In this document: positions 1 through 41,990 of the stretch, one piece after another
How the letters are laid out: every line of letters starts with the position of its first letter
Position numbering within the stretch: position 1 is the stretch's first letter
Source: a virus
IMG/VR virus record: IMGVR_UViG_3300045988_092374
Coordinates: 1 to 41,990 of that record
DNA length: 41,990 nt
Reading direction: 5' to 3' (one strand)
Program-made: the position numbers and the translations under genes
The notes under the pieces: generated by a model
The model's input: the letters and a program-made list of their open reading frames with translations, nothing else
Told to the model about the DNA's origin: nothing
The model's database searches: none

Positions 1-46
1 TGACTTTTAATCAAGTTGTCCGGGGTTCGAATCCCCGATGCCTCAT
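1..46 (+). tRNA. 3' part of a tRNA gene (anticodon loop to discriminator; loop CTTTTAA suggests tRNA-Lys UUU); acts as attL core
   Basis: T-arm CGGGG/TTCGAAT/CCCCG at 21-37 and acceptor 3' strand ATGCCTC plus A at 38-45. The 5' half lies upstream of the window. The same 46 nt recur at 41945-41990. Confidence 0.7.
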
Positions 47-57
47 GAATGAAAGAT

Positions 58-97
58 AGCGGAAAACCTTGTAATTACAGGGCTTTCCGCTTTTTTT
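58..97 (+). terminator. Rho-independent terminator after the tRNA
   Basis: Stem AGCGGAAA (58-65) pairs with TTTCCGCT (84-91), has an inner CCTTGT/ACAGGG helix, and is followed by a T7 run at 91-97. Confidence 0.7.
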
Positions 98-144
98 GAC
101 GGTAAAATTATCTAGGCAATTTTATAGAAAAACAACGAAAAAAC

Positions 145-164
145 ATGTCTAAAATCTGTCCAAG
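145..164 (+). promoter_or_regulatory. Putative integrase/excisionase arm-type site, copy 1
   Basis: ATGTCTAAAATCTGTCCAAG. Near-identical 20-mers occur at 183-202 and 41886-41905, all in the same orientation and next to the att cores. Confidence 0.5.
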
Positions 165-182
165 TAAGCAAAATTTTTCAGG

Positions 183-202
183 ATGTCTAAATTCTGTCCA
201 AG
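183..202 (+). promoter_or_regulatory. Putative arm-type site, copy 2
   Basis: ATGTCTAAATTCTGTCCAAG, 38 nt after copy 1. Confidence 0.5.
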
Positions 203-205
203 CTG

Positions 206-1324
206 TCACAGCGCAATCGCTGTTTTTACGACCTCCTGAACGTTCTCTTTTTCCTCCATAATGTGGCTGTAAACGTCGATGACCATCTTCTCTGTGTCGC
301 CCAGCAGCTCCGCGATTTTCTTTGTGCTGATAGCTGGAATCTGGTAGCACAGCTCCGTACAATAATTGTGCCTGAAGATATGTGCAGTCAGATCGTGAAT
401 GACGTACAGGTTTTCAGTTCCGCCGGCGGCCAGATTCATCTTATTAATAATACGCTCCCACATGCGCCGGTAACTGCTTTTGGTCATCATGCGGCCGTCC
501 TGGGTGTGCATCAGATACGGTGCTGTTAGGCCTTTAAGATACTCCTTTAGATGGACGGCCAGAAATGGAGGGATAGGCACCGTACGCACCCCGTTTTCGG
601 TCTTTGTATTCTTTACCCCGGGATTATTCACCCGAAACTCTACAGACCCTCTAACGGTCAATTCAGACGTTTTCAAATTGATATCAAGGGGCTTCAGGGC
701 CAGCACTTCGCCGCGGCGGAGGCCGCAGCCGTAGATAATCAGAACGAATGCCTTTTCCATCGGCGTGAAGTCAGCAGCCTTGATTGCCTTCTTTTCGGTG
801 GCGGTAAGGGGCCGCTTTTCTCTGGCTTTGTACTTTGGCCTGTTGATTTTTTCGCACAGTTCCCGAAACGCCTTTTCCGGGAGAAGTCGTTCATCCACAG
901 CAGCCCGGATAATTTGTTTATATGTCAACATGATTTGTTGGCATATACGAGGTTTTTCGGATGCATTGTTGATAAGTAGCTGTAAATGTACTTTTCTTAG
1001 GTCCTGCAGCTTAACGCCTTCCAGCGCGGCAAAGTGCTTGTCTATTATATTTTTATACATCATCCTTGTATTGTACTCCCGGACAGCCTTGCTGGTATCC
1101 AGCCATTCATCGGCGTAGGCCAGAAAGGTCATATCCGATGTCTGGATTTGATTTCCTTCTTCAATCCGGCGTTTCAATGCATTGACCTGTTTTTCAAGGT
1201 CGGCGCTGGACTTTCTTGATTTCAAGTTGATTCGGTGTTTCTGGCCGTATTCGTCATAAGTACCATCCCAAGCCTTAGTACGATAAATACCATATTTGTC
1301 AGGTTTGTATTTTTGCTTTGCCAT
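206..1324 (-). CDS. int: Tyrosine-type phage integrase
   Basis: 372-aa ORF with the catalytic pattern GLRRGE (Arg), HIFRHNY (His-x-x-Arg) and VYSHI (Tyr). It is adjacent to attL and reads toward it. Confidence 0.9.
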   Translation of the reverse strand: MAKQKYKPDKYGIYRTKAWDGTYDEYGQKHRINLKSRKSSADLEKQVNALKRRIEEGNQIQTSDMTFLAYADEWLDTSKAVREYNTRMMYKNIIDKHFAALEGVKLQDLRKVHLQLLINNASEKPRICQQIMLTYKQIIRAAVDERLLPEKAFRELCEKINRPKYKAREKRPLTATEKKAIKAADFTPMEKAFVLIIYGCGLRRGEVLALKPLDINLKTSELTVRGSVEFRVNNPGVKNTKTENGVRTVPIPPFLAVHLKEYLKGLTAPYLMHTQDGRMMTKSSYRRMWERIINKMNLAAGGTENLYVIHDLTAHIFRHNYCTELCYQIPAISTKKIAELLGDTEKMVIDVYSHIMEEKENVQEVVKTAIAL

Positions 1325-1491
1325 TATATCATCCTTTCTGTTTTTGGGTATAAAAAATACGCCCCTTGCCAGGACGCTCCGAGGATGATATAATTTAGGT
1401 GTCTAAGCTAAGTTATATTTGCCGGAGCAGTCTGGTAAGAGTATCTATCTGAAAGCCGTTCGGTGTTGGTAGCACCGGGCGGTTTTTACAT

Positions 1492-1520
1492 TTGACAAAT
1501 AAATTAAGTTGACTTATAAT
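1492..1520 (+). promoter_or_regulatory. Consensus sigma-A promoter for a short plus-strand RNA
   Basis: TTGACA (1492-1497), 17-nt spacer, TATAAT (1515-1520). No credible ORF lies downstream before the terminator. Confidence 0.6.
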
Positions 1521-1526
1521 ATACTT

Positions 1527-1628
1527 AACAAGACAGCCGGAAGATAGATGAAGCCTATCCGTCCCGGCGAAGTATTAAGCTAAGTAAGCCGCCTATCTTT
1601 CCAGGGACAGGGCGGCTTACTTATTTTT
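1527..1628 (+). ncRNA. Candidate antitoxin sRNA convergent with the small toxin ORF
   Basis: Runs from the consensus promoter to a perfect 10-bp hairpin GTAAGCCGCC/GGCGGCTTAC (1584-1620) plus TTATTTTT. The hairpin overlaps the stop codon of the minus-strand 26-aa ORF. Confidence 0.45.
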
Positions 1629-1697
1629 CGTGTTCAGAATGGCGACTATCAACAGCGCAACTGTTAATATAATCTGAAATTCTTCATATGTAGTCAT
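1617..1697 (-). CDS. 26-aa hydrophobic peptide, holin-like type I toxin candidate (Hol-Tox-like)
   Basis: MTTYEEFQIILTVALLIVAILNTKNK: a short polar head, one TM helix and a Lys-rich tail. The RBS GGAAGGAG lies 8 nt upstream. The ORF is below the track cut-off. Confidence 0.55.
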   Translation of the reverse strand: MTTYEEFQIILTVALLIVAILNTKNK

Positions 1698-1825
1698 AAG
1701 CACCACTCCTTCCGCAAGACTCGGAACGAATGGCTGCACGCCCTTCCGGCTGCCCGGGTAAGTATATTATATTGTCATGGTGCGCCCCTGTGGGTGTTGG
1801 GAAGCCGGCACAGGGGCTTTTTGCT

Positions 1826-2458
1826 TTATTCAATGTTGAGAATTGCGGTTACACTAGGGGCATTGTCACTCCAGTCAAATATATCCTCTACAACGAATGT
1901 AATAGGGCTTGTATCAGTTAATAAAAATGCATCTCCTATGTTTAGCGTATATCCAGGCATGATTTTTTTATATTCATTCTCTACGGATTGATTTTCATCC
2001 GCGGATGAAATAACTGTTCCCTTCATCTGCACACCATTTTGATATGCGTTCAGGCCAATCCAAGCTGACATAGCACTCATGGGTTCTGTGGCTTTATTTG
2101 TGTAATCATAATAGACTATTATACAAGACTTTCCTTCATAGTCAGATGAAAGTTCATATCCGGTATACTTTATGTGCCATTTCTCTGCATCAAATTCAAA
2201 AAGGGGAGCTGGTATCAATGAGCCATCCGCCCCAACCCGTTTTCCATCAGGAGTTGTTGTGTTTGCAAGCATAATTCCATTTGTGTCTAGGTAATAATTT
2301 TTCCCACTATCTTCGATCCAGCCAGTTGCATAGCTCCCATCATCATTCTGATATTTCCACTGTCCATTTTCTTGCGCCTGCCAGGTTCCGGCGAAGGCCG
2401 TTATCCCCATACTCAGTGTTAATAATGCTGTTGCTACAAATAATTTTACTTTCCTCAT
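1826..2458 (-). CDS. Secreted protein with cell-wall-binding repeats and a C-terminal beta-rich domain (lysogeny cargo)
   Basis: Signal peptide MRKVKLFVATALLTLSMGITAFA, followed by GW/YY repeats (GWIEDSGKNYYLDTNGIM). The C-terminal domain resembles DUF4352/DUF5067-type domains. Confidence 0.6.
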   Translation of the reverse strand: MRKVKLFVATALLTLSMGITAFAGTWQAQENGQWKYQNDDGSYATGWIEDSGKNYYLDTNGIMLANTTTPDGKRVGADGSLIPAPLFEFDAEKWHIKYTGYELSSDYEGKSCIIVYYDYTNKATEPMSAMSAWIGLNAYQNGVQMKGTVISSADENQSVENEYKKIMPGYTLNIGDAFLLTDTSPITFVVEDIFDWSDNAPSVTAILNIE

Positions 2459-2557
2459 ACGTTTTACCTTCCCTCTTATAAATTTTATTAAAAGCCATTG
2501 GCTATTTTAATTTTTTTGCGAGAACTCTGTTATTCGCAGTAAAAGGTCTTTTATTCA

Positions 2558-2851
2558 CTAATTTTTTGACTTCCACATAACTCTTAAGACAAGGCCGATA
2601 AAAAAGTAAATCCCTCCTGTTAAAAATCCAAAAACAATGATCCAAAACCAGCTTAAGTACCAGGGCAACTTTCTGACGATCTGACTTGGTGATGTGGCCG
2701 ATGCACTGGACGAAGCTGAATTGTTAATTATTATTGGCGTTTCTTTATCGCTAGAAAGTTGCTCAACTTGTTTACCGCATTTAGGGCAAACTACACATTC
2801 AACGTCAATGATTTCTCCGCAATGTTTGCAATATTTAGTTTTTGATTCCAT
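2558..2851 (-). CDS. Zinc-ribbon membrane protein
   Basis: Zinc ribbon CKHCGEIIDVECVVCPKCG, a Ser-rich linker and a C-terminal TM segment LSWFWIIVFGFLTGGIYFFIGLVL. Confidence 0.65.
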   Translation of the reverse strand: MESKTKYCKHCGEIIDVECVVCPKCGKQVEQLSSDKETPIIINNSASSSASATSPSQIVRKLPWYLSWFWIIVFGFLTGGIYFFIGLVLRVMWKSKN

Positions 2852-2900
2852 GCTCTTTTCCTCTTTTCATTTATTATTATTAGAAACTAAAGGCTATAAA

Positions 2901-3215
2901 CTATGCTGCGTCCTCCGAAAAGTCCAGTTCACTGATGCTCTCATTGACAGATTCCAAAATCTCATGTTTTTCAATGTAAGAGATCCAGGTCGATGGAAAT
3001 TCAGACTTAATTTCATGTTTTAAGTTATTGTATAGATTCTCCATTGCTTTCTTCCACATCTCACCAGCAGCCTTTTCCATTTTCTTATCCGCCCAGCGGG
3101 CCTTTGCCTGCCGTTTGGCATTTTTGACACACTGGAACTGCATCGCTTTAAACATAAATGTTTGATAACCAGCAAGATTCTTTTCCAAATATTCTAAAAA
3201 TTCTTTGTATTTCAT
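2901..3215 (-). CDS. Hypothetical protein co-oriented with the repressor
   Basis: 104-aa ORF whose start overlaps the repressor stop (3212-3215), which suggests one operon. Confidence 0.55.
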   Translation of the reverse strand: MKYKEFLEYLEKNLAGYQTFMFKAMQFQCVKNAKRQAKARWADKKMEKAAGEMWKKAMENLYNNLKHEIKSEFPSTWISYIEKHEILESVNESISELDFSEDAA

Positions 3216-3952
3216 AGTTCTTCCACCTTTCCCAACACCCGGCCAATTAGTCTTACGTCTTCTGTACCCTCTATATCCTCATATTCTGGGTTCCGAGAAA
3301 TCAATCCACGTTCTCCCAATTCTTTGATAAAACATTCATTATGGATTGTGAAAATTCCAACATCTCCAAAGGTCAATTCTTTGACCTTCTGCACGTAGAG
3401 CTTTTCGCCATCATGGTAGTTTGGTTCCATGCTATCACCACTTACTCCGATAATAAAGTCAGCTCCATTAAGAAAAGGTGCTTCTAAGGTATCTGTTGGA
3501 ATATCATCGAAATAAAAGCCGGTTCCAGCACAGGCAATCTTTCCAAGGTAGGTATAGAGGCGCAGGCGGGTTTGAGAGCGTTTGGCAGCAAGTTGGTGGC
3601 GTAGTTCAGTCAATTGAGCCGTGTTGTTGGCCAGAATCTCAGTGCGCTCTATTTCCCAATTCAACATGGTATCAACGTGCTGGCGACCGAGGTCATCGAG
3701 ATCACGGTATTTTTTTATAAGTAATTTCTCGGTGGGAGAAAATTCTCCAGCCTCTGTAGCAAGAAGATAATTTGGTGTAATGTCTAGAACACCGCATAAA
3801 AGCTCTATTGTGTCAGGGTCTGGCTTATTTTTATTATTTTCCCAATCACTTACAGAATTGTGTTTAGCTCCTATTTTCGCAGCAAGCTGTTTTTGAGTAA
3901 AGCCCTTTAATTTGCGAGCTTCTTTGATTTTTTCACCAAAAGTAAAATTCAT
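3212..3952 (-). CDS. CI/LexA-like phage repressor (XRE HTH plus S24 peptidase)
   Basis: HTH KGFTQKQLAAKIGAKHNSVSDWENN and S24 motifs GDSMEP and GRVLGK. It is divergent from the Cro-like gene. Confidence 0.9.
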   Translation of the reverse strand: MNFTFGEKIKEARKLKGFTQKQLAAKIGAKHNSVSDWENNKNKPDPDTIELLCGVLDITPNYLLATEAGEFSPTEKLLIKKYRDLDDLGRQHVDTMLNWEIERTEILANNTAQLTELRHQLAAKRSQTRLRLYTYLGKIACAGTGFYFDDIPTDTLEAPFLNGADFIIGVSGDSMEPNYHDGEKLYVQKVKELTFGDVGIFTIHNECFIKELGERGLISRNPEYEDIEGTEDVRLIGRVLGKVEEL

Positions 3953-3976
3953 TATTTCTTGCCTCCTTATAATGAA

Positions 3977-4090
3977 ATAGTAACATAGTGTTTCGATTTT
4001 GTAAATATAAAAATTTCGAAATTACCGAAAAAACATATTGACAATTCGAAATAGTCGGTATATGATATAATTACTTCGAACAAATCGAAA
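3977..4090. promoter_or_regulatory. Immunity switch: divergent promoters with TTCGAA-centred operators
   Basis: Leftward promoter TTTACA-17-TACTAT (4005 down to 3977) and rightward promoter TTGACA-17-TATGAT (4038-4066). Sites: AATTTCGAAATT 4012-4023 (perfect palindrome), AATTCGAAAT 4044-4053, CTTCGAACAAATCGAAA 4074-4090, TTTCGA 3991-3996. Confidence 0.65.
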
Positions 4091-4107
4091 AAGTGAGGTG
4101 ATAATAA

Positions 4108-4347
4108 TTGGAAGTAGGTTTGAAGATTAAAAAGTATCTGGATGAAAATGGTATTTCACAAGCGCATATAAGCAGAGAGACAAGAATCGACCCAGTGAAA
4201 TTAAACTTGGGATTGAACGGAAAAAGAAGATTTACATTTTATGAATACTCCGTAATTTGCGGAGTACTTGGGTTGGATACCAATTTCTTCTTAAAGCCCA
4301 GGTTACCATCAAGAAAGGAGCGTGAGAACATTGAAAATCGTAATTGA
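4108..4347 (+). CDS. Cro-like XRE HTH regulator
   Basis: 79 aa with a TTG start after GTGAGGTG. HTH GISQAHISRETRIDPVKLNLGLNG. Confidence 0.75.
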   Translation: MEVGLKIKKYLDENGISQAHISRETRIDPVKLNLGLNGKRRFTFYEYSVICGVLGLDTNFFLKPRLPSRKERENIENRN

Positions 4348-4615
4348 CTTAACCGAAGCCATAAATTATAGCCTATCGCCATGCAACGTATACCGTGCTT
4401 TATATTCTGAGCATTGGAACAATCTGCAGAAAATACACCACAACCCTTTGTGGGGAATGGAAACTGCCTGCGATTCGACAGCGCGTGAGTTGTATGCTCA
4501 GAAAACTGGGCGAAGTAAGAATGTGAAAAATCTGATTCTTACATATGCAGATGCCGAGGCATGTTTCGAGCTGTTTAAGCAGTTTGCGGATGTGTGGGCA
4601 GAGAATGTGCAATAG
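4331..4615 (+). CDS. Hypothetical early protein
   Basis: ORF 4322-4615 from the track. TTG 4331 is better spaced from AAAGGAG (4314-4320) than GTG 4322. Confidence 0.4.
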   Translation: MKIVIDLTEAINYSLSPCNVYRALYSEHWNNLQKIHHNPLWGMETACDSTARELYAQKTGRSKNVKNLILTYADAEACFELFKQFADVWAENVQ

Positions 4616-4662
4616 AAGGAATTGTAACATGCATGTGTCAACGAGAAGGGAGGGCGAGAGAG

Positions 4663-4836
4663 ATGTTTAGGCGATTACTGGTGATTTTATTTCTTGGCAA
4701 TAAAGAAGAATGTTATCGGGTTATCCGTATTAAAGGAAGTTTATATATGGTGTGTGTACGACGTTACGAACCAGCAGAGAATTTTATCAATAGGATGGAA
4801 AAAGCCTTGCAGAAGCAAGGCGAAAAAAAATTATAG
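4663..4836 (+). CDS. Hypothetical early protein (57 aa)
   Basis: ATG 4663 follows the conserved leader GGGAGGGCGAGAGAG. This is the shorter form of track ORF 4594-4836. Confidence 0.45.
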   Translation: MFRRLLVILFLGNKEECYRVIRIKGSLYMVCVRRYEPAENFINRMEKALQKQGEKKL

Positions 4837-5010
4837 TGGCAGACTTTTTAATTGTGGCATGGCTGCCTCTAACTGTGAAATGATAGATTCGTGAAGTTGA
4901 ATGTCAGTTTTTACAAGGGATTTTGGCTTTATTGATTCTAAATCAGTTAAGTGTTTTTTAAGATTCCCATAAAGATAAATTATTTCCTTGTCACTCAATT
5001 CAATGGCCAC
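4831..5010 (-). CDS. Hypothetical 59-aa protein, leftward
   Basis: GTG start 5010 preceded by AAAGGAGGA. Sequence VAIELSDKEIIYLYGNLKKHLTDLESIKPKS... It is just below the track cut-off. Confidence 0.4.
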   Translation of the reverse strand: MAIELSDKEIIYLYGNLKKHLTDLESIKPKSLVKTDIQLHESIISQLEAAMPQLKSLPL

Positions 5011-5116
5011 AGTAAATCCTCCTTTGTTATATTTCAGCCTGGCGGGGCTGATAAGGAGATTGTATCACGCAGAAGGGAACAAAACAATGTGTCAATGAGA
5101 AAGGAGGGCGAGAGAG

Positions 5117-5326
5117 GTGATATCTGTTAAGGATGCTACACGAATTGTAGAAGAATGTAGAAGTATAAACGGAAAAGTCCGGAAAATAACATTCCCCATT
5201 TTTGAAAAAGATGAACTAGAAAGAGCTGAGACTATTGTAAGCGCTTTGGAAGGCTTAACAATAGAATCAGCCCAGATTCTTCTTGAACGAATTAATCAAT
5301 ATCTACTTCAGGATGTAATTTCCTAA
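5117..5326 (+). CDS. Hypothetical early protein
   Basis: 69-aa ORF with a GTG start after the second copy of the conserved leader/RBS. Confidence 0.5.
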   Translation: MISVKDATRIVEECRSINGKVRKITFPIFEKDELERAETIVSALEGLTIESAQILLERINQYLLQDVIS

Positions 5327-5505
5327 AAGTGGCGAGGTATTGCTTTTGTTTCGGCGGCAGAAGGTGCTTTAGCTTCTGAATTAAGATATTCTAAAACATT
5401 TTCATAGCAATTACGATATTCTTCAACTAATATTGGTGCCGACAACTGCTTTCCAGCCATACGAGCAATAGCAATATCGTGAGCGATTTGTTCGTTAGTA
5501 AACAT
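5323..5505 (-). CDS. Hypothetical 60-aa protein, leftward
   Basis: ATG preceded by AAAGGAGAG at proper spacing. Confidence 0.5.
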   Translation of the reverse strand: MFTNEQIAHDIAIARMAGKQLSAPILVEEYRNCYENVLEYLNSEAKAPSAAETKAIPRHF

Positions 5506-5640
5506 AGTGTATCTCTCCTTTCGTGTATACTTGGCGCTGCAACGCCTGTACTTAAATTATAGGAGAGGAAATAGAAAAACGCAATATTGTAAACAGTATC
5601 GGGCATAAGGACGATAAAATCAAGAAAGGAGCGCGATTGC

Positions 5641-5871
5641 ATGCTGGAGTTTCCAAAACCAATCATGAAGATGTCAGAACTTCAGAAAATGGGATTCCCG
5701 GAAACCTATCTGAAACGGGCTTACGGGGATAAAAATCAGACCTTTGCGAGCAAGATGAATCCGGCATTAACAAAAAGTCCAATTATATTTGATACAGCCG
5801 GATTCAAAATCTGGTGGGAAAAGCAGATTGAGGCACAGGTTCGGTCGATGCCCAGGAGAAGAGGGAGGTGA
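5641..5871 (+). CDS. Small DNA-binding-like protein (possible excisionase/HTH)
   Basis: 76 aa with RBS AAGGAG about 9 nt upstream. MSELQKMGFPETYLKRAY resembles Xis/MerR-type HTH starts. The functional call is weak. Confidence 0.35.
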   Translation: MLEFPKPIMKMSELQKMGFPETYLKRAYGDKNQTFASKMNPALTKSPIIFDTAGFKIWWEKQIEAQVRSMPRRRGR

Positions 5872-5876
5872 TACCA

Positions 5877-6047
5877 ATGCACAAACATGATTACACTGGT
5901 GCCCAGGTCGTCCGAATGCGGCGGCAGCTGCGGGCCGAGAGGGCAGAACTGCTATGGCTTTACAAGCTGCTGGCTGTGGCGATTATCCTGTGTGCGGTAC
6001 TAACCGGGACACTGCTTGCGGTGGCGCAGACGGCAGGGATTTTGTGA
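5877..6047 (+). CDS. 56-aa membrane peptide
   Basis: MHKHDYTGAQVVRMRRQLRAERAELLWLYKLLAVAIILCAVLTGTLLAVAQTAGIL, with RBS GAGGGAGGTG. Confidence 0.5.
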   Translation: MHKHDYTGAQVVRMRRQLRAERAELLWLYKLLAVAIILCAVLTGTLLAVAQTAGIL

Positions 6048-6059
6048 GAGGAGGGAAGT

Positions 6060-6239
6060 ATGAGTAAAAGAAGAAATGGCACTAATCGGGCCGGGGCCGC
6101 CATCGGCGTAAATATCTACACTGGCAAGCTGACCCCGAGAAAGAAAAAGAACCTGCCGGAGGCAACCGGACAGGCTCAGGAACTTAAAAAATATTCGTAC
6201 TCTGATTATAACAGAGAAAACAGGAGGATGCAAGGATGA
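6060..6239 (+). CDS. 59-aa basic protein
   Basis: MSKRRNGTNRAG... with RBS GAGGAGGGAAG. ATGA overlap with the next ORF. Confidence 0.45.
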   Translation: MSKRRNGTNRAGAAIGVNIYTGKLTPRKKKNLPEATGQAQELKKYSYSDYNRENRRMQG

Positions 6240-6463
6240 AAGCAGAATACTATTCCAGAATTGGGCAAGCATTGGATAAATTGAAATTACAGGGTGATTA
6301 TGCTGTTGCAACAATAGGCGGCATTTATGGATTGGAAGTAAGTGTCCGTGACGGCGGGATTGACGGAGAGTCGATTTTAAATGTAACGATTTCTGCAGAC
6401 GTATCAGAGGAAATTGTCAAAAGGCTGGTTGAGTTGTTAGAGGCCAGAGCAGGACTGGGGTGA
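6236..6463 (+). CDS. Hypothetical protein
   Basis: 75-aa ORF, translationally coupled to the preceding ORF. Confidence 0.55.
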   Translation: MKAEYYSRIGQALDKLKLQGDYAVATIGGIYGLEVSVRDGGIDGESILNVTISADVSEEIVKRLVELLEARAGLG

Positions 6464-6467
6464 GTGT

Positions 6468-6635
6468 ATGCACTATAAAGGAATCGGACCAGAGAGAGGG
6501 AATGATGTTAAATGTGAGGATGCCTATTCCTATGCTCTCAACCGATGCTTACATGGAAGCGAGAATGATCAGAAGGAATTCAGTTCTATGCTTATAGAAT
6601 GGTTTTACTCCGGAAATTGGATAGAGGAGGATTGA
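6468..6635 (+). CDS. 55-aa hypothetical protein
   Basis: MHYKGIGPERGNDVKCEDAYSYALNRCLHG... It fills the gap before the SSAP gene. Confidence 0.4.
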   Translation: MHYKGIGPERGNDVKCEDAYSYALNRCLHGSENDQKEFSSMLIEWFYSGNWIEED

Positions 6636-6636
6636 A

Positions 6637-7308
6637 ATGCTTAAAGACTATAACGAACTTAGAAAAATTGATGTTACACCTTACTGCGATCTCAGAGACG
6701 GAATCACTTACCTTCCTTACAATAAATGCATTGATCTTCTACATGAAAACGGGGCAGAATTAGTATTTTTTCTTCCAGTTCCGAACCCTAAAACTGGAGG
6801 AAGCTTATATGAATCAGAATCAACATTTTTAGATAAAAATGGAGTTCAGAATCGTTGTTATGAAACAAAAATAGAGATACATATTGACGATAAAATCTAC
6901 TATATGCAGTCGCCGGTTATGAACGGAGCAAACCCAGTTAAAGATAATTCGATGAGCCAACAGAGAGTGTGGAACAGTATGACCAGAAGCTTTGTGAAAG
7001 CGGTCGCTATGTATACAGGCTTAGGTTTCAGCTTGTGGCTTAAAGAAGAGGAGATTGAACGCAAGCAGCAGGAAACAGCCGACCAGTATCATGATATACG
7101 AAAAGTCAAGGAAAGAGTTTTGCAAACACTTACAGCAATACAAAAAGAAGGGAATTTGACGCTGGAACAAACGGCAATACAGATGGGAAGAAGTGCTGAT
7201 GAACTCAATGCTTGGTTTAAACAATATGATATCCTCTTTGCAGTAGAAAACAATCTGGAACATGTGTTGAAAAAAATAAGGCAGGACAATTATGATAAGC
7301 GACCATGA
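6637..7308 (+). CDS. Single-strand annealing protein, Sak/Rad52-like
   Basis: The N-terminal ~140 aa resemble Sak/DUF1071-type SSAPs (YLPYNKCIDLL ... VAMYTGLGFSLW). It is followed by a nuclease, as in phage recombinase pairs. Confidence 0.55.
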   Translation: MLKDYNELRKIDVTPYCDLRDGITYLPYNKCIDLLHENGAELVFFLPVPNPKTGGSLYESESTFLDKNGVQNRCYETKIEIHIDDKIYYMQSPVMNGANPVKDNSMSQQRVWNSMTRSFVKAVAMYTGLGFSLWLKEEEIERKQQETADQYHDIRKVKERVLQTLTAIQKEGNLTLEQTAIQMGRSADELNAWFKQYDILFAVENNLEHVLKKIRQDNYDKRP

Positions 7309-7924
7309 TAGAGCTTACTATATTGGGGCTAGTGACACAGAATATGTGTTACGAAGCTGGAAAACAAAAACCTTCGAAAAATGGTGGTTTACAAAATTAG
7401 GTTTAACCTGCATGAATTTTTCTAATGATGCAATGATGGCCGGGACTGCGTACGAACACAAAATATTAGATTCGCTTGAAATTCCTGGAATGCAAAAGGA
7501 CCGGCAAGTCATAATAGGAAGATTGCGGGTAAATCTGGACGGAAGTACAAACGATACGATTTATGAAGTTAAAACGTACAGAGCGGGTAAATGCTTTAAA
7601 CCTTCAAAGGCATATTGGGATCAGGTGCAAGTGGAAATGTATGTAACTGGATTCAGGAAAGCCTATATTGTTGCTTATTGCCTTCAGAGCGAAGATTACT
7701 TTAATTTCTATCGTGACATAGATACAGAACGTTTAAGCATGCATCCGATAGATTACGATAAGGAATTTATAAACAATGTGTATCTTCCTAAATTCAAATA
7801 CCTGGAAGAATGTTTGAAGGATGGGAAATTTCCTACAGAGGAGGAATATGGAAAGCAAAGGTTATTTGAAGGGAGTATCAAAGGACTGGATAACCGGAAA
7901 TTTTCTGCTTACATTCGAGGTTGA
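7292..7924 (+). CDS. PD-(D/E)xK recombination exonuclease (YqaJ/Cas4-like)
   Basis: LDGSTNDTIYEVKTY gives a D...E-x-K pattern. Its start overlaps the end of the SSAP gene. Confidence 0.5.
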   Translation: MISDHDRAYYIGASDTEYVLRSWKTKTFEKWWFTKLGLTCMNFSNDAMMAGTAYEHKILDSLEIPGMQKDRQVIIGRLRVNLDGSTNDTIYEVKTYRAGKCFKPSKAYWDQVQVEMYVTGFRKAYIVAYCLQSEDYFNFYRDIDTERLSMHPIDYDKEFINNVYLPKFKYLEECLKDGKFPTEEEYGKQRLFEGSIKGLDNRKFSAYIRG

Positions 7925-8420
7925 GCATGATGTATCCAGCCAATTGCCTTCTATGGCTGGAAAGACCTTGCGTATGACCGTGAAACAATGGAGAGAGAAA
8001 CGTAGTCTTGATGCGAATGCATACTATTGGGTGCTTTTAAGCAGGCTGTCTGAGTCGCTTGGGATTTCCAAGCCACGCGCACACAATATTATTCTACGTA
8101 AATATGGACAGCCTGAGACGTTTGACGGCTCAGGGGCTTATATCCGTATACCTGACACCGAAAAAGCCGAGGAAACGGCACTGGAGGCGTCTACATACCA
8201 TATCAGACCAACGTCTCAGGTGGTGGCAGGAACGGACGGCGTGGATTACCGCACTTACATTATGCTGAAAGGCTCCAGTGCTTACGACACGCAGGAAATG
8301 AGCGTATTAATTGAAGGACTCGTGAGTGAATGCAAGGAGCTTGGAATTGAAACTCTTCCGCCAGACGAAATAAAGAGAATGCTTATGACTTACGAGGCGA
8401 ACAGGAGGAAGGATGGCTAA
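7848..8420 (+). CDS. NinB/Orf-like recombination mediator
   Basis: RSLDANAYYWVLLSRLS parallels the RSLDQN..LW motif of lambda NinB as I recall it. ATG 7848 follows GAGGAGGAA. Confidence 0.5.
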   Translation: MESKGYLKGVSKDWITGNFLLTFEVEHDVSSQLPSMAGKTLRMTVKQWREKRSLDANAYYWVLLSRLSESLGISKPRAHNIILRKYGQPETFDGSGAYIRIPDTEKAEETALEASTYHIRPTSQVVAGTDGVDYRTYIMLKGSSAYDTQEMSVLIEGLVSECKELGIETLPPDEIKRMLMTYEANRRKDG

Positions 8421-8715
8421 ACGATTATGGAGCGTATTAACCGATGACATGGACCACTGCTATTTTACAGGCAGTCCAGATGTCGAGCGTCACCATGTTT
8501 TCGAGGGACGCAAAGGGAATAAAGCCAAGTCGGAGTTGAGGGGATTTGTGGTCCCTCTCCGACGGGATTTGCATCCCAATGGAGTATGGTTTAAACGGAC
8601 TCCAGAAAACTTACAGATAGATAAAATCTTAAAACAGAGATGCCAGATATACTATGAGTCCCACTATGGGACAAGGTATGATTTTATTAAAGAGTTTGGG
8701 AAATCATACCTGTAA
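8413..8715 (+). CDS. Hypothetical protein; possible small HNH-like nuclease
   Basis: 100 aa with CYFTG..ERHHVFEG...VPLRRDLH (His-rich beta-beta-alpha-like pattern). The functional call is tentative. Confidence 0.3.
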   Translation: MAKRLWSVLTDDMDHCYFTGSPDVERHHVFEGRKGNKAKSELRGFVVPLRRDLHPNGVWFKRTPENLQIDKILKQRCQIYYESHYGTRYDFIKEFGKSYL

Positions 8716-8817
8716 AACAGACCTCCACGGCAGTTAATATATCACGAAAAAGAATGCCACTGGAGTTACAAAGGGCGGCATTGACCAGCCGCCCACTCCT
8801 AACGAGGAGGTGAGGGA

Positions 8818-9189
8818 GTGAACGATTTTGAATTATTTACCTATTCGGTTTATAACGCCCTCGGAGTAGGACACCAGAACGCTCAGACACGCCGGGAGCT
8901 GTGCCAGAAGCTCCACTGTGGAGACCGTAGCTTAAGGAGAGCAATCGAAGCATTGCGACGTAATTATGCAATCCTTTCTAAGGATGATGGAAAGGGCTAT
9001 TATCTGCCAGAAACCAGCGAGGCTGGCCGAGATGAGGCCAGGCAGTGGCTGAAACGCCAAAACGACCGGATGCATAGTATCAAGGCATCACAAGCCGGAG
9101 CAGCCAAATTTGCAGGTCAGTACCGGAGGCAGCGGCAGAATGAAACACCTGGGCAGCTCAATATGTTTGGCGTGGGTAGGAGCCTATGA
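8818..9189 (+). CDS. Winged-helix DNA-binding protein
   Basis: 123 aa. TRRELCQKLHCGDRSLRRAIEALRRNYAILS is wHTH-like. Confidence 0.45.
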   Translation: MNDFELFTYSVYNALGVGHQNAQTRRELCQKLHCGDRSLRRAIEALRRNYAILSKDDGKGYYLPETSEAGRDEARQWLKRQNDRMHSIKASQAGAAKFAGQYRRQRQNETPGQLNMFGVGRSL

Positions 9190-10019
9190 GCGATTTTATA
9201 AAATTAAGCCGAAAAATTTTGGAGTGGGAATGGTATTCCGACATTAATACAAAGGTTCTGTTCCTCCACATGCTGCTGAAGGCAAACTGGAAGGATGGAC
9301 GGTTTCTGGGCGTGGAAATACCGCGTGGCTCTTTTGCATCATCCTACCAGGGCCTGTCCCAGGAAACCGGATTGTCAATAAAAAATGTCAGGACGGCACT
9401 GGAACATTTAAAAAGCACCGGAGAGGTGGCAGTCAACCGACACCCAAAATTTACTGTATTTACAATAAAAAACTACCATTTATACCAGTCAACCGGCAGT
9501 CAACCGGCAGAGAATCGGCAGTCAACCGGCACAGAATCGGCAACAATAGAAGAAGGAAAGAAGAAAAGAAGGAAAGAAATAAAAGACGTCGTTGACACTC
9601 CGCGTCGAAAGGCCGGGCCAACATCGTTTACCGAAGAATCGTTTGAGATGCAATGCGTCAATGCCCTGGTGCAGTCTTGCCTGCGTCAATTCCCGGGTGC
9701 AAAGGTCCCGACGACAGAAACGGAAAAAACAGAGTGGTGTGTCCATATTGACCGGATGAAACGGCTTGATGGACGGAGTGAAACAGATATCCAGGAAGCG
9801 TTGCAGTTTGCCATCAAGGATCCGTTTTGGCAATCCAATATACGCAGTACCAAAAAGCTGCGGGAAAAGTTTGAGACGCTTATTTTGCAAGCACGTAGGC
9901 CAAAACAGACAGGAACAAGAAAGGCGACGAACAGATTCCACAACCTGGAAGAACATGGATACGATTATGACGAGATGGTCTGGGACATGATGAACGCGAA
10001 GGGAGGAAAAGAAGAATGA
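9186..10019 (+). CDS. Replication initiator / replisome organiser (DnaD-like N-terminal wHTH)
   Basis: FIKLSRKILEWEWY ... SYQGLSQETGLSIKNVRTALEHL. It has an internal iteron cluster like lambda O. Confidence 0.65.
   Translation: MSDFIKLSRKILEWEWYSDINTKVLFLHMLLKANWKDGRFLGVEIPRGSFASSYQGLSQETGLSIKNVRTALEHLKSTGEVAVNRHPKFTVFTIKNYHLYQSTGSQPAENRQSTGTESATIEEGKKKRRKEIKDVVDTPRRKAGPTSFTEESFEMQCVNALVQSCLRQFPGAKVPTTETEKTEWCVHIDRMKRLDGRSETDIQEALQFAIKDPFWQSNIRSTKKLREKFETLILQARRPKQTGTRKATNRFHNLEEHGYDYDEMVWDMMNAKGGKEE
9430..9542 (+). repeat. Iteron cluster (putative phage origin)
   Basis: CAGTCAACCG(G/A)CA at 9430, 9486, 9497 and 9519, interleaved with (G/C)AGAATCGGCA at 9510 and 9532. Confidence 0.6.
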
Positions 10020-10297
10020 ACGCAGGATGTAGTGATACAGACGATAGATTGGACTTAGAGGGGATCTGGCCGGAGGAAATTGAGGCCACAAAGGAGCGGG
10101 TCAAGATTGGTGACAAGCTGGTTATCCTTGACGTAAACCGCTTTAATTGTAGGACTGGTGGCTTCGGTGTGCCGGTTGAAACGGCTGTAATTGGCAAATA
10201 CCCGCATCTGTTACACCTGGAAAACTGGATGTCTGCTACATACGCCCAACTGGCGCAGTATTACCGGAGCAATACCAGAAAGAGGTGCATAGTCTGA
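10016..10297 (+). CDS. Small Veg-like protein, paralogue 1
   Basis: Shares RVKIGD ... KYPHL ... TY.Q with ORF 14009-14281. Confidence 0.45.
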   Translation: MNAGCSDTDDRLDLEGIWPEEIEATKERVKIGDKLVILDVNRFNCRTGGFGVPVETAVIGKYPHLLHLENWMSATYAQLAQYYRSNTRKRCIV

Positions 10298-10665
10298 TGG
10301 CGACGAAAGACAGCGTGAAAAGGGCAGTAATTGAATTTATCAAGCAGCATGGATATTCGCCTACTGTTCGGGATATATGCCTGATGACGTCACGTTCTGC
10401 CGGTGTGGTGCATTCCTACATGACCGAGATGCTTCGCACCGGGGAACTGATGACAGACGCTCCTCTCGGTTCGCAGCGCGCGCTCAGAGTGCCAGGAATG
10501 CGCTGGATTGATACGAAAGAATATGCGGGAGTGGTAAAACAGTTATACAGGCTGTTAGAGCATTGCCGGGAGATGGCGGCAGAACCGGGATGCGCCGATG
10601 ACTGGGAACAAGACGTGGACGCACTGGAAAAGGTGATTAGGGCTTTGGAAAGAGAGGAAAGATGA
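10297..10665 (+). CDS. LexA-N-terminal-like winged-helix protein
   Basis: FIKQHGYSPTVRDICLMTSRSAGVVHSYMTEMLRTGEL matches the LexA DNA-binding domain layout. ATG 10297 overlaps the upstream TGA. Confidence 0.5.
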   Translation: MATKDSVKRAVIEFIKQHGYSPTVRDICLMTSRSAGVVHSYMTEMLRTGELMTDAPLGSQRALRVPGMRWIDTKEYAGVVKQLYRLLEHCREMAAEPGCADDWEQDVDALEKVIRALEREER

Positions 10666-10808
10666 AGGGAACAATTGACCACGGAAAGATAGAAGTGCTG
10701 TTGGTTTATGACTGGGACGGAATCAGGCAGTCGATCTTAAGCGGACTTAAGAAACTGGGAAAAGACATTCCGATTGTGATGGCAGAGGAAAGCAGGAAAA
10801 ATGAATAA
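10662..10808 (+). CDS. 48-aa hypothetical protein
   Basis: ATGA overlap with the upstream stop. MKGTIDHGKIEVLLVYDWDG... Confidence 0.4.
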   Translation: MKGTIDHGKIEVLLVYDWDGIRQSILSGLKKLGKDIPIVMAEESRKNE

Positions 10809-10995
10809 GACATGTTGGAGCTGCCTGTACGAATACTCTTGTAATTGGGAGTTGGCAGGAGAGGAAAGCCATTGCCAGAATTGGAAACCAGAATCAGGGG
10901 AAGAACGATCCTGTAAGACATGTGGAAGTCAATGCCTGACCCCAGGAGCCTATTGTGTTCACACTGGGTATTCTTATTGGACGCCAAAAAAATAA
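10801..10995 (+). CDS. Cys-rich 64-aa protein
   Basis: MNKTCWSCLYEYSCNWE...CKTCGSQCLTPGAYC. Confidence 0.5.
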   Translation: MNKTCWSCLYEYSCNWELAGEESHCQNWKPESGEERSCKTCGSQCLTPGAYCVHTGYSYWTPKK

Positions 10996-11022
10996 TTGAA
11001 GATTTAGAGGGGGCATAATCAC

Positions 11023-11328
11023 ATGGAAAAAAGAAAGTATATTGCCATAAGCATCAAACATTCAGATGGTTTGAGATTTACGTTGTGGGGACAAGAAAGA
11101 ACAGAAGACCATGAAAAGAGGTGCTTTTCAGGCTATCTGGGAACGATGGATTTTGACAAGTGTGAACTTTACAGTCTGAAGGATTTTCAGGATTCATATG
11201 GAAATGGAATAATTAAGTGTGACGAGCCTGTAAGGATGACAGTAGGCTTAGTGAAAAAATGGAAAAAGTACGACACAGTTTTGGTTGACTACGAGGAATA
11301 CAAAAAATTTGTGAGTTTTATTGATTGA
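11023..11328 (+). CDS. Hypothetical protein
   Basis: 101-aa ORF preceded by a junction box. Confidence 0.55.
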   Translation: MEKRKYIAISIKHSDGLRFTLWGQERTEDHEKRCFSGYLGTMDFDKCELYSLKDFQDSYGNGIIKCDEPVRMTVGLVKKWKKYDTVLVDYEEYKKFVSFID

Positions 11329-11348
11329 GGATTTAGAGGAGCGAAGAG

Positions 11349-11516
11349 ATGCTAGATATAAATGGAGAATGCGGCTCTGATGAGTGCTGTGCAACATGTA
11401 GATGGGGCCGACTGGTAACGGATGACGATGAGGGAGAAGTTGTTTTTTGTAATTTGAATGGCGGAAATGAGATAGAATGTGCAACGGATGATTGCTGCCT
11501 TCTGTACAAAAACTGA
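11349..11516 (+). CDS. Cys-rich 55-aa protein
   Basis: MLDINGECGSDECCATCRWG...ECATDDCCLLYKN. Preceded by and ending in junction boxes. Confidence 0.45.
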   Translation: MLDINGECGSDECCATCRWGRLVTDDDEGEVVFCNLNGGNEIECATDDCCLLYKN

Positions 11517-11536
11517 GGATTTGAAGGAGAAAAGGA

Positions 11537-11701
11537 ATGTATTTAAACATTGAATACAGAGACGGAAATAAAGAACAAAAATGTGTGGATGATTGCACCA
11601 TTAAAAGCGAATGTCTAATGTATTACATCAGATGGGGTAAAGATGCCGGTACACATTATATTCCGTTAGATATTATTAAAGAGTTTCACAAAGAGAAATG
11701 A
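11537..11701 (+). CDS. 54-aa hypothetical protein
   Basis: MYLNIEYRDGNKEQKCVDDCTIKSECLMYY... Bracketed by junction boxes. Confidence 0.45.
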   Translation: MYLNIEYRDGNKEQKCVDDCTIKSECLMYYIRWGKDAGTHYIPLDIIKEFHKEK

Positions 11702-11727
11702 GGATTTAGAAAAGGAGTGAGAGCAAT

Positions 11728-12024
11728 ATGGAAACAGGATTATTTGATAAAAATGGAACCCCAATTAACATCGGAGACAGGACCAGATTGGTATTAAAAG
11801 ATGGCGAGGTCCGAGAGTTCGATGTGCGTTTTAAAACAGTTAAAAGGACAACGATTAAGACTCTTCGCGGATTTGGGCCGGAGAGCATAGATGTTTCAAT
11901 AACTGGAATTTTCTTCTGCTGGCAGGAAAACGATTTATTACCGTGTGTGGATGAAAACGGGGTTTCTGATGTGGAAAAAATGGAAGTGATTCAGCCGCCG
12001 GTTTGGGGTGCAAGTAGTTTGTGA
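11728..12024 (+). CDS. Hypothetical protein (YopX-like start)
   Basis: FDKNGTPINIGD resembles the start of the YopX family. The similarity is weak. Confidence 0.4.
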   Translation: METGLFDKNGTPINIGDRTRLVLKDGEVREFDVRFKTVKRTTIKTLRGFGPESIDVSITGIFFCWQENDLLPCVDENGVSDVEKMEVIQPPVWGASSL

Positions 12025-12049
12025 GTTGAAGATTTAGAGGAGGAATAGG

Positions 12050-12511
12050 ATGGCATATGCGGAAAAGACTTCTGTGTCTGTTTCCAGGACTAAGGCTGAC
12101 ATAGAGGAGCTGATAAGTCGGTATGGGGCGGAGCAGTTCGTGAGTGGTTTTAAGGGAAACACAGCAGCGATCGGATTTACTATTTCTGGTCGGCAGATAC
12201 GATTTATACTTCCTTTGCCAGATAAACAGGCAAGGGAATACTGGTATACACCGGGGCGCGGTAATCGCCGGACGGATGATGCAGCGCATACTGCATGGGA
12301 ACAAGCGTGCCGGAGTCGGTGGAGGGCCTTGTATCTTATTGTCAAAGCAAAGTTGGAGGCAGTGGAGGCTGGAATAAGCACGGTCGAGCGCGAGTTTTTA
12401 TATGATATTGTGCTGCCGGACGGCCGCACCGCTGGCGAATGGCTGGCGCCGCAGATAGAGACGGCATATGAGACTGGACAGATGCCTCCAATGTTACCGA
12501 TGCTAAATTGA
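12050..12511 (+). CDS. Hypothetical conserved phage protein
   Basis: 153-aa ORF with RBS GAGGAGGAA. Confidence 0.6.
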   Translation: MAYAEKTSVSVSRTKADIEELISRYGAEQFVSGFKGNTAAIGFTISGRQIRFILPLPDKQAREYWYTPGRGNRRTDDAAHTAWEQACRSRWRALYLIVKAKLEAVEAGISTVEREFLYDIVLPDGRTAGEWLAPQIETAYETGQMPPMLPMLN

Positions 12512-12528
12512 CATTTAGAGGTGAACGA

Positions 12529-12666
12529 ATGAAAGATTGTGAAGTTTGCATTTGTCCAGATTGCCAGAAGCAGGACGAATGCGAAATTTGTAACAAGTGC
12601 TATACCTGCCCTGGAGAACACGCAAAAAGTGAATGCCCTTATGGTGGGTTTGAATCAGATAATTGA
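12529..12666 (+). CDS. Cys-rich 45-aa protein
   Basis: MKDCEVCICPDCQKQDECEICNKCYTCPGEHAKSECPYGGFESDN (11 Cys). Confidence 0.45.
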   Translation: MKDCEVCICPDCQKQDECEICNKCYTCPGEHAKSECPYGGFESDN

Positions 12667-12697
12667 CATTTTGTATAGTAGGCTGGTGATTGATTAT

Positions 12698-13195
12698 ATG
12701 ATAGAACAAATTAAACTATTTCCGGATGGAGAACAGAAAAATGTGAGATTATATGTGGAACATGATACCACAGTTGATAATTGGATTAGGGAATATCATT
12801 ATCTCCACTCCGTCCCAGCTGGTGCCATATTAAGATTTTGTTTTAAAAATGCATCAGAAGAAATTCTTGGCTGCATGATGTGGGGGCGTCCCACAAGTAG
12901 AAAAATCAATCAAAAAAATATTTTAGAATTGACTAGAATGTACTTTGTAGATGATACTGAAGCATTTATTGAAAGTAAATGTTTAAGTATGGCACGTAAA
13001 TATATACGAAAGCATTGTCCAAACGTAAAAGGATTAATTGCATATTCTAGTACAGGCGCAGGACATGAAGGAATCGTATATCAAGCAGACAATTGGTACG
13101 CATTAGGTGGGCAAAAAGGTGGTAATTGGGAAAACCGAGAGCATCGTATTAATAGAGACTTGTCTACTAAAATAAGATGGACTCGAAGTCCATAA
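12698..13195 (+). CDS. GNAT-fold Mom-like protein (putative DNA adenine modification / anti-restriction)
   Basis: EYHYLHSVPAGA ... GCMMWGRP ... LELTRMY ... IAYSSTGAGHEGIVYQADNW fits the layout of proteins annotated as the Mom family. The segment is AT-rich. Confidence 0.45.
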   Translation: MIEQIKLFPDGEQKNVRLYVEHDTTVDNWIREYHYLHSVPAGAILRFCFKNASEEILGCMMWGRPTSRKINQKNILELTRMYFVDDTEAFIESKCLSMARKYIRKHCPNVKGLIAYSSTGAGHEGIVYQADNWYALGGQKGGNWENREHRINRDLSTKIRWTRSP

Positions 13196-13196
13196 A

Positions 13197-13568
13197 TCAT
13201 TTATAAATCGCAACACAAATAGAGGTCAACAAAGCTATAAAAGAAATAATTATTGGTAAAACTTTGATGATGATGTCATAGCGTTGAGATTTTAGTTGCT
13301 GTTTGTAATCTAATATTGCTTTTTCACCTTCTTGAGTGAGCATCATGCAGTTACTGACCATTTGACTAGAAGTTTTACCGGATTCACCCTCTATAACATC
13401 AGTAAGACCAGAAACATAGGGCATACAGATATACCCTAAATCATCAAGATTATCTATGCTTGCAAGACCGGCTTGACCAAATTTAGAAGCTATTTCATCA
13501 ATAAAGCAAGAATTGAGTTTTTTCATGTAGCATAATACACGATAGTCAATATTTGTGATTTTATCCAT
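13197..13568 (-). CDS. Membrane-anchored wHTH-like protein, reverse-oriented moron
   Basis: 123 aa with C-terminal TM VLPIIISFIALLTSICVAIY. It has its own promoter and is the only minus-strand gene in this block. Confidence 0.55.
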   Translation of the reverse strand: MDKITNIDYRVLCYMKKLNSCFIDEIASKFGQAGLASIDNLDDLGYICMPYVSGLTDVIEGESGKTSSQMVSNCMMLTQEGEKAILDYKQQLKSQRYDIIIKVLPIIISFIALLTSICVAIYK

Positions 13569-13594
13569 GACAAAAGCCGCCTTTGTTTTTTAAA

Positions 13595-13623
13595 AGTATA
13601 ACATTTACAAGATAGAGAAGCAA
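13595..13623 (-). promoter_or_regulatory. Promoter for the reverse-oriented moron
   Basis: On the minus strand: TTGCTT, 17-nt spacer, TATACT. Confidence 0.4.
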
Positions 13624-13675
13624 GGTATTTATATGTAAAATTGACATTTAGAGGAGGAAAGAGGGAGGGGATAAA

Positions 13676-13819
13676 ATGACAAGGAGGTATCTGACGAAAC
13701 GTTATGTAAATTATGAAGACGACCGGGTATATGCAATTTTTTACAAGGCGACGCACACGATTTATTATAATCTGCTTTGTAATCCAAAATCCCGAGTAAT
13801 AGTCTTTAAACTGCGATAG
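13676..13819 (+). CDS. 47-aa hypothetical protein
   Basis: ATG after GAGGAGGAAAGAGGGAGGGG. MTRRYLTKRYVNYEDDRVYAIFYK... Confidence 0.3.
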   Translation: MTRRYLTKRYVNYEDDRVYAIFYKATHTIYYNLLCNPKSRVIVFKLR

Positions 13820-14008
13820 GAGGGATTGCAACGAGCAAATCAGATTACATAAGAGTGGCAGAGCAGCGGCGCCGACGGGCATCCGTCCAGGACTACATCC
13901 TGAAGGGACCTCGGCCGGAGACCTGGTCGGCGGTGATGCCGGCATATTGTTACACGGTGTTGTGTCCGGTGCATGGGCTTCGGGACAAGCCGGGAGGGAG
14001 AAATATCA

Positions 14009-14281
14009 ATGAAGCGTAACAGAGATAAAATAGAACTTGCACGGATGGGGGCCATCTTTTCCAAAGATGTAGATAAGTGCAGGAACCGGGTTAAAATAGG
14101 TGATGCGTTTACTGTAGCAGACCCAGCATGGAAAAATGAGCAGGGAAACGGAGTAAGGCCAATGATGCGTGGCCGAGTGACAGCAAAGTATCCCCATCTG
14201 GTGACACTGAACTGCGGGACATCCATTACATACGTGCAGATCCTAATGATGCAACGGAACGGTCGGAAATATATTGATTAA
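14009..14281 (+). CDS. Small Veg-like protein, paralogue 2
   Basis: ATG 14009 after GGGAGGGAG. RVKIGD ... GRVTAKYPHLVTL ... ITYVQIL. Confidence 0.5.
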   Translation: MKRNRDKIELARMGAIFSKDVDKCRNRVKIGDAFTVADPAWKNEQGNGVRPMMRGRVTAKYPHLVTLNCGTSITYVQILMMQRNGRKYID

Positions 14282-14709
14282 TGGGGGTGGTGCCAGTGGG
14301 AATTAAGATAACCAGGAAGCTGCTAGATGATTACCGGCGCCTAAAGCGGGAGATTCCTCTCCTGGAGCTGGAGCTGGTCGAGATGCTGCAGGGGGATAAT
14401 GGTTTTGACAACAGTACGATATTTGATTATCGGACCGGAGAAGCACGACCGCAGAGCGTTGTGGGATTTGACTGGAAGCTGCGAGGGCATCGCGAGAAGG
14501 TATTGGATGGGAAAAAGGATAAGGTCAAAGCGGTTGAAAAATGGATTGAGGCCATAGAGGACGGGCAAACACGATGTGTATTTAAGATGTTTTACATTAA
14601 TGGGATGACATGGGAGCGGATTGCGGACAAGACTGGATATAGTAAAAGTCCTGATTACCCACGGAAATTGATTAGAGACACATATTTGGAAAAGTGTAAA
14701 ATTAAATAA
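14281..14709 (+). CDS. Late-gene transcriptional regulator (ArpU/RinA/sigma region-4-like)
   Basis: 142 aa. The C-terminal RCVFKMFYINGMTWERIADKTGYS is a sigma-70 region-4-type HTH. It occupies the classic position upstream of the packaging genes. Confidence 0.6.
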   Translation: MGVVPVGIKITRKLLDDYRRLKREIPLLELELVEMLQGDNGFDNSTIFDYRTGEARPQSVVGFDWKLRGHREKVLDGKKDKVKAVEKWIEAIEDGQTRCVFKMFYINGMTWERIADKTGYSKSPDYPRKLIRDTYLEKCKIK

Positions 14710-14711
14710 AG

Positions 14712-14745
14712 TTATCCGTTTTATCCGCCTTATCCGTTGTAGAAT
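14712..14745 (+). promoter_or_regulatory. Candidate activator-dependent late promoter
   Basis: Three tandem 9-mers TTATCCGTT/TTATCCGCC/TTATCCGTT (14712-14738) are followed after 1 nt by TAGAAT (14740-14745). There is no -35 hexamer. Confidence 0.5.
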
Positions 14746-14751
14746 ACAATT

Positions 14752-15088
14752 AGGCCAAAAGGCTAAATGCCGGAGGCCACTCCCCATACGGCCGCCAGCG
14801 TGTAAAAGCCTGGTGGTCGATTAGAAGCCGACGTTCTTACCGCTTTCTTCATGGCTTCACAAATCGGATAGAAAACGGCGGTTAGGTGACACGAAAGGTC
14901 CCTTGGTCGATATCATACCAGTTGGCTGCTGTGCGGCCCGAAAGATATCCGCTTAGCCAGCCGCGGAGTGAGCTGGTACATACCGGGGACGACCCGGTAT
15001 TGTGTGGAGCATACCATCAACGGGAGATGGACAGGGGCACCCTGGGTTCCGGTTCGATTCCGGATGCGCCGCTTGTATCTGTTTTTTT
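14752..15088 (+). ncRNA. Structured non-coding late leader RNA ending in a tRNA-like cloverleaf (class unknown)
   Basis: GC-rich and non-coding. GNRA-capped hairpins at 14888-14900 and around 14939-14944, plus helix GGCTG/CAGCC (14924-28 with 14958-62). A four-way junction spans 15004-15072 and includes T-arm TCCGG/TTCGATT/CCGGA. T7 run at 15082-15088. Confidence 0.45.
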
Positions 15089-15116
15089 CTCCCCAAGACA
15101 TTTTCAGATACGGATT

Positions 15117-15148
15117 AGGCACTTGGCTTATGGCTGAGTGCCTTTTCT
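15117..15148 (+). terminator. Rho-independent terminator
   Basis: AGGCACT (15117-23) pairs with AGTGCCT (15137-43) and is followed by TTTTCT. Confidence 0.6.
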
Positions 15149-15243
15149 ATTCCTTTTTGGTATTTGATTAAATCGAACAAATGTTCTATACTGATTATAC
15201 AAAACGGCAGACAATAATATGGGAAGAATTTCCAGAGGGGATG

Positions 15244-15252
15244 TGGTATAAT
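15244..15252 (+). promoter_or_regulatory. Extended -10 promoter of the AT-rich island
   Basis: TGGTATAAT lies 29 nt upstream of ATG 15281. Confidence 0.45.
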
Positions 15253-15280
15253 ATAAAAAAATGTCGATGGGAGAAACAAT

Positions 15281-16462
15281 ATGATAGAAATACCAGATTG
15301 GCTAAAAAAAGATTATCTTCATGTTAATGCTCTTAAAAATATTTGTTCTGATAAAAATTTAAGGGTTTCTGAAAATAAAGATATCTTAATAGATCAAATT
15401 ATAGAGTATGCGGGGGAAAATAAAAACAGCAAGAATTATCAGGAGATATATCAGTGGCTACTATCTACTATGAGAGAAGGGAGTAAGGATTTATGCTACA
15501 GAAAAATATATACTGATGAGTTGGAAGTAGCTGCTACTGAAAAAAAAATATTATCTATTTACCCAACATGTAAAAATAAAAATATTTTTGAAACTACAGT
15601 AGAAGAAAATTATTCATTAATAGAGTACGAGTTAATTGGAGATCGTACTATACAAGAGGCGAAATTTACTTTTGCTAAAAAGGTTCTTGAAAAATTAGGA
15701 ACAAATGATTTGGGGACAGAGGAAATATATCCCGTATTTATAGATGTTTATTTTGAAGAAGGTTTTATTGTTTGTAGAACACAACCTAAAGCATTATTGT
15801 ATGAATATAGTAGTGACAAGCTTGTGAAAAAAGAGAGAAAAATCAACACAATTAAAGATGGAAATAATTTGACAAATAAAATCATAGATATTTTTGGCTT
15901 TGAATATGATAAAAAAAATTGCAAACAACGTGTAATGAAAATGTTATACGAGTTATATAAAGTGCATGGAGATACACCAGAGAGTGTAAAAAATAAGATA
16001 GGTAGTATGGAAAAGGATACTAAAAGCTATCTTATTACAATTTTTGAAAAGCTAAAATTAGATATAACTAATATACCAAAAGCATTTGAAGATTTAGGGA
16101 TATTTTTGGAAAAATATATTTCCATTGAATCGAATATGGAAAATGAATTTAAAGCTGATAGAGATGCATATATTATTAAAATAGCTGCTGATGATGCGTT
16201 ACAAATGACAAAAATCGATGCCGCCTCTGCAATAACAAAACCATTACAATGTACAGACATATTCTATGATAGTAAAAAATCTATTATGAATACGAAAGAG
16301 TGTAGAAAATTAAATTTGTGTTATAATAGAAAAAGAGGATATTTGGGTCCATTTTTGGTTCAACACGATGCGAGAGATGGGTTTGGTATGCTTAAGGTTA
16401 AATATTTTGCAGAGGAGGTGGACATTCAAAATGTTTTACAAACAGTTTTTAGAAATTACTGA
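15281..16462 (+). CDS. SAP-domain protein of unknown function (island gene A)
   Basis: 393 aa. The N-terminal LHVNALKNICSDKNLRVSENKDILIDQII fits the SAP helix-extended-helix motif. I cannot assign the remaining ~340 aa. The gene is very AT-rich. Confidence 0.7.
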   Translation: MIEIPDWLKKDYLHVNALKNICSDKNLRVSENKDILIDQIIEYAGENKNSKNYQEIYQWLLSTMREGSKDLCYRKIYTDELEVAATEKKILSIYPTCKNKNIFETTVEENYSLIEYELIGDRTIQEAKFTFAKKVLEKLGTNDLGTEEIYPVFIDVYFEEGFIVCRTQPKALLYEYSSDKLVKKERKINTIKDGNNLTNKIIDIFGFEYDKKNCKQRVMKMLYELYKVHGDTPESVKNKIGSMEKDTKSYLITIFEKLKLDITNIPKAFEDLGIFLEKYISIESNMENEFKADRDAYIIKIAADDALQMTKIDAASAITKPLQCTDIFYDSKKSIMNTKECRKLNLCYNRKRGYLGPFLVQHDARDGFGMLKVKYFAEEVDIQNVLQTVFRNY

Positions 16463-17513
16463 TGGCCTAAATGCGGACGTTGTCAAAGAATTCGATTTCT
16501 GGTTGGCAACTTTACCAGAAAAAGAAGCTAAGTCAATTACTATAAGCACAGTAGCGTCAAGATTAGGAATACAATATTCTATAGCTGACCTTTTACTAGA
16601 GTTTGCATTACGGAAGGGTATACTAAAAAGAGCATATATGCTTGTTTGCCCAAATGAAGAATGCCACCTGCCACATAGTATATTAGATGCAAATGAAGTG
16701 CGAAATATGCTGGGAAAGGAAGAGTATTGTCATAATTGCCAAGAAGAGTTTGTTGTTGATCTAACTTGTATTATAAATATATATCAACGAAATAAGAAGC
16801 CTGATGTGTCAGATAGAATAATTAGGGATGAAATAATTAAAAGATTAGGTTTTGGAAAAGATGGTTTTGAGAATGAAATAAATTTTAATATAGCTGATTC
16901 TTTGGGGGCTAATAAAAAAGAAGTATATAATTTGTATTATGCTCCTGATGAATCAGCATATAAAAGATTCAAAATAATGAAAGATAAACTTGATTGGAAT
17001 TATGGGAAGGATACCACAGCTCAAGGAAAAGCATTAGAGATTTTAGCACTAGACATATTTAACCAAATACAAGGAGTCAGGTGTACTAATGATGTTAAAA
17101 CGAAAACTAACCAATTTGATTGCACTTGCTTATGCGGGATAAAGACAATCTTTCCATCAGTATTTTCTTATTTAGCTCCATATTTTCTTATTGAATGTAA
17201 GAATGAACCTAAAAAGAAGCCTAATAATACATATTGCAATAAGTTACTTAGTATTATGGATACAAATGAAGCACAGGTGGGAATTGTTTTCGGAAGAATA
17301 AATGCAACGGAACCTTGCTTTGTTATCTCAAGGGAGCATTACTTAAAACATTCAGAATCAAGAAGGCAACAAATTATTTTAACGTTCTCCGATGATGATT
17401 GGAATTGTTTAATTGACAATAAGGTTAACCTTTTAGCATATTTAGAATATAAGATATTTCAAATAACATCAAATTCCCCAGATGCTTCATATGAAATGTT
17501 TATTAAAAAGTAA
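16431..17513 (+). CDS. wHTH / zinc-ribbon / Mrr-like PD-(D/E)xK nuclease (island gene B)
   Basis: ATG 16431 follows AGAGGAGG and overlaps gene A by 32 nt. Motifs: CPNEEC...CHNC, then GKALEILALDIF ... FDCTC ... LIECKN ... VGIVFGR (Mrr catalytic-domain layout). Confidence 0.65.
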   Translation: MFYKQFLEITDGLNADVVKEFDFWLATLPEKEAKSITISTVASRLGIQYSIADLLLEFALRKGILKRAYMLVCPNEECHLPHSILDANEVRNMLGKEEYCHNCQEEFVVDLTCIINIYQRNKKPDVSDRIIRDEIIKRLGFGKDGFENEINFNIADSLGANKKEVYNLYYAPDESAYKRFKIMKDKLDWNYGKDTTAQGKALEILALDIFNQIQGVRCTNDVKTKTNQFDCTCLCGIKTIFPSVFSYLAPYFLIECKNEPKKKPNNTYCNKLLSIMDTNEAQVGIVFGRINATEPCFVISREHYLKHSESRRQQIILTFSDDDWNCLIDNKVNLLAYLEYKIFQITSNSPDASYEMFIKK

Positions 17514-17514
17514 A

Positions 17515-17539
17515 GGGCCGCCCACCCGTGGCTCTTTTT
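17515..17539 (+). terminator. Terminator after the island
   Basis: GGGCCGC pairs with GTGGCTC (7 bp including 2 G-U) and is followed by TTTTT. Confidence 0.5.
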
Positions 17540-17564
17540 CTATACCCAAAAGGAGGTGGGCTTG

Positions 17565-18011
17565 ATGGCAAAATATGAATATTGGATAACGCCGGAAGGC
17601 TTACTGAAGCTGGAGGCTTGGGCGCGGGATGGTCTGACCGATGAGCAAATCGCCGCGAATGCCGGTATAGCCACAGCCACGCTGTATGACTGGAAAAAGC
17701 GGTATCTGGAGATATCAGAGGCCCTAAAAAAGGGTAAAGAGGTTGTTGACATTCAAGTGGAGAATGCGCTCCTGAAACGGGCGTTGGGTTATACCTATAC
17801 GGAAACCAAAAAGGAAAGGACAGCCGAAGGAGTAAGAACCACTACAACAATCAAAGAAGTAGTTCCGGACACTACAGCGCAGATCTTCTGGCTGAAGAAC
17901 CGGCGCCCGGACCGCTGGCGGGATAAACAGGACATACATGTATCAGGTAGTCTCAACACCGAGAAAACGAAACTGGATGACTTGCTGAAACAGATGAGGG
18001 GTGATGGATAG
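17565..18011 (+). CDS. terS: Terminase small subunit
   Basis: HTH TDEQIAANAGIATATLYDWKKRY and FWLKNRRPDRW. ATG lies 8 nt after AGGAGG, directly upstream of terL. Confidence 0.8.
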   Translation: MAKYEYWITPEGLLKLEAWARDGLTDEQIAANAGIATATLYDWKKRYLEISEALKKGKEVVDIQVENALLKRALGYTYTETKKERTAEGVRTTTTIKEVVPDTTAQIFWLKNRRPDRWRDKQDIHVSGSLNTEKTKLDDLLKQMRGDG

Positions 18012-19375
18012 TGAGTGATGAGCGCTTGCTGCTGTCGGAAAAGTATAAGGCCTTCCTCTGTTGCAACGCGCCGGTGGAGTTCCTGGAGGGGACAACGGCT
18101 GCCGGTAAGACGACAGTAGGATTGTTCAAGTTCATGCTAAAGGTGGCTGAATCTCCAAAAAAGCTGCATATCCTGGCAGCGGATGACACCGGCGCCGCGG
18201 AGAAGAACATCATCAATAAGGACCTGGGTATCCTGGATGACTTCGGCGTGCTGGTGGAATACAAAGGCAACGGTTCCGGTGAGTATAAAATGCCTCACCT
18301 GCTGTTCCACACATCGGGCGGTGACAAGATAGTCTTTGTCGTCGGCTATGGTAATAAGCGCAAGTGGAAGGATGCCCTGGGCGGCCAATACGGTTGCCTG
18401 TATATCGATGAGATTAACACGGCCGATATCGATTTTGTACGGGAGGCAGCCATGCGGTGTGACTACCTGATGGCCACACTCAATCCGGATGACCCGAATT
18501 TGCCGATATACAAAGAGTATATAAATTGCTCCCGGCCGCTCCCGGAGTGGGAGGCGGAGACACCACAGGAAATTAAAGATGAGCTAAAAGAAGAACCAAA
18601 ACCCGGCTGGGTGCATTGGTTCTTTTCTTTTGCCCATAACCTGGGACTGCCGGCGGAGAAACTGCAGCAGATTATCCAGAATACGCCAGCAGGGACTAAA
18701 ATTCACAAGAACAAGATTCTCGGCCTGCGCGGAAAGGCGACCGGCCTTATCTTCCCGAACTTTGACCGCAAAATACATGTGGTCACGGTTGCCTGGGTGA
18801 AGCAGCAGATGGCCGCCGGAAAGATAAAATTCAAGAAGTTCACAGCTGGCCTGGACACATCCTACTCCAGCAAGTCACCGGATACGATTGCCATGCTCTT
18901 TCAAGGCATCACCGAAGACCGACGCCTGATTGTGCTGGCCGAGAAGGTCTATAGCAATGCGGATTTGTCCCAGCCGTTGGCACCATCTGACACCGCGGTC
19001 AAGTTTGTAGAGTTCATGGAGCGCTGTCGAAAGGACTGGGGATTTGCAAAGGATGTCTTTATCGACAGCGCGGACCAGGCGACCATCACAGAGCTGCGCA
19101 AGTACAAGCGGCTTCATGGCTGCCTGTATAACTTTGTGGATGCATACAAACGGGTTGAGATTATCGACCGTATCAAGCTGCAGCTTGGATGGATCCAGCA
19201 GGGATGTTACCTGGTGGTGGATACCTGCCCGGAGCATCTGGGAGAACTGGACCGGTATTCGTGGGATGAAGACAAGGACCGGCCCGAGGATCGCAATGAT
19301 CACACGATTAATGCATCACAGTATGGATGGATTCCATACAAGAAAATGATAGGTTTTGAGGAGGAAAATAGATGA
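18011..19375 (+). CDS. terL: Terminase large subunit
   Basis: 454 aa with Walker A GTTAAGKTT and a C-terminal nuclease-type acidic region. Confidence 0.9.
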   Translation: MSDERLLLSEKYKAFLCCNAPVEFLEGTTAAGKTTVGLFKFMLKVAESPKKLHILAADDTGAAEKNIINKDLGILDDFGVLVEYKGNGSGEYKMPHLLFHTSGGDKIVFVVGYGNKRKWKDALGGQYGCLYIDEINTADIDFVREAAMRCDYLMATLNPDDPNLPIYKEYINCSRPLPEWEAETPQEIKDELKEEPKPGWVHWFFSFAHNLGLPAEKLQQIIQNTPAGTKIHKNKILGLRGKATGLIFPNFDRKIHVVTVAWVKQQMAAGKIKFKKFTAGLDTSYSSKSPDTIAMLFQGITEDRRLIVLAEKVYSNADLSQPLAPSDTAVKFVEFMERCRKDWGFAKDVFIDSADQATITELRKYKRLHGCLYNFVDAYKRVEIIDRIKLQLGWIQQGCYLVVDTCPEHLGELDRYSWDEDKDRPEDRNDHTINASQYGWIPYKKMIGFEEENR

Positions 19376-19572
19376 CAAGATTTGAGGCTCTTAGAGCAGT
19401 CAACGGAGTAAGCGAATACTCTGCGCTGATTTTTGACATCCTGCGTGATAAGAAAAGTCCGGACGATATGACAGAGTTTTTATCAGAAGAATTAACAGAG
19501 AAACAGCTACAGACAATTAGGTCTATAGCTGAATCCGGCAATTATCCATTATCATTAGATGGATTGCAATAG
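19372..19572 (+). CDS. Hypothetical protein
   Basis: 66-aa ORF with ATGA overlap with terL. Confidence 0.5.
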   Translation: MTRFEALRAVNGVSEYSALIFDILRDKKSPDDMTEFLSEELTEKQLQTIRSIAESGNYPLSLDGLQ

Positions 19573-19772
19573 TAGCAACCGTTTGCACCATTGATAGACA
19601 AAAAGGCTGCTCTTAATGCAGCATCTTCATAGCTGACGCAGTTCAATACATTTTGATGGTTAATTTCATCAATTTGACACTGGGGTGTTTCATTATCCAG
19701 GTCATGTATCTCGCCGGTGGCTTTATTTAATACATAACGGTTGCCATTAAAAGGGGAATTATATCTTCGCAT
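19542..19772 (-). CDS. Reverse-oriented Cys-containing small protein
   Basis: 76 aa with RBS AAAGGAG 9 nt upstream. PQCQ ... NGCYYCNP. Confidence 0.5.
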   Translation of the reverse strand: MRRYNSPFNGNRYVLNKATGEIHDLDNETPQCQIDEINHQNVLNCVSYEDAALRAAFLSINGANGCYYCNPSNDNG

Positions 19773-19871
19773 GCAGGCAAACTCCTTTCTTCTGTATTTG
19801 GTGCTGGCACACCTGTATTTATATTATAAAGGAGCTGGATGTAGATAGCAACAAGAGGAGGGTGAGAAGAA

Positions 19872-21461
19872 ATGAGGTGGACGCAGAAATTGAGTGAAAA
19901 TATTAAACGAGGAATCCGGAGCTGGTTGAACGTCACGCCGGCGAACCCATACAGCATTCAGATCCAGGAGACCATGGATTTTGAACTGTCGGCAATCCGA
20001 AACCGTATCTGGTACCGCGGAGACAGCAGCGAACTGGAACAGATGTATCAGCAGAACCCGGAATGGGCGGACAAGTATAAGTTCTGGGCGTCCAAGTGTA
20101 CCCCGGGCATGGAGATGCGAAAAATCCACACAGGGCTGCCGGGACTCATCATCCGGATACTGACAGCGATTGTCCTGGCCGACATGAACGACTTCGAGTT
20201 TGATTCTCCGGCCCAGGAACGGCTCTGGAAGGAGATTGAGAAAGAGAATAAGTTCCGCAAGGCGTTGGAGAAGAGCCTGAAAGAGGTGCTGTACATCGGT
20301 GACGGTGCATACAAGGTGACCATCGACACGGCCCTGAGCCAGTACCCGATACTTGAGTGGTATCCAGGGGAACGCATTGAAATTATAAAGGAGCGCGGAC
20401 GGCTGAAAGAGGTGGTCTTTAAAACACCGTACACGGTGCGGAGCCAGCAGTACATCCTGTATGAGCACTATGGATATGGATATATCCGTAACGAGCTATA
20501 CAAGGGAGATACGCAGGTGGACTTAGGTGCCATAGAGGCTACGAGCGGGATTAAGGATACAACTTTTGACAGGACGACCATCCTGGCCGTTCCCCTGCAG
20601 GTATACGAGTCAACGAAGTACGAGGGCCGCGGAGGCTCTGTTTTTGATGGCAAATTGGACAGTTTTGATGCTTTCGACGAGGCATGGAGCCAGTGGATGG
20701 ACGCTCTGCGGGCTGGCAGGGCTAAGACGTACATACCGGAGTGTCTGGTACCGCATGACCCGGCAACCGGACAGATTTTAAAGCCAAATCCGTTTGACTG
20801 CCGATACTTTGCTTCTGACAATGACATGGGTGAGAAAGCAGAGAACAAAGTTAATACAGACCAGCCGTCCATCCCGCACGATAGCTATCTGGCCAGTTAT
20901 GTGACGGCGCTTGACCTTTGTCTGCAAGGCGTCATCAGCCCGTCCACGCTTGGCATTGATGTGAAAAAGCTGGACAACGCCGAGGCGCAGCGGGAGAAGG
21001 AGAAAGCGACGCTCTACACCCGGAACGCCATCATCGAAGCCCTGCAAGAGACGCTGCCGGATGTGGTGGCTGCTTGCATCAATGCCTATCACATCTTGTT
21101 TAAACAGCCCATAGAAGAGATTAAGGTGGAGATTCCCTTCGGTGAGTACGCAAACCCCAGCTTTGAAAGTCAGGTGGAGACTCTTTCTAAGGCGCGGCCC
21201 GGCGCAAGCATCATGTCTATAGAAGCTCAGGTGGAGGAGATGTGGGGAGACAGCAAAGACGAGACGTGGAAGGCCGAAGAAGTGAAGCGATTAAAAGCGG
21301 AGCAAGGAATTGCAGAGGAAGAGGAGCCTGGAGTAAACTTGGCTGCCGGTAGTTTCCGCGTCAATATGGAGGGAGGAAAGGCAGATGAAGGTCAAGGTAA
21401 TGAACCGGACGTACCAGATGGGCCGGGAGGAGTACCAGGGGCTCCTGCAGGTGGCGCGTGA
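19872..21461 (+). CDS. Portal protein (SPP1 gp6-like)
   Basis: 529 aa, positioned after terL, with an acidic Gly/Pro-rich C-terminus. Confidence 0.8.
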   Translation: MRWTQKLSENIKRGIRSWLNVTPANPYSIQIQETMDFELSAIRNRIWYRGDSSELEQMYQQNPEWADKYKFWASKCTPGMEMRKIHTGLPGLIIRILTAIVLADMNDFEFDSPAQERLWKEIEKENKFRKALEKSLKEVLYIGDGAYKVTIDTALSQYPILEWYPGERIEIIKERGRLKEVVFKTPYTVRSQQYILYEHYGYGYIRNELYKGDTQVDLGAIEATSGIKDTTFDRTTILAVPLQVYESTKYEGRGGSVFDGKLDSFDAFDEAWSQWMDALRAGRAKTYIPECLVPHDPATGQILKPNPFDCRYFASDNDMGEKAENKVNTDQPSIPHDSYLASYVTALDLCLQGVISPSTLGIDVKKLDNAEAQREKEKATLYTRNAIIEALQETLPDVVAACINAYHILFKQPIEEIKVEIPFGEYANPSFESQVETLSKARPGASIMSIEAQVEEMWGDSKDETWKAEEVKRLKAEQGIAEEEEPGVNLAAGSFRVNMEGGKADEGQGNEPDVPDGPGGVPGAPAGGA

Positions 21462-21663
21462 GCAGGTGCCGTTCGGGATTTACGCGGTTGAGAAGCAGGG
21501 GTATGCGGAGCTGCGCTGTGATAAGTGTAGGAGCATAACCCAGCTTAAGGAGTTGACTCGGCAGTTTAAGGCCCGGGGGTACAGGGTGTACTCCAATAGG
21601 GGGATACATCTGGCGGAAGGTGGCTGCATGGCTGCGGAAGGGGCGCTGATGAGTGCGACATAA
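21385..21663 (+). CDS. Hypothetical small protein overlapping the portal 3' end
   Basis: 92-aa ORF in an alternative frame. Coding status is uncertain. Confidence 0.3.
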   Translation: MKVKVMNRTYQMGREEYQGLLQVAREQVPFGIYAVEKQGYAELRCDKCRSITQLKELTRQFKARGYRVYSNRGIHLAEGGCMAAEGALMSAT

Positions 21664-23311
21664 TGAGTATGATGTAGGTGCTGCCTTCCAGGCCATTGAA
21701 AAGGAGCTCATGGCATCCATGATACGGAACATGGACCGGCACCGGGCAGAAGAGACCAAGGAAGGCATTGAGTGGTCCATGTGGCAGGCCGAACAGCTGA
21801 AAGCTTTGGAGAAGTATAAGCGGGAGAATCAGAAACGGTACAGCAAGCAGTTTAAGTCTATAAATGGGCAGATAGGAGAACTGCTCTACCAGTCGCGGCA
21901 GACCGGTAACATGCAGCAGGAAATCCAGATATTGAAAGCTATACAGAGGGGATACCGATTCCCAAACATGCCAAAGAAGTTGTTTGGCTTATTGGAAGAA
22001 ATGGATGGGAAGACATTTCGGCAGAAGGCATCACTACTGGTTAAGCGTTGGAAGGGCAAAGAGGCTGCCCAAGCAACAGCAGAGTTTTTTAAACTTAATG
22101 ACCGAAAGCTGGAAGTACTTATCAAAGCAACGACTCAAGACATGGAACGGGCAGAGACAGCGGTGCTTCGGATGGCCGACGACCAATACCGGAAAGCTAT
22201 TTTTAATGCTCAGGTCTATGCCAATACCGGCGCCGGAACTTACGAGAAGGCCGTGGATATGGCCACCAAGGACATGCTTTCCCGGGGCCTGAACTGTGTG
22301 GAGTATGCCAACGGTGCCCGCCATACCCTGGCAGATTATGCCGACATGGCCATCCGGACGGCATCCAAGCGGGCTTACCTGCAGGGAGAGGGGGAGAAAA
22401 GGCAGGAATGGGGGATTACCACCGTGATTGTCAACAAGCGCGGGAACCCGTGTCCGAAGTGCCTGCCATTTGTCGGTAAGGTCCTGATTGACGACGTCTG
22501 GTCCGGCGGAAAGAAATCCGATGGGCCGTATCCCCTCATGAGCAAGGCCATAGCATCCGGACTGTATCATCCCAGGTGCAAGGACAGCCATACAACCTAT
22601 TTCCCTGGAATCTCCACTGCGGACGACACCTGGACCAAGGAGGAACTGGATGCGGTCGGTCAGGCCAATAAGCAGGAGGCCGAGCAGCAATATGCGTCAC
22701 GGCAGGCAGAAAGATATGGGCGGCTGGCTAAGTATTCATTGGATGAGGACAATAAAAAGCAGTACGGACAGAGGGCGAAGGAGTGGCAGGACATCCAGTT
22801 TAAGACTGGCGGCATGGGTAGGTCAGTGGATGTTACAGAAGAATGGATGGAAGAGGCGTCACCGAACTCGCATGAAGTAGTTGACCTATCTGAATATACA
22901 TTAAACGGCACTACATATAAGGTTGATGGAAAACATGTATTGTTGGATTATTCAGATAAGGAAAAACAGATAGCGCAACTTTTGAAACGTGAACTCGGAG
23001 GCGAAATATTCATGGTTCCCAGGGTTTTGGATCCACCTGGAATATCAACGCCAGATTACATATTCAGAGGAGAGGCATTTGATTTAAAAGAGTTGTCAGG
23101 CACAAGCAAAAATTTGATTTATAATGTGGTTTCAAAGAAAAAACGACAGGCGGGCAATTTTATCCTGGATATTACTCAATGTCCGTTGGATGAGAGTGAG
23201 TTATATAAGCAGGCAGACGATATTTATTGGTCAAGACATACAGCCTTTGTAGATAAAATAATATTTATTAAAGATGGCCAGATAAGAAAAATCTTCAGGA
23301 GAAAAAAATAA
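21653..23311 (+). CDS. MuF / SPP1 gp7-like head morphogenesis protein fused to a C-terminal PD-(D/E)xK toxin-like module
   Basis: The MuF core ends near NPCPKCLP...HPRCKDSH. The last ~150 aa are AT-rich and carry ISTPDYIFRGEAFDLKEL (D ... D-x-K). Confidence 0.7.
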   Translation: MRHNEYDVGAAFQAIEKELMASMIRNMDRHRAEETKEGIEWSMWQAEQLKALEKYKRENQKRYSKQFKSINGQIGELLYQSRQTGNMQQEIQILKAIQRGYRFPNMPKKLFGLLEEMDGKTFRQKASLLVKRWKGKEAAQATAEFFKLNDRKLEVLIKATTQDMERAETAVLRMADDQYRKAIFNAQVYANTGAGTYEKAVDMATKDMLSRGLNCVEYANGARHTLADYADMAIRTASKRAYLQGEGEKRQEWGITTVIVNKRGNPCPKCLPFVGKVLIDDVWSGGKKSDGPYPLMSKAIASGLYHPRCKDSHTTYFPGISTADDTWTKEELDAVGQANKQEAEQQYASRQAERYGRLAKYSLDEDNKKQYGQRAKEWQDIQFKTGGMGRSVDVTEEWMEEASPNSHEVVDLSEYTLNGTTYKVDGKHVLLDYSDKEKQIAQLLKRELGGEIFMVPRVLDPPGISTPDYIFRGEAFDLKELSGTSKNLIYNVVSKKKRQAGNFILDITQCPLDESELYKQADDIYWSRHTAFVDKIIFIKDGQIRKIFRRKK

Positions 23312-23381
23312 AGAGAAACGATGGCCCAACCCAATAAGTGGGGGTCAGGTACCGTTCCTCTTTAAAAGATATCTTATCTGT

Positions 23382-23410
23382 ATTATACGATATTATGCCC
23401 AAAATGTCAA
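23382..23410 (-). promoter_or_regulatory. Consensus promoter pointing back into the MuF toxin module
   Basis: On the minus strand: TTGACA, 17-nt spacer, TATAAT. Confidence 0.55.
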
Positions 23411-23444
23411 ATTAAGCATGTAATGGCTGGTGGTATTTTTAGTT

Positions 23445-23460
23445 GTTGCGATATCGCAAC
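23445..23460. repeat. 16-bp perfect palindrome GTTGCGATATCGCAAC (copy 1)
   Basis: The 20-nt GTTGCGATATCGYAACAG recurs at 40314-40331 with one mismatch. Confidence 0.7.
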
Positions 23461-23492
23461 AGATAGGAGGTGATCCGATTATCTCCCTTTGA

Positions 23493-23518
23493 GGCGCAGG
23501 GTAATGCGTCTTATTTTT
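23493..23518 (+). terminator. Rho-independent terminator inside the late operon
   Basis: GGCGCA pairs with TGCGTC and is followed by TTATTTTT. Confidence 0.5.
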
Positions 23519-23625
23519 GTGCCAAAACGCGACAAGGCCTAAAAAGGTGCGCGGCCGGAGACACCGATGACAATGGATTGAGCAGTAAGGAGTGACACTC
23601 CCAAAATGGAAAGGAGCTTAAAAGA

Positions 23626-24270
23626 ATGAGAAAGAAATTTCCGATGAACTTACAGTTATTCGCAGAACCAGCTGGTGGAACCGCAGGTGTGGAGCCGCCG
23701 GCATCCGGTCAGGGGCAGCAAGGCCAGCAGACACCGCCAGCTTCTGCCGGAGGCCAGCCGTCAGCAACACCGCAGATTGATTATACTAAAATCCAGCAGA
23801 TGTTAGAGGGAACCCTTGCGGCGAAGGAAGACACAGCGCTGAAAGCCTACTTCAAGCAGCAGGGACTCAGCCAGGAAGAGGTGGAGCAGGCCATCACAAC
23901 CTTCAAGCAGCAGAAAGCGGCCCAGCAGCCGGATGTGGCAGCATTGACACAGCAGGCTCAGGCAGCTCAAGCGGCGGCCCAGCAGGCCATGCTGGATAAA
24001 GAGGCGACCCTTGCGGCCATCGGCCTGGGACTCGATGCCAAGACTATTCCGTATGTGCTCAAGATGGCCGACTTAAGCCAGGCTATAGGACAGGATGGAA
24101 AAGTCAGCACAGAGGCACTTAATACGGCCCTGAATAAGGTCCTGGAGGATGTCCCGGCCCTTAAACCGCAGGCGTCAGGGACAACTGGTTTTGTGCAGGT
24201 GGGGGCCTCTGGTGGAACAGGGCAGCAGGCAACGACCGATGACGCTTTGAAAAAAGCGTTCGGCTTATAA
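23626..24270 (+). CDS. Scaffolding protein (DUF4355-like)
   Basis: N-terminal MNLQLFAE motif, a Gln/Ala-rich coiled coil, and a position upstream of the capsid gene. Confidence 0.7.
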   Translation: MRKKFPMNLQLFAEPAGGTAGVEPPASGQGQQGQQTPPASAGGQPSATPQIDYTKIQQMLEGTLAAKEDTALKAYFKQQGLSQEEVEQAITTFKQQKAAQQPDVAALTQQAQAAQAAAQQAMLDKEATLAAIGLGLDAKTIPYVLKMADLSQAIGQDGKVSTEALNTALNKVLEDVPALKPQASGTTGFVQVGASGGTGQQATTDDALKKAFGL

Positions 24271-24289
24271 GAAAGAGAGGATTTAACAC

Positions 24290-25183
24290 ATGGCAGTATA
24301 TGATTACGCAACACAGTTCACACAGTTGCTTCAGCAGAAGTACGCAAAAGAGCTGTGCTCTGATGCGCTGGCACAGAGCAACCAGCAGGTGAAGTTTATT
24401 AACGCACAGACGATTAAACTTCCCACCATGACAGTATCCGGTTACAAGGACCACACCAGGACTCCCGGATTTAACACCGGAACACTGAGCAACAGTTGGA
24501 TTCCAAAGAAGCTGGAGCATGATAGAGATATTGAGTTCTGGGTGGATCCGATGGATATAGACGAGACAAACCTTACCTTGTCTGTTGCAAATATCCAGAA
24601 TGAGTTTGAAACGACACAGGCAATCCCGGAAAAAGACTCTTATCGCTATTCCAAACTCCATGCTGAGATGACTACCTATTCTGGCCGTATCAGTACCGAT
24701 GTTATTACGGCAGCCAACTTTCTGGAAGCGTTTGACGAAGAAATGGCAAGGATGGACGAGGCCGGGGTTCCGGAGGAAGGGAGGCTACTGTATGTCACTC
24801 CCACAATGAATAAGATTGTGAAAGAAGCAGAAGGACTCCAGAGGGTCATGACCGTTACGTCTCCGTCTACAATCAACCGCAAAGTACATAGTCTGGATGA
24901 TGTGACTATAAAGATGGTTCCTGCGGCCAGGATGAAGACGAAGTATGACTTCACCACAGGATGTGTGGCGGCCGCTGATGCGAAGCAGATTAACTGGATC
25001 CTGATCCATACATCCTGCGTGGTTTGCCGTGACAAGTACAGTTATATCAAGCTATTTACTCCGGGAACTGACAGCCGGACCGCAGATGGGTATTTGTACC
25101 AGAACCGCAACTATGGCGATCTGTTCTTGCTTGAAAAGAAAATCGAAGGCTGCGCCATGAACGTGGAAGCGGCCGGAGCGTAA
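24290..25183 (+). CDS. Major capsid protein
   Basis: 297 aa, immediately after the scaffold gene, with a strong RBS. Confidence 0.7.
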   Translation: MAVYDYATQFTQLLQQKYAKELCSDALAQSNQQVKFINAQTIKLPTMTVSGYKDHTRTPGFNTGTLSNSWIPKKLEHDRDIEFWVDPMDIDETNLTLSVANIQNEFETTQAIPEKDSYRYSKLHAEMTTYSGRISTDVITAANFLEAFDEEMARMDEAGVPEEGRLLYVTPTMNKIVKEAEGLQRVMTVTSPSTINRKVHSLDDVTIKMVPAARMKTKYDFTTGCVAAADAKQINWILIHTSCVVCRDKYSYIKLFTPGTDSRTADGYLYQNRNYGDLFLLEKKIEGCAMNVEAAGA

Positions 25184-25194
25184 GGAGGTAAGCA

Positions 25195-25488
25195 ATGAGA
25201 GCGGTAAAAGGAAACAGGGAATATACCATCGACGAAACGCAGAAAAAGGGCTACCAGGATAGCGGATTTGATATCCTGGGCGATGATGGCAATGTTATCG
25301 CCTATGGAAGAGGTAAGACGGTACCGTATGAAGAGCATATGAAGGCGGTAAAAGAAATTGAACGTCTTCAGGGGGTAGCTGCCGGACTCCGGACAGAAAT
25401 TGAGAACCTGAGAGCTGAGATTGAAACGCTCCGGGCCACGAAGCCGGAGCAGCCGAAGAAGGCAGAGAGCAAGAAAGCGGTGGAGTGA
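25195..25488 (+). CDS. Head-module protein with coiled coil
   Basis: 97 aa with the heptad-like stretch EIERLQGVAAGLRTEIENLRAEIETLRA. Confidence 0.5.
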   Translation: MRAVKGNREYTIDETQKKGYQDSGFDILGDDGNVIAYGRGKTVPYEEHMKAVKEIERLQGVAAGLRTEIENLRAEIETLRATKPEQPKKAESKKAVE

Positions 25489-25489
25489 T

Positions 25490-25876
25490 ATGCCCTATGA
25501 AGCTTATGTAACGCCGGAATATTACCATGTTGTCTATAAGGGCACGGTGATTCCGCCGGACGATCTGGAGAGGACCCTGCGGCAGGCATCCCGCCATATT
25601 GATTCTCTGACCTACAACAGGATTGTGGGCCAGGGATTTTCCAATCTGACGGAGTTCCAACAAGAGGTTATTCGGGAAGTGGTCTGCCAGCAGGCGGATT
25701 TTGAGACTGAGAATGCCGACGAAATTAACACTATCCTGCAGGGTTACAGTATCAATGGTGTGTCGGCACAGTTCGGGCAGAGCTGGAATGTATTCACGGA
25801 TAAGGGCGTGGCAATGCGGCGTGACGTATATACTCTGCTGTCACAGACAGGCCTGTGCTGCCGGTTAGCGAGGTGA
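25490..25876 (+). CDS. Head-tail connector (gp6-like)
   Basis: ATG 25490 follows the upstream stop by 1 nt. Call is based on position and size. Confidence 0.5.
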   Translation: MPYEAYVTPEYYHVVYKGTVIPPDDLERTLRQASRHIDSLTYNRIVGQGFSNLTEFQQEVIREVVCQQADFETENADEINTILQGYSINGVSAQFGQSWNVFTDKGVAMRRDVYTLLSQTGLCCRLAR

Positions 25877-25880
25877 GAGG

Positions 25881-26219
25881 ATGAAATACCCATGTCTGGT
25901 TCCAAAACGACTCTGCAGGGTTCCTGTGCAGATACATCTGGAATCAGAAGAGCTTAACAATCAGGGAGCACCGAAGCATGTGCTGGATGCAGACCTGGTG
26001 TGCAATTTCCAGGACCGGTCCAAGACCATCCTGACTGCCGAGAAGAAGCTGGTGCAGGTAACCGGTACGGCCATGTTTCCCGGTGATATCGCGCCGGAGA
26101 TGCCGTCCTTAAGCGGCGGCACGGTGACTGTGTTCGGGGAGGAGCGGAGGATTGAACAGGGGATGAAGGCCAGGAACCCGGACGGGACCGTGAACTATTG
26201 CATATTGGAGGTAATCTGA
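25881..26219 (+). CDS. Head-tail adaptor / head closure protein
   Basis: 112 aa; call is based on position. Confidence 0.5.
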   Translation: MKYPCLVPKRLCRVPVQIHLESEELNNQGAPKHVLDADLVCNFQDRSKTILTAEKKLVQVTGTAMFPGDIAPEMPSLSGGTVTVFGEERRIEQGMKARNPDGTVNYCILEVI

Positions 26220-26599
26220 TGCAGGTGAAATCAACGGTAAAGATGAACTTTCCACGACTTCGGCAACTCTCCCAGGCAGCGGTGACAGCGCTGGAGATGA
26301 CCGGTGAGGCTCTGCATACGGAGGTGGTTCAGGCACAGGTATTCCCGTTTGATACCGGAAACTTGCAAAATGAAAGCACCTTTGTGGATTATAGCGAAGC
26401 AAAAGACGGTAAGGTCACGTTGATATCCAGCACACCTTATGCCCGGCGCCTTTATTATCATCCGGAATATAATTTCCAGACAAAAGAAAATCCGAATGCG
26501 AAGGGGCACTGGTATGAAGACTGGGAGTCTGGTGGAAGCAAAGCAAATTTTGCCCCGAAGGCCTTTAAACAGTTTTACAAGAAAGTGGGTGGTGTGTGA
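26219..26599 (+). CDS. HK97 gp10-like tail-joining protein
   Basis: ATG overlaps the upstream TGA; size and position fit. Confidence 0.45.
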   Translation: MQVKSTVKMNFPRLRQLSQAAVTALEMTGEALHTEVVQAQVFPFDTGNLQNESTFVDYSEAKDGKVTLISSTPYARRLYYHPEYNFQTKENPNAKGHWYEDWESGGSKANFAPKAFKQFYKKVGGV

Positions 26600-27003
26600 T
26601 GCTGTTGTTGAAAGACATCCAGGAATACATTATCAGCCTGGGAATCGCCGAAGCAGATCGTGTCTACATCGGCAAGATGGACGGAAAGAAGCAGAAGTCC
26701 ATCGGCGTGTACAGCCGTCCAACCAGCGGGATGCCGAATATTGCTTTGGGCGGGGTAAACTGCACCACCTATGACATAAAGCCGGTATCCCTGCTTGTGC
26801 ATTGGTGCAAGGACAAGGGAGCGGCTGAAGCGGCAGCCTATGGGCTGTTTGAGAAACTTAAAAGTGTAACCAGCCTGTCCATAAGAGACACCCACATCAA
26901 TTACCTGCGTCTGATGGTCCCAGAGCCGCAGGATGTCGGTACGGATGATAGTGGAGTGTACGAATATGTGATATGGCTGGATTTTATTTATAGCAGAAAG
27001 TGA
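26596..27003 (+). CDS. Tail completion protein
   Basis: 135 aa, immediately upstream of the major tail gene. Confidence 0.45.
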   Translation: MMLLLKDIQEYIISLGIAEADRVYIGKMDGKKQKSIGVYSRPTSGMPNIALGGVNCTTYDIKPVSLLVHWCKDKGAAEAAAYGLFEKLKSVTSLSIRDTHINYLRLMVPEPQDVGTDDSGVYEYVIWLDFIYSRK

Positions 27004-27011
27004 GGAAATAA

Positions 27012-27452
27012 ATGGACGGAACAGTATATCCGGTACATAATAACAAATTTAAGTTTGGTACGGCCGGTCTGCTTAGTACAGACGCGGAAATGGTAGTGCC
27101 GAAAGATTTAACCAACTTTGCACCGACGATTGATGGAACAACGGATGAGTGGTATGCGATGGACGCGGAGGGATGGGCGAAGTCGGCGGTGACGGGGAAG
27201 AAGCTCAGCTTTTCGTTTCAGGGTAAAAGGAGCGTGGGCGATCCGGGCAATGATTATATTGCCAGTCTTGCCTTGTGCATGGGTGAGGATGCAATGACGA
27301 AATTTGAGTGGGAAATGGTATCCGGTGCAAAGATGAAATTTGACTGCGTTGTAAACGTAACGACGCCCGGAGGCGGAGACAGTACAGCCCTGGATACATT
27401 GGAGTTTGAAGTAACCTGCTATGGCAAGCCCTCGTTCACGCCGGCTGCGTAA
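27012..27452 (+). CDS. Major tail (tube) protein
   Basis: 146 aa, followed by a chaperone pair and the tape measure gene. Confidence 0.65.
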   Translation: MDGTVYPVHNNKFKFGTAGLLSTDAEMVVPKDLTNFAPTIDGTTDEWYAMDAEGWAKSAVTGKKLSFSFQGKRSVGDPGNDYIASLALCMGEDAMTKFEWEMVSGAKMKFDCVVNVTTPGGGDSTALDTLEFEVTCYGKPSFTPAA

Positions 27453-27470
27453 TGAAAAGGAGAAAAAAAG

Positions 27471-27770
27471 ATGGCAAGAGTAGTTGATATTACCGAGAAA
27501 CTGACATTTGAAGGTAATCCTGCACTGGTAATCAAAGGAAAACACCTGGAAGTAAATGCAGATGCCCCGACCATGCTGAAAGTAATGGGTTTGATGGGAG
27601 GCGCAGAGCCGGGAGTGAATGAAATCCTGGAAACATATGATTTGATATTCCCTGAAAAATCCAAGAGAGAGATTGAGAAGTTGAAACTGGGATTCAACGA
27701 TTTGCTTGTCGTCGTTCAGGAGGCGGTCGGACTGATTATAGGGGAGGATGAACAGCCGGGAGAGCAGTGA
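27471..27770 (+). CDS. Tail assembly chaperone (gpG-like)
   Basis: 99-aa acidic protein between the tube and tape measure genes. Confidence 0.6.
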   Translation: MARVVDITEKLTFEGNPALVIKGKHLEVNADAPTMLKVMGLMGGAEPGVNEILETYDLIFPEKSKREIEKLKLGFNDLLVVVQEAVGLIIGEDEQPGEQ

Positions 27771-28110
27771 CCCGTACTATGATTTATTCGGAGACTGGGA
27801 CTTGATTATATCCAGTTTCTTATCACAGTACGGGTTGCGCATCAGAACGAAAGAGTTTGAATCGGTCAGCTGGGATGAGTTTAAATCCCTCCTGGCCGGT
27901 CTTGCACCGGAGACGGCTTTAGGGCGCATAGTGGCCATCCGGTCGGAGACAGATAAAGATGTAATCAAGCATTTTACCAGGGAGCAGAAGCGGATTTATG
28001 ACGAGTGGCGGAACCGGAAGGCGGAACGCACCAGACAGGAGCCGCAGACTTATGAGCTGCAGATGAACTATCTTGAAAGTATGATGGCGGCAATATGCGG
28101 AGGTGGTTGA
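27748..28110 (+). CDS. Tail assembly chaperone, downstream (gpT-like) ORF
   Basis: Overlaps the upstream ORF. The ATG has essentially no spacing from GGGGAGG. Confidence 0.45.
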   Translation: MNSRESSDPYYDLFGDWDLIISSFLSQYGLRIRTKEFESVSWDEFKSLLAGLAPETALGRIVAIRSETDKDVIKHFTREQKRIYDEWRNRKAERTRQEPQTYELQMNYLESMMAAICGGG

Positions 28111-28130
28111 GATAAAGGCAGGTGATGTAA

Positions 28131-31100
28131 ATGGCAGCTGACAGCGTTGGTCAGATTGGTCTTGACCTTGTAGTAAATAAAAACGATTTTGACAAGCAGA
28201 TGAAGGGCATCCAGGGGCTGGCCAAGAAAGCCGGTGCGGCCCTTGCGGCTGCCTTTGCAGTTAAGAAGCTGGTAGATTTTGGTGCACAGTGCATCGAATT
28301 GGGCTCCGACCTGCAGGAAGTGCAGAACGTTGTTGATGTAACGTTCCCACGCATGTCAAAGCAGATTGATGACTTCGCAAAGAATGCGGCGGTGCAATTT
28401 GGTTTATCAGAGACGATGGCAAAGAAGTTCACTGGAACCTTCGGAGCGATGGCGAAGGCATTTGGCTTTGGCGAAAAGCAAGCTTATGAGATGGCCACGG
28501 CACTGACGGGGCTGGCTGGCGACGTGGCGTCGTTTTACAACATCAGTCAGGACGAGGCCTATACAAAGCTGAAATCCGTGTTCACAGGAGAAACGGAAAC
28601 CCTTAAAGACCTGGGCATTGTCATGACGCAGAGTGCCCTTGACAGCTATGCCCTGGCCAATGGATACGGGAAAGTAACCGCCAAAATGTCCGAGGCAGAG
28701 AAGGTCGCCCTGCGGTACAAGTTTGTGCAAGACCAGCTTACCCTGGCATCCGGGGACTTTGTTCGAACCGCTGATGGGTGGGCCAACCAGGTCCGGATAC
28801 TGAAGCTGCAGTTTGACAGCTTAAAGGCCACAATCGGTCAGGGTCTCATCAATGTCCTGACACCGGTGATTAAGGTCATTAATACGATTATCGGGAAGCT
28901 GATGAGTCTGGCCAATGCTTTTAAGGCCTTTACAAATCTGATATCCGGAAAGAAGGGTTCCGGAGGCGGAGCGTCAGTGGCCGCAGCCGGCATGGAGGCC
29001 GTGGCGAAGTCGGCGGATAATGCCGGCGCTGCGATGGGCGGAGCCGGTGGAGCAGCAAAGAAAGCCGCGAAAGACATCAAAGGTGCGACAACAGGTATCG
29101 ATGAACTGAATATTATTCAGCCACCAGATTCTGGTTCAGGAGGCGGCGGAGGGGCCGGTGGGGGGTACGATTCAGACGAGTTTGACATGGGAGAGATTGA
29201 TACCTCTCCAGTCGATGAGATGGACGCCAAGTATCAAGGACTGATTGACAAGGCAAAGGAGCTGGCCGACCTTTTTAAATATGGGTTTAAAATTGGCTTT
29301 GGTGACACATCGGTTCTGGATAGCATCCAGTCTTCTATTGATGGAATTAAGAAAAGTTTGAAGGATATTTTTACGGATCCGGCAGTAATGAAAGGCGCCG
29401 ACAACTTTGCAAAACAGTTCTCGTATAACCTGGGGAAGATAGCTGGAAGCTTTGCCTCTGTGGGGGCCACGATTGCCGATAACCTGCTGGGCGGAATTGA
29501 CAAATATCTACAGCAAAATAGTCCCAGGATAAAAGATTTCCTGGTATCAATGTTTGATATCGGAAGTGATATAACCATGATATCCGGACGCTTCTCTGAG
29601 GCCACAGCGGACATATTTTCCGTATTTCGGAGCGATGCAGCAAAACAGATAGCAGCTGATATAATAGCTATTTTCTACAATGGCTTTATGGGGACGCTTG
29701 AATTGGGCGCTGCTTTCGGCCGCGATATTCTGGATTTAATAACTGCACCAATTATCGAAAATAGCTCTGGATTTAAAGAAGCGTTCAATGGAATTTTGGA
29801 GGCGGTTCAGACTATAACAGGTTCAATCAGCGAGACGTTTTCTAAGTTTGTAGACACTGTATTAGATGTATACAACAAAAATATTTCGCCATTGATTGAA
29901 AGTATCAAAAAAGGGCTATCGGAGATTGTAAAAACATTCCTGGAAGCATTTAATACTCATATTCTTCCAATTATTCAGTATGCAGCGGACAGGTTTGCTG
30001 AATTTAATGCAAGTTCTTTGCAGCCACTTATTGAGAAATTCGGCGAGTTTGCTGGAAAGGTAACAGAGTGTATACAGACGGTTTGGGAGAAAGTTTTACA
30101 ACCCTTCATCATTTGGTTTATCAATAACATAGCACCGATTATTGCTAGCAATCTAAGAATAGCTATAGATAATTTTTTTGCTTTTTTAGATAGTGTTTCG
30201 GAGGTAATCAGCAATGTTTTGGATGCCCTTGGAGGTCTATTAGATTTTCTGATAGGCGTTTTTACAGGGGATTGGGAACGGGCTTGGAATGGAATTAAGC
30301 AATTCCTTTCGTCTTGTTGGGAAGCTATGAAGGCCTTGGTTCGAGTTACCTTTGATGCAATTAAATTATGTATTGACACGGTACTCAATACTATAAAAGG
30401 TCTTTGGGGACTGATTTGGAATAATATAAAGTCCTTCGCGGAAGAAACCTGGAATGCCATTAAGAATAAAGCAGCAGAGATATTTGAGGCTTTACGCGAT
30501 AAGCTTTCCGATATCTGGGACAATGTCCGTTCTACTGTTGAAGATAAGTGGAGCGCGATCAAAGAGTGGTTTGAGGACATCTGGAAGAAAATTAAGGACG
30601 TCTTCAAACTGGACGAAATGGTGGAAATCGGTAAAGATGTCATGAATAAACTCTGGGACGGCTTAAAGGCCGTGTGGGAGGAAATAACAGTGTGGCTTTC
30701 AGGCATTGTAGATACAGTTAAACAGATTTGGCAGGACGTTTGTGACACCGTCAAAAATATATTCAAGAAGTCCAAAGAAGCAGAAGATAGAGATAGTGAC
30801 AGTGGTAGCAAATCTAAGAAGAGCGGCGGCAGTCGTGGCTCCTCCACCGGTCCGGCCAGCGAGATTTCCGGGCATGCCAGCGGTGGGTTCCCGAAGTCGG
30901 GCCAGATGTTTGTGGCGCGTGAGGATGGAATACCCGAGATGGTCGGCAAATGGGGAGGCCGCGCAGCCGTGGCCAATAACATGCAAATCACACAGGGCAT
31001 TACCCAGGCGGTACAAAGCGGCATGCGGAGTGCAATCGCGCCGTTGGTATCCACAATGACAAATGCGGCCAATCATGCAGCTCCCCCGCTCGCAATGGTC

Positions 31101-31340
31101 GGCAGCACGGTACCGGCGTACACACAAGAAGACAGGATGCAAGAAATGGTCAACAGGGCGGTGGCAATGACGTCAGGAGCAGGAAACACGAGTGAGCAGT
31201 ACCTGCCTGTTATGGTAGACCTTCTGAAAAAGATAATTGAACTAATTGAGAATCTGGATTTGGTGGTCAACATCGACATTCGGGAAATCCGGAAGAAACT
31301 AAAAGATTTAGAGAAACGTACAGGTTATGGGTTTACGTAA
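28131..31340 (+). CDS. Tape measure protein
   Basis: 1069 aa with Gly-rich tracts and long helical repeats, at the canonical position. Confidence 0.9.
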
Positions 31341-31352
31341 GGAGGCGGTGAC

Positions 31353-31730
31353 ATGGCAGTAATTACAATCAACGGCCGGGAGTTTCCCGCCCCCGATATT
31401 GGAGGAAATCTGGTAGTGGCTACGAACGTCAAAGACGGAAAAAATGCAAGAGGCGAGTTCGTCGGCCAGAAGGTGGGCCGGGACCAGTATAAGTTTGATA
31501 ACCTTCAATGGAAGTTCCTGCCGGCAGAAACATGGTCAGCTATTCTTAAGGAATTTGAACATTTTGTGGTAACTGCCCGGATTCCGGATATGGTACATAA
31601 TGATTGGATAACGATTCGGATGTATCCCGGGAACCGGACGGCCACACCGATAGAATTTGATCCCGAGGGTCTTCCGACCAGATACCGAGACTGCAAGGTG
31701 AACATTGTAGATTGTGGGGTGATGGAGTAA
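31353..31730 (+). CDS. Tail-tip module protein (short, Dit position)
   Basis: 125 aa, directly after the tape measure gene. Confidence 0.45.
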   Translation: MAVITINGREFPAPDIGGNLVVATNVKDGKNARGEFVGQKVGRDQYKFDNLQWKFLPAETWSAILKEFEHFVVTARIPDMVHNDWITIRMYPGNRTATPIEFDPEGLPTRYRDCKVNIVDCGVME

Positions 31731-33985
31731 TGCAGGCATGCAGCCAAGCCTATAAAGCGGAAATGAAAAAGGAGTATCGCAACCACTCCTATATGCGCGT
31801 AACAATTGGTTTAATTAACCAGGAGGCCCAGGCCTCCGCTTTTGTTCCGGCTCCGACCAATTACGCCTACTACAGTAATCTAAAATGGCCTCTGGACAAT
31901 TATTCGGTGTCTGAACTATACGCCACTTGCGACGAAGATTACAGCACGGTGGATGGCAGCATGTATTTTCTACCCCGCCGTCGGCAGGACGTAGTGTTAA
32001 ATGCCGGCATTGTGACAGAGGAGCTGTCAGGGAGTATTCTGATTCGTTTTCCGATACAGTACAATATCAAGGGGTTGACTGTGGAGTTTGGCAAGGCGTA
32101 CCCAGCGGATTTTACGATTGAATCTGATAATAACACAGTGGAGATAATTGGGAATGCTGACGGACATTTTGTGACGGAAGAAATTTTTAACGCAGCCACG
32201 TTTTTGCGGTTTACGCCATCAGTCATGGTAAATGGCCGGAGCCGGTTCCGTATTCATCAGCTGACGATGGGGATCGGCATTTACTTTGATGATAAAAAAA
32301 TTAAGTCGGCCAGCAAGAAGGAGCATATCAGCCCCATATCAGAGGAGCTGCCGACAATTGACTTTGACCTGACGGTGGAAAACAAAGACCGCGCCTATGA
32401 TGTGGAGAACAGCGAAAGTACGGTGAATTTCCTGGAGCCGGGGCAGGAGATATCGGTGCTGTATGGCCAGGAGTTGGATGACGGGACAGTGGAGTGGTTG
32501 CCAGGAGCTACAGTATCCCTAAAAGAATGGTCTGCGGATGACGAAGAAATGAGTTTTTCTGCGTCCGACCGTTTTGACGGAATGAACGCAACATATTATA
32601 AGGGGCTGTACCGGGAGTCTGGTATCAGTCTGTATGATTTGGCTACAGACGTGTTTGATGATGCTGGCGTGGATTACCGGACGTACTGGTTAGACCCATA
32701 TTTAAAGGACGTACTGGTAAAAAATCCTATGCCTGTGGTTACACATAAGGAAGCGCTGCAGATTATAGCAAATGCCGGCCGATGTATCCTGTATCAGGAC
32801 CGCTCCGGAGATATTTATTTGAAATCCAGCTTTATTCCGGATATGACCGCCAGCTCGGACAATGAAACCTATTTTTCACATGCTGGCACCGTTTTGAATA
32901 GCGCAGATAAGGCGGACTACGCGATGCCCGTCCGCAACTATTCGGACGCAAGGCCAACACAATTTTTTCTGCCTCGGCAGGCTGAGGGAACTGCTTACTT
33001 TGATACCGGTTATATATCGGAGGAAACAGCTGACGAGAATGGCCTGTTTTCGGAGAATCCAACCATTACCATTGTTTCGGAGGCTGCGTTTAAATGCTTC
33101 GGCCTGACGATGGAGTTTGGGCGAAATCATCCGGAGCAGGTGATATTTCATGCCTACTATGATGACAAACTTCAGGAAAGCTACAGTGTAACCGTATTGG
33201 AGATGTTATCGGTTATTAGTCATGAATTTCTGGAGTTTGACAGGCTGGTCCTGGAATTTACCAGAGGCTGTCCGAATAACAGGATTGTGCTGAACAACAT
33301 ATCTTTTGGCGACAGTACGGATTATGTAATGGAATATGGCCATGAGCTGACAAAAACACCGAAGGGAACGCAGGTAGAGAAAACCAGAGAACTACAGGTG
33401 CTGCGGACGCTTTACAATTCAGATGCGAAAGTGAAGGAGCTGGCCAAGGAGACCATCACTTTTACTGCTGCGGACAATCAATACACATTTTATTTCAGCA
33501 ATCCTTCATACGGCTTTACCTGTGTCATCACAGAACCGGCAGACGGCCAGAGCGCTGCTATCGTAGAATCGAGTAGCTACTATGTAACGGTGGAGGTGGC
33601 CGGAGCAGAGGGAGAGCTGGAAATCGTGGTTAACGGTCATGAGTATTCTGTTTCGCAGGCTAAGGTAAGCCGACAGATGAATCCGACCGGAAAACTAGAA
33701 ACGTGGGAGAATCCGCTGGTATCAGAGGTGAAGCATGCTGTTGATTTAGCGGACTGGATCGGCGATTACATGAAAGCGGATCGGGAATATACGCTGACTT
33801 ATCGCGGCGAACCGAGGATAGATGCAAACGATATTGTTTTTTTGGAGAACCGGTATGTGGCGGATTTGCTCCTAAGAATTTACGATCATACGCTTAATTT
33901 TAACGGTGCGCTGTCTGGGAGCATGAAGGCAAGGAGGGATATGAGCAATGTGGCAACAGCCAAAAACAGATTGGCGGGAAAATGA
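31730..33985 (+). CDS. Tail-associated / baseplate structural protein (Tal position)
   Basis: About 751 aa. ATG 31730 overlaps the upstream TAA. Confidence 0.55.
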   Translation: MQACSQAYKAEMKKEYRNHSYMRVTIGLINQEAQASAFVPAPTNYAYYSNLKWPLDNYSVSELYATCDEDYSTVDGSMYFLPRRRQDVVLNAGIVTEELSGSILIRFPIQYNIKGLTVEFGKAYPADFTIESDNNTVEIIGNADGHFVTEEIFNAATFLRFTPSVMVNGRSRFRIHQLTMGIGIYFDDKKIKSASKKEHISPISEELPTIDFDLTVENKDRAYDVENSESTVNFLEPGQEISVLYGQELDDGTVEWLPGATVSLKEWSADDEEMSFSASDRFDGMNATYYKGLYRESGISLYDLATDVFDDAGVDYRTYWLDPYLKDVLVKNPMPVVTHKEALQIIANAGRCILYQDRSGDIYLKSSFIPDMTASSDNETYFSHAGTVLNSADKADYAMPVRNYSDARPTQFFLPRQAEGTAYFDTGYISEETADENGLFSENPTITIVSEAAFKCFGLTMEFGRNHPEQVIFHAYYDDKLQESYSVTVLEMLSVISHEFLEFDRLVLEFTRGCPNNRIVLNNISFGDSTDYVMEYGHELTKTPKGTQVEKTRELQVLRTLYNSDAKVKELAKETITFTAADNQYTFYFSNPSYGFTCVITEPADGQSAAIVESSSYYVTVEVAGAEGELEIVVNGHEYSVSQAKVSRQMNPTGKLETWENPLVSEVKHAVDLADWIGDYMKADREYTLTYRGEPRIDANDIVFLENRYVADLLLRIYDHTLNFNGALSGSMKARRDMSNVATAKNRLAGK

Positions 33986-34346
33986 TTTTTTTAACATACA
34001 AGATTACAATCGCATAAAGGGAAATCTAATTGAAATCAGGTCGCAGGCACTTGTCCTCTGGCCGAATTTTCCGTTCGAAGAGATGGGGGAGGATAAGACG
34101 TACCAGGATTATGGGTTTTATGCGGATGAGATAAACCGGTTCGAGACCAATCTTGACCATATCCGCACAGGCACTTTCCCATTTGTGATAGGTGAACGGC
34201 AGACTTTTTATGATAACCAGCCATTTATCGACTGGCGGGAGTTGAACCGGATTGAGGAGGCATGCCGCTTTATACATAACAATATTCAGAGCAGGATTAA
34301 CGGTCGGAAGAAGCTGGCCTTTACGTTAAATGGAGGTGCTTTTTAA
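33948..34346 (+). CDS. Tail/baseplate accessory protein
   Basis: 132-aa ORF within the tail module. Confidence 0.45.
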   Translation: MWQQPKTDWRENDFFNIQDYNRIKGNLIEIRSQALVLWPNFPFEEMGEDKTYQDYGFYADEINRFETNLDHIRTGTFPFVIGERQTFYDNQPFIDWRELNRIEEACRFIHNNIQSRINGRKKLAFTLNGGAF

Positions 34347-34347
34347 A

Positions 34348-34797
34348 ATGATTTTAAAAACAGACTATAAGGATGCGATGTACGATGGGGCACGGAAGTG
34401 GCGCATTACCCAGAATTCAGACGGGACATCCGGAATTGCAGATGAGACAAGTTATACACAGGAAGGCGATCAGTTTGGGGCTAATGATATTAATTCCACC
34501 AATACTGCTATCAATCGGATTAACCATGTGACCGAAGTAACATTAACGGCATCTGGGTGGGAGGGTGGTGCGGCACCGTACACCCAGACGGTAAATGTGC
34601 CAGGAGCTACGGCCGATCTGGATGCGATACTGGTTAGTGCGCTGGCTGATGGGGCGAACGTCACCACCCAGAAGGCGTATATAAAGGCATTTGGGATTAT
34701 TTCCAGCGGAACTGCATCGCTGGGAAATGGGACGGCTACATTTAAAGTATACAAGAAGCCGGCAACAGATTGCCTTGTGGGATTGAAGGGGGTGTAA
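34348..34797 (+). CDS. Tail fibre-associated protein
   Basis: ATG 34348 follows GGAGG. The stretch GANDINSTNTAINRINH is fibre-like. Confidence 0.45.
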   Translation: MILKTDYKDAMYDGARKWRITQNSDGTSGIADETSYTQEGDQFGANDINSTNTAINRINHVTEVTLTASGWEGGAAPYTQTVNVPGATADLDAILVSALADGANVTTQKAYIKAFGIISSGTASLGNGTATFKVYKKPATDCLVGLKGV

Positions 34798-34800
34798 CGC

Positions 34801-35745
34801 ATGGGGAAAATATTGATGCCGGGCGGCGGAGGCGGTGCCGACCTGGATGTAATAACAGCCGGCGCAGAGGATGTTCTGGCTGGTAAAGTAATCGTGGACA
34901 AAAACGGGGAGCCGCTGACCGGGACGATGGCGGACCAAGGTAACTGGAACTTTTCAGAACTGGTGGCCGGCTCTGCAGTGACAGTTCCTGGTGGAAAACA
35001 CGGCGGCGGTGGAAAAGTGACAGCAAAAAGCCTGGCCAGCCAGACTCCGGGCGATTCGGCAGCTGGGCATATCCTTGCCGGAAGAACGGCATGGGTAAAC
35101 GGTAGTAAAATCACTGGGACGATTCCCAGCCAGGCGGGAGGAACATTGACACCCTCCACGTCAGCAGTAACTGCAAACTGTTCTGGCAAATACATGACAA
35201 GCAATTACACCATTCCAGCCTTCGCCTTACCGCCAGCAAACGCTCTCCGTAAAGGCTATTCCTACACCTTGTACGGGAAGACAGTTACTGGGACGTTGGA
35301 ACAATGGTTATCTTCTCCTGCTGATGTTACCGGGAACGAAACAGGAGCAACCAAAATAGGCACCTCGACTGGTTTCTTTTCATGGATTACAAGTCCAAAA
35401 AGCATAAACGTGTTTTGTGGTAGTAATGGTGGTTCCACGTTGGGCCGACTTAATACAGCAGTAAATGTTTCGTCATATAAATACTTAAAACTATTCGTCC
35501 CCAGAGCATATGATAAGTCAGGCTCACAATACTACACTAAAGTAGGGATATCTTTACAAGCAGATGGAAGCGGGGTTACATATGGGGCGGAGGTGCTTGC
35601 TAATAGTACTGTTACTAATTTTAACGTAATTCTGGATGTCACAAATTACAATGGGATGTATTTTATTTATGTGTCTGTAAGAAGCGCAAGCACTACCAAA
35701 AATAATGGAATAATGGGTGGAACTATATCCCTATCTAATTCGTAA
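34801..35745 (+). CDS. Receptor-binding / tail fibre protein with a variable C-terminal domain
   Basis: 314 aa. The N-terminal part is Gly-rich and the C-terminal ~105 aa are AT-rich. A paralogous C-terminus is encoded inverted at 35764-36018. Confidence 0.6.
   Translation: MGKILMPGGGGGADLDVITAGAEDVLAGKVIVDKNGEPLTGTMADQGNWNFSELVAGSAVTVPGGKHGGGGKVTAKSLASQTPGDSAAGHILAGRTAWVNGSKITGTIPSQAGGTLTPSTSAVTANCSGKYMTSNYTIPAFALPPANALRKGYSYTLYGKTVTGTLEQWLSSPADVTGNETGATKIGTSTGFFSWITSPKSINVFCGSNGGSTLGRLNTAVNVSSYKYLKLFVPRAYDKSGSQYYTKVGISLQADGSGVTYGAEVLANSTVTNFNVILDVTNYNGMYFIYVSVRSASTTKNNGIMGGTISLSNS
35416..35425 (+). repeat. Left arm of inverted repeat TGTGGTAGTA (codons Cys-Gly-Ser of the RBP)
   Basis: In frame with the RBP gene (34801 + 615). 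Confidence 0.5.
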
Positions 35746-35763
35746 GTAACGAGTTACTGGCAT

Positions 35764-36003
35764 TTAAGCTAAAGTCATAAATATCTCGTAGATAAACCCC
35801 CTATCGGGGCCTAAATTTCCACTAGAACTTCTGTGGTAGACACCATACACATATATGTAATAATTACCACTTAAGGATGATATGTCAAGTATATTATACT
35901 CTGGCCCGTTTGAACGTGTATCAAGTACATTAAGTTTTGCCATATCTGTTTCCTTTGCAGATGCAGACTTAGACACTCCTATTGAAAACTTGTATCCGTT
36001 CAC
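35764..36003 (-). CDS. Inverted promoterless alternative RBP C-terminal cassette
   Basis: The 79 aa are similar to the RBP C-terminus (VNGYKF vs VSSYKY; NILDISSLSGNYYIYV vs VILDVTNYNGMYFIYV). The frame stays open upstream to 36042 through Cys-Gly-Ser. Confidence 0.5.
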   Translation of the reverse strand: MNGYKFSIGVSKSASAKETDMAKLNVLDTRSNGPEYNILDISSLSGNYYIYVYGVYHRSSSGNLGPDRGFIYEIFMTLA

Positions 36004-36008
36004 CGGGG

Positions 36009-36018
36009 TACTACCACA
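36009..36018 (-). repeat. Right arm of the inverted repeat (TACTACCACA on the plus strand)
   Basis: Reverse complement of 35416-35425, in frame with the inverted cassette. Confidence 0.5.
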
Positions 36019-36053
36019 CCTGCCTGGTGGTCGGCTACTGCATTAAACATATC

Positions 36054-36236
36054 AAATGGCTGGAAGCGGTCAGTAATCAGTACATCCCATCAATCCTGGC
36101 AATCCTGGGGGCAGTCCTGGGATGTGTGGCCGTCGGAGCAGTAAGCCTGGAAAGTATCGTGTACGGGGCCGTAACAGGACTTGCCAGTACCGGCCTGCAC
36201 CAGGTTTTCAGCCAGATAATCAATAAAACAGAATAA
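36054..36236 (+). pseudogene. 5'-truncated holin paralogue
   Basis: NQYIPSILAILGAVLGCVAVG...VTGLASTGLHQVF aligns with NKWLPVICGVIGAALGVVG...VSGLAATGINQMY of the holin at 36907-37170. It lacks the first TM and a credible start. Confidence 0.45.
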
Positions 36237-36306
36237 TAAGTAACCTGGGGAGCCGATTGGCTCTCCCTTATTTTATAATTTAAGCCATGAAAAGGAGATT
36301 AAAACT

Positions 36307-36567
36307 ATGAGAAACTGTAAGAAACACAAAATCAATGATGCAAACCACTACAAACACTTAACACCGGACACGGACTGTACTTGTGATGTTGGTATTAATG
36401 GCCCAGCTGGGGACCCGGACTTAATCGCGAAGGGGAGCGGAGGGTATGACCATCCGCAGACTCCGCCGGCGAAAGGGCCGGGAGCAGACCCGGAGCTGCT
36501 GGCGAAAAGCAAGCCGCCGTTAAAACATCCGGAAACACCCGCAGCGACTGGACCAGCAGCAGAATAG
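36307..36567 (+). CDS. Pro-rich repetitive small protein
   Basis: RBS AAAGGAG. Internal repeat GDPDLIAKG..HPQTP / ADPELLAKS..HPETP. Confidence 0.5.
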   Translation: MRNCKKHKINDANHYKHLTPDTDCTCDVGINGPAGDPDLIAKGSGGYDHPQTPPAKGPGADPELLAKSKPPLKHPETPAATGPAAE

Positions 36568-36625
36568 TTGCGACATTTAAATGGACAGGGCGGCCCTTTG
36601 AGACTGTCCTGTCACTGAGGTGACC

Positions 36626-36895
36626 ATGTATATTGACACAAATACAATTATAACGGTAGCTAGTGCAATGACAGCATTGGCTGCCATTTTTTCGGCCGTT
36701 TTTGCAGCCCACAGGTGGTTTTTAAAACAGGAAAGACAGGACAAAGAAATCGAACAGATAAAATCAGAACAGTGCCTGCTTACGTATGGGGTACTGGCTT
36801 GCTTAAAGGGATTGAAAGAACAGGGGTGCAATGGCCCCGTGACAGAAGCTATCAATAAAATAGAGAAACATATCAACCAGCAGGCACATGAATGA
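36626..36895 (+). CDS. Single-TM protein upstream of the holin (lysis accessory candidate)
   Basis: N-terminal TM IITVASAMTALAAIFSAVFAA followed by a coiled coil. An alternative GTG start lies at 36620. Confidence 0.45.
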   Translation: MYIDTNTIITVASAMTALAAIFSAVFAAHRWFLKQERQDKEIEQIKSEQCLLTYGVLACLKGLKEQGCNGPVTEAINKIEKHINQQAHE

Positions 36896-36906
36896 GAGGA
36901 ATAATT

Positions 36907-37170
36907 ATGGATTTTGGAATTGCAAGTGTAGCAGGAATTACAGCACTGTGTTATCTGGCCGCTATGGCCGTCAAGGCGACATCAGTAGACAATAAGTGGC
37001 TGCCGGTGATTTGCGGCGTTATTGGAGCCGCTCTGGGCGTTGTAGGCATGTATACGATGCCTGATTACCCGGCGAAAGACATCATCAACGCGGCAGCGGT
37101 AGGCGTTGTATCAGGGCTTGCGGCTACCGGTATTAATCAGATGTACAAGCAGCTTAAAGACAATCAGTAA
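36907..37170 (+). CDS. Holin (three predicted TM segments)
   Basis: 87 aa with hydrophobic stretches ASVAGITALCYLAAMAV, WLPVICGVIGAALGVVGMY and AAAVGVVSGLAATGI, and a charged C-terminus. Confidence 0.65.
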   Translation: MDFGIASVAGITALCYLAAMAVKATSVDNKWLPVICGVIGAALGVVGMYTMPDYPAKDIINAAAVGVVSGLAATGINQMYKQLKDNQ

Positions 37171-37223
37171 AAGCAGACAGAGGCGTCTGAGCCGGGAATT
37201 TATCAAAAAGGAGGAAGATATTT

Positions 37224-40043
37224 GTGCAGGGAACGATACAAAACTATACGCTTGATATGGCGGATGGGTATAAAAAGGAGCCGCTGCAAGTAAAACAGCA
37301 TGATACAAATAGCCGATGGGCGAAAATAAGCCTGAAGGCTTTTGGACAGCCGTGGAAAATACCAGGCGAAAGCCTGTGCTACATCAGTGTCAAAAAGGCA
37401 GACAATACAGTTGTGCAAAATGACTGCACGATCGAAGAAGATGGCACTGTTCTCGCTCCGATATCCGGCCAGATTGCAACCGTTGCCGGAATCCAGCAGG
37501 CGGAGCTGTACTTTCTGGCGGAGGACGGCGATATCAAGTCACAGACATTTCCTATTCAGGTGCTTCCGGCAATTTTGGACAGCAATATCGCTGAATCATC
37601 GGACGAATTTGGCGCGCTGCAAAGTGCCCTGCTAAACGTCCAGACAGCTACTGCCGCCGCGGCCGAAGCAACCACAAAGGCAGAGACGCAAGCCCAGAAC
37701 GCAGGGGCGGCGGCAGAACTGGCAATTGATGCAGCGGCCAGTATCGACAGGGCAGTACAGGCTGCGGCGGAGGCAAAAACCAGCGAGACAAACGCAAGGG
37801 CCAGCGAGACAGCTGCGGCCCAGACAAAAGCCGACGTCGAGGCATTGAAGGAAGGTTTTATCGGCTATGATAAAACCGAGAGCGGTCGGAAGTATGCCAA
37901 TGCCTTAACTACGACAGCGGAAGGGGAAGGGCAGGTAGCGGTAACGGACGCCTGGGACGCGCCGGTAGTGGATATGGAGATTGACGGGGCCAGCGAACAG
38001 GTGACGATGACGGGAGCGCAGCTGCTGGATATAAAACTCCCATCAGTTACGACTAAAAGTGGTGTGACTGTATCAATAGCCGACGATGGTGGAATCCGCT
38101 TGAATGGGACAGCAACGGCAAGCGGAAATCATCGCTTGATTGATCCGGTGAAAAATTTATCGATTAATTGCGATAGCGCAACTTTGAGTTTGCAGGCAAG
38201 CGGTGCTTATGATGGTACTGTTATGGTATCTGATGCTGCGGATGGCGAATGGAAAAGTCTTCTTAGTGTAAAAAATAACGCCACTGCCACCGGAACTGTA
38301 AAAACAAGTAAATTAGGTTGTTATGCTACATATGTAGCTGGTACCACTTATAACGTTACATTATACCCTATGCTTTGTGCCAGCCCCACCGCCTTGCCTT
38401 GGGAACCCTACACCGGTGGTCAGCCATCCCCCAGCCCGGAATACCCGCAGGAGATAAAGGGAGTGGAGCATGTGGTTAATTCCGGGGCGCAGTTGTTTGA
38501 CGCAAGCAGGATACCTACCAAAACTGCGGGTGGTGCAACTGTTACAAATAACGGGGATGGTAGTTTTACGATATCTGGAAGTGGTACGGCAACCGCAGTT
38601 TTTAATGATACAGTATACTATTCAGCCGAAGAGGCAGCGAAATTATTTGTTAAGCCAGGGAAGTATACGCTTAGCGGCGGAATTAGCACCCCTTATATAG
38701 CGTTAACAATGGCTGAAAATGATGTGCTTTTAATTGATGTTGCATTACCTATCAAAGATTCTGTGAGTTTTACCGTCACAGAAGACATGATAGAAAAAAT
38801 TAAAAGTGGAGCTATTAAGGTGAAAAGCGGTTTTTTTTCACAGCCTGACCGGCAGCTATTTCCTGGCACAGTAAAGCCTATGCTTAACTATGGCGATGCC
38901 CTGCCTTGGGAACCGTACAACAACCAACAGCGGGAAATTGACCTGCAAATAGAGTCCGCAGGAAAGAACCTGTTCAATAAAAATGCCCTCTATTCATACA
39001 ACGTAAATGGAGTGACAATTACGCAGTTAGGTTCAACGAGCGTCAGGATATCTACAGTATCGGCAAGAACTTTTGCGGCAGCCGCGGTTAAACTTAAGTT
39101 AAAACCGTATACTACGTACACATTTTCCGGTGACATTACCGCACTTACTACGAAAAGTATGATCGGAGTCAGGAAGAGCACGGACGGGGGTGTCAGTTTT
39201 GTTCCGGATATGATCGTTGCCTTTGCCACGGAAGTGCCAGCCAATGGCGTGAGCAGAACGTTTACCACAGATGAAAATGAATACTATGCTTTATGCCTGC
39301 TTTGTACTAATGACGTGGAGGCTACTGGAACAACAACTTTTGAGAATATCCAACTTGAAGAGGGCAGCAAAGCAACAGCCTGGGAATCCTACTATGAACC
39401 GCAGTCCGTCAGCCTGCCGCTTGCCGAGCCGTTACATGGCATCGGTGATGTGCGAGATAGGATTGCTTGTAAGGATGGCGTGTGGGGGATTGAGAGATTG
39501 ACCGAAGAAATAGTATTTAATGGAAGTGAGAAATGGGAGTTAAATCTTAAACCTAATAATAAAATGAGATACAAATTACGCGATGCAACTATAATGCCAT
39601 TTGATATTAACGTGAATGCGTGTGTGATGTGTGATGCATATATTTCCAGAACTGCTGTTGAAACGCACGCTGGAAAGCAAGGTATTGCCGTAGATGATGT
39701 CCCCAATATTTTAATCTATGACGAAGCAGTCAGTGACGAAAATACGATCGACAGATTCAAAGCGCAATTGCAGACGAATCCTATTAATGCTATTTTTCAA
39801 AGCAAATCGCCCGTATGGGAACCCTTCCCGGCCGAAACCCAAACCGCTTTGAATGCCCTGACCACCCATCCCGGCACAACCTACCTGACCGTCGCATCCA
39901 CCGACGTCGCCGCACCCGTCCGGCTTACATACGTCCAGGACACCCGTAAAGTTGTCGATGGCCTGAAATTAGACCTGGCGGAGCAGATGACGGAGCTGCA
40001 GGCGCAGATAGACCAACTTAAAGTAACCAATAATTTAGCATAA
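37224..40043 (+). CDS. BppU-N-domain tail fibre / baseplate upper protein
   Basis: 939 aa. N-terminal QHDTNSRWAKISLKAFGQPWKIPGESL is BppU_N-like, followed by an Ala-rich coiled coil and repeated modules each ending in LPWEPY or VWEPF. Confidence 0.6.
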   Translation: MQGTIQNYTLDMADGYKKEPLQVKQHDTNSRWAKISLKAFGQPWKIPGESLCYISVKKADNTVVQNDCTIEEDGTVLAPISGQIATVAGIQQAELYFLAEDGDIKSQTFPIQVLPAILDSNIAESSDEFGALQSALLNVQTATAAAAEATTKAETQAQNAGAAAELAIDAAASIDRAVQAAAEAKTSETNARASETAAAQTKADVEALKEGFIGYDKTESGRKYANALTTTAEGEGQVAVTDAWDAPVVDMEIDGASEQVTMTGAQLLDIKLPSVTTKSGVTVSIADDGGIRLNGTATASGNHRLIDPVKNLSINCDSATLSLQASGAYDGTVMVSDAADGEWKSLLSVKNNATATGTVKTSKLGCYATYVAGTTYNVTLYPMLCASPTALPWEPYTGGQPSPSPEYPQEIKGVEHVVNSGAQLFDASRIPTKTAGGATVTNNGDGSFTISGSGTATAVFNDTVYYSAEEAAKLFVKPGKYTLSGGISTPYIALTMAENDVLLIDVALPIKDSVSFTVTEDMIEKIKSGAIKVKSGFFSQPDRQLFPGTVKPMLNYGDALPWEPYNNQQREIDLQIESAGKNLFNKNALYSYNVNGVTITQLGSTSVRISTVSARTFAAAAVKLKLKPYTTYTFSGDITALTTKSMIGVRKSTDGGVSFVPDMIVAFATEVPANGVSRTFTTDENEYYALCLLCTNDVEATGTTTFENIQLEEGSKATAWESYYEPQSVSLPLAEPLHGIGDVRDRIACKDGVWGIERLTEEIVFNGSEKWELNLKPNNKMRYKLRDATIMPFDINVNACVMCDAYISRTAVETHAGKQGIAVDDVPNILIYDEAVSDENTIDRFKAQLQTNPINAIFQSKSPVWEPFPAETQTALNALTTHPGTTYLTVASTDVAAPVRLTYVQDTRKVVDGLKLDLAEQMTELQAQIDQLKVTNNLA

Positions 40044-40058
40044 AAAAGGAGATTGAAA

Positions 40059-40313
40059 ATGAATAGAACGTACGAGAACTGTAAGCTTTTAATTACCGCC
40101 GGCCGATATACATACGAGGATATGTTTAATAAGCTGGATTTGTTTTTGATGATGGGCCGCGTCACTGAGGCCGAGTATGTAGAACTGACCGGCCTGCTGA
40201 CACCGCCGGAACCGACGCCAAAGCTGGAGCCGACGGACCCGGTAACACCGGTGGAGCCGCCAGCTGAGACACCGTCAGAGGAATCAGAGACACCGGTGGA
40301 AGAGACAGTATAA
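40059..40313 (+). CDS. XkdX-like small protein
   Basis: ATG lies 7 nt after AAGGAG. GRVTEAEYVELTGL and a Pro/Glu-rich tail. Confidence 0.45.
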   Translation: MNRTYENCKLLITAGRYTYEDMFNKLDLFLMMGRVTEAEYVELTGLLTPPEPTPKLEPTDPVTPVEPPAETPSEESETPVEETV

Positions 40314-40329
40314 GTTGCGATATCGTAAC
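40314..40329. repeat. Palindrome GTTGCGATATCGTAAC (copy 2)
   Basis: Starts 1 nt after the stop codon at 40311-40313. Matches 23445-23464 at 19 of 20 positions. Confidence 0.7.
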
Positions 40330-40391
40330 AGTACATAGGGCCTGGGACATCCTGGGCCTTTTCGCATAATATATTCTAGGAGGACAAGGCT

Positions 40392-41135
40392 ATGAGAGAT
40401 ATAACAATGTGCCATCCCCGCTTGCAGGAGCTGGCAGGGAGACTTGTAGAGGAATGCAAAAAGCAAGGGTTAATTATTAAGATTGGAGAGTGCTATCGAA
40501 CCGTGGTGGAACAAGATGAACTGTATGCCCAGGGCCGAACAAAGCCTGGGAATATCGTGACAAATGCCAGGGGTAGCAGTTACAGTTCACAGCACCAGTG
40601 GGGCATTGCGTTTGACTTCTTCCGGAACGACGGGAACGGAGCATACAATGAGTCCGGCAATTTCTTCGGGAAGGTTGGGGCCATCGGCAAGCAGCTCGGA
40701 CTCGGCTGGGGAGGGGATTGGAAAAGTATCGTGGACAAGCCACACCTGTATCTTCCGGACTGGGGCAGTACCACGACACAGCTCCGGCAGCAATATGGCA
40801 CGCCGGAAAAGTTCATCACCATGTGGCCTAAAAAACTCCATGCAGGCTTTATTCGGGCTGCCGATGGGCAGCGTTGGTGGTATCAGTACAAAGATGGCAG
40901 CTACGCACATAGCGGCTGGTACTGGCTGATGGAGGTCACAACAGGAACATCCGCGTGGTATTTGTTTGATGATGCAGGATATATGATGACAGGTTATCAG
41001 GCGGCGCCGGATGGCCGTAAGTATCTACTTTGCCCAGATAAAGGAGTAAATGAGGGTAAATGTATGGTAACGGATGACCAGGGAGCATTGCAGATTGCTG
41101 AGTATGACGAGATTGCTAGACGGTACAAAATATAA
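40392..41135 (+). CDS. Endolysin: M15 (VanY-like) peptidase plus cell-wall-binding repeats
   Basis: SQHQWGIAFD and DKPHL are zinc-ligand motifs. C-terminal GW/YY repeats (GWYWLMEVTTGTSAWYLFDDAGYMMTG). Confidence 0.85.
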   Translation: MRDITMCHPRLQELAGRLVEECKKQGLIIKIGECYRTVVEQDELYAQGRTKPGNIVTNARGSSYSSQHQWGIAFDFFRNDGNGAYNESGNFFGKVGAIGKQLGLGWGGDWKSIVDKPHLYLPDWGSTTTQLRQQYGTPEKFITMWPKKLHAGFIRAADGQRWWYQYKDGSYAHSGWYWLMEVTTGTSAWYLFDDAGYMMTGYQAAPDGRKYLLCPDKGVNEGKCMVTDDQGALQIAEYDEIARRYKI

Positions 41136-41273
41136 GCGTACCTCAGTCACAAAACTATACCCTTATCCGTTTATTGGGTATAGGGGCAAAAACAAGCCTA
41201 CGCTATCATTAAAAATGGGCGACGCTGGGAGACATGCTCTCCATTGGCCTCGCCCCACATATCCTACTCTCTA

Positions 41274-41297
41274 GGCCCCGGACCCTCAACCGGGGCC
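41274..41297. terminator. Strong hairpin between the lysis module and the right-end cargo
   Basis: GGCCCCGG pairs with CCGGGGCC (8 bp, 8-nt loop). T-tracts are weak on both strands. Confidence 0.4.
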
Positions 41298-41300
41298 ATT

Positions 41301-41498
41301 TCAATGCGGTCGATACCGGCAGCGAAGCAGCAGGCCGATGACATATCCATAACGGTGTATATATTGCTGCACCAGCTTTCGATTTGATGGGGATAATCTT
41401 TTCTTGTAATAATCGTTGTCCAATTCATGCCAGGCTTCAGCTATCCAGTATGTAACCAGACCGGCGGCAAGTCTTTTTGCCTTCTTTCTTTTTTCCAT
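41301..41498 (-). CDS. 65-aa hypothetical protein divergent from the XRE regulator
   Basis: RBS AGGAGG 9 nt upstream. The N-terminus is basic. Confidence 0.5.
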   Translation of the reverse strand: MEKRKKAKRLAAGLVTYWIAEAWHELDNDYYKKRLSPSNRKLVQQYIHRYGYVIGLLLRCRYRPH

Positions 41499-41517
41499 TT
41501 GGAAATTTCCTCCTGTT

Positions 41518-41586
41518 TTGCTAGTATAAGCAACATTTTACCACAAGCCTCACATACTATAAAGGAAAAATTGCTTATTCGAGCAA
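41518..41586. promoter_or_regulatory. Divergent control region with two TTGCT-N6-AGCAA sites
   Basis: TTGCTAGTATAAGCAA at 41518-41533 and TTGCTTATTCGAGCAA at 41571-41586. Confidence 0.5.
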
Positions 41587-41600
41587 ATGTGAGGGCTGAG

Positions 41601-41843
41601 ATGATAGAAGATACATTTATAAAAAATGATACTGATATACAGATAGGAAGTAACATAAAGAAAATTAGAATAGCAAAAGGCATGAGACCATCGGATTTGG
41701 TGAGAGAGGTGAACCTGCGTGGCATATCAATGACGATTTTTAGCCTCTCAAAAATCGAAGCCAATACGCAGCATGTCAAGGCCAGTCAGTTAAAAGCGAT
41801 AAAAGAAATTTTAGAGTGTTCTTATGACGAATTGTTTGAATGA
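41601..41843 (+). CDS. XRE-family HTH regulator
   Basis: 80 aa from ATG 41601. IGSNIKKIRIAKGMRPSDLVREVNLRGISMTIFSLSKIE. Confidence 0.7.
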   Translation: MIEDTFIKNDTDIQIGSNIKKIRIAKGMRPSDLVREVNLRGISMTIFSLSKIEANTQHVKASQLKAIKEILECSYDELFE

Positions 41844-41885
41844 AAACATTAGTCAGAAGTGAGCTGAGTTTTTTTATATTTCAGA

Positions 41886-41905
41886 ATGTCTAAGTTTTGT
41901 CCAAG
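41886..41905 (+). promoter_or_regulatory. Putative arm-type site, copy 3 (attR side)
   Basis: ATGTCTAAGTTTTGTCCAAG lies 40 nt upstream of the attR core. Confidence 0.5.
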
Positions 41906-41944
41906 TACGCCCGTTCCGCCCTTATATAATAAGGAAAGGAACCC

Positions 41945-41990
41945 TGACTTTTAATCAAGTTGTCCGGGGTTCGAATCCCCGATGCCTCAT
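41945..41990 (+). repeat. attR core: duplicated tRNA 3' segment
   Basis: 46/46 identical to 1-46. The preceding sequence has no D-arm and no acceptor 5' strand GAGGCAT, so this copy is not a full tRNA. Confidence 0.75.

Follow-up and report, generated by a model that had tools for sequence, protein, structure and literature searches.

The window analysed here is a stretch of 41,990 nt (positions 1 to 41,990 of the IMG/VR virus record IMGVR_UViG_3300045988_092374). On balance, we read its positions 14711-15148 as the control and leader region of a prophage late operon (packaging, head, tail and lysis genes). From 5' to 3' this interval comprises three repeats, a -10 box, a non-coding RNA of ~250 nt, a cloverleaf of 69 nt, a hairpin (hairpin F) and an intrinsic terminator. 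Together with the regulator gene in front of it, the following features were annotated:

14281-14709, plus strand: ltr gene, predicted to encode a DUF1492/sigma-70-region-4-like late transcriptional activator (Pfam, PHROG)
14712-14718, 14721-14727 and 14730-14736, plus strand: three TTATCCG direct repeats of 7 nt, seen in the sequence (repeat family D11)
14740-14745, plus strand: -10 box TAGAAT without a -35 box, read from the sequence
14753-14788, plus strand: hairpin A (covariance model R1 and covariation)
14789-14819, plus strand: hairpin B, with a 10-11-bp stem and a GTGTAAAAG-type loop (covariation)
14820-14882, plus strand: module C, of tentative architecture, with the helix GAAGCC/GGCTTC (14824-29 with 14853-58) and a competing long-range helix (14827-30 with 14876-79)
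14885-14902, plus strand: GNRA-capped hairpin GG-GAC-A-C[GAAA]G-GTC-CC (sequence and MFE fold; close relatives only)
14904-14962, plus strand: module D, hairpins D1 and D2 joined by a loop-loop pseudoknot (covariation)
14980-15000, plus strand: hairpin E, an 8-bp hairpin 3-4 nt 5' of the tRNA-like element
15004-15072, plus strand: tRNA-derived cloverleaf of 69 nt without anticodon loop (its own MFE and covariation)
15075-15111, plus strand: hairpin F, GTATCTG (15075-81)/CAGATAC (15105-11), with the T7 run 15082-15088 and CTCCCCAAGACAT in its loop (seen in the sequence)
15117-15148, plus strand: intrinsic terminator (terminator scan: 15117-15143 plus T tract)

The ORF at 14281-14709 scores 21.6 bits against DUF1492 in Pfam (cut-off 21.5), matches Sigma70_r4_2 weakly and matches PHROG 36, ‘transcriptional regulator’, at 4.5e-19. 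By these matches its product is a predicted promoter activator of the Ltr type (DUF1492). Among the nearby ORFs, scans with Pfam and PHROG turned up no member of a Q-like antiterminator family, and tblastn of Ltr against deposited phage genomes gave no match; the ltr homologue search led to 83 loci. LtrB, a member of the DUF1492 family, activates terS promoters, and activation by Ltr requires 7-nt repeats, three in number, just distal to the ltr coding sequence (PMC3753634). The three TTATCCG repeats are probably the Ltr binding site, a prediction based on their position after the ltr stop codon, their number (3) and their length (7 nt), all of which match the published arrangement. Relatives carry three repeats at the equivalent place with a sequence different from TTATCCG; the repeat sequence shifts with the regulator clade and the repeat position is constant. 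The -10 box, which reads TAGAAT, TATAAT or TATACT at the equivalent spot in relatives, suggests a transcription start near 14752. Two hallmarks of an Ltr-dependent late promoter are present, namely a gene of the ltr superfamily (RinA/ArpU/DUF1492/sigma-r4) directly upstream and three 7-nt repeats. The same leader and tRNA-like element also stand behind ORFs whose C-terminus is unlike DUF1492 (L048, L049 and L070; putative sigma-region-4-type regulators, as read by eye), which argues that the leader is not tied to one family of regulators.

A preliminary description of this DNA had proposed a non-coding late leader, whose late promoter directly follows the regulator ORF, and this proposal is supported. 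Stop-free stretches are found in all six frames, shift in position among relatives and cross the tRNA slot as well as the terminator; conserved neither in frame nor in extent, they give no indication of a conserved ORF. Single-sequence folding was weakly better than shuffles (z = -1.97 for the plus strand and -1.23 for the minus strand), and the real support for folds above chance is comparative. The same description had proposed that the helices be examined for covariation, an analysis which came out in favour of the leader and the cloverleaf alike. In the leader alignment 92.8% of the pair cells (55 pairs) were paired compared to 25-42% in slid controls, in the cloverleaf 92.6% compared to 36-50%. 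In the leader 13 pairs and in the cloverleaf 8 pairs had changed on both sides, numbers reached by 0 of 500 shuffles in either case, where the shuffle controls overstate significance as the sequences are related. These compensatory changes indicate that the leader modules are under selection for structure, and the G.U-rich helices together with the strand-specific covariation point to a plus-strand RNA rather than to a DNA element.

Hairpin A consists of an outer stem GGCC/GGCC (14753-56 with 14775-78), an A-rich internal loop and an inner stem GGC/GCC, and is directly followed 3' of its stem by a C-rich tract (14779-88). Its covariance model, R1, matched once per locus in 55 loci, in each of them just after ltr and on the ltr strand, with no further matches in the 490 kb searched. 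The outer stem is 97% paired, with G-C replaced by A-U in 19 of 41 and C-G by U-A in 3. The primary sequence is highly conserved, in the internal loop and flanks far beyond the needs of a stability hairpin, and the covarying pairs are two only. Given this pattern, hairpin A could alternatively be a DNA-level element, a protein-binding element or a mere 5' stabiliser. A K-turn reading of hairpin A was rejected by eye, the internal-loop sequence being off consensus. Hairpin B has 98.9% of its cells paired and both-side changes in 4 pairs, and is rich in G.U pairs, which equal A.C on the opposite strand. Both helices of module C are 100% paired and both covary via the shared column 14829; a third helix candidate in this module (14839-43 with 14878-82) is paired in just 66% of cells, and its register differs between clades.

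In module D the D1 stem (14904-07 with 14917-20) and the D2 stems (14924-28 with 14958-62 and 14933-36 with 14949-52) hold two loops that pair with each other (14910-14 with 14944-48; 95% paired, 3 pairs changed on both sides). This loop-loop pseudoknot occurs in five complementary variants: GATATC/GATATC, GGTGTC/GATACC, GATACC/GGTATC, TATGCC/GGCATA and AGTACC/GGTACT. The local features listed in the preliminary description were all recovered from the sequence, namely the GAAA-capped helix at 14888-14900, C[GAAA]G at 14939-14944, GGCTG/CAGCC at 14924-28/14958-62, the duplication of TGGTCGAT at 14814 and 14904, the T7 run and the terminator. The helix CCGGG/CCCGG at 14983-97 is likewise present and extends to the 8-bp hairpin E. 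In those relatives that were aligned or read by eye, the tRNA or tRNA-like element is immediately preceded by hairpin E, whose stem covaries (CCGGGG/CCCGG, GCCGGG/CCGGC and CCGGCG/GCCGG; 91% of cells paired, 2 pairs changed on both sides). A module of ~200 nt, ‘GGTGAACCC...GGGAGACGTCCC’, belongs to L005 and L045.

Some 50 distinct related Lachnospiraceae prophage loci have a common layout of repeats and -10 box, conserved 5' hairpin, mosaic structured modules, tRNA slot, terminator and late genes. The family is common among prophages of Lachnospiraceae from the human gut (Enterocloster, Blautia, Lachnoclostridium and Hungatella); carriers include [Clostridium] asparagiforme DSM 15981 (loci L082 and L083) and Enterocloster lavalensis KCTC 15153. 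Its modules are mosaic and exchanged between phages, with breakpoints that coincide with module borders.

Folded alone, positions 15004-15072 adopt the proposed four-way junction as their MFE structure. The acceptor stem comprises 8 bp (15004-11 with 15065-72) with one A x G mismatch, and T15012 corresponds to an unpaired ‘U8’. The closing helix had been described as 9 bp long with an A-G mismatch; helix and mismatch hold, whereas the length resulted from counting A15064 twice. T15048-A15064 covaries (UA 13, CG 3, UG 1), which assigns it to a T-stem of 5 bp and leaves an 8-bp acceptor and an unpaired T15012. The T-arm (15048-64) has the loop TTCGATT, and the T-loop is invariant across variants. 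The designation ‘D-arm-less’ is wrong: the D-arm, CCATC/AACGGGA/GATGG (15014-30), is present, and the GG in its loop does not vary across 17 variants. The truncated arm is the one in the anticodon position (15032-44), with the stem CAGGG/CCCTG and a loop of 3 nt in the window; across variants this loop measures 3-6 nt (5-6 nt in relatives) and is free in sequence, unlike the canonical 7-nt loop on a 5-bp stem. The acceptor end (-1:73 and 1:72) is variable and often unpaired. CCA is not encoded, and the trailer of most of the 17 variants starts with T after the discriminator. A cmscan search aligned 15004-15072 end to end with a tRNA model at sub-threshold level (tRNA-Sec, 19.1 bits compared to a gathering score of 47); RF00005 had no match in the window at gathering score, and ARAGORN called no tRNA in it. 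The acceptor stem, the GG-bearing D-arm and the TTCGAnT T-arm that mark tRNA membership are nevertheless present and supported by covariation. As in RNAs of the mascRNA type, a cloverleaf with acceptor/T stack and elbow forms the 3' end of a longer ncRNA. A 20-mer comprising the T-arm and its three 5'-flanking bases was found on 28 IMG/VR contigs, and the leaders, regulators and downstream cargos that accompany the element are of several kinds.

The position of the cloverleaf is a slot that holds genuine tRNA genes in relatives. In loci L001 and L003, whose Ltr is 97-99% identical to that of the window and whose leader is 96% identical over 292 nt (from the ltr stop codon to window position 15001), an initiator-type tRNA-Met(CAT) gene takes the place of the mimic. 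Real tRNA genes in this exact slot bear out a parallel drawn early on with Stx phages, in which tRNA genes lie downstream of the late promoter. The slot contents vary: besides tRNAs of initiator-like, Ile-TAT, Asn-GTT and 8-nt-loop form, there are at least two anticodon-less mimics of independent origin. Among the initiator-like features of the slot tRNAs, a 1x72 mismatch is present in most (8 of 15 distinct tRNAs by ARAGORN ends, L016 alone among the 75-nt calls having been re-read by hand); A11 is found in 14 of 15 and a GGG:CCC anticodon stem in many, and their anticodon loops are often deviant (C33 or U/G37). The second anticodon-less class (L101 and L074) has its acceptor and T-arm in common with the tRNA-Ile(TAT) of L100, which indicates that loss of the anticodon loop recurred and that the acceptor/T half was retained. 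Neither tRNA nor mimic is found in L014, L035, L077, L078, L093 and L098, and the element is thus dispensable. In L004, L012 and L043 an HNH endonuclease gene stands in place of modules B(3')-D, so that the middle modules are dispensable as well.

Downstream of the cloverleaf, the stem of hairpin F is lengthened by a compensating G-C pair in L005 and L067, and similar stem-and-loop elements (CTCC..AGACAT) lie 5' of the terminator in L030, L073, L078 and L089. The T7 run is not a separate terminator: the run sits in the loop of hairpin F, and a ‘terminator-like’ call at 15061-15081 conflicts with the covarying acceptor stem. The order of tRNA-like element and intrinsic terminator stands as first described; the terminator at 15117-15148 combines a 12-bp stem, in which 6 pairs are G-C, with a T-rich tail. 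In 47 of the 52 distinct loci a terminator separates hairpin A from the first late ORF, in line with the lambda PR'-6S-tR' layout to which the window had been likened. The 5 loci without such a terminator carry HNH-gene inserts or spurious ORFs within the leader. Among relatives, hairpin A and the terminator are 49 to 860 nt apart, which makes a simple alternative-pairing attenuator unlikely. Of the further terminator claimed at 17515-17539, a hairpin and a T5 run are visible in the sequence; it is not listed by the terminator scan. An AT-rich island of two genes begins ~130 nt 3' of the terminator. Its ORFs received no PADLOC, Pfam or PHROG assignment, integrase included, and the cargo 3' of the mimic differs among phages.

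Searches against known RNA families did not place the leader. The cmscan comparison with Rfam advocated at the outset, at gathering score for the window and 20 relatives and at E<=10 and E<=5 for the region and 10 relatives, returned nothing beyond real tRNAs and noise. GOLLD (RF01998) and ROOL (RF03087), which had been put forward as candidates, gave no model match at gathering score or at E<=10/E<=5. For tmRNA, ARAGORN made no call, RF00023 and Rfam as a whole had no match in the window, no tag reading frame was found and the acceptor closes locally. A T-box (RF00230) was rejected: the leader contains UGGU, but there is no model match at E<=10 and the tRNA slot separates the leader from the terminator. 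Blastn of the region against deposited phages yielded a single 58-nt match to an unannotated faecal contig, and a full-text literature search returned no description of leader or mimic. The leader RNA family is undescribed and absent from Rfam. A catalogue of ~10,000 candidate phage RNAs lists highly expressed RNAs of 64-86 nt in phages of Lachnospiraceae and Blautia (PMC10690425).

Taken together, the leader probably controls the timing of virus particle production, and its most likely function, as judged from sequence, would be that of a late-operon leader and checkpoint. In the proposed scenario the DUF1492-type activator would bind the three TTATCCG repeats and fire the -35-less promoter near 14752. 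The transcript is a conserved and highly structured ncRNA with hairpin A at its 5' terminus, the mosaic modules B-D with their pseudoknot and hairpin E, followed by the tRNA-derived cloverleaf with its lost anticodon loop and then by a terminator that precedes every late gene. The tRNA parts recognised by RNase P, RNase Z and the CCA-adding enzyme are the acceptor, the T-arm, the D/T elbow and a U-rich trailer without CCA. Since the cloverleaf keeps exactly these parts of a tRNA, it may serve as a processing handle for RNase P and RNase Z. Two products would result from its cleavage: a tRNA-like RNA of ~70 nt and a leader RNA of ~250 nt, protected at its ends by hairpins A and E. The terminator would act as the checkpoint, the late genes being reached only by polymerases that pass 15117-15148 and the terminator-like hairpin 17515-17539. 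The universally conserved 5' hairpin with its C-rich tract is the foremost candidate for a processive read-through signal of the put or nut type, antitermination being suggested by the layout. In staphylococcal and enterococcal systems Ltr by itself is enough for terS expression (PMC3753634), which is compatible with an RNA-only mechanism here and equally with leaky terminators. The proposition in full, namely an undescribed modular family of late-leader RNAs in Lachnospiraceae prophages whose 5' hairpin and C-tract give a terminator-resistant RNA polymerase without an antiterminator protein, and whose slot tRNAs (initiator and others) were repeatedly turned into anticodon-less mimics serving as RNase P/Z handles or as decoys for host enzymes directed at tRNA acceptor ends, is tentative and as a whole rather unlikely.

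Rather doubtful, too, is a trans-acting RNA cassette with an abundant short transcript, whose modules and mimic would act as decoys or sponges for tRNA-targeting enzymes or as regulators of host genes; the targeted defence or toxin enzymes would recognise the acceptor/T half or the CCA end, and the terminator would simply end the RNA gene. The modules do swap like accessory cargo, the leader is found with different regulator families, and the varied slot tRNAs with at least two independent mimics show the turnover expected of counter-defence genes. The often deviant anticodon loops (C33, U/G37) of the ‘real’ slot tRNAs also fit this reading. Against it, no defence or toxin gene linked to the region came to light, the island ORFs are without PADLOC or Pfam assignment, the cargo after the mimic varies by phage, and the retention of promoter, hairpin A and terminator in loci without module or tRNA would be left unexplained. 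A 5'-terminal stem-loop is an established mRNA stabiliser in Firmicutes, and hairpin A begins 1-2 nt from the presumed start. The whole arrangement could be passive, with hairpin A protecting against RNase J-type decay, a leaky terminator, the slot as a tolerated moron site and modules that hitch-hike. Middle modules and tRNA are indeed dispensable in some phages and cargo islands adjoin the slot, but the conservation of the loop and flanks of hairpin A exceeds the need of stability, the compensatory changes in the modules speak for selection for structure, and 47 of 52 loci keep the post-promoter terminator; we consider a passive arrangement unlikely.

A role at the DNA level, as a tRNA-like target at which cargo islands attach or recombine or as a packaging site, is very improbable. 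The AT-rich island past the terminator, the cargo that changes from phage to phage after the slot and the mosaic breakpoints at module borders would suit such a site. The insertion of the island at the mimic was rejected, however, as no direct repeat of the mimic 3' end flanks it and its ORFs were assigned to no Pfam or PHROG family, integrase included. The G.U pairs and strand-specific covariation point to RNA. Still less probable is a working non-canonical tRNA or translation-factor mimic, aminoacylated and acting on the ribosome like tmRNA or a viral TLS. In its favour, the acceptor, the D/T elbow and the T-loop are all preserved, and a possible G-1:C73 in the window and a G3.U70 in L006, both read by eye, resemble His and Ala identity elements. 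Yet the anticodon loop is missing (3-6 nt of free sequence), the variable and often unpaired acceptor end conserves no single identity set, and neither a tmRNA or tRNA call nor a tag reading frame was obtained. Least probable of all is a decaying tRNA pseudogene behind a neutral spacer. It would agree with the failure of the tRNA detectors and with the real tRNAs in the slot elsewhere, but 17 distinct variants keep all four stems by compensation with invariant D-loop GG and T-loop, only the short loop varies, the element accompanies several leaders, regulators and cargos, and the leader helices covary.

To our knowledge, what is known of how temperate phages of Gram-positive gut bacteria control their late genes ends at the Ltr activators. 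The late-operon leader and checkpoint that we favour would add a conserved RNA layer of leader, tRNA slot and obligatory terminator between the activator-dependent promoter and the packaging genes. Hairpin A and the leader represent a concrete, mutation-testable candidate for processive antitermination in these phages. Real tRNAs (initiator-like and Ile) and anticodon-less derivatives in one position also form a natural series, which can reveal a non-decoding use of the acceptor/T half of tRNAs to a phage.

Among known systems, lambda PR'-qut-6S RNA-tR' has the same order of a regulator gene directly upstream, a late promoter, a short ncRNA and a terminator before the late genes, and Stx phages have tRNA genes and cargo between promoter and late genes as the relatives do here. 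In contrast to lambda, the regulator is an Ltr/DUF1492 activator and not Q, the leader is far more structured and modular, and the host is a Gram-positive Lachnospiraceae bacterium. The Ltr-dependent terS promoters (RinA, ArpU, LtrA-C; Quiles-Puchalt 2013, PMC3753634) likewise have repeats after ltr, a late-operon promoter and a DUF1492 regulator. In those systems, however, the terminator precedes the terS promoter, and the published description mentions no structured leader, no tRNA slot and no terminator beyond the promoter, whereas here 250-860 nt of structured RNA plus a terminator separate promoter and terS. HK022 put RNA, lambda nut and B. subtilis EAR resemble the leader in their promoter-proximal conserved stem-loop with terminators at variable distance; they differ in that neither sequence nor Rfam match connects them to it, and hairpin A is a single two-tier hairpin where put is a two-stem fold. 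GOLLD and ROOL share the prophage setting, the adjacent tRNA genes, the complex fold with pseudoknots and the Firmicutes hosts, but the RNA described here has no Rfam match, is much shorter and modular and occupies a fixed place after the late promoter. The tRNA-like domains of tmRNA and YrlA (a bacterial Y-RNA-like RNA) also mimic T-arm and acceptor without a decoding anticodon; here, in contrast, the acceptor strands are local, and neither a tag ORF, a Ro/Rsr gene nor an Rfam or ARAGORN match is found. Like MALAT1/MEN-beta mascRNA and the T4 ‘species 1/2’ RNAs, the cloverleaf combines intact acceptor, T and D arms with a degenerate anticodon arm at the 3' end of a longer ncRNA, and it is co-transcribed with tRNAs or replaces them. 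It shares no homology with these RNAs, which belong to eukaryotic nuclear lncRNAs and to the tRNA cluster of a lytic coliphage, respectively, and its own cleavage is a presumed one.

The window is a Firmicute-type prophage, and the subject of our analysis is the gap between its late regulator gene (ltr, product Ltr) and an AT-rich island ahead of the terminase genes.

Features of the prophage that frame the analyzed gap.
1-45: tRNA gene truncated at the window edge, 3' part present (RF00005, 32.4 bits)
206-1324, minus strand: putative integrase ORF, 372 aa, so named for its position
Early genes, plus strand
14281-14709: regulator ORF (ltr), 142 aa; DUF1492, weak sigma-70 region 4, PHROG 36 "transcriptional regulator"
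15281-17513: AT-rich two-ORF island, 27-32% GC against about 48% around it
15281-16462: island ORF 1, 393 aa, same strand as ORF 2
16368-17513: island ORF 2, 381 aa, same strand as ORF 1
From about 17556: terminase small subunit (terS)
From about 18011: terminase large subunit

The tRNA fragment, with the ORF at 206-1324 beside it, is probably the site where the prophage itself attaches to a host tRNA; it is unrelated to the internal tRNA-like element. Upstream of the regulator, an ORF at 12539-13195 carries a Mom-family domain (Pfam PF25680, 1e-21) suggesting a DNA-modification function. Neither island ORF received a convincing assignment from Pfam, PHROG or PADLOC. A promoter-like site of the island's own lies at 15164-15192, and the island ends directly before terS; its start is common to the related prophage loci L004, L005 and L067, and other phages carry different cargo 3' of the tRNA slot. 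Further downstream, an AT-rich intergenic gap in the late operon (23312-23625) contains a minus-strand sigma-70 site that matches the consensus perfectly (TTGACA-17-TATAAT, 23410-23382).

Regulator homologues were gathered from IMG/VR (43 loci) and GTDB genomes (40 loci); a tblastn search of 50,697 deposited phage records with Ltr gave no relative. The loci come from Lachnospiraceae hosts (Enterocloster, Blautia, Lachnoclostridium, Hungatella), and a 20-mer across the T-arm and three 5'-flanking bases is present on 28 viral contigs. Reading the DNA 3' of the regulator revealed one common order. Directly after the stop codon lie three short direct repeats, whose sequence varies by regulator clade (TTATCCG, AGTTCG, AGGTCG, ATTTCG, others), then a -10 box (TAGAAT, TATAAT or TATACT) without a -35 box. 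About 7 nt further the two-tier hairpin A begins, followed by a C-rich tract, a variable assortment of structured modules, hairpin E, a tRNA gene or tRNA-like element 2-4 nt 3' of it, an intrinsic terminator and the late genes. A terminator stands between hairpin A and the first RBS-preceded ORF in 47 of 52 distinct loci; the five that break the rule are HNH inserts and two spurious GC-rich ORFs. For RinA, LtrC and ArpU, three 7-nt repeats just distal to ltr are needed for activation, and a DUF1492 member was shown to activate its own terS promoter (Quiles-Puchalt et al., PMC3753634). Since the window's repeats match this pattern in number, length and place, strong analogy argues for an activator-dependent late promoter after ltr; we infer a transcription start near 14752.

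A covariance model of hairpin A found one match per locus in 55 loci, always on the ltr strand about 40-65 nt 3' of ltr, and none elsewhere in 490 kb. Pairing in the outer stem reaches 97%, and G-C is exchanged there for A-U and C-G for U-A; in the internal loop and inner stem, conservation is mainly at the sequence level. For the whole leader, 55 pairs were specified by hand on an alignment of 18 window-type leaders. The structured late leader proposed in the preliminary description withstood this covariation check: 92.8% of pair cells are paired, compared with 25-42% in slid controls, and 13 pairs are altered on both sides versus 6.5 +/- 1.4 in shuffles (0 of 500 reach 13), an upper bound on significance because the sequences are related. 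The case is carried by the slid controls together with how many distinct pair types occur; the single-sequence fold (z = -1.97) adds little. Four pairs covary in hairpin B, which also contains many G.U pairs compatible with the plus strand alone. In module D, the D1 loop (14910-14) pairs with the D2 loop (14944-48), a helix seen in five complementary versions across phages. Hairpin E also covaries. Module C has two mutually exclusive helices, each 100% paired and both covarying through 14829 (C/T, together with G/A at 14853 and 14877); this three-way covariation may reflect a conformational switch or an alignment effect.

All sequence features listed in the preliminary description were found in place, and a terminator scan detected its terminator (15117-15143). 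ARAGORN called no tRNA or tmRNA in the region. Positions 15004-15072 align end to end with the tRNA-Sec model at 19.1 bits (gathering score 47), the sole relevant match at E<=10. The element folds into a cloverleaf on its own and is of a class with at least 17 distinct members. Of their pair cells, 92.6% hold standard pairs, compared with 36-50% for slid partners, and 8 of 23 pairs are altered on both sides, a number reached by 0 of 500 shuffles. The proposed 9-bp closing helix counts A15064 twice, because the T-stem pair 15048-15064 covaries; the acceptor has 8 bp with one A x G mismatch, which is A-U in other variants. Also, the label "D-arm-less" has to be replaced by "anticodon-less", since the first arm, in which a GG is invariant, is a D-arm, and the second combines an invariant stem (CAGGG/CCCTG) with a loop of 3-6 nt of free sequence in place of an anticodon loop. 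A second, unrelated anticodon-less class (L101, L074) has acceptor and T-arm in common with the tRNA-Ile(TAT) of its sister locus L100, so the decoding loop has been lost more than once in this slot with the acceptor/T half kept. CCA is not encoded in any of these elements, most of which have a trailer that starts with T.

In L001 and L003, whose Ltr is 99% and 97% identical to the window's, a tRNA-Met occupies the exact place of the cloverleaf, and identity over the preceding 292 nt, between the ltr stop codon and window position 15001, is 96%. ARAGORN placed a tRNA-Met(CAT) 200-850 nt 3' of ltr in many relatives, and tRNA-Ile(TAT), tRNA-Asn(GTT) or tRNAs with 8-nt anticodon loops in others. 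Judged by sequence, the CAT tRNAs look initiator-like. In detail, most have a 1x72 mismatch (8 of 15 distinct by ARAGORN ends; one 75-nt call, in L016, re-read by hand has it too), 14 of 15 have A11, in many the anticodon stem has three G-C pairs at its foot, and several have deviant anticodon loops (C33, or U/G at position 37). Slot tRNAs in L032 (3444-3616), L033, L034, L041 and L042 have 8-9-nt anticodon loops (ARAGORN "cccc"/"ccca"; AAACCCCCU or UAAUCCCMCU) and might decode quadruplets, suppress frameshifts or be additional mimics with no decoding role. Long tRNA-like elements, in which acceptor and T-arm close 90-100 nt, occur in L020 (87-177), L033 (3640-3760) and L100, some with two T-arm-like hairpins, which suggests that these phages make wider use of tRNA-derived RNAs.

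Measured from the 5' hairpin through the tRNA or mimic, the leader spans about 170 to 830 nt in 41 distinct sequences, the tRNA accounting for ~75 nt. Hairpin A and terminator stand alone in L078, L093, L035/L090 and L077. Tandem H-type pseudoknots or a ~200-nt module that the window lacks occur in L005/7/9, L037, L041/42 and L045/70. This conserved module (L005:3620-3880, L007, L009, L045, L070) reads GGTGAACCCnCCGC..GGGGGAACCG..GAACATGGGAGACGTCCCTGGG..GAGGGG, has no Rfam match and is followed by an H-type pseudoknot (GGTCAAAAAGTTACCCTTAATTGACC...AGGG), a type present in tandem copies in L041/L042. An HNH endonuclease gene (PHROG 374, 1e-67) in L004 (1204-1854), L012 and L043 replaces ~145 nt of structured RNA, from the hairpin B loop to the 3' part of module D, leaving hairpin A, hairpin E, tRNA/mimic and terminator intact. 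Leader and mimic also lie 3' of ORFs with a C-terminal sequence unlike DUF1492 (L048, L049, L070), which, read by eye, appear to be sigma-region-4-type regulators. Three parts thus stay constant across loci: the promoter, hairpin A plus its C tract, and the terminator. A tRNA or mimic accompanied by hairpin E is found very often, and the modules in the middle are accessory. Many relatives (L013:3740-3860, L016:2770-2840, L093, L035/L090) have a GC-rich hairpin, CCCGGnnnTGAAACnnnnnnCCGGG, between leader terminator and first late gene, followed by an anti-Shine-Dalgarno-like CCTCC that could mask the GGAGG of that gene; in the window the island occupies this place, hence neither is found.

Our data show or strongly support an activator-dependent late promoter followed by a conserved structured non-coding transcript, a tRNA-derived element and a terminator ahead of all late genes. 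As the mimic keeps nothing that decoding requires, only the parts that RNase P, RNase Z and the CCA-adding enzyme recognize, it would serve as a processing handle for these enzymes; a chargeable tRNA mimic is disfavoured. The cleaved leader would start with hairpin A and end 3-4 nt 3' of hairpin E, an arrangement typical of stable bacterial RNAs. Individual results also count against a decaying pseudogene and against an att or pac element acting at the DNA level.

Two other readings are the chief rivals: a cassette of trans-acting or decoy RNAs, and a passive combination of 5' stabiliser, leaky terminator and moron slot. Read-through is probably regulated or processive, since only that makes sense of a terminator 3' of the promoter. 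Local antiterminator/terminator pairing is unlikely given hairpin A-to-terminator distances of 49 to 860 nt. Late transcripts of the window also face the 2.3-kb island, a hairpin with T5 (17515-17539) and at least one further terminator-like site, a plus-strand hairpin at 23490-23513 in the late-operon gap. The best candidate would be a processive mechanism that RNA close to the promoter sets off, in the manner of put or nut.

No Rfam family reached threshold in the region, and GOLLD, ROOL and tmRNA, which the preliminary description named for comparison, drop out like T-box, YrlA and EAR even at permissive thresholds. We found no description of leader or mimic in the literature; a 2023 catalogue of candidate phage RNAs may hold parts of them. 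We regard the region as belonging to a known kind, phage modules of late leader and terminator that include tRNA genes, with two new elements: a leader that is structured and conserved, and tRNA mimics that recur without an anticodon. The resemblance to lambda PR'-6S-tR' and Stx phages pointed out earlier is borne out as a parallel of layout: the region is a Gram-positive counterpart of the former, and, as in the latter, tRNAs and cargo are placed 3' of the late promoter in these prophages. The region extends the Ltr-type late promoter of staphylococcal, enterococcal and streptococcal phages.

Follow-up and report, generated by a model that had tools for sequence, protein, structure and literature searches.

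A candidate anti-phage defence cassette of gut-Clostridia prophages, combining a predicted RdgC-fold protein with a winged-helix/zinc-ribbon nuclease

A stretch of 41,990 nucleotides from a gut-Clostridia prophage (IMG/VR record IMGVR_UViG_3300045988_092374, positions 1 to 41,990, hereafter the window) carries an AT-rich two-gene cassette (15150-17545) between the late regulator and the small terminase gene terS. The two genes, referred to as A and B, probably form an undescribed anti-phage defence or superinfection-exclusion system, in which a DNA-sensing core would be coupled to a nuclease effector. The initial annotation had not recognised the pair as any named system, and our searches agree with it, PADLOC, Pfam, NCBIfam and PHROGs giving no significant match to either protein. 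In PADLOC-DB v2.0.0, no family reached E ≤ 1 with the window proteins, and for distant relatives of A and B none was found at E ≤ 0.01 except a marginal WH_III-A match (E 0.007). Besides, no description of the pair was found in the literature on DUF8255, RdgC-like, RexA-like and KwaB proteins and on phage CP51.

The features of the cassette and of its immediate flanks lie on the plus strand. The two overlapping open reading frames, at 15281-16462 (gene A, 393 aa) and 16431-17513 (gene B, 360 aa), are present as first annotated, with an overlap of 32 nt. The cassette has a G+C content of 30.2% (28.2% in gene A, 31.2% in gene B) against 46.4% in the rest of the window, of which it is the lowest-G+C 2.4-kb stretch. 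The low-G+C island proposed earlier is therefore real, whereas the value of about 63% then given for terL came from one 60-nt line and was overstated, the whole gene having 51.9%. Upstream, the cassette is flanked by a putative late-gene regulator of 142 aa (14281-14709), matching Pfam DUF1492 with 21.6 bits (cut-off 21.5) and Sigma70_r4_2 weakly. Downstream, terS (17556-18011), of the HTH_Tnp_1 type according to its family match, abuts terL (18011-19375); phage records list its homologues under two names, terS and "activator of late transcription". The carrier phage also encodes a Mom-family DNA-modification protein (12539-13195) and its own Sak-type recombinase module (L003).

The cassette appears to be an autonomous unit, as the promoter-like and terminator-like sites that surround the genes recur in diverse loci. 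An extended -10 element, TGGTATAAT, is read at 15244-15252, where it had been annotated, and the start codon of gene A follows 29 nt further on. Of 26 distinct loci, 15 have a TGnTAnn[A/T]T motif at a distance of 30-65 nt ahead of A. A further sigma-70-like promoter candidate, TTGATT-17-TATACT (15164-15192), agrees with the consensus at 9 of 12 positions, a consensus match only. Both of the bracketing terminators claimed at first fold stably. The hairpin upstream of the promoter (15117-15143) consists of a 12-bp stem followed by the T-run TTTTCTATTCC (-21.9 kcal/mol, z -4.5) and is part of the block that moves with the cassette between the window and a second phage (L001). The one at the right border (17515-17539), also followed by a T-run, has a folding energy of -14.2 kcal/mol (z -3.1), and a GC-rich hairpin with a T-run directly follows B in about 17 of the 26 distinct loci. 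With a promoter-like site and a terminator of its own, the cassette could be expressed from the lysogen.

Gene A, preceded by a ribosome-binding site GGGAGA at 15269-15274, belongs to a family of 265 clusters at 50% identity. Its AlphaFold2 (AF2) model (pLDDT 92.9, pTM 0.88) suggests a SAP-like N-terminus (about residues 10-45), with helices at 15-24 and 33-44, and a body (about residues 50-393) with the RdgC fold, a fold class reported for lambda RexA (PMC11077077). The best fold matches found by Foldseek were RdgC (2owl_A, E 4e-4, probability 1.0) and CENP-N, with modest TM-scores of 0.35/0.42, and phage RdgC-like proteins of BFVD matched with a probability of up to 1.0; RexA was absent from the top 50 PDB structure matches. 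CENP-N is the orthologue of Chl4. RdgC and lambda RexA bind DNA non-specifically as dimers, and a DNA-binding sensor is the role that we propose for A. In sequence searches, Pfam RdgC (PF04381) gave no match at E ≤ 5 in 40 members of the A family, and PDB searches with single proteins and with profiles gave nothing above noise for A or B. The ~340 aa of A for which the initial annotation could name no family can now be given a fold. As for the SAP-type opening claimed for A, matches to SAP or SAP_new25 were obtained in 10-12 of 40 homologues, all below threshold (best E 3e-4), but the window protein itself does not match SAP (PF02037), leaving this claim weakly supported. Two proteins in which A appears to be joined to a VapE-like or AAA_25 part (P0207, P0209) were read as deletion products and not as functional architectures, since they share an identical truncated A C-terminus with P0206.

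Gene B, which has 221 homologous clusters, was placed at 16431 instead of the 16368 of the program-made list because all 41 aligned homologues open with MFYKQF; a GGAGG motif sits 12 nt upstream of this start. Its product (AF2 pLDDT 87.8) is predicted to comprise a winged helix, a zinc ribbon and, behind a helical linker, a PD-(D/E)xK nuclease whose E...D...ExK site is intact. The winged-helix domain (residues 1-70, 16431-16640) gives sub-threshold matches to the Ribosomal_S25-type wHTH in 37 of 42 homologues and Foldseek matches to MarR/ArsR-type regulators and TFE-alpha. The putative zinc ribbon (residues 71-120, 16641-16790) has weak matches to zinc-ribbon Pfam families, and its four cysteines (C73, C78, C100 and C103) do not vary among 42 sequences and keep a conservation of at least 90% in a divergent set. 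The nuclease core (residues ~190-346, 16998-17468) is suggested by conserved residues and by AF2 secondary structure, of the order alpha-beta-beta-beta-alpha-beta (helix 195-210, strands 216-219, 231-235 and 251-256, helix 266-277, strand 283-287). It combines a D...(D/E)xK motif and an upstream glutamate on the first helix with the core fold that defines the PD-(D/E)xK superfamily. The putative catalytic residues E203 (17037-17039), D230 (17118-17120), E255 (17193-17195) and K257 (17199-17201) are invariant in the same 42 sequences and are kept in all nuclease-bearing relatives, including those of CP51, the Blautia phage, Fusibacter and the split-gene locus (23-38% identity). The three-part layout read from the window thus stands, and the conservation of D...ExK among homologues, for which the initial annotation had asked, extends down to 24% identity.

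As to the label "Mrr-type" then given to B, the resemblance is limited to sub-threshold Mrr_cat and HSDR_N_2 matches. HSDR_N_2 matches over the nuclease core, and Mrr_cat (PF04471), with no match at E ≤ 5 in the window protein, gives sub-threshold scores in 3 of the 42 relatives (E 0.0041 at best; for instance P0096, residues 202-304, 15.5 bits against a cut-off of 21). Some relatives also show a faint DUF8255 match. The full-length Foldseek search, which was dominated by the winged helix, gave weak matches to three restriction-endonuclease-like folds, the Rpb5 N-domain (E 3.5e-3), 1y88 and EcoT38I, none of them with E below 1e-3.

In about 35 loci, gene A immediately precedes B, and the two are adjacent wherever upstream sequence exists, in line with the co-occurrence for which the initial annotation had asked. 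The 32-nt overlap (16431-16462), suggestive of translational coupling, is kept almost everywhere, Clostridium phage CP51 having an identical one. Where the arrangement differs, the locus is a contig end or a decayed copy. The nuclease half of B is less constant. In one locus (L133), A is followed by the N-terminal half of B and by the nuclease as a separate gene. In six others (L132, L134, L135, L140, L147, the last from GCA_000309805.1, and L148), a membrane protein of ~270 aa precedes A, which is followed by the N-terminal half of B without the nuclease; these membrane proteins are homologous to one another. Judging from these gene orders, A and the winged-helix/zinc-ribbon half of B constitute a conserved, translationally coupled core, and the nuclease is a replaceable effector that can be fused, encoded separately, or absent with a membrane protein encoded upstream. 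When the N-terminal half of B served as a profile query, all matches were short stand-alone proteins, none of them fused to another effector, and a metagenome scan with a narrower alignment of distant A relatives added one further locus only.

The region ~15003-17545 appears to be a horizontally mobile, self-contained two-gene cassette carried as prophage cargo. This is illustrated by the comparison with L001, a phage with different flanks, with which the window shares a block (99.3% identical) running from 15003 to 17545. Conversely, in L052, where the left flank is 99% and terS 94-97% identical to the window, the cassette gives way to ~940 nt with a DUF2971 gene, assigned by PADLOC to the candidate PDC-S31 (E 1.5e-50). 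In L001, the same cassette is followed by HicAB and a DUF6932/PDC-M63B pair, and in L062 the slot holds an SDH ClpP-like protease. The late-regulator/terS junction was accordingly seen to be a variable cargo slot, as the initial annotation had suspected. PDC-S31 and PDC-M63 are unrelated to A and B, to which their link is positional only. On its left, the slot is bordered by a tRNA-like element without D-arm (15004-15072), made of three hairpins including a canonical T-arm and showing one compensatory pair; conserved copies of it precede other cargo in L001, L052 and L062. ARAGORN called no tRNA at this element, and the only Rfam match was to tRNA-Sec (19 bits, E 0.5). With such a border, the slot before terS forms a delimited hotspot in which more cargo could be sought.

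The pair occupies at least seven kinds of accessory slot. Within phages, it was found before terS of an unrelated phage, inside a tail module in the interval between the tape measure and Dit genes, between terL and the portal gene in a Blautia phage, and in Clostridium phage CP51 between the lysin and integrase genes. Another copy is found where an integrated element ends, next to a serine recombinase. Non-phage chromosomal copies stand beside restriction systems and IS elements, as in a chromosomal island where the pair is located between a HaeIII-like restriction endonuclease and a ResIII/Eco57I system. No match to B was found in the plasmids of PLSDB with tblastn.

Among known systems, lambda RexA/RexB and the Rex-like pairs of actinophages (Sbash gp30/31, CarolAnn gp43/44, Butters gp30/31) are likewise prophage-borne exclusion cassettes. 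In the variant loci, A is placed with a membrane protein, and the likeness may extend to a two-domain, RdgC-like DNA-binding fold of the soluble component, A having RdgC and CENP-N as its best matches and RexA having the RdgC fold according to the report cited above (RexA itself being outside the top 50). However, sequences and profiles show no resemblance between A and RexA or between this membrane partner and RexB: the hhalign probability was 0.2% when lambda RexA was compared with the A family and 0.5% for the ~270-aa protein and RexB. The window cassette, moreover, has no RexB-like membrane partner, its effector being a predicted nuclease. Further differences are the additional SAP-like N-terminus of A, the wHTH/zinc-ribbon module as a constant third component, and the hosts, which are Clostridia. 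With regard to RdgC itself, the recombination-associated E. coli protein (PF04381) and the phage RdgC-like proteins match the structure of A best, covering nearly all of it, but TM-scores are only 0.3-0.4, the 40 members searched lack the Pfam match, and A is ~90 aa longer, has a SAP-like head, is always coupled to B and resides in accessory slots.

According to the reading that we favour, that of a defence or exclusion system, A, probably as a dimer, and the wHTH/zinc-ribbon module would monitor DNA. The trigger would be a feature of the infecting phage, for instance intermediates of its replication or recombination, or DNA in complex with a phage protein; recognition of this kind has been proposed for RexA. 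It would license the attached nuclease to cut DNA, stopping the invader either directly or through abortive infection. Several observations count against defence. Neither PADLOC nor hhalign linked the proteins at the sequence level to a validated defence protein, the TM-scores of the RdgC match are modest, and gene A is split in two near-identical cassettes considered below. In addition, within phages, the pair is always co-oriented with the surrounding late genes, and in the window the distance from B to terS is just 43 nt, so that the pair may be co-transcribed late and serve the lytic cycle of its own phage. An RdgC-like modulator of RecA or recombination would then act with a nuclease in processing or degrading DNA during that cycle, and RdgC-like proteins, annotated as recombination-associated, are encoded by many phages. 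We nevertheless consider this unlikely, because near-identical phages carry unrelated cargo instead of the pair, which also occurs in the non-phage chromosomal islands, because the window phage already has its Sak-type module, and because the membrane-protein variants would fit recombination poorly.

Somewhat less improbable, but still rather unlikely, is a toxin-antitoxin or addiction module, in which the nuclease B would be a toxin held inactive by A and would stabilise the carrier element, defence being secondary. The arrangement as two overlapping genes with the nuclease second, the presence of the pair on many kinds of mobile element and the HicAB neighbour in L001 would all agree with it. 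Typical antitoxins are small, whereas A, with its sensor-like DNA-binding fold, is larger than B. In two near-identical cassettes, A is split by 1-nt deletions in poly-A runs, such tracts lying at 15541-15549 and 15910-15917, and B is intact; these could be assembly errors, but, if real, they would imply that A is dispensable for tolerating B. The alternation between nuclease and membrane protein around a constant core of A and the N-terminal half of B also argues against an addiction module, since alternation of this sort is commoner in defence systems of the sensor-effector type. It appears quite unlikely that B is an Mrr-like type IV (modification-dependent) restriction enzyme that restricts modified DNA alone, with A as an accessory DNA-binding subunit. 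B shares with Mrr proteins (Mrr_N plus Mrr_cat) an N-terminal winged helix and a C-terminal PD-(D/E)xK domain with E...D...ExK, the weak Mrr_cat and HSDR_N_2 matches cover this catalytic core, and the carrier phage has the Mom-family protein. The Mrr_cat matches are, however, rare and below the curated cut-off, a zinc ribbon and a helical linker separate the two domains of B, and B is never found without A; the nuclease half is separable or replaceable, and in the membrane-protein variants the winged-helix/zinc-ribbon half persists without it. Even less credit is given to a selfish mobile nuclease, in which case B would be a free-standing endonuclease of the homing type, invading the junctions of conserved phage genes with the assistance of A. 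Insertions such as those between terL and portal, between tape measure and Dit and before terS, the AT-rich composition and the near-identical copies in different phage backbones would be expected of such an element. The many unrelated insertion contexts speak against one target site, and the chromosomal non-phage copies, the strict conservation of a second, larger gene and the variants without any nuclease are equally at odds with it.

If the defence reading is confirmed, the pair would represent a defence family common in phages of human-gut Clostridia, neither component of which is covered by PADLOC-DB v2.0.0. The A/B family ties the RdgC fold to a modular sensor-effector design, and we put forward, as a tentative extension that we hold to be possible but doubtful, that A and the wHTH/zinc-ribbon module are a widespread RdgC-fold sensor of infection-specific DNA structures, of the RexA kind, with interchangeable effectors (fused nuclease, separate nuclease or membrane protein), lambda Rex being one specialised member of this broader, hitherto unrecognised class. 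If this extension is true, a nuclease-coupled relative would make activation measurable as DNA cleavage, providing a tractable in vitro read-out for what RexA-type proteins sense. The exact B protein of the window is indexed in 234 blocks of an assembly collection, and two of its relatives in 469 and 500 blocks.

The two plus-strand genes of the cassette (15150–17545), annotated initially as ORFs with a 32-nt overlap, are both real: gene A (15281–16462) encodes 393 aa and gene B (16431–17513) 360 aa. The start of B was placed at 16431, not at the upstream ATG (16368), because MFYKQF opens all 41 of the 41 aligned B homologues. The segment is indeed the AT-rich island described in the initial annotation, with 30.2% G+C against 46.4% in the remaining window, of which it forms the lowest-G+C 2.4-kb stretch. 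A strong hairpin followed by a T-run (15117–15143; –21.9 kcal/mol, z –4.5) precedes two promoter-like sites, one at 15164–15192 and one with the extended –10 TGGTATAAT (15244–15252), and a second hairpin with a T-run (17515–17539) stands directly 3' of B. These bracketing signals, also proposed at the outset, recur among 26 distinct relatives: a GC-rich hairpin plus T-run lies immediately 3' of B in about 17, and the motif TGnTAnn[A/T]T lies 30–65 nt 5' of A in 15, its chance rate in an AT-rich 35-nt window being estimated by hand at ~5%. Since promoter-like and terminator-like sites recur in this way, the pair looks like a self-contained transcription unit. Only 43 nt separate the B stop from the terS start (17514–17555), mostly terminator hairpin and RBS, leaving no room there for the late packaging operon's own promoter; its transcripts must either run through the cassette, past both terminator-like hairpins, or start at the cassette promoter. 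Because the pair is co-oriented with the late genes and so close to terS, a lytic-cycle role is possible. In two other copies (L004 and L001), otherwise 99–100% identical and with B intact, gene A is split by single-base deletions in its A9 (15541–15549) and A8 (15910–15917) runs, which may be assembly errors or slippage (slipped-strand on/off switching).

Neither protein gave a significant match in Pfam, NCBIfam, PHROGs or PADLOC; a faint precomputed match to PF26783/DUF8255 was found in some B relatives. The model of B (pLDDT 87.8) has three parts. Residues 1–70 form the anticipated winged helix, which matches MarR/ArsR-type regulators and TFE-alpha in Foldseek and bears a weak Ribosomal_S25-type wHTH match in 37 of 42 relatives. 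The zinc-ribbon-like element corresponds to a four-cysteine ribbon (C73, C78, C100 and C103, all invariant). After a helical linker, the C-terminal part adopts an alpha-beta-beta-beta-alpha-beta core with invariant E203, D230, E255 and K257, and the D...ExK signature is kept down to 23–28% identity, including in Clostridium phage CP51 and a Blautia phage. Because the signature survives to such divergence and sub-threshold Mrr_cat and HSDR_N_2 matches coincide exactly with the core, the prediction of a PD-(D/E)xK nuclease is well supported by sequence and model. The narrower label "Mrr-type", for which these sub-threshold matches are the basis, is retained as a resemblance only.

The model of A is confident (pLDDT 92.9, pTM 0.88). 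Its best PDB match, nearly full length, is E. coli RdgC (E 4e-4, probability 1.0), followed by CENP-N, and among viral proteins it comes closest to RdgC-like "recombination-associated" proteins of phages, the TM-scores of the RdgC similarity being modest; RexA itself was not found among the top PDB matches. According to the crystal-structure paper on lambda RexA, this fold is common to RexA, RdgC and Iml3/Chl4, and RexA and its actinophage homologues are dimers that bind DNA non-specifically (PMC11077077). The cassette carries an informative structural link to both RdgC and RexA. Conserved basic residues of A, including R166, K168, K170, R294, K300, K332, K333 and R350, would be compatible with DNA binding. 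For the SAP-type N-terminus first ascribed to A, SAP matches were seen in 10–12 of 40 homologues, all sub-threshold. At 50% identity, the A family falls into 265 clusters, of which ~120 are full length (~400 aa), and its architecture is uniform. One truncated C-terminal half (aa 165–393) is shared by three metagenomic proteins (P0206, P0207, P0209), either alone or fused in-frame to a VapE-like or AAA_25 fragment. These are more likely scars of deletions in decaying cassettes than functional fusions.

Co-occurrence was assessed in 43 loci (4 from exact-protein look-up, 15 from GTDB genomes and 24 from IMG/VR), whose six-frame ORFs were searched with profiles. The pairing holds: wherever a locus extends 5' of B, A lies directly before it, in nearly all cases with the 32-nt overlap, which is identical in CP51 gp27/gp28. 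Where the pattern fails, the copy either meets a contig edge or is visibly decayed, as with the truncated A of L008 and L015 and the B remnant of L019. The gene content around distant A relatives shows that the core stays constant while the effector changes. One locus (L133) encodes the nuclease separately, 3' of a 138-aa wHTH/zinc-ribbon gene, and this nuclease retains TNQYD...ECKNE. In six others (L132, L134, L135, L140, L147, L148), the third gene encodes the wHTH/zinc-ribbon module alone (147–200 aa), the nuclease is absent, and a same-family ~270-aa protein with 2–3 hydrophobic segments at its N-terminus is encoded just 5' of A, its gene overlapping A except in L135, where it lies 11 nt before A. 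In L136, the wHTH/zinc-ribbon gene is followed by one for a small protein that has hydrophobic segments at its C-terminus. A conserved sensor around which nuclease and membrane protein are exchanged is a hallmark of abortive-infection systems. The membrane-protein version resembles the lambda exclusion proteins RexA/RexB in outline but is without sequence homology to Rex. Just upstream of the split-nuclease version, on a phage-like contig, lies a Tad2-like gene (L133 3475–4098); Tad2 is an anti-Thoeris family, which would place an anti-defence gene beside a candidate defence cassette.

The pair also occupies diverse genomic contexts. In one chromosomal island, which also carries an XRE regulator and three recombinase-like genes, it is flanked by a HaeIII-like restriction enzyme and a ResIII/Eco57I system. 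Elsewhere, it adjoins a large serine recombinase at an integrated element's edge, lies 5' of terS in an unrelated P22-portal phage, and is flanked by tape measure and distal tail genes in a phage tail module, by lysin and integrase in CP51, and by terL and portal in the Blautia phage. Such scatter over accessory sites in many mobile elements is what defence cargo typically shows.

In the window, the slot lies between a DUF1492/sigma-70 region-4-like regulator (14281–14709) and the HTH_Tnp_1-type small terminase gene terS (17556–18011), which abuts terL (18011–19375). The suspicion that this junction is a variable cargo hotspot was borne out. A human-gut metagenome scaffold (L003) matches the window at 100% across 13900–18100, and the block 15003–17545 is 99.3% identical in L001 despite differing flanks, the L001 slot additionally carrying HicAB and a DUF6932/PDC-M63B pair. 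In L052, the left flank (window 14690–14950, 99%) and terS (94% DNA, 97% protein) enclose instead ~940 nt with a DUF2971 protein matching the PADLOC candidate defence system PDC-S31 at E 1.5e-50, and the L062 slot holds an SDH ClpP-like protease. The regulator–terS gap is 195–1447 nt in relatives keeping both genes versus 2.85 kb in the window. A conserved tRNA-like element was observed at the slot's left edge (15004–15072), with other copies at L001 8572–8640 and 11954–12021, L052 262–313 and L062 ~1420–1490; the two L001 copies bracket the A-B-HicAB block. The D-arm is missing, but an acceptor-like stem, two hairpins and a canonical T-arm (TCCGG-TTCGATT-CCGGA) are present, and a comparison of five copies shows one compensatory base pair; ARAGORN returned none and Rfam only tRNA-Sec (19 bits, E 0.5). 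The element may serve as a landmark for recombination or a signal for RNA processing, or may belong to a read-through leader.

With domain content, catalytic residues, gene coupling, cassette mobility and allelic replacement by candidate defence genes established, the pair is classed, on sequence and models, as a putative prophage-borne sensor-effector defence cassette from two uncharacterised families. As first supposed, it corresponds to no named system: there is no PADLOC model for the pair, and no description of it was found in the searchable literature. A and the wHTH/zinc-ribbon module of B probably form a DNA-surveying core that would activate the tethered nuclease upon infection. A, probably dimeric, would survey DNA together with this module, and both would recognise an infection-specific DNA or protein-DNA structure; this recognition would activate the nuclease, leading to destruction of invader DNA, host DNA, or both. 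That the pair is instead a toxin-antitoxin or addiction module appears unlikely, and a phage-intrinsic recombination or DNA-degradation function slightly more so. An Mrr-like modification-dependent restriction enzyme, with A as accessory subunit, is improbable, and a homing-type selfish nuclease the least probable of these.

The carrier is a temperate phage whose integration site is a tRNA gene. Positions 1–45 hold the 3' portion of such a gene (model positions 28–71 of 71, 32.4 bits) next to a tyrosine integrase (206–1324), presumably as the prophage attachment junction, and an S24/XRE repressor is encoded at 3212–3952. A Mom-family gene (12539–13195; Pfam Mom, E 1.2e-21) lies ~2 kb upstream of the cassette, its place being taken in sister phages (L002) by a C5 DNA methylase; self-protection or anti-restriction through DNA modification is a possible role of its product. 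Finally, a 552-aa minor-capsid-type protein (Phage_min_cap2; 21653–23311, matching the gene at L003 15223–16881) bears a CdiA_C toxin-like domain, and sister phages encode at the equivalent position a Mu_F protein fused to an ADP-ribosyltransferase toxin domain.

What the first reader, a model, noticed from the sequence alone, without database searches (positions are those of the whole stretch)
22850..23311. MuF head protein carries a compositionally foreign PD-(D/E)xK toxin-like C-terminus with no immunity gene downstream
The 552-aa protein has a MuF/SPP1 gp7-like core ending around HPRCKDSH. A charged linker follows, and then a C-terminal ~150 aa whose DNA turns abruptly AT-rich at about 22860. 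That module contains ISTPDYIFRGEAFDLKEL, a D...D-x-K restriction-endonuclease-fold signature that I associate with polymorphic-toxin/CdiA-CT-type nuclease modules. MuF proteins of temperate Firmicutes phages are known carriers of swappable C-terminal toxin domains, normally followed by a cognate immunity gene. Here the next 315 nt (23312-23625) contain no plausible ORF on either strand. They hold only a palindrome, an antisense promoter and a terminator.
Basis: partly seen in the sequence, partly recalled or inferred. Interest (0 to 1): 0.65.

Follow-up and report, generated by a model that had tools for sequence, protein, structure and literature searches.

The report
Phage toxin paired with small RNA
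A prophage head protein carries a swappable tRNA-nuclease-like toxin domain, and the place where a protein immunity gene is expected holds a conserved, separately transcribed ~77-nt RNA gene that always travels with this toxin, so the antidote may be an RNA.

Summary
ORF 21653-23311 encodes a MuF (PF06152) head protein whose AT-rich C-terminus is a PF18451 CdiA_C domain. Its only significant fold match is 4G6V, the B. pseudomallei 1026b PD-(D/E)xK tRNase, and all four catalytic residues are kept. Near-identical MuF cores elsewhere stop short or carry other toxins. This class is already known (Jamet 2017).

The new part is the "empty" gap. Its 3' two-thirds is a backbone leader shared by all relatives. 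The toxin-linked third is a convergent small-RNA gene on the minus strand, 23298-23380. It has a 12/12 sigma-70 promoter (23410-23382), a 14+8-bp hairpin, and a U-tract overlapping the toxin stop codon.

The unit follows 65 of 68 distinct toxin gene ends, in Clostridia and Streptococcus prophages and on both MuF1 and MuF2 backbones. Among 1020 other gene ends, none has the full unit. Covariation is strong: 16 of 22 pairs show compensatory changes. The S. pyogenes homologue is a mapped 70-nt primary transcript in an uninduced lysogen (SP119_SR103). Two orphan copies persist without the toxin.

Most likely it is an RNA antidote. This function is inferred, not shown, and the mechanism (antisense or direct inhibitor) is unresolved.

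The parts
21653..23311 (+). MuF-toxin gene (552 aa): MuF2 head-morphogenesis core fused to a C-terminal toxin module
   Evidence: ORF. PF06152 on aa 10-355 and PF18451 on aa 466-544. phrog_581 minor head protein, E 4e-81. It lies directly downstream of the portal gene 19872-21461 (phrog_533).
22799..22816 (+). Junction motif FKTGGM (aa 383-388), shared with MuF variants carrying other toxins; homology with other variants ends just after it
   Evidence: Protein comparison and DNA alignment A6.
22826..23311 (+). Toxin module of about 160 aa: PD-(D/E)xK fold of the Bp1026b CdiA-CT (PF18451) family. Predicted catalytic residues are E437 (22961-22963), D468 (23054-23056), D477 (23081-23083) and K495 (23135-23137); K479 (23087-23089) is also invariant
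22826..23418 (.). AT-rich mobile cassette (GC about 0.37) comprising the toxin module and the sRNA gene with its promoter
   Evidence: Left boundary, right boundary, composition. An identical cassette (99% toxin identity, identical RNA) sits on a different MuF core in L018 and L019.
23298..23380 (-). Convergent small-RNA gene. Predicted TSS about 23375 and length about 77 nt. Structure: 14-bp outer stem, bulged A, 8-bp inner stem with two conserved G.U wobbles, CC bulge, then a U-tract (about 23296-23306) overlapping the toxin stop codon 23309-23311
   Evidence: Covariance model hit of 95.8 bits, E 5e-20, the only strong hit in the window; the plus strand scores 19 bits. Fold -28.6 kcal/mol, z -4.1. 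Covariation: 99% paired, 16 of 22 pairs with double changes, 0 of 500 shuffles. Strand asymmetry in 35 of 36 loci. The S. pyogenes homologue SP119_SR103 is a mapped primary transcript.
23382..23410 (-). Promoter of the sRNA: -35 TTGACA (23410-23405), 17-nt spacer, -10 TATAAT (23387-23382)
   Evidence: 12/12 consensus match. The -10 and the TTG of the -35 are conserved across clades. The homologous promoter has an experimentally mapped TSS in S. pyogenes S119.
23420..23460 (+). Backbone, not cassette: remnant of a plus-strand intrinsic terminator (GGCTGGTGGTATTTTT; its 5' arm is deleted here but intact in L003 and L009), followed by the palindrome GTTGCGATATCGCAAC (23445-23460)
   Evidence: Alignment A1, sequence, L135.
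23455..23625 (+). Conserved leader upstream of the scaffold gene, nearly invariant in all relatives whatever the MuF C-terminus. It contains the terminator-like hairpin 23490-23513 and is not toxin-related
   Evidence: Alignment A1, terminator scan, fold.

Best explanation
The gene encodes a MuF polymorphic toxin: a phage head-morphogenesis protein carrying a C-terminal PD-(D/E)xK, tRNase-like domain of the Bp1026b CdiA-CT family. The mobile unit is a ~590-bp AT-rich cassette that holds the toxin module and, convergent to it, a ~77-nt structured sRNA gene with its own strong sigma-70-type promoter and intrinsic terminator. The terminator U-tract overlaps the toxin's last codons. I propose that this sRNA is the cassette's antidote and stands in for the missing protein immunity gene. 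Proposed mechanism: in the lysogen the late operon is silent and the sRNA is made constitutively. Because it is fully complementary to the 3' end and 3'-UTR of the toxin message, it pairs with any leaky MuF-toxin transcript and triggers its cleavage and decay. This resembles the type I toxin-antitoxin systems of Firmicute prophages with 3'-overlapping antisense RNAs. During lytic growth, heavy late transcription through the convergent promoter would override it, so that toxin-loaded heads can be built. Shown here: the toxin domain's identity, fold and intact catalytic residues; the polymorphism of the C-terminus; the existence, strand, structure, covariation and near-universal linkage of the RNA gene; and expression of a homologue in an uninduced lysogen. 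Inferred: that the domain is toxic, that the RNA neutralises it, and the antisense mode of action.
For: Toxin. PF06152 plus PF18451. The only significant PDB fold hit is 4G6V_A, E 5e-6. The catalytic E/D/D/K residues are conserved. Close MuF cores carry no C-terminus or a different one. The domain occurs only on phage head proteins, on both MuF1 and MuF2 backbones. RNA gene. A promoter, hairpin and U-run convergent on the toxin stop codon are found at 65 of 68 distinct toxin gene ends, 54 of them with a recognisable promoter. Among 1020 other gene ends, 56 have a hairpin plus U-run and none has the full unit. The unit is present down to 33% toxin identity in Lachnospiraceae, Oscillospiraceae, Bacilli, Erysipelotrichaceae and Streptococcus phages. 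It is absent from close relatives with a short MuF, an ADP-ribosyltransferase or another C-terminus, which have small ORFs instead. Structure. 99% of cells are paired, 16 of 22 pairs show compensatory changes, 0 of 500 shuffles reach this, and slid controls give 39-54%. The minus strand is more stable in 35 of 36 loci, p = 2e-7, and conserved G.U pairs would be mismatches on the plus strand. Expression. SP119_SR103 has a TSS at 1445566, is 70 nt long, has a promoter sequence identical to the Javan513/MGAS5005 copy, and overlaps the 3' end of the gp7/MuF-family gene SP119_1434 by 14 nt while the late operon is below 3 rpkm. Orphans. Intact RNA units with only about 25 codons of toxin 3' remnant occur in L135, behind a different MuF toxin, and in S. 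uberis satellite phage Javan620. No conserved small protein lies between toxin and scaffold in 101 distinct loci. The geometry of convergent transcription with 3' overlap matches known prophage type I systems such as yonT/SR6 (abstract of PMC5848175, seen).
Against: No experiment shows toxicity of this domain or protection by the RNA. Pairing at the 3' end does not block translation directly, and the toxin gene sits inside a long late operon. An antisense RNA cannot neutralise toxin protein arriving with an infecting virion, which is the role proposed for MuF toxins (PMC5576092). The 19-nt core (bulged A, inner stem with G.U pairs, CC bulge) is 95-100% identical in six of the loci whose toxin DNA has diverged to 62-72% identity (third codon positions 40-50%); three others keep 74-89%. 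Pure cis-antisense pairing does not require that constraint, so a specific partner is suggested. Typical type I toxins are small membrane peptides, not an enzyme domain on a 552-aa structural protein. A protein immunity gene elsewhere in the prophage was not excluded.
Confidence: 0.4

Rival explanations
1. The sRNA is the antidote but acts on the protein. It binds the tRNase-like domain as a pseudo-substrate or decoy (type III-like, an 'RNA immunity factor'). This would protect lysogens, and cells carrying orphan copies, from toxin delivered by incoming virions as well as from their own toxin.
For: The toxin's structural homologue recognises and cleaves structured RNA (tRNA-Ala; PMC9086364). 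The RNA core is under sequence-specific selection: it is 95-100% identical in six of the loci whose toxin DNA has fallen to 62-72% identity, while the outer stem drifts to 54-75% with compensation. Two consecutive G.U wobbles, a bulged A and a CC bulge are conserved, which are typical recognition features. RNA and toxin clades diverge together. The RNA is made constitutively in a lysogen whose toxin gene is silent, as an immunity factor should be. Orphan copies are kept intact, with compensatory stem changes, without a toxin. This mirrors orphan immunity genes.
Against: There is no direct evidence of binding. Known type III antitoxins are tandem repeats upstream of, and co-directional with, the toxin, and are processed by it; this RNA has none of those features. 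Cis-linkage alone explains the co-inheritance. The conserved core could be recognised by RNase III or another host factor instead.
Confidence: 0.3
2. The sRNA is a real cassette-linked regulator but not an antidote. It might tune late-operon expression or processing at the MuF/scaffold junction, or act in trans on host genes as a moron. Under this view the toxin needs no immunity, because it is made only in cells already committed to lysis.
For: Late genes are silent in lysogens (below 3 rpkm), so self-intoxication may be negligible. The RNA lies exactly between the MuF and scaffold genes. Prophage sRNAs are common; 19 of 81 ncRNAs in S119 are prophage-encoded.
Against: This does not explain why the RNA accompanies only this toxin module, on unrelated MuF1 and MuF2 backbones, and never short MuF or other toxins on near-identical backbones. 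It does not explain why other MuF toxins in the same position have small ORFs instead. It does not explain why orphan copies persist next to toxin remnants.
Confidence: 0.17
3. A conventional protein immunity gene exists elsewhere in the prophage or host, for example in the lysogeny module, and the RNA is irrelevant to immunity.
For: The window has many small unannotated ORFs in its early region and moron regions. Immunity proteins are diverse and usually lack Pfam hits (PMC5576092). I did not do presence/absence comparisons across whole prophages.
Against: No small-protein family is shared by toxin-bearing loci near the toxin. Lineage-specific extras are unrelated to one another (YjcQ, VG64, unknowns). 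The cassette moves between backbones as toxin plus RNA only, so a distant immunity gene would be left behind at each transfer.
Confidence: 0.1
4. The hairpin is only a transcription terminator or insulator carried with the cassette, and the promoter match is incidental.
For: Hairpin plus U-run elements are common at gene ends (56 of 1020 controls).
Against: The U-tract is on the minus strand, and the plus-strand version is weaker. The promoter is conserved at a fixed distance in 54 of 68 toxin ends against 0 of 1020 controls. A TSS and a 70-nt primary transcript are mapped for the homologue. The core sequence is under purifying selection.
Confidence: 0.03

Closest known systems
MuF polymorphic toxins of temperate Firmicute phages (Jamet et al. 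2017, PMC5576092)
   Same: MuF-superfamily N-terminus (PF06152, 'MuF2'). Gene immediately after the portal gene. Variable C-terminal toxin domains on near-identical cores. Temperate prophage of gut Firmicutes. The Bp1026b-type domain (cd13442) is already listed there among MuF toxin domains.
   Different: That paper reports a small ORF (<150 aa, candidate immunity) after 89% of MuF toxin genes and mentions no RNA partner. In this toxin subfamily no conserved ORF follows the toxin gene. A convergent sRNA gene follows it instead.
CdiA-CT/CdiI of Burkholderia pseudomallei 1026b (PDB 4G6V), a PD-(D/E)xK tRNase with a protein immunity partner
   Same: Pfam family PF18451, fold (Foldseek E 5e-6, TM 0.58/0.66), and the catalytic E/D/D/K constellation.
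   Different: About 20% sequence identity. The carrier is a phage head protein, not a type V secreted CdiA. The phage family also keeps a classical D-x-K lysine (K479). There is no CdiI-like protein gene. The substrate is unknown.
Type I toxin-antitoxin systems of Firmicute prophages with 3'-overlapping, convergently transcribed antisense RNAs (txpA/RatA, bsrG/SR4, yonT/SR6; the par locus Fst RNAI/RNAII shares a terminator)
   Same: A short, constitutively expressed, highly structured RNA is convergent on the toxin gene and overlaps its 3' end. It is prophage-borne and sits where the terminator is shared.
   Different: Those toxins are membrane peptides of 30-60 aa with their own promoter. Here the 'toxin' is the C-terminal domain of a 552-aa structural protein inside the late operon. 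The ORF overlap is only about 10-14 nt. Regulation has not been tested.
RalR/RalA (rac prophage) and SymE/SymR: type I systems whose toxins are nucleases
   Same: A nuclease-type toxin is countered by a small RNA in a prophage or chromosome. This is a precedent that RNA antitoxins are not limited to membrane peptides (RalR/RalA is cited in PMC5576092).
   Different: The toxin folds, gene layouts and host phyla all differ, and those are stand-alone toxin genes. This comparison is partly from my own knowledge.
Type III toxin-antitoxin systems (ToxIN, CptIN, TenpIN)
   Same: In the direct-inhibitor reading, an endoribonuclease toxin would be neutralised by a cognate structured RNA.
   Different: Type III antitoxins are tandem repeat arrays upstream of and co-directional with the toxin, separated from it by a terminator and processed by the toxin. 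This RNA is a single convergent hairpin downstream of the toxin.
SP119_SR103 of S. pyogenes M1 strain S119 (Rosinski-Chupin et al. 2019, PMC6431027)
   Same: It is a homologue of the window RNA in the SdaD2-encoding prophage: same position, promoter architecture, hairpin and U-run. It was mapped experimentally as a 70-nt primary transcript.
   Different: It was catalogued only as 'antisense to 3'UTR SP119_1434 and 5'UTR SP119_1432'. No family, structure, toxin linkage or function was proposed. Its sequence differs from the window clade.

Membership tests
MuF polymorphic toxin (Jamet 2017) | N-terminal MuF-superfamily domain (PF04233 or PF06152) | tested here: met
   PF06152, E 3e-32, aa 10-355; phrog_581 minor head protein, E 4e-81.
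MuF polymorphic toxin (Jamet 2017) | Gene directly downstream of the portal gene in the head/packaging module of a temperate phage | tested here: met
   Portal 19872-21461 (phrog_533, E 1e-95), terminase, scaffold and major head genes; integrase and CI-like repressor.
MuF polymorphic toxin (Jamet 2017) | C-terminal extension with a toxin domain shared with other polymorphic-toxin families, and variable among close homologues | tested here: met
   PF18451 and 4G6V. Cores at 88-91% identity carry no C-terminus, PF03496, or other C-termini.
MuF polymorphic toxin (Jamet 2017) | Small ORF (<150 aa) immediately downstream as candidate immunity (89% of cases) | tested here: not met
   No ORF longer than 41 aa in 23312-23625. 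Relatives with the same toxin also lack a conserved ORF.
Bp1026b-type CdiA-CT PD-(D/E)xK tRNase (PF18451) | Sequence-family membership above Pfam's gathering score | tested here: met
   65-70 bits against a cut-off of 26.6.
Bp1026b-type CdiA-CT PD-(D/E)xK tRNase (PF18451) | PD-(D/E)xK alpha/beta fold matching 4G6V | tested here: met
   Model pLDDT 90.7. Foldseek gives 4G6V_A as the only hit with E<=0.001 (5e-6, probability 1.0).
Bp1026b-type CdiA-CT PD-(D/E)xK tRNase (PF18451) | Catalytic residues E187, D214, D223 and K242 | tested here: met
   They align to E437, D468, D477 and K495, which are invariant or at least 90% conserved in 20 phage homologues. Residue list from PMC9086364.
Bp1026b-type CdiA-CT PD-(D/E)xK tRNase (PF18451) | Mg2+-dependent cleavage of tRNA; growth inhibition | not testable with these tools
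   Requires expression and an in vitro nuclease assay.
Bp1026b-type CdiA-CT PD-(D/E)xK tRNase (PF18451) | Cognate CdiI protein immunity gene immediately downstream | tested here: not met
   No ORF. An sRNA gene occupies the position.
Type I toxin-antitoxin (cis-antisense, 3'-overlapping) | Separately transcribed small RNA antisense to the toxin mRNA | tested here: met
   Promoter, structure and terminator on the opposite strand overlap the stop codon. The homologue has a mapped TSS and 3' end, a 14-nt ORF overlap, and 57 nt antisense to the 3'UTR.
Type I toxin-antitoxin (cis-antisense, 3'-overlapping) | Toxin is a small (usually hydrophobic) protein with its own transcript | tested here: not met
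   The toxin is a domain of a 552-aa structural protein within the late operon.
Type I toxin-antitoxin (cis-antisense, 3'-overlapping) | RNA lowers toxin mRNA stability or translation | not testable with these tools
   Needs Northern blots or RNA-seq in promoter-mutant and RNase III-mutant lysogens.
Type III toxin-antitoxin | Antitoxin is a tandem-repeat RNA array upstream of and co-directional with an endoRNase toxin | tested here: not met
   The RNA is a single hairpin unit, downstream and convergent. The direct inspections found no repeats; no separate tandem-repeat scan was run.
Type III toxin-antitoxin | RNA binds and inhibits the toxin protein | not testable with these tools
   Needs a binding or inhibition assay. 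The only indirect hint is sequence-specific conservation of the core.
Rfam-curated RNA families | Match to any of 4227 covariance models | tested here: not met
   No credible hit for the window region or the Streptococcus copies. Not a tRNA or tmRNA.

The most novel reading that the evidence does not exclude
The ~77-nt hairpin RNA is a true immunity factor made of RNA. It would bind the PD-(D/E)xK tRNase domain as a decoy and protect lysogens, and cells or satellites carrying orphan copies, from toxin injected by related phage particles. That would be the first polymorphic-toxin system whose cognate, co-diversifying immunity determinant is an RNA, and a new single-hairpin, convergent architecture for RNA-versus-protein-toxin antagonism.
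Probability: 0.3. Interest if true: 0.9.

Novelty: new variant of a known kind. Interest (0 to 1): 0.75.

Why it matters
MuF toxins are abundant in human-gut and pathogen prophages, but how producers avoid self-intoxication is largely inferred from nearby small ORFs. Here a large, phage-specific toxin subfamily (640 clusters at 50% identity) has no such ORF. It is instead tightly coupled to a conserved, expressed sRNA gene. If the RNA is the antidote, polymorphic-toxin 'immunity' is not always a protein, and ORF-based surveys would misclassify these cassettes as immunity-less. Type I or type III-like logic would then extend to an enzymatic domain fused to a virion protein. The hypothesis is directly testable in tractable, medically relevant lysogens: the Sda1/SdaD2 prophage of M1T1 S. 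pyogenes, phage 315.6, S. equi P9 and S. pneumoniae IPP24. In S. pyogenes the transcript has already been seen. The work also defines a new structured-RNA family that is absent from Rfam.

Tried and rejected
1. Small ORFs in the gap as immunity peptides (14-41 aa on either strand). Rejected: none has a usable ribosome-binding site, and homologues differ by 1-, 5- and 9-nt indels.
2. Known RNA family or tRNA mimic. Rfam E-value scans of the window region and the Streptococcus copies gave only chance-level hits. ARAGORN found nothing.
3. The 5' palindrome AAGATATCTT as a shared operator. There are 4 matches in the window against 1.8 expected, and 10% of shuffles do as well. Not pursued.
4. A conserved protein immunity gene after the RNA unit. 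Clustering all ORFs downstream of 101 distinct toxin ends found only scaffold and capsid proteins and their shadow ORFs. Lineage-specific extras are YjcQ, VG64 and unknowns.
5. DNA similarity of the cassette to deposited phages: no match. The protein-level search succeeded instead.
6. Earlier S. pyogenes sRNA catalogues. The prophage-encoded candidates of Perez 2009 are at other coordinates (compared with the MGAS5005 coordinate 1405371). Tesorero 2013 discarded prophage candidates. SF370 (Le Rhun 2016) was not among the prophage records carrying this unit, and that paper's supplement is not held.
7. Morse 2012 (PMC3535622) was not available. Catalytic residues were taken from the review PMC9086364 instead.
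8. My first two promoter definitions were too strict for TTGCAT/TGnTATAAT-type promoters. The final definition was applied identically to controls.
9. Alignment A7 was not used for covariation statistics, because it is fitted to the model and includes mirror-strand hits.
10. Whole-prophage presence/absence analysis for a distant immunity gene was not feasible with flanks of at most 10 kb.
Full report
1. THE OBSERVATION

The 552-aa ORF 21653..23311 (+) exists as described and contains HPRCKDSH and ISTPDYIFRGEAFDLKEL. GC drops from 0.55-0.59 to 0.34-0.41 between about 22800 and 23400. The cassette 22838-23415 has GC 0.369, against 0.527 for the MuF core and 0.569 for the scaffold gene. This is unusual only relative to the structural module: 9.5% of same-size windows in this prophage are as AT-rich. 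Between 23312 and 23625 the longest ORF is 41 aa. The palindrome lies at 23445-23460. The antisense promoter spans 23410-23382 and matches the consensus 12/12. The terminator-like hairpin lies at 23490-23513. All three are present.

The window is a complete temperate prophage. It has an integrase, a CI-like HTH/S24 repressor, terminase, portal (19872-21461), the MuF toxin, scaffold (23626), major head protein (24290), tape measure, baseplate and endolysin.

2. THE PROTEIN

Pfam gives PF06152 Phage_min_cap2 on aa 10-355 (E 3e-32) and PF18451 CdiA_C on aa 466-544 (E 6e-18, 65 bits against a cut-off of 26.6).

An alignment of 20 C-terminal modules shows these columns invariant or nearly so: E38, T67-P68-D69, D78-x-K80 and K96. 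An AlphaFold model built on that alignment has pLDDT 90.7 and pTM 0.85. Its only significant PDB match is 4G6V_A, the CdiA-CT of B. pseudomallei 1026b (E 5e-6, probability 1.0, TM 0.58/0.66). The profile-to-sequence match to 4G6V has E 5.6e-4.

4G6V is a Mg2+-dependent PD-(D/E)xK tRNase that acts on tRNA-Ala, with catalytic residues E187, D214, D223 and K242 (PMC9086364). By the alignments these correspond to E437, D468, D477 and K495 in the window protein. The domain therefore looks catalytically competent. Toxicity itself is inferred.

3. POLYMORPHISM

The database holds thousands of homologues. Many keep the PF06152+PF18451 architecture at 60-94% identity. MuF cores that are 88-91% identical to the window's either end at about 384 aa or carry other C-termini: PF03496 ADP-ribosyltransferase (P0050) or unknown domains (P0066, P0069, P0118). 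All variants share a junction motif, (F/M)KTGG(M/L), at aa 383-388. DNA homology with the other variants ends at about 22820-22838.

An exhaustive HMMER search finds 640 clusters (50% identity) carrying this module, always at the C-terminal end. Of 86 longer representatives, 46 have PF04233 (MuF1), 27 have PF06152 (MuF2), 3 have VG15 and 1 has a portal domain. None has an LXG, Rhs or CdiA-type carrier. This is therefore a phage-specific toxin subfamily that moves between MuF backbones.

It is a member of a known class. Jamet et al. 2017 defined MuF toxins, counted PF06152 as 'MuF2', and listed the Bp1026b domain (cd13442) among their toxin domains.

4. THE 'EMPTY' GAP

Relatives with the same toxin also have a gene-free gap of about 300 nt. 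Short-MuF relatives have a 247-nt gap. The ADP-ribosyltransferase variant is followed by a 43-aa ORF and a 117-aa ORF on the minus strand, and another variant is followed by a 55-aa ORF.

Aligning these regions splits the window's gap into two parts.

(a) 23455-23625 is nearly invariant in all relatives whatever the MuF C-terminus. It is a backbone leader upstream of the scaffold gene and has nothing to do with the toxin.

(b) 23312 to about 23418 occurs only with the CdiA_C module.

Part (b) keeps invariant blocks even in loci whose toxins are only 60-67% identical. Indels of 1, 5 and 9 nt exclude coding.

5. A CONVERGENT SMALL-RNA GENE

I read the post-stop sequence of all loci fetched with the toxin module: 80 viral contigs, 33 genome contigs, and loci from the protein look-ups. 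On the minus strand they show one architecture everywhere:

- a -35 hexamer (TTGACA, TTGCAT or TTGATA)
- a spacer of about 17 nt
- a -10 hexamer (TATAAT), often preceded by TG
- a 65-80-nt RNA dominated by a long interrupted hairpin
- a U-tract that overlaps the toxin's stop codon and last A-rich codons

The window copy folds at -28.6 kcal/mol, z = -4.1. Its layout is a 14-bp outer stem, a bulged A, an 8-bp inner stem, a 9-nt loop and a CC bulge.

On 14 distinct window-type sequences, 99% of cells are paired and 16 of 22 pairs show compensatory double changes. No shuffle in 500 reaches these values, and slid controls reach only 39-54% paired.

Two consecutive wobble pairs (U.G in 13 of 14 sequences, G.U in 12 of 14) are conserved. 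On the plus strand they would be A.C and C.A mismatches. Accordingly, the minus-strand hairpin is more stable in 35 of 36 distinct loci (mean -28.7 against -22.0 kcal/mol, p = 2e-7).

A covariance model built from these sequences gives one strong hit in the 42-kb window: 23298-23380 on the minus strand, 95.8 bits, E 5e-20. The mirror site on the plus strand scores 19 bits. There are no hits in the five toxin-less control loci. Other clades give weaker hits at the expected place.

With one definition applied to both sets:

- A hairpin plus U-run convergent on the stop codon is found at 65 of 68 distinct toxin gene ends, and at 56 of 1020 other gene ends in the same loci.
- The full unit including a promoter is found at 54 of 68 toxin ends and at 0 of 1020 other gene ends (Fisher p about 1e-78).

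The loci that fail are pseudogenes, partial genes, contig ends, read-through ORFs, or promoters with slightly degenerate -10 boxes.

The RNA is not in Rfam and is not a tRNA or tmRNA.

6. CASSETTE STRUCTURE

The right boundary of toxin-specific DNA lies just beyond the -35 hexamer, at about 23415-23420. The AT-rich segment therefore equals the toxin module plus the RNA gene. The same cassette (99% toxin identity, identical RNA) sits on a different MuF core in L018 and L019. The unit occurs with both MuF2 (the window) and MuF1/gp7 (S. pyogenes) backbones.

7. EXPERIMENTAL SUPPORT FROM THE LITERATURE

A protein-level search finds the toxin module in 42 deposited Streptococcus phages. They include S. 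pyogenes MGAS5005, phage 315.6, SSI-1, Manfredo and NZ131, S. equi P9, S. pneumoniae IPP24 and S. suis. Each has a 102-113-nt gap after the toxin gene, and the same unit fills it.

The S. pyogenes M1 strain S119 is nearly identical to MGAS5005. Its dRNA-seq study lists SP119_SR103 with these properties (PMC6431027):

- prophage-located, TSS at 1445566, 3' end at 1445636, 70 nt
- a predicted terminator spanning the whole RNA

The 51-nt promoter sequence printed for that TSS is identical to the minus-strand sequence I extracted from Javan513. The late operon was below 3 rpkm. A homologue is therefore a real primary transcript made in an uninduced lysogen.

That paper assigns no function. I found no paper linking an RNA to MuF toxins.

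8. ORPHANS

A scan of viral contigs for the window-type RNA core gave 31 hits. Of these, 28 have the convergent toxin and 2 are cut by the locus end. One, L135, has an intact unit (87 bits) beside only about 25 codons of the toxin 3' end. It lies downstream of a MuF that carries a different toxin with its own 77-aa and 113-aa ORFs.

The S. uberis satellite phage Javan620 likewise has an intact unit, with compensatory stem changes, beside 26 remnant codons.

This is the 'displaced orphan toxin-tip/immunity module' layout familiar from CDI and Rhs loci, with an RNA in the immunity position.

9. SELECTION PATTERN

In six of the loci whose toxin-coding DNA has diverged to 62-72% identity (third codon positions 40-50%), the 19-nt RNA core (bulged A, inner stem, CC bulge) stays 95-100% identical. 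Three other loci are lower at 74-89%. The outer stem is only 54-75% identical but remains paired. The outer stem is thus under structure-only selection and the core under sequence-specific selection.

10. MECHANISM

The facts established here are that a toxin cassette lacks a protein partner and is near-universally coupled to an expressed convergent sRNA.

The most economical reading is that the RNA is the antidote. I commit to a type I-like cis-antisense mode as the single most likely mechanism (0.4). The complementarity is guaranteed by the gene geometry, and Firmicute prophages offer close precedents.

The conserved core, the RNA-cleaving nature of the toxin's structural homologue, constitutive expression in lysogens and the orphan copies make a direct RNA-decoy mechanism almost as likely (0.3).

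Three further possibilities remain: a role unrelated to toxicity (0.17), a distant protein immunity gene (0.1, not mutually exclusive with the others), and a passive terminator (0.03). No conserved small protein lies near the toxin in 101 distinct loci. I could not survey whole prophages.

11. NOVELTY

The toxin itself is an already-known kind. The RNA partner appears to be undescribed as a family or as a toxin companion. One homologue was catalogued without interpretation. I rate the whole as a new variant of a known kind. The stronger 'RNA immunity' reading is still open.

Noticed in passing
window 23455-23625: A leader of about 170 nt upstream of the scaffold gene is nearly invariant across all relatives (about 100 consecutive columns are identical even where flanking genes differ). 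It contains three hairpins, including a terminator-like one (23490-23513 plus a U-run). It is more conserved than the neighbouring coding DNA. It may be an attenuator or processing element for scaffold and capsid expression.
   Followed up: partly
window 23420-23460: The plus-strand intrinsic terminator that follows the cassette in relatives (CCACCAG...CCGGTGG+TATTTTT in L003, L009 and L135) has lost its 5' arm in the window and in L001. The adjacent palindrome GTTGCGATATCGCAAC is conserved in the backbone.
   Followed up: partly
L133 (S. uberis satellite phage Javan620) 2402-2473 (+) and about 2580-2680 (-): The satellite carries the orphan RNA unit. Tail-to-tail with it is a second promoter, hairpin and U-run unit that the covariance model scores at E 0.01. 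This may be a small array of orphan RNAs in a phage satellite.
   Followed up: partly
L135 7808-7919 (+), with 7965-10376 (-): This phage has a different MuF toxin followed by 77-aa and 113-aa ORFs. It retains a displaced CdiA_C 3' remnant plus an intact sRNA unit, which is evidence of cassette replacement by insertion upstream.
   Followed up: yes
window 14850-17250 (ORFs 15281-16462 and 16368-17513, +): This is the most AT-rich block of the prophage (GC down to about 0.26), between the replication and packaging modules. It holds two large overlapping ORFs (393 and 381 aa) with no Pfam or PADLOC hits and no meaningful PHROG hit. It could be an accessory or defence island of unknown type.
   Followed up: partly
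window 21385-21663 (+): A 92-aa ORF (phrog_25639, unknown function) overlaps the portal 3' end and abuts the MuF start. A counterpart (62-92 aa) is called in all relatives, including short-MuF phages, so it is not toxin-related.
   Followed up: partly
L003-L005, L023 (P0014-type toxin): In this lineage a 1-nt insertion removes the normal stop codon, so the toxin ORF reads 11 codons further (…KKLKRNDGPTQ*) into the sRNA hairpin region. The RNA sequence itself is unchanged.
   Followed up: no
L011 7195-7470; L131 2561-2803; L132 3305-3595; L135 7965-8306 (-): A small protein beginning MKYRKKPVVIEA.QW… (80-113 aa, no Pfam hit) recurs between the MuF and scaffold genes in unrelated phages, whatever the toxin type. 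It is a mobile moron of unknown function in this hotspot.
   Followed up: partly
window 1826-2458 (-): A gene next to the integrase encodes a protein with choline-binding repeats and DUF5067. It is a likely lysogenic-conversion or cell-surface moron.
   Followed up: no
L130 (Javan513 / MGAS5005) and S119 coordinates 1425767-1465077: The S. pyogenes prophage carrying the homologous toxin and RNA cassette is the one encoding streptodornase SdaD2 and paratox in the M1T1 clone, so a clinically important phage is a ready experimental system.
   Followed up: partly
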